Of a stretch of 30,327 nt of DNA, positions 1 through 30,327 are shown piece after piece. The position numbers and the translations under genes are program-made. The notes under the pieces are model-generated. The model saw only the letters and a list, made by a program, of their open reading frames with translations, did no database searches and was not told the DNA's origin. Within the stretch, counting starts at the first letter, position 1. Every line of letters begins with the position of its first letter. This DNA is from an uncultured Chloroflexota bacterium (GTDB taxonomy: Bacteria; Chloroflexota; Limnocylindria; Limnocylindrales; CSP1-4): NCBI GenBank assembly GCA_903924005.1, contig CAIXZV010000263.1, forward strand, positions 1 through 30,327, given 5' to 3'.

Positions 1-395
1 AGCGGGGTCAGCGCCATGCGGATTGCCTCAATGTCGTTCCGGTGAGCCCGCAGTTCGTCAATGGTGGCCGGACGCCGCCCGGCAATGACGCCGTCCGGAT
101 CCGCGATGGCCAGCGACATCGGCATGCCCCGCAGCCCAATCGCCTCCACGCCGGCCCACCCGGAACCGCCGGCGCCAAGACCCTGGCTGAACGCGGACCA
201 GGATCCGGCGGCGATGCCCATGACGAGTACGCCGATGGCGGCGGCCAGGAGCCAGCCGCGCCAGACGCGCCCGGCGGGCGACCCCGCCGGCTTGCGCGCG
301 AAGGCCGCTGGGAAGTCGCGCTCCGCCCGCTGGAGTTCGGCGGCCAGGTAGTCGCCCAGACGCGGGTCCAGCGCCGGCATCTCGTCCTGCATCAT
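1..395 (-). CDS. Putative anti-sigma-like single-pass membrane protein (partial, runs off window start)
   Basis: Own translation: MMQDEMPALDPRLGDYLAAELQRAERDF...WLLAAAIGVLVMGIAAGSWS..., open to base 1. Its ATG overlaps the ECF stop (ATGA). One TM segment follows a short cytoplasmic N-terminus. Anti-sigma role is inferred from context. Confidence 0.6.
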   Translation of the reverse strand, partial: MMQDEMPALDPRLGDYLAAELQRAERDFPAAFARKPAGSPAGRVWRGWLLAAAIGVLVMGIAAGSWSAFSQGLGAGGSGWAGVEAIGLRGMPMSLAIADPDGVIAGRRPATIDELRAHRNDIEAIRMALTP

Positions 396-901
396 CCGAG
401 CACCTCCCGGAGCTGGGCCAGCCCGGTCTTCACCTGGCTCCTGACTGTGTTCTCGCTGACGCCCATCGCCGCCGCGGTTTCGGCAACCGGCAGCCCGGCG
501 AGGTAGTGGAGCGCGATGGCGGCGCGGGTGCGTCTGGGCAGCTTCGCAAGCGCCCGGCGGATGTCCGTGCGCTGGGCGAGATCCGGCCCCGCCACCGCAA
601 TCTCGTGGACCACCGGGTCAAACCGAACCTGGCGTCGAAGCCGCCGGACAAGCCGGAACGCCTCGCGTGTCTGGATTGTCAGAAGCCAGGCGCGCAGCGC
701 GCCCGGATCGCGCAGCGAGTCGATCCGCCGCAATGCAATCTCAAACGTGGTCTGCACCAGATCCTGCGCCTCGTCATCGTCAAGCGTGATCACGCGCGCA
801 GCAGCGAGCAGCACGGGCCCGTGGACGTACAGCTCATCCACAAGCATTGCCGGTGGACCGATCCCCGCCAGCTCCACGTCCCGCATGCGTGCAGTGTCCA
901 C
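392..901 (-). CDS. ECF-type (sigma-70 family) RNA polymerase sigma factor
   Basis: Region 2 motif (EAQDLVQTTF...WLLTIQTREA) and region 4.2 (LPRRTRAAIALHY...ETAAAMGVSENTVRSQVKTG). Start placed at GTG 901 with GGAG 5 nt upstream; the ORF track starts at 943. Confidence 0.9.
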   Translation of the reverse strand: MDTARMRDVELAGIGPPAMLVDELYVHGPVLLAAARVITLDDDEAQDLVQTTFEIALRRIDSLRDPGALRAWLLTIQTREAFRLVRRLRRQVRFDPVVHEIAVAGPDLAQRTDIRRALAKLPRRTRAAIALHYLAGLPVAETAAAMGVSENTVRSQVKTGLAQLREVLG

Positions 902-973
902 CCGGTCTCCAGTTGCGTGTACACCTACTGGAGGACACAGCAAGCCGAAACGGGTGATCAGGCTTCGGCAGCG

Positions 974-2155
974 TCAGCGTGCCGGGCTGTACCCCGTGAG
1001 CTCCACGTACGCTTCGCCGCCCAGCGGCTGGCCGCCCCGCGTGGCTGAGACCCGCTGCGAGCCCTCCCAGTACACAACACCCGTGGTTGCCCGCGTGTCC
1101 AGCTCCTGCTGGGCGACTGACGGGGTCAGGTTGATGGCAAGGTCCTGGGCGGGCAACTTGATCGCCCAGCCGGCCGGATAGACCGCGCCGGTCTTGGGGC
1201 TGGTCCAGTGGCCAGTCACGTCAACGGTGAAGTCCGCCGGGCCGAGCCGCGTGGTGTCGCCGGCCATGTCCACGAGCGTCCCGTAGATCAGCGGGTAGGT
1301 CCCGTCAGCCGCGCGAACGAGCGAGAGCGTCATGTCGGTGCCGTCAGCGAGGTTCACAGCAAACCAGTCCCAGCCGCCGCCGCCCACCGAGATGAAGTCA
1401 CCCCACTGGTGGTCAAACCAGGCCGTGCCGCTCACGTGCAACGTCTTCCCGCCAACGGTGATGGTGCCGCGCGCGCTCATTGACGTCCGCGAGTAGTAGT
1501 ACGAGCCGCCCGCCGTCTGGAAGTCCACGTAGCCGTCGCCGTCGTGGAGCGCCGGGGGCTTGACGGTCGCCAGCGTGAGCGACAGGCCAAACGCTGACCC
1601 GGCACCATCGCCCAGCGCCTCCGTTGGTAGCGCGCTGGCCGCCAGTTTGTCCGTCCCGTTGGCACCGGTCATGGTCCACGGCGCACGGGTGAACGTGGTG
1701 GGATCCGCCGGGTCAAGCCCGCGAATAGCCAGGTTGAACCCGGCGGCCGCCATTGCCGCCACGTTGACCTGCGGGCCGATCTCCGCACGCTGGGCGTAGT
1801 GGAACTGCTGGCCCGTCTCATCGGTGAGCGCAAGGTGCGAGGCCCACGTCACCGGGAACGAGCCGCGCTCCGCTCGGAACACAACGTACTCAAAGCCCCA
1901 GCGCCCGCCGTTCTCGTCAACGAGATGGCCTGTGTCGTACCACCACTCTGTCAGGCGGTCGTGAGCGCCGTCGTCGCTCGGCAGGACCACGGGTTGCGGG
2001 TCAGCGGGCCGGGGCGTGCCGGACGGGGCAGCCGTGGGACGGGGATGGGCGGCCGGCGGGTTGGCAAGGATGGGGCCACTGCAGCCAGCCAGCGCGACGG
2101 CAAGCAGCACCGCCGGCGCGACCAACGCGAGGCGGCCGAGGCGCGACCCGCTCAT
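974..2155 (-). CDS. Lipocalin-like AttH/CrtC (carotenoid 1,2-hydratase-like) family lipoprotein
   Basis: Lipobox LAGC; motifs EWWYDTGHL, SYYYSRT, AWFDHQWG, WDWFAVNL, YWEG and YVELTGY are typical of this family. Confidence 0.8.
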   Translation of the reverse strand: MSGSRLGRLALVAPAVLLAVALAGCSGPILANPPAAHPRPTAAPSGTPRPADPQPVVLPSDDGAHDRLTEWWYDTGHLVDENGGRWGFEYVVFRAERGSFPVTWASHLALTDETGQQFHYAQRAEIGPQVNVAAMAAAGFNLAIRGLDPADPTTFTRAPWTMTGANGTDKLAASALPTEALGDGAGSAFGLSLTLATVKPPALHDGDGYVDFQTAGGSYYYSRTSMSARGTITVGGKTLHVSGTAWFDHQWGDFISVGGGGWDWFAVNLADGTDMTLSLVRAADGTYPLIYGTLVDMAGDTTRLGPADFTVDVTGHWTSPKTGAVYPAGWAIKLPAQDLAINLTPSVAQQELDTRATTGVVYWEGSQRVSATRGGQPLGGEAYVELTGYSPAR

Positions 2156-4419
2156 CGGTTCGCCTCCTCAATCTCGGCTTCGGTCTTGGGCAGGAAGCGC
2201 CCCAGCGCCCGGTCAAGCCGCGCCGGCACCCACCAGTTCCAGCGGCCAAGAAGGCGCATGGTCGCGGGGACCAGCAGCGCGCGGACCACGGTGGCATCAA
2301 GCGCCACGGCAATGGCCACGCCCAGGCCCAGCGCCTTGATCAGCACGATGTCCGCGAAGGCGAAGCTGCCCGCCACCAGCACCACGATCAGCGCCGCCGA
2401 TGAGACGATCCGCCCGCTCCGTTCAAGACCGCGCGCAACGGCTTCGGTGTTGTCGCCCGTCTTGTCCCAGGCCTCTTTCATGCGTGTGAGCAGGAAGACC
2501 TCGTAGTCCATCGACAGCCCAAACAGCACGCAGAACAGGATCACAGGCTGTGTGGTCTCCACAAAGCCAAGCGGGCCAAAGCCAAGCGGCGCCGAGAGGT
2601 TGCCGTCCTGGAAGATCCAGACCAGCGCGCCAAAGCTCGCGACGATCGAGAGCGTATTCATGATCAGCGCCTTGATCGGCAGGACGACTGACCGGAGCAG
2701 GACGAACAGGACGAGCAGCGTGGTCACGATGATGAACGCGGCGGTCCGCGGAAAGTCAGACCAGACGCGCGTCACCACGTCCTCCACGTCGGCAGCGCCC
2801 CCACCAACCTGGACGGTCACGCCGGGGGGCGGTGCCAGTGGGCCAACCCCGCTGCGGAGATCCCGCACGAGCGCGCGCCCTTCCTCGGCGTTGGAGCTGA
2901 ACGGCGTGATCACCGTAAACGCGGCGAGGTTGCCCTTGGACGAGCCACTCAGGACGGCGGCCACAAACCTGTCCGGCGGACCTGCGGGCGCGGCGTAGAG
3001 CAGCTGGTACTGCGTAAGCGTCAGGCGCGGGTCCACGTTCACCAGGCTTCCCACCCGCACGACGCGCGGGTCTGCGGCCAGACGCCGCGAGTAGTCGTAC
3101 AGCAGCGCGATGTTGGCAGGCGTTGTGGCGTCGCCCTGCGTGCGGATGGCCAGCTCAAGCGGGGCGAACTCGCCCTCGCCAAACTTGGCCGCCAGGATGT
3201 CGTAGGCCTCACGCGACGGCACGGACGACGGGAGGATCGTGGCGTCCGGGGCGTTGAACCGCACGTGCAGGAACGGGACGCCGAGGACCAGGAGGATCGC
3301 CAGGGTTGGGACGAGGACGCGCACCGGGTGTCGCATGACCCGGCGGGCCAGCCGCGCCCACGGGCCGTCGGTGCCGGGCTGGACGGTGACGCGGCGGACG
3401 GCCAACGCGTCGACGCGCGTACCCAGAATGGCGAGGACCGCGGGCAGCAGCGTGGTGGCCGCGGCAACCGCAAGGCCCACCACGATGGCGCCGGCGATGC
3501 CAACCGAGCGCAGGATCATGAACTCAAACAGCACGAGGCCCAGCAGCCCCAGCAGCACGGTGAGCCCTGAGAAGAACACGGCTCGCCCGGCCGTCGCCAC
3601 CGTGACGCGGACGCTTTCGGCCACGCGGTCGGGTCCGGTTCGATGCGCCAGCTCCTCGCGGAATCGGCTGGTCATCAGCAGCGAGTAGTCAACGCCAAGC
3701 CCAAGGCCAAGCAGCGTGGCCAGATTGAGGACAAAGATGCTCATCGGCATGATCGTGGCTACGAGCCAGATCCCGGCCAGTGCGATGAGCACCGCGGCGC
3801 CGCCAATGGCTAGCGGGATACCCGCGGCCACCACGCTGCCAAACACGGCCAGCAACGCCAGCGCGGCCAGCGGCAGCGAGATGATCTCGCTCCTCCGCAG
3901 GTCTGTTTCCGTGACGGATTGGACGTCGCCGTAGAACGCCGGGCCGCCGCCGATACGCACACGAAGCCCGGGTACTTCGTGGAGGCGTGCCGCTGCTGGC
4001 GGAATGGCCGCAGGCGAGGCGTCGGGCGGAAGGTCAAGAAAGACGACGTCGTACGCCGTCTGGCCATCGGCGCTCACCTGGGCTGGTGCGAGCAGGTGCG
4101 ACTGGACCCGGGTGACGTGGGGGGAGGTGGCGATGCCCCCAGTGGCCGCGGTGACGGCCGCGATCCACGCCGGCGTGCCCGCGCGGAGCGTGTCCGACGT
4201 GTAGACCAGGACAAACGCCGACGGGCTGGCGCCCAACTCGCGGACAAGCGTCTGTTCGGCGCGGACCGACTCAAGGTCGTCAAGGATGAAGCCGCCGGCC
4301 GATAGGGCGCCGGGCGCCCTTGGGGCAAACGGCAGAGCCAGCAAGATCAGCGCCGCCCACGCCGCAACAATCCACCATCGTCGCCGCACCGTGAAGCGGC
4401 CAAGGCGATCAAAGCTCAT
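2152..4419 (-). CDS. MmpL-family (RND superfamily) transporter
   Basis: 755 aa with two repeats of a TM bundle; motifs GLGLGVDYSLL and FGLSMDYEVFLLTRMKE; C-terminal LLGRWNWW. Confidence 0.93.
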   Translation of the reverse strand: MSFDRLGRFTVRRRWWIVAAWAALILLALPFAPRAPGALSAGGFILDDLESVRAEQTLVRELGASPSAFVLVYTSDTLRAGTPAWIAAVTAATGGIATSPHVTRVQSHLLAPAQVSADGQTAYDVVFLDLPPDASPAAIPPAAARLHEVPGLRVRIGGGPAFYGDVQSVTETDLRRSEIISLPLAALALLAVFGSVVAAGIPLAIGGAAVLIALAGIWLVATIMPMSIFVLNLATLLGLGLGVDYSLLMTSRFREELAHRTGPDRVAESVRVTVATAGRAVFFSGLTVLLGLLGLVLFEFMILRSVGIAGAIVVGLAVAAATTLLPAVLAILGTRVDALAVRRVTVQPGTDGPWARLARRVMRHPVRVLVPTLAILLVLGVPFLHVRFNAPDATILPSSVPSREAYDILAAKFGEGEFAPLELAIRTQGDATTPANIALLYDYSRRLAADPRVVRVGSLVNVDPRLTLTQYQLLYAAPAGPPDRFVAAVLSGSSKGNLAAFTVITPFSSNAEEGRALVRDLRSGVGPLAPPPGVTVQVGGGAADVEDVVTRVWSDFPRTAAFIIVTTLLVLFVLLRSVVLPIKALIMNTLSIVASFGALVWIFQDGNLSAPLGFGPLGFVETTQPVILFCVLFGLSMDYEVFLLTRMKEAWDKTGDNTEAVARGLERSGRIVSSAALIVVLVAGSFAFADIVLIKALGLGVAIAVALDATVVRALLVPATMRLLGRWNWWVPARLDRALGRFLPKTEAEIEEANR

Positions 4420-4631
4420 TACAGCGACAGTTCGGCAGGGAGGGGGTCCGCGGATGGGTGGGACAATATGATCATGCGAGGTAGCATGTTATTGCGGGTC
4501 ACCGATGGCTGCCGCAAGGCCCACCCGTGGGGTTCCAGGGCGACGGCCCGTTCTGCTAGCATCAACCGGCCGCAAGAGCGCGGCGCCTACACCATGCCTG
4601 TTGCCGTCCGTCAACGCACGAAGGGCCACCC

Positions 4632-4967
4632 GTGACGATCTTCACGATCTGGTTCGACAACTTTCCGAACAACCTCGTGATCCTGCTCGCCGCCGCGGCG
4701 ATCGCGGGTTCATTTGTGTTTGTCTTCGCCCGCTCTGCGATGGTTGCCGAAGGCGGCCGCCAGGGCTGGACGCGCAAGATCACCGGCCCCAACAGCAAGC
4801 TCATGTTTGCCGGACTCTTCGTGGTCTGGGCGCTGGTCTTCGGGATTGGCCTGCAGCTTGTCCCGCATGAGGGCGCAAGTTCGCCGTACGGCGGCCTGGG
4901 CCTGATCGCCCTCTTCAGCGGCTTCTTCATCATGATGGGCCTGATCTGGAGCGTCATCGGCGAGTAG
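4632..4967 (+). CDS. Small hypothetical membrane protein (about 3 TM segments)
   Basis: 111-aa ORF with hydrophobic segments, coding-like codon usage, AAGGG upstream of GTG, followed by a hairpin. Confidence 0.7.
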   Translation: MTIFTIWFDNFPNNLVILLAAAAIAGSFVFVFARSAMVAEGGRQGWTRKITGPNSKLMFAGLFVVWALVFGIGLQLVPHEGASSPYGGLGLIALFSGFFIMMGLIWSVIGE

Positions 4968-4988
4968 CCGGCGCACTTCACAGCCCCC

Positions 4989-5013
4989 GAAGCCCGGCCC
5001 CGCGCCGGGCTTC
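4989..5013. terminator. Probable bidirectional intrinsic terminator hairpin
   Basis: Perfect 10-bp stem GAAGCCCGGC / GCCGGGCTTC with a 5-nt loop, between convergent genes ending at 4967 and 5030. Confidence 0.65.
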
Positions 5014-5029
5014 TCGATTCCAGAGCCGG

Positions 5030-5590
5030 TTACGGCAGCGCGGAGATCACCGCGTCAAGGACGGTGATGTCCGCGCCCATCGCCTCAAACATCACGTCGC
5101 CCTTTAGGTAGATCACAGCCCAGAAGCCAGCGGAACCGCCCTGCTTGACGTGCTTGCCGCCAAGTGTCTCGTCGGTCATGCCCTGCGGCGTGCCGTTGGA
5201 CATCCCGGCAGTGATGGCGGCGTCCACACCCGCGATGCGCATCGCCATCACGGTGGTTGCAAGCTTTCCGGACGGCGCAGGCGTTGTGGCCACCGCCGTC
5301 GCCACCGCGTAGCTCACGTCGGCCGCGGTCTTGCCGTTTGCCTTGAGGACCGGGTCCAGCGTGGTCATGTCGAGCGGCAGCCCGGCCGCGCCCACCTTCG
5401 CGCCGTCAAAGCTGGCCTTTGTGAACGTCAGGCCGCCAGCACTTGACGGCAGCATGGCCTCAAGCGCGGGTGCAGCACCAGGGAGGTTTGCATCGGTTGG
5501 GGCCGGGGTTCCCGATGCACCGCAGGACACAACGGCGAGGCTGACGACAAGGGCAGCCGCGAGGGCGGCGAGAGGACGAGAGAGCGACAC
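5030..5590 (-). CDS. Hypothetical lipoprotein, paralog 1 of 3
   Basis: GTG 5590 with GAGG upstream; signal peptide with lipobox VVSC; shares LE..LP, LK.NGKT.AD, V.G.DA and terminal ALP motifs with the two neighbours. Confidence 0.75.
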   Translation of the reverse strand: MSLSRPLAALAAALVVSLAVVSCGASGTPAPTDANLPGAAPALEAMLPSSAGGLTFTKASFDGAKVGAAGLPLDMTTLDPVLKANGKTAADVSYAVATAVATTPAPSGKLATTVMAMRIAGVDAAITAGMSNGTPQGMTDETLGGKHVKQGGSAGFWAVIYLKGDVMFEAMGADITVLDAVISALP

Positions 5591-5613
5591 GGAGCAAACC
5601 TCAGGGATGGGGG

Positions 5614-6237
5614 TCAGGGCAGGGCGGCAACGATGGCCTCGAGCTGCGTGCTGTCTGGGCACTGCACCCGGAAGAGGGCCACACCCGTGGCATACAGGAC
5701 AACCCAGAAGCCCGTGGCACCGCCTCGCCGCACGGCCTTGGTGCCCATGGTGGCAGCCCGCAGTTCGGTAGAACCCGGGCCGAGGAGCGCCATCGTCTTG
5801 GCAGCGTCCACACCCTTCACCCGGACCAGCGTCACCACGGAGCCGGTGCTGCCGGCGCCCACGGCCCAGCCGATGTCGGCGATCGTCTTGCCGTTGTCCT
5901 TGAGGAGCCCGTCAAGCCCGTTGGCTGTGAACGGCGCTCCGGCGAGCCCAAGCGCAGAACCGTTGTAGCTGCGCTTGGTAAACGTTTCGGCCCCAACCGC
6001 GTCAGGCAGCGCCTTTTCAAGCTCGGGCGCTCCGGCGGCCGTGTTGTTGTTGCCGTAGCTGGATCCGGCAGGCGTGGGCTGGCCCCCCTGGTCGCCGGGG
6101 CCTGCCGTTGGCTGGCCGCTCTGCTCGGCAGGTCCCGCAGTTGGTCCGGCACTGGGCAACTCGATCGTGCTGCCACAAGCGGCGGCGATCACCGCCAGCG
6201 CGAAGACCCCGACAAGCAGGCGGCGGTCCGGCGTCAC
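5614..6237 (-). CDS. Hypothetical lipoprotein, paralog 2 of 3
   Basis: GTG 6237 with AAAGGA upstream; DRRLLVGVFALAVIAAAC lipobox; Pro/Gly/Gln/Thr linker; shared paralog motifs. Confidence 0.75.
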   Translation of the reverse strand: MTPDRRLLVGVFALAVIAAACGSTIELPSAGPTAGPAEQSGQPTAGPGDQGGQPTPAGSSYGNNNTAAGAPELEKALPDAVGAETFTKRSYNGSALGLAGAPFTANGLDGLLKDNGKTIADIGWAVGAGSTGSVVTLVRVKGVDAAKTMALLGPGSTELRAATMGTKAVRRGGATGFWVVLYATGVALFRVQCPDSTQLEAIVAALP

Positions 6238-6336
6238 GGGTGATCCTTTCGAGGCGGGGCGCGCCGCGGCCCTTGCTGTCTTTCGGCGCGTCCCGATTGT
6301 AGTGATTGGGGTGTGGCCGGGACGCCGCAAGAATCG

Positions 6337-6368
6337 AAAACCCGGACCCGCCGTGTGGCAGGTCCGGG
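6337..6368 (-). terminator. Intrinsic terminator downstream of lipoprotein paralog 3
   Basis: 12-bp stem (6341-6352 / 6357-6368, one mismatch), 4-nt loop, followed on the minus strand by TTTT. Confidence 0.65.
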
Positions 6369-6390
6369 CTTCACGCAGGGTCGCTTTCGA

Positions 6391-7032
6391 TCAGGGCAGC
6401 GCGGAGAGGATGGCGTCCATGTCCTTCTCGCCGGCAATCACCATGAACACGACATCGTCGTGCAGGTAGGTGACATTGCCGAAGCCGCCTGAGATGGAGC
6501 CGTGCACCTTCTTGCCGCCAACGGTGATCTCGGGATTGTCCGAATAGCCGGAGTCAAAGCCGGTGACGAACTTGGATGCGTCGAGGCCTTTGACCTGCAG
6601 GGCGTAGATGATGGTGGGGATCCCCGACGTGCTGGGAGTTGTGGCCATGCCCATCGCAAACGCGATGTCGGCAAGCGTCTTGCCATTGTCCTTGAGGATC
6701 TTGTCAAGACCGTCGCCACCGGACGCGCCAGCGATGCCCGCCCACGGGATCGCCGAATAGTCAAAGCTGGTCTTGGTGATCTCCGTCGTACCCACCTTGT
6801 CCGGGATCAACGCTTCCAGACCCGAGGCGTTCCCAGGCGCAAGGCTGATGGGTGCGTCCGTCGGCTGTGACGTGGAGCCGCCGTTGCCGGCGTCGGTGGG
6901 CTGCGACGTGGGGTTGTTGCCCCCGTTGCCGTTGTCTGTAGGCGCGGGGGTCTTCGAACCGGAACCACCGCAGGCTGCGACGATGACCGAGAGCGCGAAG
7001 ACGCCGGACAGCAGGCGTCGATTGGTCGACAT
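6391..7032 (-). CDS. Hypothetical lipoprotein, paralog 3 of 3
   Basis: ATG 7032 with AAAGGA upstream; NRRLLSGVFALSVIVAAC lipobox; linker with repeated TSQPTDA; shared paralog motifs. Confidence 0.78.
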   Translation of the reverse strand: MSTNRRLLSGVFALSVIVAACGGSGSKTPAPTDNGNGGNNPTSQPTDAGNGGSTSQPTDAPISLAPGNASGLEALIPDKVGTTEITKTSFDYSAIPWAGIAGASGGDGLDKILKDNGKTLADIAFAMGMATTPSTSGIPTIIYALQVKGLDASKFVTGFDSGYSDNPEITVGGKKVHGSISGGFGNVTYLHDDVVFMVIAGEKDMDAILSALP

Positions 7033-7148
7033 GGCGTGTCCTTTCGACTGGGGGCACGCCGCGGTCCACCCCCTCAGATGCGTATACGGCGCGTGGGCAT
7101 TGTACGGAGCGGGCGAAAGGGCGCATTGGAAGGGGCTGGTGGCGATCG

Positions 7149-7178
7149 TGGACGGCGTCTCGCGCCGTCCGCTATGAT
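7149..7178 (+). promoter_or_regulatory. Putative sigma-70 promoter of kamA
   Basis: TGGACG (7149-7154), 18-nt spacer, TATGAT (7173-7178). Confidence 0.4.
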
Positions 7179-7264
7179 CGCCGTCCATGCAGGATGCATA
7201 GGATTTATGCGTCCTTGCCGCGCCGGTGGGCGCTGTCGGGCGGGCGGAGCGGAGGATTCAGTCG

Positions 7265-8749
7265 GTGGAGATCCAGACGCACGGGGTGAGTGTTCCCGCT
7301 GTTGGTGAGGCACGTCCCTGGGTCAACCCGCGCGATCCAGCACGAAGGCTTGGGCCTGACGGCAAGCTGGCGATCAGCCCGCGTGCGCCGAAGTGGCACG
7401 ACGTTCCCGACGAGAAGTGGAACGACTGGCGCTGGCAGCTCTCCAACCGGGTCAACGACCTTGCGGAGATCGCCGAGATCCTGGAACTCACCGACGATGA
7501 GCGTGAGGGTCTGTCCGCTCCGGACAAGTTCCGCGTGGATGTCACGCCGTATTTCATCAGCCTGATTGACCCCAAGGACCCAAACGACCCGATCCGCCGC
7601 CAGATCATCCCGCTTGGGCGCGAGCTGGCCGCCTTCACGGGGATGATGGAGGACAGCCTGGCGGAGGACCGCCACTCGCCGGTCCCGGGGCTTGTGCACC
7701 GCTATCCGGATCGCGTGCTGATGCTGGTGACCACCCAGTGCGCGGTGTACTGCCGCTATTGCACCCGAAGCCGGATCGTGGGCGACCCCACGCAGAACTT
7801 CAACCGCAAGGAGCAAGAGGCCCAGCTGGACTACATCCGGCGGACCCCGCAGATCCGCGACGTGCTGCTGTCCGGCGGTGACGCCCTGACCTTGGCGCCC
7901 AAGATCCTTGAAGGCACACTGCGCGCCCTGCGCGAGATCCCGCACGTTGAGGTGGTCCGCATCGGGTCACGAGTGCCGGTCTTCATGCCGCAGCGCATCA
8001 ACGACGAGCTGTGCGACATGCTCAGCGAGTTCCACCCGCTGTGGCTGAACATTCACGTCAACCACCCAAACGAGATCACGCCAGAGGTGTCTCGCGCCTG
8101 CGACAAGCTGGCCCGGGCCGGCATCCCGCTGGGCAACCAGACCGTGCTGCTGGCCGGAGTGAACGACTGCGTCCACACGCAGCGCGAGCTGGTCCAGCGT
8201 CTGGTGGAGAACCGGGTGCGTCCGTATTACCTGTACCAGTGTGATCTGGTGGAGGGCGCGGGCCACTTCCGCACACCCGTGGGCAAGGGCCTTGAGATCA
8301 TTGAAGGCCTCCGTGGCCACACATCCGGGTACGCCGTGCCCCAGTTCATCGTGGATGCGCCAGGCGGCGGCGGGAAGATCCCGGTGATGCCCAACTACCT
8401 TGTGTCCTATTCGGACCACAAGGTGATCCTGCGCAACTACGAGGGCTACATCACCACATACGAGGAGCCCACGGAGTACAAGCCCCACGACACGACGTCG
8501 TGCAAATACTGTGCGCACCCGCGGCCGGAACCGGGCCAGGAGGGCATCACCGGGCTGCTGGACGGCAAGAAGATGTGGATTGAACCCTCAGGCTTTGCGC
8601 TTGCGCATGAGCGTGGCAACACCGAGGCGCATCGCCTGAGCGATCCGTCCAAGTGGGTGCCGTACGGCGTGGGCGCCATCGAAGGACAGTCGTCCGAAGG
8701 TGGCCGCGAGCTGCCCGTGCTTGAGGCGGGCGCGCCGGCGACGGAGTAG
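7265..8749 (+). CDS. kamA: Lysine 2,3-aminomutase (radical SAM, PLP-dependent)
   Basis: CAVYCRYC radical-SAM triad; HRYPDRVL, LLSGGD, PYYLYQCD and PGGGGKIP (PLP lysine) motifs. Start GTG 7265 has GGAGGA 8 nt upstream. Confidence 0.9.
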   Translation: MEIQTHGVSVPAVGEARPWVNPRDPARRLGPDGKLAISPRAPKWHDVPDEKWNDWRWQLSNRVNDLAEIAEILELTDDEREGLSAPDKFRVDVTPYFISLIDPKDPNDPIRRQIIPLGRELAAFTGMMEDSLAEDRHSPVPGLVHRYPDRVLMLVTTQCAVYCRYCTRSRIVGDPTQNFNRKEQEAQLDYIRRTPQIRDVLLSGGDALTLAPKILEGTLRALREIPHVEVVRIGSRVPVFMPQRINDELCDMLSEFHPLWLNIHVNHPNEITPEVSRACDKLARAGIPLGNQTVLLAGVNDCVHTQRELVQRLVENRVRPYYLYQCDLVEGAGHFRTPVGKGLEIIEGLRGHTSGYAVPQFIVDAPGGGGKIPVMPNYLVSYSDHKVILRNYEGYITTYEEPTEYKPHDTTSCKYCAHPRPEPGQEGITGLLDGKKMWIEPSGFALAHERGNTEAHRLSDPSKWVPYGVGAIEGQSSEGGRELPVLEAGAPATE

Positions 8750-8896
8750 CGGCTCGCCGTCGCCCGCCGTGGGACCCGACTCGTACAATCGCGCCTTGAT
8801 GCAATCTGCGCCTGTGTCGTCCAGCCGTCAGTTCCGCCGGGGCCGGAACCTCGTAGGCGTGACGGCCTCCGTGGTTCTGTGTGGCGCGACCGCGCC

Positions 8897-9115
8897 ATGA
8901 AGAGGGCTGGACAGTCATCGCCAAAGAAGCGCAAGCGTTCGATCGGCCAGACGATGGGAGGGATCATCGTCGGCTTCGAGCAGCAGATCCTCCGGACGAC
9001 GCCGCCGGCGGAGGAGCTCGTTCGTCACGCTCGCCCCGATGATCCGGTCCCGGCCAAGGACGGCACCCGACTTGTGATGGAACTCCCCGACACCCACACG
9101 CCGGAGGCTGAGTGA
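8897..9115 (+). CDS. Small hypothetical protein
   Basis: MKRAGQSSPKKRKRSIGQTMGGIIVGFEQQILR...; its stop overlaps the next gene's GTG (GTGA), suggesting translational coupling. Confidence 0.55.
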   Translation: MKRAGQSSPKKRKRSIGQTMGGIIVGFEQQILRTTPPAEELVRHARPDDPVPAKDGTRLVMELPDTHTPEAE

Positions 9116-9540
9116 GCGAGGCTACACGACCCGCGCCAACTGGCTTCCCGGGCGTGCTTCCAGCGCCGCCCGTGATTGCCGAGAGCGGGGACCCGTTTAC
9201 GTCGCTGCGCGTGATTGACGCCGTTGCGCGCATGGAGCGCGGCGTGCCCGTGCGGTTTGACGATCTCGTTGCGCGCCTCAACGCCGCCCATCTGGACTGG
9301 CTGTTCACCCGGTCCGTGGTGGTCAGCGTGCTCGTGACGCTGCAGGCCAACTGGATGACCGACTACCGCAACGCGTCCGGGATTGTCCTGAGCGAGGGTC
9401 CGGGCGGCGCCACGCTGACCATCGAGGACTCGTCACGCGTTGATCCGTGGATCGTGCGTCAGGCGATGCGCGAGGAGGCCGACTGCCGCGAGGCGCTGGC
9501 CGAGTTTGCCCGCCGCGACCGGGTGGCCGGCGGAGGCTGA
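9112..9540 (+). CDS. Hypothetical protein
   Basis: 142-aa ORF with strongly coding-like codon usage; no recognised family. Confidence 0.7.
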   Translation: MSEATRPAPTGFPGVLPAPPVIAESGDPFTSLRVIDAVARMERGVPVRFDDLVARLNAAHLDWLFTRSVVVSVLVTLQANWMTDYRNASGIVLSEGPGGATLTIEDSSRVDPWIVRQAMREEADCREALAEFARRDRVAGGG

Positions 9541-9544
9541 CCGG

Positions 9545-10441
9545 CTAGAGCATCCCGTTGTTGGGCAGCAGGCGCAGGAGATCGATGGCGTCGGCTGGAC
9601 CGGCCATGTAGGTGTCCTGGTTGGTGATCCGAAAGCCGCACCGGAGCAGCATCGGCAGCGCGGGATGGGGTCCCGGAAGCGTGATGGAGGTGCTTCCGCC
9701 GCGCGGCACACGCCGAATTGCCGCAGCTACGGTTGCCACTGGATCCGCGTCGGGTGCAACCACCAGGCGGTCAAGCGCGCGCCCTGAGGCAGAGAGCTGG
9801 CGCGACCGGCCATAGCCAAGCGCAACCGGTTCACCGCCACCATCAATGACCACGAACGCGTCCGCGCCAGCTTGCGAGGCCCAGAACGCGTGGTCGGCCG
9901 GGCGCCAGTTGTCGGTCCAGAGGGCCTCGAGGGTGGCGAGGGCCAAAGGATCCGCGTCGCGTGTCTGGTGGACGGCCGGATCGAGACGGCCCACGGCGTC
10001 TTCGGACCCGTCGAGGTACAGCAGCGGCCAGCGCGGCAACATGCCGGCGCGCACGTAGGACGGCATAGCGCGCGGGTCGTCCGAGGCGAACGTGGTCCGG
10101 TGCGTTGTGTCTGCGAAGAGCGCGCGCAGCAGGCGAGTGCCAATGCCCTGGCCGCGCAGACCATCGCGGACGAACAGGTCTGCCAGGTGCGCGATGGAGC
10201 CTGCGAAGGTCACGGCGCCGTACGCAACAACGAAGCCATCATGCTCACCGCCAGCCGTTTCGGCGAGGAGCGCCCGGTGATGCGCAATCAGGTGGGTCAC
10301 ATATGGGCCAACGATGTCGGCCCCCAAGCGCGTCGCCGGGTCGTCGTCATTGCCGTACGCGGCCAGGATCCCGCGGATCGCGGGGATATCGGCAGGCTCG
10401 GCAGGGCGGATCGAGACATCCGGAGTGTTCGACATGCGCAT
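9545..10441 (-). CDS. GNAT-family N-acetyltransferase (tandem GNAT fold)
   Basis: IRPAEPADIPAI start; acetyl-CoA motif A LADLFVRDGLRGQGIGTRLL; second degenerate GNAT half. Start may be ATG 10435. Confidence 0.85.
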   Translation of the reverse strand: MRMSNTPDVSIRPAEPADIPAIRGILAAYGNDDDPATRLGADIVGPYVTHLIAHHRALLAETAGGEHDGFVVAYGAVTFAGSIAHLADLFVRDGLRGQGIGTRLLRALFADTTHRTTFASDDPRAMPSYVRAGMLPRWPLLYLDGSEDAVGRLDPAVHQTRDADPLALATLEALWTDNWRPADHAFWASQAGADAFVVIDGGGEPVALGYGRSRQLSASGRALDRLVVAPDADPVATVAAAIRRVPRGGSTSITLPGPHPALPMLLRCGFRITNQDTYMAGPADAIDLLRLLPNNGML

Positions 10442-10454
10442 CGCCGGTCAGGCG

Positions 10455-11636
10455 CTAGCGCCTCGTCGCCCGCGGACCGCGTCCGTACGCAGCCATCACG
10501 TCGAGCAGCCGGTTGTGGTCCAGGGCATGGGCGGTGATCCCGTCGCGGCCCGTCATCGTCTCGGCGGCAAGCAGCGCGTTGACGATGGCGGCCTCGGTTG
10601 CCTCCACCGCAGCTTGGAACAGCGGGCTGATCGTCCGGTCAGCGACCATTCGCAGGTCCACGGTGCCCCGCGGATCCTGCTCGCCCGCGGACCGCGAGAG
10701 ATCGCGATTGCCCGTTGCAAAGGCGATGAAGATGTCCCCAGAGCCGTGGGACGCGGTGCTGCCCATTCGCGCAAGACCAAGGCTGGCGCGCTGTGCGAGC
10801 CGCTCGCACTGGTGGGGCAGGAGCGGCGCGTCCGTTGCGAGCACGATGATGATGGAGCCGCCGCCCGCTCCGGAGCGCGGCACAATGCCCGGTGCGCGAC
10901 GCGTCGCCTCGGCCTCCAGCGCCTCAACGGCGGCCCACGCGCTTGGGACCTCGCTCACCGGGATGGCCTGACCCACGGGCACGCCATCGATGCGAAGCAG
11001 CTCGCGCTCGCCGTAGTTGGCCTGGACCAAAGCGCCAACCGTCCAGCCGCCGTCGGCAGCAGCGACACGGCGCGAGGCCGTTCCGATGCCGCCCTTGAAC
11101 TCGTGGCAGATCATCCCGGTGCCGCCGCCGACATTGCCCTCCGCCACGGGGCCGCCAGTCGCGGACGCCAGGGCCGCATCGAGGTGGGACTGTTTCACGT
11201 GAAACCCGTTGATGTCGTTGAGCCCGCCGTCGTACGTCTCGCCGACAACCGGCAGCGCCCAGAACACCTCATGCGGCTCCCGCGAACGTGCGGCGTGAGC
11301 CACAAGGGCATCGCGGACCACGCCCACGCTGTGCGTGTTGGTGATGCCGATGGCGCCGCCGAGGAACCCGGATTCGCGAACCCATTCAAGCCCGGTGAGT
11401 TCGCCGTTCCCGTTGAGGCGGTGGCAGCCCGCGAACACCGGCTCCGCCCAGGGGTCTCCGTCGTGCGGGACGATCACCGTGACGCCGGTGCGGACTGGGC
11501 CGTGGCCAACGCGAAGCGGCCCGTCACCCGAGATGAGGGTTGTGTGGCCAACGCGGACGCCGGGGATGTCCGTGATGGCATCCAGAGGCCCGGGCTCAAG
11601 CAGACCGATCCGGATACCAAGCTCGCGAGCGCGCAC
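10455..11636 (-). CDS. dmpA: DmpA/BapA-like P1 (S58) aminopeptidase
   Basis: RARELGI..G...DAITDIPGVRVGHTT; NGNGELTG; EGNVGGGTGM; autoproteolysis motif GG|SIIIVLATDAP; SGDIFIAF; ATEAAIVNAL. Confidence 0.88.
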   Translation of the reverse strand: MRARELGIRIGLLEPGPLDAITDIPGVRVGHTTLISGDGPLRVGHGPVRTGVTVIVPHDGDPWAEPVFAGCHRLNGNGELTGLEWVRESGFLGGAIGITNTHSVGVVRDALVAHAARSREPHEVFWALPVVGETYDGGLNDINGFHVKQSHLDAALASATGGPVAEGNVGGGTGMICHEFKGGIGTASRRVAAADGGWTVGALVQANYGERELLRIDGVPVGQAIPVSEVPSAWAAVEALEAEATRRAPGIVPRSGAGGGSIIIVLATDAPLLPHQCERLAQRASLGLARMGSTASHGSGDIFIAFATGNRDLSRSAGEQDPRGTVDLRMVADRTISPLFQAAVEATEAAIVNALLAAETMTGRDGITAHALDHNRLLDVMAAYGRGPRATRR

Positions 11637-11695
11637 CAGATGACCCTCCTGCCGGCGGCGTGTGAGCCGGACTTTCTACGCCCTATCATCGCCCC

Positions 11696-13153
11696 GTGCC
11701 CTCCGTACCGGAAGCCCGACCTGCATCGCGCCGCCCGTCGGCGGCTTCGGTCTGGGAGCGGTTGCCCGCCCTCGATGGCGTGGCCCCAATGGACGTGGCT
11801 GAATCACTCCGCAACCTGCCTGGTCTCGCGCTGCTGGAGAGCGCCCGGCCAGGCCGGACTGGCAGGTGGAGCCTCCTTGTGGCTGATCCCGTCGCCGTGC
11901 TTGACGCGCCCGCCCCCGGCGCCGACCCGTTCTTGGCGGCTCGCGAGCTTCTGGCGCGGCTCGACGCGTCGGCGCCTGCTGCGCCCGTCGTCCCTGAGGG
12001 CCAGGCTGCGCTGCCCCCGTTTGCCGGAGGCCTCGTCGGCTACCTCGCCTACGACTTGGGCCGGCGTCTCGAACACCTTCCCGAGATGGCCATACACGAC
12101 CAGGACCTGCCCGAGCTGCGTCTTGGGCTGTATGACCGAGTCCTCGCGTGGGACCGTCGCACCGGTTGTGCCTGGATTGGCGGACGCGCGCTTGACGGAG
12201 ACAGTGGAGCCCTGGCGCGTCGGCTTGCCGAACTTCGCGTGCTGGTGGGCGCGGTCCGTCACGCAGCGCCCGAAATTGCCCATGAGGCGGAACCCATCCG
12301 CTTTGCCAGGACCACCACCCGGGCGCAGTGGCTGGCCGGCGTGTCCGCGGTTCGCGACGCCATCGCCCGTGGCGATATCTACCAGGCCAACCTCACGCGC
12401 AGGCTTGAAGCGCCGTTCTTGGGCGACCCGTGGCCGCTGTTCCGCCGGCTTCGCACGGGGGACCCGGCGCTGTTTGCTGGGTACCTTGATTTGGGCCCCT
12501 CGCCCGTCACCGGCGCCGCCCGAGCGCTCCTCTCCGCAAGCCCGGAGCCGTTTCTGGCCGTGGACGGCGAGGGCCGTGTGGCCACCGACCCTATCAAGGG
12601 CACCCGCCGTCGCGGCCACACGCGCGAGGAGGACCGCGCGCTGGCCCGAGAGCTGCTTGCCAGCGGCAAGGACCGAGCCGAGAACGTGATGATCGTTGAC
12701 GTGTTGCGCAACGACCTTGGCCGTGTCTGCCTCCCGGGAACCGTGACGGTGCCGCGGTTCCTGCGCCTTGAGCGCACCGCGGCCGTTCAGCACCTTGTCA
12801 CCACCGTGACCGGCCGCTTGCGCCCGGGCAAGGACGCGTTTGACCTGCTCTCAGCAACTTTTCCTGGCGGGTCTATCACCGGAGCGCCAAAGATCCGTGC
12901 GATGGAGCTGATCGAGGAGTTGGAACCCGTGCGGCGCGGTCCGTATTGCGGAACCTTGGCGTGGTTTGGGGCGGATGGGAGAATGGGATCGTCCATCCTG
13001 ATCCGCACGCTTGTGGCTGACGGCGAGCGGCTCACGCTGCACGTCGGCGGCGCGATCACCTGGCGGAGCGACCCGGACGAGGAGTGGGACGAGACGGTGG
13101 CAAAGGCCCGCGGCCCCCTCTCGTCAATTGGCGCCACGGAGATAGAAGCATGA
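11696..13153 (+). CDS. pabB: Aminodeoxychorismate synthase component I (chorismate-binding, PabB/TrpE family)
   Basis: LLESA, GDIYQANL, SASPEPF, PIKGT, KDRAENVMIVDVLRNDLG, FPGGSITGAPKIRAM and RGPYCG motifs. PabB rather than TrpE is inferred from coupling to a class IV enzyme. Confidence 0.8.
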   Translation: MPSVPEARPASRRPSAASVWERLPALDGVAPMDVAESLRNLPGLALLESARPGRTGRWSLLVADPVAVLDAPAPGADPFLAARELLARLDASAPAAPVVPEGQAALPPFAGGLVGYLAYDLGRRLEHLPEMAIHDQDLPELRLGLYDRVLAWDRRTGCAWIGGRALDGDSGALARRLAELRVLVGAVRHAAPEIAHEAEPIRFARTTTRAQWLAGVSAVRDAIARGDIYQANLTRRLEAPFLGDPWPLFRRLRTGDPALFAGYLDLGPSPVTGAARALLSASPEPFLAVDGEGRVATDPIKGTRRRGHTREEDRALARELLASGKDRAENVMIVDVLRNDLGRVCLPGTVTVPRFLRLERTAAVQHLVTTVTGRLRPGKDAFDLLSATFPGGSITGAPKIRAMELIEELEPVRRGPYCGTLAWFGADGRMGSSILIRTLVADGERLTLHVGGAITWRSDPDEEWDETVAKARGPLSSIGATEIEA

Positions 13154-14058
13154 CCAACGCAGCCCCCCGCTGGGCATGGGTGGACGGCATGCTGTTGCCG
13201 GCTGAGGATCGCCACATTTCCGCGTTTGACCGCGGTCTCCAGCTGGGTGACGGTGTCTTTGAGACGCTGCGCGCGGCTGGCGGTTGGGTCACGGAGCTTG
13301 CTGAGCACACCGCCCGGCTGCGTGGCTCAGCCGATGGGCTGGCGATTGAACTGCCTGCCGATCTGGCAACCCGCCTGGCCAACGGCATCAACGACCTTCT
13401 CGCCGCCGAGGGACTGGATGGCCCCGATGGCGACGCATCCGTCCGGATCACCGTCACGCGTGGCGTCTGGATGTCGCGAGGTCTGCTGCCGCGCGCCGAT
13501 GAGGACCTGACCGCCACCATCGTGATCCAGGCCTGGCCGGTCACGGCGGCACCCGGAACCACGCCCGCCCACGGCATCACCGCGGTGTCCAGCCGGGTGC
13601 GTCGCGACCCGGGCAACCCGCTGGCCACGCTCAAGACCACCTCGCGCGCTGACTACGTGTACGCCAAGCTTGAGGCTCGCCGGGCCGGTGCCGATGACGC
13701 CCTGTTCTTCACGGTGGACGGCCACCTGTCCGAGGCGACCAGCGCCAACGTCTTCCTCGTCCGCCGCGCCGCGGACGGGGCGATGGAACTGGCCACGCCG
13801 TCCCTGGCGTGCGCAATCCTTGCCGGTACCACGCGCTCCTGGCTGCTGCGCTGGGCCACCGGCGTTGGGCTTCGCCCATACGAAGGCGAGCTGACGCGCG
13901 ACGATCTGGCGGCTGCCAACGAGGTCTTCCTCACCGCGTCCGTGGCCGGGGTCGTGCCGGTGGTCCGCCTCGACGGCCAGCCTGTCGGTGATGGCCAGCC
14001 CGGCCCGTGGACGCTGCAGGCCCGCGCTGACCGCGAGGCATTCATTACCCGAGCGTAG
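13150..14058 (+). CDS. Class IV PLP aminotransferase / 4-amino-4-deoxychorismate lyase (PabC-like)
   Basis: DRGLQLGDGVFETLR, HTARL, LKTTSR (PLP lysine), EATSANVF, ILAGTTR and EVFLTAS motifs; ATG overlaps the pabB stop. Confidence 0.82.
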   Translation: MTNAAPRWAWVDGMLLPAEDRHISAFDRGLQLGDGVFETLRAAGGWVTELAEHTARLRGSADGLAIELPADLATRLANGINDLLAAEGLDGPDGDASVRITVTRGVWMSRGLLPRADEDLTATIVIQAWPVTAAPGTTPAHGITAVSSRVRRDPGNPLATLKTTSRADYVYAKLEARRAGADDALFFTVDGHLSEATSANVFLVRRAADGAMELATPSLACAILAGTTRSWLLRWATGVGLRPYEGELTRDDLAAANEVFLTASVAGVVPVVRLDGQPVGDGQPGPWTLQARADREAFITRA

Positions 14059-14722
14059 GGTCCGCGCCGCCCGCCGCGCCGCCCGCCACGTCACCCGCGT
14101 CGCCCGAGCCACGGACGCCCGCGTCGCCTCGCTCCCGCGCCTGGCCGGTGATCTGGACCGGCCGACGGCCAGCGGCGCTGTCTTGCGCCAAGATCGTCAG
14201 CCGTCGGTCCCGCGTTTCGGGCTTCTTCGCGCTCATCACCCAGAACGCCGCCGTGCGCCGGTACCCCGGCGGCTGGCGCTGGTGGAACTCCCATGCGCCC
14301 GGGACCGCCCGCAGCGCTGCCTCCGCACCAGCGTCAAGCGCCCAATCGCCGTGCTGCGCGTACACGGCAGTTCGGTCCTCGCGCCGCAGCGCAAACGCCG
14401 CGTTCCCGGCCGGCTGGACGCGGGCCTCTGTCTGGAGGGCGGTCATCCTCGCCACGTTGCGGGCGCTCCAGATTGACCCCTTGCGTCGCGGCGTGGTCCG
14501 GATCGCGCGGCCGCCTGCGCAGGGCATCAGCACCGAATCGATCCAGCCAAAGCAGAGCAGCTCGTCAACGATGTCGCCCCAATCTGGCGCATTGGGGTCG
14601 TCCGCACGCCGACGCACGCCCACCCACAACTCGGCCGCGGTGGCGTGGTTGACCTCCAGCCACCGGCGCAATTGGGAGGCGGACGCAAAGAAGACGACGT
14701 CGTGGGGCTCGAGGCGGGCCAT
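14045..14722 (-). CDS. YdeI/OmpD-associated family protein
   Basis: LRRWLEVNH...ELWV, VDELLCFGWIDS, TPRRKGSIWSARN and FWVMSAKKPETRDRRL motifs. ATG 14722 chosen; the ORF track extends to 14929. Confidence 0.85.
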   Translation of the reverse strand: MARLEPHDVVFFASASQLRRWLEVNHATAAELWVGVRRRADDPNAPDWGDIVDELLCFGWIDSVLMPCAGGRAIRTTPRRKGSIWSARNVARMTALQTEARVQPAGNAAFALRREDRTAVYAQHGDWALDAGAEAALRAVPGAWEFHQRQPPGYRRTAAFWVMSAKKPETRDRRLTILAQDSAAGRRPVQITGQARERGDAGVRGSGDAGDVAGGAAGGADPTLG

Positions 14723-14776
14723 GCCCGGAAGCCTAACGCCGAGCGCAGCACAGCGCGCGGGTACACTCGGGGGGCG

Positions 14777-15295
14777 ATGACCCGCGACGAACTTATTCTC
14801 CGTACCCGCCAGTTGATCGCCGAGGGCGAGCGCCTTGACGCCGCCCCGTCGCTGGGCGCGCTGCAGACGTGGCTCCAGTTGTCGGACGACCTGCTGGCAA
14901 CGGCATGGGGGACGATGGATCGCTACCACCTCGCCTGGCTGATGGTGGGCAAGCCAAAGGAGACGGTGCGCGGGCGGTTGATGACAGCCGCCGAGACCGA
15001 CGCGTACGTCCGCGAGGTGGCGTCCGCGAAGACCGCAGCGTTGCGCATGAGCCTAAACGCGGTGGACCGACAGGCGATGCCGTTTCTGGGCGAAACCGGC
15101 GGCGTTGGCGCAGGGCAGGGCATGGGCGAGGTGCCCGACGTCGTCACGCCGGACGCCGTACGCGCCCCCCGGATCATTCCGCTAGACCCCGAGACGCAGC
15201 GTCGTCTCGAGGAAGTTCGCCGCGCTGCCGCCGATCACGCGGGCCATGCCGCAGGCGAGCGCAGGGCGCCGCGTCCGGAGCGCCTCCAGCGCTGA
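14777..15295 (+). CDS. Hypothetical protein
   Basis: MTRDELILRTRQLIAEGERL...; helical N-terminus, coding-like codons, divergent from the YdeI-like gene. Confidence 0.7.
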   Translation: MTRDELILRTRQLIAEGERLDAAPSLGALQTWLQLSDDLLATAWGTMDRYHLAWLMVGKPKETVRGRLMTAAETDAYVREVASAKTAALRMSLNAVDRQAMPFLGETGGVGAGQGMGEVPDVVTPDAVRAPRIIPLDPETQRRLEEVRRAAADHAGHAAGERRAPRPERLQR

Positions 15296-15335
15296 GTGAC
15301 GCGCCGCGTCCGGAGCGCATCCCCGGCTGAGTGAC
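15266..15335. repeat. 35-bp tandem repeat, two copies (31/35 identical)
   Basis: gcgccgcgtccggagcgcctccagcgctgagtgac followed by gcgccgcgtccggagcgcatccccggctgagtgac; copy 1 holds the stop codon of 14777..15295. Confidence 0.9.
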
Positions 15336-15460
15336 GCCTCCCTGGCGCCCCACCGGATGAAGACATCATCACCCTGCGCATCACGTGCGCGGGAACGTGC
15401 GAACCCGGCGCCAAGTTCATGGTTTGGCGCACGACACGCCTGAAGCCGTGAAGACTGCAT

Positions 15461-15617
15461 CGGGACGCGCGCCACAGGGGCGGCCGGGGCGGCTGGGGGC
15501 GGCCGGGCGGGACGCGCGCCACGGCGCTACGGCGCGACGCGCACCATAGGGGCGGCCGGGGCGGCTGGGGGCGGCCGGGCGGGACGCGCGCCACGGCGCT
15601 ACGGCGCGACGCGCACC
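15461..15617. repeat. 72-bp-period tandem repeat (two identical 70-nt copies plus a 15-nt partial) with G-quadruplex-type G-runs
   Basis: 15476-15545 is identical to 15548-15617; each copy has G4-N5-G4-N5-G5-N5-G3-N1-G3 on the + strand. Confidence 0.92.
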
Positions 15618-16051
15618 GATGCCGACAACTTCAACCCGTCCGACGTTGCCGCGTAGCAGGTGAGGCGGCGCTGGCCGCTGGCCCACGCATCAGCGGGTGG
15701 GAAGAAGTAGGCCACCTTCAGGTCCGGCCGCGACCCGTACGGCGCACCCGTGTAGGGCTCAAACGCGCCGTTTACGCAGAGCGAAGCCACCCTGTTGCTG
15801 AATTCCTCAACCCCCGGCCAGGCCTGCGTCGTTGAATCGTCCGCCACCAGGAATACCTCGCCGTCGTGCGGCGACGTGCAGGGCGAAACGCTCACCTCGG
15901 CCACCGTGGCGCCGGACGGCATGCTGAAGCAGTCGCCCACCTTCAGCGTGAAGGCCGACGCGGTCTGCGGTCCGCGTGCGGCAAACAGCACCACAGCACC
16001 CGCGATGATTGCCACCGGCACCAGCAGGAAGCCCGCGTGCAGGGATCTCAT
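15599..16051 (-). CDS. Septum-formation-family (Septum_form-like) secreted/membrane protein
   Basis: N-terminal TM, then LKVGDCF...VSPCTSPHDGEVF...C...FEPYTG...YFFPPADAWASGQRRLTCY, the four-Cys pattern typical of this domain. ATG overlaps the upstream stop. Confidence 0.78.
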   Translation of the reverse strand: MRSLHAGFLLVPVAIIAGAVVLFAARGPQTASAFTLKVGDCFSMPSGATVAEVSVSPCTSPHDGEVFLVADDSTTQAWPGVEEFSNRVASLCVNGAFEPYTGAPYGSRPDLKVAYFFPPADAWASGQRRLTCYAATSDGLKLSASVRVAP

Positions 16052-16527
16052 CGGCCACGCCATGCCCCGGCCAGCGCCGCAGCCAGCGGCACCGCCACGG
16101 CAAGGCCCCCAAACCGCTCCCACGCGTATGCCCACGGCGCAAGCACGCCGCCCTGCGACAGAGCACGGACACCGTCGGCTAGCAGGCCTGCGCCCATCCC
16201 CCCGCCGGCGATCACGGCGGCTGCAATCGCCCTCCCGCGTCCGGCGTTGGCACCGCGTCCGGCCGGGTCGCCGGCCAGCAAGAGCCCAACAAGCCAGCCA
16301 GCACCTGCCGCAACCGCCAGCAAGCCCAACCCAATATCGATCCCGGTGAGAAGAAAGACAATGATCGCTGCGCCCGCTGACGCGATGACTGCGCGCAGGA
16401 GGCGATGCCGCCATGGGAGGGGAGCGGCTGCCACCGGCGCCTCCGCGTATCGCTCACCGGGCGCCCGCGCAAGGCGCCGAACCTCGCCGCCGGGGTGATC
16501 ATCGTGCTGTTCAGCCTGCTGTTCCAT
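16048..16527 (-). CDS. Hypothetical membrane protein (about 4 TM segments)
   Basis: MEQQAEQHDDHPGGEVRRLARAPGERY... followed by hydrophobic helices; TACCAT lies 7 nt upstream of ATG 16527. Confidence 0.7.
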   Translation of the reverse strand: MEQQAEQHDDHPGGEVRRLARAPGERYAEAPVAAAPLPWRHRLLRAVIASAGAAIIVFLLTGIDIGLGLLAVAAGAGWLVGLLLAGDPAGRGANAGRGRAIAAAVIAGGGMGAGLLADGVRALSQGGVLAPWAYAWERFGGLAVAVPLAAALAGAWRGR

Positions 16528-16576
16528 GCCCTGAATGGTACGCACCCTGCCCAGCGGAGCGGTAGACTCAGCCCTC

Positions 16577-17059
16577 GTGAGCCACAACACCCTTGGCGAG
16601 CCTCCGCGCAGCCTGACGGCCGGGTTCCCGGCCGCCGCAGATCGTCTTCGCGCCAACCGCGCGCGCCTCGCCGCGCGAGCGCTCGAACTGGCAATTGCGG
16701 ATGATCCTGATATCCGCGCCCGCCTGGATGACGTTGCCCTGCGCAACCTGCTGCTGGACGCCGAAGTCCTGTTGGAGCGTCTCGCGCTGTGCGTGGCTGG
16801 CGATGACAGCCATTGGCTCGCCGAGTTTGCAGACCAGTCGGGCACGGTCTTCCGCCGCCGCAAGGTGGCCATGGATGACGTGATCGCCGTCTGCGAGGGC
16901 CTCCGGGCCGCCGTCCGCGGTGTGCTCTCGGACGAGGAGATGGCCCCTGCCACCCGTGCGCTCGATGCTGCGGTCAACCTGTTCCGCCGGACCCGAGGGA
17001 TTGCCGGCGACGCGCGCAAGCGCAACAAGATCGTCACCGACATCTACAAGGGCATCTAG
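16577..17059 (+). CDS. Hypothetical all-helical protein with globin/phycobiliprotein-like pattern
   Basis: GTG 16577; segments ADRLRANRARLAARALELAIADDPD and LLLDAEVLLERLALCVAGDD resemble allophycocyanin helices by eye. Confidence 0.65.
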   Translation: MSHNTLGEPPRSLTAGFPAAADRLRANRARLAARALELAIADDPDIRARLDDVALRNLLLDAEVLLERLALCVAGDDSHWLAEFADQSGTVFRRRKVAMDDVIAVCEGLRAAVRGVLSDEEMAPATRALDAAVNLFRRTRGIAGDARKRNKIVTDIYKGI

Positions 17060-17069
17060 GAGCGCATCG

Positions 17070-17384
17070 ATGACGATCAAGTGGGTCAAGTCAGACCCGC
17101 TCGTGCTCAACGGCGAGCCGTTCTGCTACGGCAGCCGTCTGACCGTGCGCCAAGTGCTGGAGATGCGCCGCAACGGCTTCACGGTCACGGACCTGCTCAA
17201 GGACCACCCGGAACTCAAGCTCATGGGCATCGCAAACGTCTACGTGTACGCCGCCGCCCACAAGGCGCAGTACGCGGAGTTCTTCGCCGCTGACGGCTCG
17301 CTGACCGGGCCCGGGCTGGATGCGGACGAAGCCGCTCGCCTGCCGGAGAGCCTCCGCATCGCCGGGGTTGTCACCGCCCCCTAG
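17070..17384 (+). CDS. DUF433 domain protein
   Basis: VKSDPLVLNGEPFCYGSRLTVRQVLEMRRNG...LLKDHPEL fits the DUF433 pattern; AGGAG upstream of ATG 17070. Confidence 0.8.
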   Translation: MTIKWVKSDPLVLNGEPFCYGSRLTVRQVLEMRRNGFTVTDLLKDHPELKLMGIANVYVYAAAHKAQYAEFFAADGSLTGPGLDADEAARLPESLRIAGVVTAP

Positions 17385-17430
17385 ACCCGCCGCGGGGTAA
17401 TCCCCAGCGCGGTGCTAGGATTTAAAAGCC

Positions 17431-17766
17431 ATGACTGAACAGCCTCAGGCCGCGCCCGCAAGCGCCGCCGATCCCACCTTCGACGCCCAGCGCCGCGCCA
17501 CCGAGCTGGCCATCCTCGACAGCCTGCGCGCCGTGGTGGATCCAGAGATCGGTATGAACGTGGTGGAGTTGGCGCTCATCCGCCAAATCATCCTGGGTCC
17601 GGACACCACCGAGATCAAGATGATCCTCACCACCCCCTTCTGCCCGTACGCCGGCGCGATGATCCAGCAGGTCAAGGAGCAGGCCGAGAGCGTCGTGGAC
17701 CACGACGTCAAGGTCACCCTCCTGGCTGAGCGATGGGATCCCCGTGATGCCGGGCTCATGTGGTGA
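17431..17766 (+). CDS. sufT: Metal-sulfur cluster assembly factor (SufT / DUF59)
   Basis: LRAVVDPEIGMNVVELALI and MILTTPFCPYA (DPE...T..CP signature). Confidence 0.85.
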   Translation: MTEQPQAAPASAADPTFDAQRRATELAILDSLRAVVDPEIGMNVVELALIRQIILGPDTTEIKMILTTPFCPYAGAMIQQVKEQAESVVDHDVKVTLLAERWDPRDAGLMW

Positions 17767-18382
17767 AGCGGATCAACTACGAGAGCGCCGTGGCTACCGG
17801 TCGCGGCGACGACGGCACCACCGGCCTCCTCTTTGGCGGGGACCGCGTCTACAAGGACGACCTGCGGACCGAGGCCTTCGGCACGATAGATGAAGCAGTC
17901 GCGGCGCTTGGCATCGCCCGGGCTGAACTGGGTCATGTCGGCAGCGCCCATGCCAGGACGCCCGCGTTTCTGGGGCTTCCGCAACTGCTCCTGCGCATCC
18001 AGCGCGAACTCTTCGTGGTGGGCGCGGAGCTGGCAACGTCGTCCGAGAACCGCGACAAGGGTCGTGACGGCGAGAGCCGCGTCTCAGCCGTGATGGTGGA
18101 TGCCATGGACGCCACGCTGCGCGAGATGGAATCCGTGATTGAGCTTCCGCGCGAGTTTGTGGTGCCGGGAGAGACCCGCGCCTCAGCCGCGCTGGAACTG
18201 GCCCGCACGATCCTTCGCCGCGCCGAGCGTCGCAGCGTTACGCTTGCCCAGCACGATCCGGCGATTGCCGCCGGCCATCTTCTGCCCTATCTGAACCGCT
18301 TGGCAGACCTGCTCTGGATCCTCGCGCGTGTGGCCGAGCAGGTGAGGCCCGCGAAGCAACCAGGGCCCGGACCGACCGATAG
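17763..18382 (+). CDS. pduO: PduO-type cob(I)alamin adenosyltransferase (as sequenced, reads through in frame into the YccA gene)
   Basis: TGRGDDGTTGL, RTEAFGTIDE, IQRELFVVG, FVVPG, RRAERR and YLNRLADLL motifs. End is set at the alternative-frame TAG 18380-18382 that would be used if one base were restored near 18342. Confidence 0.8.
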
Positions 18383-18422
18383 GCCGGCAACCGGGCACAC
18401 ACCTCCACGGAGGACTGAACAC

Positions 18423-19121
18423 GTGAACGGCTACCAGCTCAACCCGTCCCGCCTTGGCGTCCGCCCGGCCCCGGCTCTCGTCCAGCAGCTCCTGATTGGC
18501 GCGTTTGGCTGGATGGGCGCAGGTCTTGCGCTCACTGCGGGCGTGGCGTACCTCGTCACCACCAGCCCCACGCTCCTTGACGGCATCGCTGGGCTCTGGC
18601 TGCCCCTGATCATTGGACAACTCGTCCTCGCCGTCGTGATCCAGGCGGCCATCAACAAGCTGTCTGCCACGGCCAGCCTTGCGCTGTTCTTCATCTACGC
18701 GGCCACCATGGGCCTCACCATCGGCCTGATCGTCAGCATGTACACCGGTGAATCGGTTGCGGCGGCGTTCATCAGCAGCGCGGCCATGTTTGGCGGCGCC
18801 GCGGTCTTTGGCGTCACCACCAAGCGCGACCTGTCGGGGCTCGGCGGGATCGCCTCGATGGCCGTGATCGGCTTGGTCGTGGCGATGGTTGTGAACATGC
18901 TGCTGAAGTCGTCGCCGCTGGGCTGGCTCATCTCGCTGGTGGGCGTGGCCCTGTTCACGGTTCTCACTGCGTACGATGTCCAGAAGATCACTAGCGGCCA
19001 GTACGCGGCAATCACCAAGTCCGCGGACCGGGCATCCATCCTTGCGGCGCTGCGGCTCTACCTGGACTTCGTGAACCTGTTTCTGTTCCTCCTACGGCTG
19101 TTCGGCGGCTCCCGCCGCTAA
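18423..19121 (+). CDS. Bax inhibitor-1 / YccA family membrane protein
   Basis: Own GGAGG RBS 9 nt before GTG 18423; about 7 TM segments; FGVTTKRDLS, LTAYDVQKI and ALRLYLDFVNLFLFLLRLFG motifs. Confidence 0.9.
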   Translation: MNGYQLNPSRLGVRPAPALVQQLLIGAFGWMGAGLALTAGVAYLVTTSPTLLDGIAGLWLPLIIGQLVLAVVIQAAINKLSATASLALFFIYAATMGLTIGLIVSMYTGESVAAAFISSAAMFGGAAVFGVTTKRDLSGLGGIASMAVIGLVVAMVVNMLLKSSPLGWLISLVGVALFTVLTAYDVQKITSGQYAAITKSADRASILAALRLYLDFVNLFLFLLRLFGGSRR

Positions 19122-19139
19122 CTCGCCGCGGGTGCGCCG

Positions 19140-19981
19140 CTAGGCGGCCGCCGCGCGGTGCCGCCTCAGGGGCACCAGCACCACCAGCAGGCTGAACGCG
19201 GTTGCCCAAAGCGTTGGGTTGCCGGCTACAAGCGCCAGGATCAACAGCGTCTCGCCGCGCCTACCGCCAAGACGCCCGCCAACCGCTGCCATCACCAGCG
19301 CCACGGCAAACCGCGCCGCGAACGGCACTGGGAGCAGGCTTGACCCGCTGGTCCCACCGCGGACCAATACGTCAACCGCAAACTGCAACCACGCCGCCGG
19401 GGAGACCGCGAAGCTCACCGCCAGCACCGCCGCGCCCACCGCTCCCGTGACGGCCGCCGCTCGCCAGCGGCGTGCGCCAACCAGGTACACCAGCCCCAGC
19501 ACGGGCGTCACCTTAATGGCCGCTGCCGGGATCCACCACAGGGGCGACCGCCGCAGCGCCAGCACCACCATCACCGCCAACACCAGGTGCACGTTGCGGA
19601 ACCAGAGCTCCACAGCCACCGGCAGAAACGCCACAAGCGCCAGGGCAACGATCAGCCGACGATCGGCCAGCCACCAGAGACAGCCAAGCAGCAGCGCCGT
19701 CCACCCTGCCGTGTAGACCGGGTTGGGCAGCACCGCCGCAAACGGCGCCAACACCTGGGCCAGTACCGGCGGGTACCAATAGGCGTACGGCGTGCCTGGC
19801 ACGGCAGTTGCGTCGTAGAGCGGCAGCCCCGAGAGGAGCCGTCCCGCGGCCAGCCAGTACGCCTGCTCGTCAGACGGGATTGCCCAGCGGGTGACGCCAA
19901 CCACAAGCAGGAGCGAGGCGCCAACGGCCGCGGTGACGATCAGCCACAGGGGCGGCCGCCGCTGAGAGGCGTCGCCGCCAA
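19140..19981 (-). CDS. Glycosyltransferase family 87 (DUF2029, GT-C fold) membrane protein
   Basis: DEQAYW, YAYWYPP, RNVHL and IKVTP motifs with many TM segments. The frame extends upstream of 19904 to TTG 19981. Confidence 0.75.
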
Positions 19982-19990
19982 CGGTGGCGC

Positions 19991-22024
19991 TCAGGCCTTG
20001 CTCGCCTTGGCTGCGTACATCGCCTCATCCGCACGCGCGGCCAAGTCAGTTGGGGTGGATGCCTCATCCGGAAAGACCGCGATGCCAACGCTGGCGGTCA
20101 CGACAGGTGCGTCGGCAACGCCTGCGCGCAGGACCGCGGTCTTGATGCGCCCCGTGATCTCCTCAGCAATGGTGCGGCTAGCCCCGGGCACAATCAGCCA
20201 GAACTCGTCGCCGCCCGCGCGGTAGACAAGGTCGCTGCCGCGGACTGTCTCTTGGAGGGCGGCGGCGACGCGTTTCAGCAGGGCGTCACCAGCCGCATGG
20301 CCCAGACCCAGCGGCGGATCGTTGAAGGCCTTGAAGTGGTCGAGATCCAGTTCGAGCAGCGCAAACGGCTGGCTGCGGCCCACAGCGGACGCAAGATCAC
20401 GCTCAAACGACCCGCGATTGCGGAGCCCTGTCAACGGATCGTGCTCGGCGGCCACCATGACCGCATCGTGGGCCTCAGCGTTGCGCATGGCGATTGACGC
20501 CTGGGTGGCGAAGAGGCGGGCAAGCTCAAACTCGTCGGGGGAGAAGCGCTGGCGGTCCTTGCCAATCCGCGCCACGTTCAGCGTGCCAACGGTGAGCCCG
20601 TCTGCAACCAGCGGACACACGATTAGCGATTCGGGCACCACCGGCGTCCCCGGGATCTGGATTGCCCGCGGATCGTTCTGCGCGTCGTTGGCCAGGACCG
20701 CTTGGCCGTTTGCGATGGCCCAGCCGTTGATCCCCGCGTTGATGGCCGGCATGTGGGCAAGGATTGCTGCTGCCTCCGGGTCCCGCACCACAATTGCCCG
20801 TCGGACACCCGCGGCGTGGTCGAGACGGAAGATCGCAAGCGAGTCAAACGCAACCAGCGCGCCCAGCGAGTCCGCAATCTTCTCCAGCACGCTGGCAGGC
20901 TCCAGCGTGGCCAAGAGTTGTTCGCTGATCTCCAGCAGGCGGTGCTGGCGCTCAAGCCGGTTGGCAAGCTCAAGCCGCTGCCGTTCAAGCTCCGCAAACG
21001 CGTCTGCGCCCACCAGCGACTGGGCCGCGTACCCTGCAAAGACTTCCAGCATCCGCTGGTCGCCGTCACTGAAGTGGTCGTAGCCGTCACGTGACACGAC
21101 GATCACGCCCAGCACGCGCGACTCCCAGGCCATCGGCACCACGAGCATCGACTCCGCACCGCGCCGATCGCCAACCTGACGGCCGCGGCTGTCGCTCCTT
21201 GCATCGGCCAGGCGGACGGCCTGGTTGTGCTCGGCAACCCAGCCGGTGATCCCCTTGCCCATGGGCACACGCAGCTGCTCCACCGACGGGCGGCCGATGC
21301 CAAGGAACTCGCCCTGAAACGCGATCGGCTCGCACATCGCGTTGGCGGCGTCCACGCGGTAGACGCGGATTGTGTCGTGGGCGATCAGCTTGTCCGCCTC
21401 GGCGACAATCGCCTCACCGATGGCGTTGACGCCCTGGATCCGATTGAGGCGCCAGGAGAGCTCCTGCACCGCGCGCAGACGGGCCGTGTCGGAGCGGGCA
21501 TCCGCCAGCAGCAGCGCGCCTGAGACCACCGAGCCCAGTTGGCGGGCAAACAGCGCGCCAAGCTCCCGATCGGCGTCGAGCCACATGCGCCCGGCGGCAC
21601 TGTAGAGAAGGATTGCCCCAACCACCTCGCCGCGGACGACGAGCGGCAGCACAAGCACCTGCTCGATCCCGGATGCGGCGTACACATCGACAAGGCCATC
21701 GGCTCGCGCTCCGCAATCGATGACCATTGGCTTGTCGGCTGCAAGCGCGGTCATCTCCACCAGCCCGCCGCTGCGACCCACAAGCTCAATGCCGTCCACG
21801 AGCGGCTCTTCCAGCCCTTCGGTGCCCGTCAACTGGAGCGCGAGCTTGCCGGCCGTGCGCACCCAGGCGGATGCCTGACGCGTGTGGAAGAGGCTGGTGG
21901 CCGCGTGGAGCGTGGCCCGGATCAGCTCGCCGATCTCAAGATCCGCTGACACGGTCCGGAGTGCGCGGAAGAGCGCCTCTACCCGGATTGCCTCAGAGGA
22001 GTTCGTACGTGAGGGTTCTGACAT
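19991..22024 (-). CDS. Diguanylate cyclase with three GAF domains
   Basis: Three GAF-like repeats (VLPLVVRGEVVGAI, VVPMAWESRVLGVI, VCPLVADGLTVGTL); DPLTGLRN, DLDHFK, I-site RGSD and intact GGDEF. Confidence 0.9.
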   Translation of the reverse strand: MSEPSRTNSSEAIRVEALFRALRTVSADLEIGELIRATLHAATSLFHTRQASAWVRTAGKLALQLTGTEGLEEPLVDGIELVGRSGGLVEMTALAADKPMVIDCGARADGLVDVYAASGIEQVLVLPLVVRGEVVGAILLYSAAGRMWLDADRELGALFARQLGSVVSGALLLADARSDTARLRAVQELSWRLNRIQGVNAIGEAIVAEADKLIAHDTIRVYRVDAANAMCEPIAFQGEFLGIGRPSVEQLRVPMGKGITGWVAEHNQAVRLADARSDSRGRQVGDRRGAESMLVVPMAWESRVLGVIVVSRDGYDHFSDGDQRMLEVFAGYAAQSLVGADAFAELERQRLELANRLERQHRLLEISEQLLATLEPASVLEKIADSLGALVAFDSLAIFRLDHAAGVRRAIVVRDPEAAAILAHMPAINAGINGWAIANGQAVLANDAQNDPRAIQIPGTPVVPESLIVCPLVADGLTVGTLNVARIGKDRQRFSPDEFELARLFATQASIAMRNAEAHDAVMVAAEHDPLTGLRNRGSFERDLASAVGRSQPFALLELDLDHFKAFNDPPLGLGHAAGDALLKRVAAALQETVRGSDLVYRAGGDEFWLIVPGASRTIAEEITGRIKTAVLRAGVADAPVVTASVGIAVFPDEASTPTDLAARADEAMYAAKASKA

Positions 22025-22172
22025 GATCCCAGCTGGTGCCGCCACCTTGGCGAGTTGCAGCCGCTGTCCGCTACGCGGCGCACGACTCGTCTTTTGGGAG
22101 TATCAGCCACGCTGGCAGGTCGCGCACGCCCCCGATGGGTCATCGGTGGGTAGGACCTCCGGGCAACGTTTC

Positions 22173-23552
22173 CTAGCGCAGCTCACCCGGCGTGGGCCGG
22201 CGTGCCAGCCGCTCCTCACGGGCCACGGTGTCCTCATCGCCAAGCGCCACGATGCCGGACCCAAGCGCCTTGCCGCGGTCCATTCGCACGTTGGCAAGCT
22301 TCATGACCTCGCCCGGGCTCAGCGTCGTCTGACCGTCCAGCATCACGATCCCGACAGACGCGTCCACGTGCACGTCGATTTCGTAGGCATGCAGGCGGAT
22401 CGGCTGCCGGATCCTGTCCTGGATACGCGTGGCCAGACGGAGCGCCGCAGCGAGGTCTGGCACATCGTTGAGCACCAGCGAGAACTCGTCGCCGGCACGG
22501 TTCAGGCGGGCAACTGCATCGGTTGCGCGCACGGCGGCCAGCAGCCGTCGCGCCGTGACCCGCAGAACCTCGTCACCGGACTCGTACAGGTACGTGTCGT
22601 TGACGGTCTTGAAGTGGTCGAGGTCCAGCAGGAGCACCGCCGCGCGCTGCTCGCCGCTGCGGGCGCGGTCCACGGCGGCCGCAAGGGCAGGGTTAAACCC
22701 GAGGTCATTGAGCAGACCGGTCTTCTCGTCGTGGCGCAGTGCCTCAAGACGGTTATGGGCCTGCCAGATGATGAGGGCAAGCACGATCGACACGATTGGC
22801 GCCCACCAGCCGATGGCCAGATACGACGCCGCCATCAGCCACGCGAGGATCCCCTCGGCCAGAAACGTTGTGCGAACGGACGTGTCAATGATGCGGCTGG
22901 CCTCTCTGAGGCTGACGTCAGACCGCATGGCGAGCGTCGGGATGACCAGGACCAGATTGGCCAAGGCAAACCCAAAGGCGGTCACGCTGGCCACGATGAA
23001 GAACGCGAGCGTGGGATCGCCCGCAAGTGGTTTGGCCAGAAGACCCCGCGCCACCTCTCCGGCGAGGCCACCCGCGATGGCCGCCAGCATTGACACAGCG
23101 TGATTGGACAAGATGCCGCGCAGGGGCTGGGAGCGAAGCTCGCGGATCTCCATCTCGGAGACCAGACCCATCAGCCCGCCGGCCACGGGTCCGCCAAGCA
23201 CGGTGCCAGCAACGATGAACGGCATGCTGAAGGTCATCACGCTGCCGCCCGGTCGCTCGGCGGCACGGATGCCGCCAAGGAGGCCAAACCCCAGCCAGAA
23301 GGCGAGCCCGCCGATGAGCGCTGCCTGCGGGCTCAGGCCAGGCCAGGGGAGCGCGATCTCGCGCCGCAGATAGCCGGCCGCAACCACGGCCGTCATCCCA
23401 ACGCCTGCGGCCAGGATCTGGAAGACAACCCACAGTGTGAGCTTGCTGGGGACAACCTCGAGCGCAAACTGCAGACCCACGGCTCGCCGCACGGCGACCG
23501 TGGTGCCCGGGCGCTGCGAGGTCCGGCTCGGGACCGTCCCTGACGCAAACAT
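22173..23552 (-). CDS. Membrane-bound GGDEF-domain protein with AGDEF variant active site
   Basis: Multi-TM N-terminus; DEKTGLLN, LLDLDHFKTVND, I-site RATD, then ARLNRAGDEF; SVGI motif. Confidence 0.85.
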   Translation of the reverse strand: MFASGTVPSRTSQRPGTTVAVRRAVGLQFALEVVPSKLTLWVVFQILAAGVGMTAVVAAGYLRREIALPWPGLSPQAALIGGLAFWLGFGLLGGIRAAERPGGSVMTFSMPFIVAGTVLGGPVAGGLMGLVSEMEIRELRSQPLRGILSNHAVSMLAAIAGGLAGEVARGLLAKPLAGDPTLAFFIVASVTAFGFALANLVLVIPTLAMRSDVSLREASRIIDTSVRTTFLAEGILAWLMAASYLAIGWWAPIVSIVLALIIWQAHNRLEALRHDEKTGLLNDLGFNPALAAAVDRARSGEQRAAVLLLDLDHFKTVNDTYLYESGDEVLRVTARRLLAAVRATDAVARLNRAGDEFSLVLNDVPDLAAALRLATRIQDRIRQPIRLHAYEIDVHVDASVGIVMLDGQTTLSPGEVMKLANVRMDRGKALGSGIVALGDEDTVAREERLARRPTPGELR

Positions 23553-23557
23553 GACGA

Positions 23558-23656
23558 CTACTCCCCCTTGGCCGCGGCTGTCGCGGCGATGTCCTCGGAG
23601 TGCGTCGGCGGGACGACTTCCAGGTCGCTGATCTTGGAGCGCGCGAAGTCAGACAC
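23558..23656 (-). CDS. 32-aa small ORF (MSDFARSKISDLEVVPPTHSEDIAATAAAKGE)
   Basis: AAGGAGG (23670-23664) lies 7 nt before GTG 23656; GC3-rich codons; stop is 5 nt before the cyclase ATG, and its last codons supply that gene's AAGGGGGAG RBS. Confidence 0.6.
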   Translation of the reverse strand: MSDFARSKISDLEVVPPTHSEDIAATAAAKGE

Positions 23657-23968
23657 CGACAGCCCTCCTTGGTATGGCGTCTCTGTGCGCTCGCGTGGTC
23701 CCGGTACCCCGTGAGCAACGACACTGTTGTCGGCTATATCTGACACCCCGTGGGACAACCACGGTACCCATCAGGGGGGTCATAGGGCGGTAGTACCTTC
23801 GTACTGTCAGAGCTCTGCGGCAGGGCATCGCAACCGCACCTCAGCGCACTCGAGTGTCCGGCGCAACAAGGCGCTGCAACTGCCGCGAGCAGGCGTCGAG
23901 TCCCCCGATGGTCCTATTCGGCTCCGTGCATCTCTGCCGAGATTGGGCCACTGTGTCACCCTGAGAGC

Positions 23969-25147
23969 ATGGAACACCCGCGAACGCTGGCCGCGCTGAT
24001 CGTGGTGGCCGCCTTGGTGACAGCGTGTGGTTCGGCGAGCAGTCGCGGAACCGCGTGCTTCCAGATTGGCCCGGCGCGGTCGCCGGGCACGGTCCCAGGA
24101 GATGGCAGCCCTATTCCGTCAGCGTCGGCTGGCACGGGCGTCCAGGAGCCGGCCAACACGGTGCGCTTCGGGCGCAAAGCCATCGTTGACCCGCAGGCGG
24201 GAAACAGCGAGGCCATCGTCTTCCTGCTGCCAGATGGCTGGCAGTACCAGGGCAGCATCCAATGGGTCCCGCAGTGGGAGCGTGTGGCGTTCCCGCAGAC
24301 CCGGATGTCTGATCCGGCCACCGGTATCACCATCGACTGGCTGCCCATCCAGGACTTCATCTGGTTCCAGGCGCCGGCGGGGTTTGATGCGCCCATCGGC
24401 GGCAACTACCAGGGCAAGGTCTACCAGCCCCCGGTCACGGACCCGGCGCAGTTCGTCTCGCAGTTCTGGGCGCCAACCACCCTGCCTGAGCTGCAGAACG
24501 CGCAACTCGTCAGCGTCAACCAGGTCCCGGAGCTCGCCACCGAGTTCAAGAAGGGCTTCGGCGGTCCGGCAGATGCTGCGGCGTATCGCCTGCGCTACGC
24601 GTACCAGCAGGACGGACAGCCGTGGGAGGAGGACGTCTCGTTCGCCCTGCTCTACTCGGGCAACGCGGACTTCATGTCCTGGTACGTCAACTTCGCCTAC
24701 ACGGCGCGCGCCCCGCGGGGCCAGCTTGACGCCAACGCCGGGATCATCTCCACGATTGTCGCCAGCCGGACGTCCACGCCCGAGTGGGAGGGGATCTACC
24801 GCTTCGTCCAGCAGTTGTTCGTCAAGGGCATCCAGCAGCAGATGGCGGACACGGTGGCCTTCGGCAAGATGCTGGCCCAGTACCGGGCGGAGATCCAGGC
24901 GCTGCAGGCGCAGGTGACCGCCGAGCGCCAGGCGTCCGAGGACCGCATTGCGCAGCTCCGCGGCGAGATCCTGAGCGGCGTCACGAGCTACAGCGACCCA
25001 GTCAACGGGGGCTACGTCCAGCTGCCCACCGGGTACAACCAGTACTGGGTGAACGACAAGGGCGAGTACCTGAGCTCCAGCCAGCCGGGCTTTGACCCAA
25101 ACACGCTCAACGACGGGTTCTGGCAGCTGCTGCAACCGAAGGGCTAG
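23969..25147 (+). CDS. Hypothetical lipoprotein with C-terminal coiled coil
   Basis: Lipobox VTAC; strongly coding-like codon usage; heptad-like segment QYRAEIQALQAQVTAERQASEDRIAQLR. Confidence 0.8.
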   Translation: MEHPRTLAALIVVAALVTACGSASSRGTACFQIGPARSPGTVPGDGSPIPSASAGTGVQEPANTVRFGRKAIVDPQAGNSEAIVFLLPDGWQYQGSIQWVPQWERVAFPQTRMSDPATGITIDWLPIQDFIWFQAPAGFDAPIGGNYQGKVYQPPVTDPAQFVSQFWAPTTLPELQNAQLVSVNQVPELATEFKKGFGGPADAAAYRLRYAYQQDGQPWEEDVSFALLYSGNADFMSWYVNFAYTARAPRGQLDANAGIISTIVASRTSTPEWEGIYRFVQQLFVKGIQQQMADTVAFGKMLAQYRAEIQALQAQVTAERQASEDRIAQLRGEILSGVTSYSDPVNGGYVQLPTGYNQYWVNDKGEYLSSSQPGFDPNTLNDGFWQLLQPKG

Positions 25148-25167
25148 CGGCGAGGATGTGCGCGGCG

Positions 25168-25467
25168 TCAGGCCGTAGCCGCGCCCGGTGACGTCAGCCT
25201 GAGGAACCGCGGCGGGCGCGCCACAGGGTCCGTCGGAACTGGACCGCCCCAGATGAGCGTGTCGGGGTCGATATCGGCGCCATCGGGCCAGACGACCGTC
25301 CCTGCTTCGACCGACAGCGCACGGAACCTGGCGGGATCGCGCTGCAACGGCTCGAACACCGGCCCCCAGAGCAGCGCTTCGAGGTCGCGCTCCACTACGT
25401 CGCCGCTGGTGAGCGTGAGGCGCACGGTGAACCTGTCAAGCGCGATGGAGTGCTTGATCCGGAGCAT
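25168..25467 (-). CDS. DUF2442 domain protein (putative antitoxin)
   Basis: VRLTLTSG...RDL..LLWGPVFEPL.RDPARF...VEAGTVVWPDGADIDPDTL fits DUF2442. Confidence 0.85.
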   Translation of the reverse strand: MLRIKHSIALDRFTVRLTLTSGDVVERDLEALLWGPVFEPLQRDPARFRALSVEAGTVVWPDGADIDPDTLIWGGPVPTDPVARPPRFLRLTSPGAATA

Positions 25468-25476
25468 CGCCAAATC

Positions 25477-25757
25477 CTACTTCAGCGGGGCAATCGGCCT
25501 GAGTGGCAGGTGCTGGGCTGCGAGTCGCCAATCATCGGCAAGCGCGCCCTAGCGCGCCCTGGCGCGCCCTGGCGCGCACTCGCCCACTCGAAGACGAGGC
25601 CCATCGCCCGCGGCGGCAGTCTGCCAGCCATCACCGACATGTCCGCCATCTTGATCGCCACCTCGTCGACGCCATAGACGGCGTGGAAGTGCGCGTCGGG
25701 GTGATCGTCGTAATAGATGTACACCACGATCCCGTAGGACTCGCAGACTCGCGCCAT
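25477..25757 (-). pseudogene. DUF4160 domain gene (putative toxin) with C-terminal frameshift from a 10-bp tandem expansion
   Basis: GGAGG RBS; YGIVVYIYYDDHPDAHFHAVYG...G.LPPRAMGLVFEWA fits DUF4160. The canonical tail (LADDWRLAAQHLPLRPIAPLK*) lies in another frame after the repeat. Confidence 0.8.
25542..25577. repeat. 10-bp tandem repeat, about 3.6 copies, inside DUF4160
   Basis: gcgcgcccta-gcgcgccctg-gcgcgccctg-gcgcgc on the + strand. Confidence 0.9.
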
Positions 25758-26178
25758 GTGGGTCCTCCGCGGAACCTCGGTCGTGCCGTTGAGTGGCGAG
25801 TCACCGAGGAGGCCGCCGACGGTAGCGTCCGGTGCTTACCGGTCACTTACTCGCCGGTGGCGAGGAGTTGGTCTTCAGGCGCCGGCTCACCGCTACATGC
25901 CCCCCTCGCTCGAGGTTGAGCGCGAGTACGTGCGCGAGGATGTGCTCGCGGGCCGTGTCTTGCACCCCGAACCCTTCACAGGGCTGGTCTGCTTCGCGGG
26001 CAAGGTCCTCCACGCCGGCGGGGTGGCTCGGCGGGATCGCGACGCAACGGCTCGCTCGGCCTGCCACAGGGCGGCTCCGCGCAGACGCCGTGGCGACGGT
26101 GATGGGCGCCTTTCAATCGCCCACAGCCAATGGCGACCCGCATGGTGCGTCGCCGGCCACCACGTCGCCCGTCCCCCG

Positions 26179-26207
26179 TTGACGACTTCGCGTAGCCGCA
26201 CTAGTAT
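26179..26207 (+). promoter_or_regulatory. Sigma-70 promoter of the rrf2-sufC-sufS operon
   Basis: TTGACG (26179-26184), 17-nt spacer, TAGTAT (26202-26207). Confidence 0.7.
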
Positions 26208-26208
26208 C

Positions 26209-26233
26209 AATCCCGACCTTAGCGGTCGGAATT
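26209..26233. promoter_or_regulatory. Putative Rrf2/IscR-type autoregulatory operator
   Basis: AATCCCGACC-TTAGC-GGTCGGAATT palindrome with the GACy-N5-rGTC layout of IscR type-1 sites, directly after the -10 box. Confidence 0.6.
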
Positions 26234-26361
26234 CTCCGGCCTGGCGGCGCAAGCCGCGGGCGTCCCCCCGGAGAACTCCAACCAGGTCTTGCGCGAGGCT
26301 CGGGTTGCCACGTCCCCGGTAACCCGAGCCACGCCGCTTCACCCTCATCGAGGACAGTCCC

Positions 26362-26862
26362 CTGACCACCCGGACCCGACACCATGGCACCGGCGCCGTT
26401 GCCTTCAGCACGAAGGGCGAGTACGGCGTACGGCTCATGGTCCAACTGGGCCGTCACTACGGGATGGGTCCGGCAAGTCTTGCCGAGATTGCCGCAGACG
26501 AGGATCTGCCCCGCGCCTACCTTGAGCAGCTTGTCACGAGCCTCCGGGACGCTGGTCTGGTCACCTCCACGCGCGGCGCTCGCGGCGGCTACGAGCTGAC
26601 GGCCTCGCCGGAGCTGATCCGCATGAGCGACGTGCTCCGCGCCCTTGAAGGGCCGATTGCGCCGATGTACTGCGCCTCAGACTCACCTGACCACGCCTCC
26701 TGCGCGCGATCCGCCGCCTGCACCGTGACCCTGCTCTGGGCCAAGGTGCGTGACGCAATCTCGGGCACGCTTGACGCGCTCACCCTTGCGGATCTCGTCC
26801 CGCTCCGCCACATCACGCTTGACCCGCGCGGCTCTATCCCGTCCCCAACCGGGCTTGCGTAG
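26362..26862 (+). CDS. Rrf2-family (IscR-like) Fe-S transcriptional regulator
   Basis: FSTKGEYGVRLM, YLEQLV..LRDAGLVTSTRGARGGYEL, LRALEG and C-x9-C-x5-C motifs. The conserved first helix lies upstream of the first ATG (26437); start tentatively CTG 26362. Confidence 0.85.
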   Translation: MTTRTRHHGTGAVAFSTKGEYGVRLMVQLGRHYGMGPASLAEIAADEDLPRAYLEQLVTSLRDAGLVTSTRGARGGYELTASPELIRMSDVLRALEGPIAPMYCASDSPDHASCARSAACTVTLLWAKVRDAISGTLDALTLADLVPLRHITLDPRGSIPSPTGLA

Positions 26863-26884
26863 ACCACCCAATCAGGAGCCCTTT

Positions 26885-27766
26885 GTGACCAACGCCGACG
26901 ACCGCGAACTCGTGATCCGGGACCTCCGGGTTGCGCCGGCGGCCAAACCTGACCGGGAGATCCTCCAGGGGATCAACCTCACCATTCGCAAGGGCGAGAC
27001 CCACGCGATCATGGGCCCCAACGGCTCGGGCAAGACCACGCTCTCGTACGTGCTCATGGGGCACCCGGCGTACATCGTGAAGAGCGGCGAGATCCTCTGG
27101 AAGGGCTACAACCTGCTGGACCTCTCCGCAGACAAGCGCGCGCGGCTGGGCCTCTTCCTCGCCTTCCAGTACCCCACGGCCATCCCCGGCCTCAGCGTCG
27201 CGTCCTTCGTGCGCAGCGCGGTCAACGCCAAACTCCAGGGCATCGACAAGAACCCGGCCATCGACCCAACAGACCCCACGCGCGGCGGGCTGACGATGCT
27301 GGAGTTCCGCCGCCGGATGCGCGAGAAGATGGCGATGCTCAAGATGGATGACGCGTTTGCCACGCGCTACGTCAACGACGGGTTCTCGGGCGGTGAGAAG
27401 AAGCGCCTTGAGATGCTCCAGATGGCGATGCTCTCGCCAGAGTTCGCCATCCTTGACGAGACGGACTCCGGCCTCGATATCGACGCGCTGCGGATTGTGG
27501 CCGAGGGCGTCAACGCGATGCTCAACCCGGACATGGGCGTGCTGCTGATCACGCACTACCAGCGGCTGCTCAACTACATCAAGCCTGACTACGTCCACGT
27601 CCTTGCGGCGGGCCGCATCGTCACCTCGGGCGGCAAGGACCTAGCCCTTCGGCTTGAGGAGGAGGGCTACGGCCCCATCCTGCGCGAGAACGGGCTGGAT
27701 ATCGGCGTCCCTGACGAGGCGCTGGTCCTGCCAAAGGAGCCCGAGGCCGCCGGCGCCGGCCGGTAG
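26885..27766 (+). CDS. sufC: Fe-S cluster assembly ATPase SufC
   Basis: GPNGSGKTT, FLAFQYP, GFSGGEKKRLE, LDETDSGLDID and ITHY motifs; AGGAG upstream of GTG 26885. Confidence 0.95.
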   Translation: MTNADDRELVIRDLRVAPAAKPDREILQGINLTIRKGETHAIMGPNGSGKTTLSYVLMGHPAYIVKSGEILWKGYNLLDLSADKRARLGLFLAFQYPTAIPGLSVASFVRSAVNAKLQGIDKNPAIDPTDPTRGGLTMLEFRRRMREKMAMLKMDDAFATRYVNDGFSGGEKKRLEMLQMAMLSPEFAILDETDSGLDIDALRIVAEGVNAMLNPDMGVLLITHYQRLLNYIKPDYVHVLAAGRIVTSGGKDLALRLEEEGYGPILRENGLDIGVPDEALVLPKEPEAAGAGR

Positions 27767-27775
27767 GAGACACCG

Positions 27776-29023
27776 ATGACCGCCGAGACCCAGCACGCTT
27801 TGGACCCCGAGGCGCTGCGGGCTGACTTCCCGATCCTTGATCAGGAGGTCCACGGGCACAAGCTGGTCTATCTGGACTCGGGCGCCACGTCGCAGAAGCC
27901 GCTCAGCGTGCTTGCGGCGATGGACAACTACTACCGCCACGACAACGCCAACGTTCACCGCGGCATCTACGCGCTCTCGGAGCGTGCCACGGCGGACTAC
28001 GAGGGCTCGCGCGCCAAGGTTGCCCGCCTGATCGGTGTGGCGGACCCGCGGGAGATCATCTGGACCCGCAACGCCACCGAGGCCATCAACCTCGTCGCGT
28101 ACACGTGGGGCCGGCGCCACATCGGCCGGGGCGACGTCATCGTCCTGACCGAGATGGAGCACCACGCAAACCTTGTGCCCTGGCAGATCCTCGCCCAGGA
28201 GAAGGACGCGGATCTGGAGTTCATCCCCATCACGGATGACGGGATCCTGCGCCAGGACGTCTTTGACGTGCTCCTGCGGCTCAAGCCAAAGCTTGTTGCC
28301 TTCACGCACGTCTCCAACATGCTGGGCACCATCAACCCGGTTGCCGAGATGACGCGCAAGGCGCACGAGGCTGGCGCGCTGGTGCTCATCGACGGCGCCC
28401 AGGCCGTGCCGCACATTCCGGTCAACGTCGCTGAGATTGGCGCGGACTTCTACACGTTCTCCGGCCACAAGGTCATGGCGCCCACGGGCTCCGGCGTGCT
28501 TTGGGGCCGTCGCGCGCTGCTGGAGGCGATGCCGCCGTTCATGGGCGGCGGCGACATGATCCGCGAGGTCCACCTGCGCCGCTCCGAGTGGAACGACATC
28601 CCCTGGAAGTTTGAGGCGGGCACGCCGGACATCTCGGCGGCCATCGGTCTTGGCGCCGCGGCTGACTACATGATGGATCTGGGCATGTCGCGCGTGCAGG
28701 ACCACGAGCAGGAGCTGGTGCGGTACGCGCTGGACGTGCTGCCGCGCGAGGTTCCGGGCATCGAGATCTACGGCCCGGCCGCGCCCGAGCTGCGGGGCGG
28801 CGTGGTGGCGTTCAACCTGCCGGGCATCCACCCGCACGACGTGGCCCAGGTGTTGGACCGCTTTGGCGTGGCCATTCGCGCCGGCCACCACTGCACGATG
28901 CCGCTCCACGAGCGCCTCGACCTCTCGGCCACGGCCCGCGCCTCGTTTGGCGTCTACACGACGACCAAAGACATCGACTCCCTCGCCGCGGCGCTGCAGC
29001 AGGTGCAGAAGCTCTTTGCCTGA
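27776..29023 (+). CDS. sufS: Cysteine desulfurase, SufS (group II)
   Basis: YLDSGATSQKP, NANVHRG, EHHAN, SGHK (PLP lysine), FEAGTP and RAGHHC motifs. Confidence 0.95.
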   Translation: MTAETQHALDPEALRADFPILDQEVHGHKLVYLDSGATSQKPLSVLAAMDNYYRHDNANVHRGIYALSERATADYEGSRAKVARLIGVADPREIIWTRNATEAINLVAYTWGRRHIGRGDVIVLTEMEHHANLVPWQILAQEKDADLEFIPITDDGILRQDVFDVLLRLKPKLVAFTHVSNMLGTINPVAEMTRKAHEAGALVLIDGAQAVPHIPVNVAEIGADFYTFSGHKVMAPTGSGVLWGRRALLEAMPPFMGGGDMIREVHLRRSEWNDIPWKFEAGTPDISAAIGLGAAADYMMDLGMSRVQDHEQELVRYALDVLPREVPGIEIYGPAAPELRGGVVAFNLPGIHPHDVAQVLDRFGVAIRAGHHCTMPLHERLDLSATARASFGVYTTTKDIDSLAAALQQVQKLFA

Positions 29024-29408
29024 TCCCACCGTCGGGCGCCTCGCCGTCGTGATGGCCGCAGCCGCAGCCCTCGCCGTCGGGTGTGCTGCGCCGGTGGCGA
29101 ATGGTGCCTTCGGCCCGTGCGGGATCATCAGTTCGGGCGGGGTGGAGATGATGTTTGGGATCAGCCACGCCAGCAACTTCGGCGCGCACTTCCCGGCCGT
29201 GCCGCAGCTGCCGGAACTGGCGGGGGACCAGCGACCCGCCACGATCAGGGTTTTCCGCGGGCCGGTAGAAGTCCTGTCGATGCACCCCACGAGCATCGGG
29301 ACGGGCGCACCGGCAACCCCGAAAGCCGCCGGCTCGGCCGTCTGCGTCCAGATCGGCAATGACCTGAACGTCTACGAGGACCTCGATCTCACCGGTGCCC
29401 ACCCATAG
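29016..29408 (+). CDS. Hypothetical lipoprotein
   Basis: TTG overlapping the sufS end (ATG 29052 is an alternative); signal with lipobox LAVGC; two further Cys residues. Confidence 0.55.
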   Translation: MPDPTVGRLAVVMAAAAALAVGCAAPVANGAFGPCGIISSGGVEMMFGISHASNFGAHFPAVPQLPELAGDQRPATIRVFRGPVEVLSMHPTSIGTGAPATPKAAGSAVCVQIGNDLNVYEDLDLTGAHP

Positions 29409-29497
29409 ACATGGCAGGACCGGCAAGGTCGCCACGCTGCGGGCCGCCACGCTCCACCAGGCACAGAATCCTTCGGCGGACCTGGCCGACGCTCAAC

Positions 29498-29594
29498 TGC
29501 TTCGGCTTAGCTCGAAGCACCCAGACAGTTACTTGCTGGGGACACCCTCTCCCGGCACCGGCGACATGCAGCTGCTTCGAACCAAGCCGAAGCA
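29498..29594. repeat. Inverted pair of 22-nt self-palindromic units
   Basis: tgcttcggcttagctcgaagca (29498-29519) and tgcttcgaaccaagccgaagca (29573-29594) are reverse complements with 2 mismatches. Confidence 0.75.
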
Positions 29595-29627
29595 TCGCCG
29601 GACGGCGCGGCGCGCGACAATGACGCC

Positions 29628-30327
29628 ATGAAGACCACCACCGAGACCGTCGATGTCCTGGTTGCCGGCGGCGGCACGGCCGGCCACATCGCGGCCATCC
29701 AGGCGGCGCGCGCGGGCGTGACCACGTCGATCATCGAGGCGGGCTCCATGCTGGGCGGGACGATGACCGCCGGCGGCGTCTACATGCCCAACCACTTCTT
29801 CACGAAGGACGCCCAAGTGGTGGCGGGCATCCCGTGGGAGCTGTACACGAAGTCCAAGGCGATTGAGGGGCTGCCCGTCCCGGACTACCGCCGCCGCCGA
29901 CCCGTGGAGACGCCCGGCTACTACTCGTACATCAACGTCCCCGTCTACGCGTCACTCGCCGAGGCGGAGGCCATCGCCGCGGGGGTCGTCATCCATTACC
30001 ACGAGTTTGTGGCCGAAGTCCGCGCCGACGGCGACTGGTGGGAGGTCGTCTCCCTCGGCCGTGGCGTCCGCCGGGTGACGAGGTGTCGCGAGATCATCGA
30101 CGCCAGCGGCGACTCGGACATCGTCCGCATCCTTGGCCTCAAAACGCTCAAGACCAAGGTCAGCCAGCCCGGGACGCTCGAGTACAAGCTCTACGGCATC
30201 GAGCACGAGCAGCTCTGGAAGGAAGAGGTCCAGGCGCTGTACGAGGAGGCGCTGGGCGCGGGCGTCGTGCGCAAGGGCGACTGGGCGTATCCCAACCTTG
30301 AGCCGTTCCTCTACTACCTCCAGCACG
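29628..30327 (+). CDS. FAD-dependent oxidoreductase (partial, runs off window end)
   Basis: Own translation: MKTTTETVDVLVAGGGTAGHIAAIQAARAG...IIEAGSMLGGTMTAGGV...IIDASGD, with a GxGxxG Rossmann motif; open to the window end. Confidence 0.88.
   Translation, partial: MKTTTETVDVLVAGGGTAGHIAAIQAARAGVTTSIIEAGSMLGGTMTAGGVYMPNHFFTKDAQVVAGIPWELYTKSKAIEGLPVPDYRRRRPVETPGYYSYINVPVYASLAEAEAIAAGVVIHYHEFVAEVRADGDWWEVVSLGRGVRRVTRCREIIDASGDSDIVRILGLKTLKTKVSQPGTLEYKLYGIEHEQLWKEEVQALYEEALGAGVVRKGDWAYPNLEPFLYYLQH

Follow-up and report, generated by a model that had tools for sequence, protein, structure and literature searches.

A small upstream reading frame retained in close orthologs as a candidate translational-coupling leader of a membrane GGDEF gene in an uncultured Chloroflexota bacterium

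Why does a 32-codon reading frame with a strong ribosome-binding site stand directly in front of a gene for a membrane GGDEF protein? The question arises from the window, a DNA stretch of 30,327 nucleotides. The initial annotation regarded the encoded peptide either as a ligand or modulator of the membrane sensor or as a leader peptide controlling the translation of the cyclase. The locus was compared here with its orthologs. The reading we favour, with a probability of roughly 0.55, is that the small upstream frame (uORF) is a sequence-independent frame translationally coupled to the cyclase gene and forms the leader of a two-gene c-di-GMP operon. Both the translation of the uORF and the dependence of the cyclase on it are what we infer.

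The elements of the locus are collected in Table 1. An AAGGAGG Shine-Dalgarno (SD) sequence had been placed 7 nt ahead of a GTG at 23656 that opens a 32-aa frame, and these coordinates hold on the minus strand. The stop codon indeed lies 5 nt ahead of the ATG (23552) of the multi-transmembrane GGDEF protein, and the last codons of the peptide form the ribosome-binding site of that gene, GGGGGAG. The uORF has the layout expected of a translationally coupled frame. It carries its own SD and start codon, precedes the main ORF in the same orientation, ends only a few nucleotides away from the main start and contains the main SD. The coupling proposal is built on the short stop-start gap and on the position of the downstream SD inside the upstream frame. 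Coupling is known to be most efficient at short stop-start distances, and RNA structure and SD sequences influence it (reviewed in PMC12548453).

Table 1. Positions of the features at the cyclase locus and of related elements on other contigs.
Feature	Coordinates	Strand	Basis or remark
uORF Shine-Dalgarno AAGGAGG	23664..23670	-	read from sequence
uORF: GTG start (23656-23654), 32 sense codons, TAG (23560-23558)	23558..23656	-	sequence and orthologous frames
Hairpin, 6-bp GC stem and 5-nt loop	23571..23587	-	in the last third of the uORF, just 5' of the cyclase SD
Cyclase Shine-Dalgarno GGGGGAG	23561..23567	-	within the final three codons of the uORF; nearly invariant, n=7 sequences
Membrane GGDEF protein, 459 aa, six-helix N-terminal domain and AGDEF-site GGDEF domain	22173..23552	-	Pfam, model, alignment
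Six-helix domain, residues 36-272	22740..23450	-	
GAF-GAF-GGDEF protein, canonical GGDEF site	19991..22045, probable start ATG 22025	-	Pfam, motif
Upstream module, fixed 68-nt span	23737..23806	-	conserved across sub-clades
Partial third copy of the upstream box	22137..22161	-	80% over 25 nt
Divergent neighbour gene, 392 aa, lipoprotein-like N-terminus	23969..25147	+	without Pfam family
Orthologous uORF frames	L032:694-792:+, L120:718-816:+, L123:1448-1495:+, L124:1373-1420:+, L140:2146-2193:-, L125:25-168:+		
Module copies	L146:929-997 (G000 contig C416); L139:1503-1570 (G054 contig C44)		

The source genome is a metagenome-assembled genome of an uncultured organism (638 contigs, 79% complete, 68.9% GC). 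Judged by the names of homologs, the organism belongs to the Chloroflexota, near Limnocylindria. The sequence of the locus was found without any difference in two independent assemblies from other samples, so constraint is not assessable from population variation. Orthologs were collected through a protein database and contig look-ups. The closest cyclase orthologs are in two species genomes, G054 (82% identity) and G045 (77%, ending at a contig end). Further close orthologs are on the metagenome contigs L120, L123, L124 and L125, and on L140, which was reached via the neighbour gene. Orthologs with a cyclase identity of at least 74% are called close here, and those with 40-62% distant. A metagenome scan with the cyclase protein as query was dominated by generic GGDEF patterns and recovered no close relatives.

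One alternative is that the frame is untranslated or inconsequential. The SD-like purine run, GTGTCTGAC, the hairpin and the cyclase SD would then be DNA or RNA regulatory elements, and the frame would be open by chance in GC-rich sequence. We regard this as possible but unlikely. It is favoured by the statistics of the source genome, from which alone the uORF pattern is not beyond chance. The 7-mer AAGGAGG is not enriched genome-wide, with 360 sites on both strands and about 380 expected from base composition by our own arithmetic, and 39 of the 360 sites are followed by a start codon within 4-10 nt and then by an ORF of less than 50 codons. SD-led initiation is used in this genome, though modestly, as GGAGG ahead of long ORFs shows a spacing peak at 6-9 nt over a codon-periodic background. 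Few stop codons are expected at 69% GC. The high GC3 of the window uORF (0.91) resembled a coding signal, but the orthologous frames are inconsistent in this respect (0.60-0.87), with L124 and L125 at background level. An untranslated frame would also suit the neutrally evolving middle of the uORF and the presence of other conserved non-coding blocks in the leader.

The property of the uORF that goes beyond chance is its retention among orthologs. The uORF is kept in six distinct close orthologs. In all six, an SD-like GGAGG, GGGAGG or AGAGG lies 6-7 nt ahead of the GTG and the stop falls exactly 5 nt ahead of the cyclase ATG (position -8). Five of the six open with the codons GTG-TCY-GAC, and L140 opens with GTG-TCT-GTC. 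The frame has 32 codons in the window and in G054 with its variant L120, 15 codons in L123, L124 and L140, and 47 codons in L125. These lengths reflect two independent changes, of 51 and 45 nt, each divisible by three, whereas the other indels of the same leader (1, 2, 6 and 10 nt in the alignment) do not respect the reading frame. Survival of the frame through indels is a further property expected of a coupled uORF, and it is seen here in two independent length changes only, a number that also leaves room for an untranslated frame. In L125 the flanking sequence is barely alignable, while the SD, the start and the frame of the uORF persist. The chance that both length classes stay in frame and free of stops is about 0.03, which is a rough estimate of our own based on a stop frequency of 0.02 per codon. 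A longer, 62-66-codon version of the frame was rejected, as it is not kept in L123, L124 or L140.

The same properties were looked for at 29 more distant homolog or paralog loci. Only three matched; two of these frames exceed 110 codons, and the other is a 43-codon ORF on L134. Such an ORF is rare in comparable leaders, which argues against an untranslated frame, as do the fixed stop, the in-frame length changes and the persistence of the frame in L125. The initial annotation had proposed a search for conserved small ORFs with dN/dS values. The search recovered the frame in the six close orthologs, but the uORF was absent from the scanned leaders of orthologs with a cyclase identity of 62% or less, and the dN/dS of the frame was above one, as described below. 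By these comparisons the uORF is a retained, clade-specific feature.

The peptide sequence itself evolves differently from the cyclase. Between the window and G054, the uORF has a dN of 0.29, a dS of 0.23 and a dN/dS of 1.3, and the cyclase has a dN of 0.11, a dS of 0.75 and a dN/dS of 0.15. The amino acids of a small-protein modulator are expected to be under purifying selection, and the ratio of 1.3 and the variable length of the uORF do not show this. The window and G054 share 94% identity in the leader. This was considered as a sign of strong constraint and rejected, because the locus is a recombination mosaic. This is concluded from the dS between the window and G054 (L032; 23553-25147 compared), which is 0.15 for the neighbour gene and 0.75 for the cyclase. 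The identity falls sharply within the uORF, with a breakpoint near codons 7-8, and the 53% identity in the middle of the uORF corresponds to the neutral divergence of the cyclase side. Compared with L123, L124 and L140, the leader shows discrete conserved blocks only.

The residues common to the orthologous peptides are the first 2-3 and the last 3-7, the latter Ala-rich and ending with (K/R)-G-(E/R). The conserved Ala-rich stretch can be attributed to the nucleotides of the hairpin and the last three residues to the nucleotides of the cyclase SD, and every conserved residue of the peptide thus has an explanation at the nucleotide level.

These data make a functional role of the peptide, whether as a small protein that binds to or modulates the six-helix sensor domain or as its ligand, very improbable. 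Co-transcription and tight coupling would fix the synthesis ratio of peptide and cyclase, the frame is retained in close orthologs, and the sensor domain matches no known family, all of which would agree with a dedicated partner. However, peptides of 15, 32 or 47 residues are alike only at their two ends, and their net charge flips among orthologs (-3.4, +0.6 and +1.6). The peptides are hydrophilic (GRAVY -0.5 to 0.15), and hydropathy revealed none of the transmembrane helices, hydrophobic stretches or export signals expected of a membrane modulator. Orthologs with the same sensor domain but without the frame were also found. A tBLASTn search with the peptide, as the initial annotation had suggested, gave no copy elsewhere in the genome and none at the orthologous loci. 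Among 1.8 billion representatives the peptide had no small-protein relatives; the four matches obtained were all long coiled-coil repeat proteins, and these repeat-driven matches were judged spurious. MgrB-PhoQ, SafA-PhoQ and MzrA-EnvZ are systems in which the small membrane-protein modulators have a transmembrane helix and a conserved sequence. MgrB, SafA and MzrA resemble the present case in that a small ORF is genetically linked to a membrane sensor, but the window peptide is hydrophilic, variable in length and unconstrained. The role of ligand or modulator first assigned to the peptide is thus poorly supported, given its variable length, the dN/dS of 1.3, the missing hydrophobic segment and the missing relatives. 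The elevated ratio could also be read as diversifying selection on a length-variable peptide that is a lineage-specific partner of the xGDEF sensor domain, the two forming a co-evolving pair that controls c-di-GMP. We consider this reading very improbable.

The hairpin inside the uORF is predicted in each of the six orthologs, with folding energies of -6 to -14 kcal/mol. In register, 84% of the cells are paired, compared with 27-65% after sliding the alignment, and in two of the pairs both partners have changed. These results give modest support for conservation of the hairpin as an RNA structure. The cyclase SD is not consistently sequestered by local folds across the orthologs. Two other predicted pairings were rejected. 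Between the upstream box and the cyclase SD, the predicted long-range pairs are all invariant, without compensatory changes. In L123 and L140, a possible GUCAGA/UCUGAC pairing that would involve the uORF start is disrupted by changes that are not compensated. None of the Rfam 15 covariance models matched the window at the gathering score. With E values up to 5, positions 21950-24050 gave chance-level matches only, and riboswitches or known RNA families were not found there.

A leader that senses a signal was considered as well. Stalling or slow termination in response to a metabolite, to amino-acid supply or to an antibiotic would tune the access to the cyclase ribosome-binding site. The stop is separated from the ATG by 5 nt and falls over the cyclase SD, which a ribosome stalled during termination would block. 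The last residues are conserved as an Ala-rich stretch followed by (K/R)-G-(E/R), and occluding or stalling uORFs are documented (PMC13285730, PMC12121999). We nevertheless hold such a leader to be improbable, since the nucleotides of the hairpin and the SD account for the conserved residues. The uORFs share no arrest motif or regulatory codon run beyond the residues encoded by these two elements. Pro-Pro stalling was rejected, as the Pro-Pro of the window is missing from G054 and from the 15-codon forms. No terminator-like site was found in the leader, and the alternative pairings examined there showed no compensatory changes. The trpL/peTrpL leader (PMC7298713), ErmCL (PMC5499644) and the topAI uORF (PMC12121999) are similar in having a short translated ORF upstream of a regulated gene. 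Attenuator and arrest leaders, however, need specific codons or nascent-peptide motifs together with alternative RNA structures or terminators, and no such motif, codon run or terminator was seen here.

In the coupling model that we prefer, ribosomes would load at the strong SD and GTG (23670-23654) and cross a neutrally evolving spacer, in frames of 15 to 47 codons. The translating ribosomes would melt the hairpin just 5' of the cyclase ribosome-binding site and terminate 5 nt ahead of the cyclase ATG, on top of GGGGGAG. The cyclase would then be started by re-initiation or through its unfolded ribosome-binding site, which would be translational coupling. The peptide itself would have no function, and the act of translation would be what matters. 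Several findings were counted against coupling. Since the cyclase owns a good SD that local folds do not consistently sequester, it need not depend on the uORF. The 7-mer SD lacks genome-wide enrichment, and the GC3 signal is inconsistent among the orthologs. The number of independent length classes is three, and the chance estimate given above is not overwhelming. Orthologs at an identity of 62% or less manage without the uORF. The proposal of a leader peptide controlling cyclase translation therefore stands in its general form, as the frame, the SD, the GTG and the stop are kept in six orthologs through in-frame length changes, but not as far as the peptide is concerned, because its sequence is unconstrained.

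Supplying ribosomes to a coupled gene may be the only role of short uORFs (PMC12548453), and validated examples of uORFs come from Sinorhizobium (PMC13285730) and from the B12-riboswitch uORFs of Mycobacterium (PMC11260477). The present locus resembles these ribosome-delivering uORFs (PMC12548453, PMC13285730, PMC11260477) in having a leader ORF with its own SD, a stop-start distance of few nucleotides, the downstream SD inside the leader ORF and a peptide sequence that is dispensable. In contrast to them, a c-di-GMP enzyme lies downstream, the organism is an uncultured member of the Chloroflexota, the coupling is proposed from sequence, and the variable spacer is separated from the downstream SD by a small conserved hairpin. 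The earlier claim of an undescribed signalling system is unwarranted, since ribosome-delivering uORFs have been described (PMC12548453, PMC13285730).

If coupling is true, the locus would be a clear case from nature of a uORF maintained for the act of translation only. The gene behind it encodes a second-messenger enzyme, the phylum (Chloroflexota, Limnocylindria-like) is little studied, and the control of c-di-GMP would gain a translational level. Current views are not overturned, and the main practical value lies in correct annotation. The locus also gives a warning that a strong SD and a high GC3 in one genome do not make a signalling peptide.

The downstream protein carries a GGDEF domain (Pfam PF00990) at residues 274-431, with E=3e-28 and 99 bits against a cut-off of 23.8. 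In the AlphaFold2 model (mean pLDDT 79.7), residues 37-273 form six long helices, in agreement with hydropathy. The C-terminal domain of the model is close to solved GGDEF domains (Z 24.5), with an rmsd of 1.6 over 162 residues to 4urs. The site departs from the canonical GG(D/E)EF signature. When aligned to solved GGDEF domains, the protein has two additional residues ahead of AGDEF, and LY occupies the GH position, as had been read from the letters. In the homolog family (19 sequences, down to 42% identity) the motif is xGDEF, with x being A, K, R or T; the 2-residue insertion is present, the GH pair is absent and RxxD is kept. Canonical spacing before the signature was found only in the most distant homolog (38% identity). 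The RxxD motif and the metal- and substrate-binding residues are conserved in the 19 homologs, with R342, D345, D310, N318 and G326 invariant and D327 kept in at least 90%. The initial annotation was right that some AGDEF variants remain active, as the AGDEF site of VCA0965 from Vibrio cholerae can still make c-di-GMP (PMC3974145). The window cyclase is like VCA0965 in having Ala for the first Gly of the signature, but in its family the 2-residue insertion is added, the GH pair is missing and the first position accepts A, K, R or T. Synthesis of c-di-GMP by the inserted AGDEF site is possible and cannot be judged from the sequence.

The six-helix domain had no Pfam match at E values up to 10 and no NCBIfam match, and none was found for it in the 19 homologs. 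Its fold shows a weak likeness to the S-components of ECF transporters (Z 10.8-12.6; 4hzu_S Z 12.6, 4tkr Z 11.6). A language-model search gave MASE9 (PF20972) at 0.83, which is a weak lead only. This unclassified sensor domain and the membrane xGDEF family with an insertion at the catalytic hairpin deserve notice in their own right.

A second GAF-type GGDEF gene on the same strand had been reported correctly, and it encodes the GAF-GAF-GGDEF protein of Table 1. Gene callers in other assemblies place its start 149 nt past the cyclase stop, and the two genes keep their synteny in the orthologs. A partial third copy of the upstream box lies between the cyclase stop and the start of this gene; it is deleted in G054 and L120, and loosely similar in L123 and L124. 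The GATACTCC block downstream of it is conserved in all five sequences. In L123 (2881-3406) the spacer between the two GGDEF genes is 527 nt long, compared with about 150 nt elsewhere, and a 31-codon gene was called within it.

The upstream module is probably a promoter or operator of the operon. The upstream box does not recur as a repeat across the genome, and a large hairpin predicted for it was rejected, as it is broken in the paralogous copies. In the source genome and in G054, these copies precede a Peptidase_M73 (camelysin/TasA-like) gene whose divergent neighbour is a serpin gene. The similarity between the modules of the cyclase operon and of the camelysin side runs about 40 nt further downstream. 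The module common to the cyclase operon and the camelysin-like gene possibly marks a shared regulon, and such a promoter-like module next to a camelysin/TasA-like gene would be a hint of a biofilm regulon.

The divergent 392-aa neighbour is syntenic with the cyclase in L123, L124, L140 and G054. It has more than 170 homologs with E below 1e-20 in metagenomes of Chloroflexota and Actinomycetota. In distant orthologs (L134 at about 1160-1296, L127 and L002/L003), the sequence GGAGTGCCCCC(T)GRTGGA was found just upstream of the cyclase start, and it resembles the palindromic core of the upstream box of the window. The 43-codon ORF of L134 is SD-led and overlaps the cyclase ATG in the sequence TGATG.
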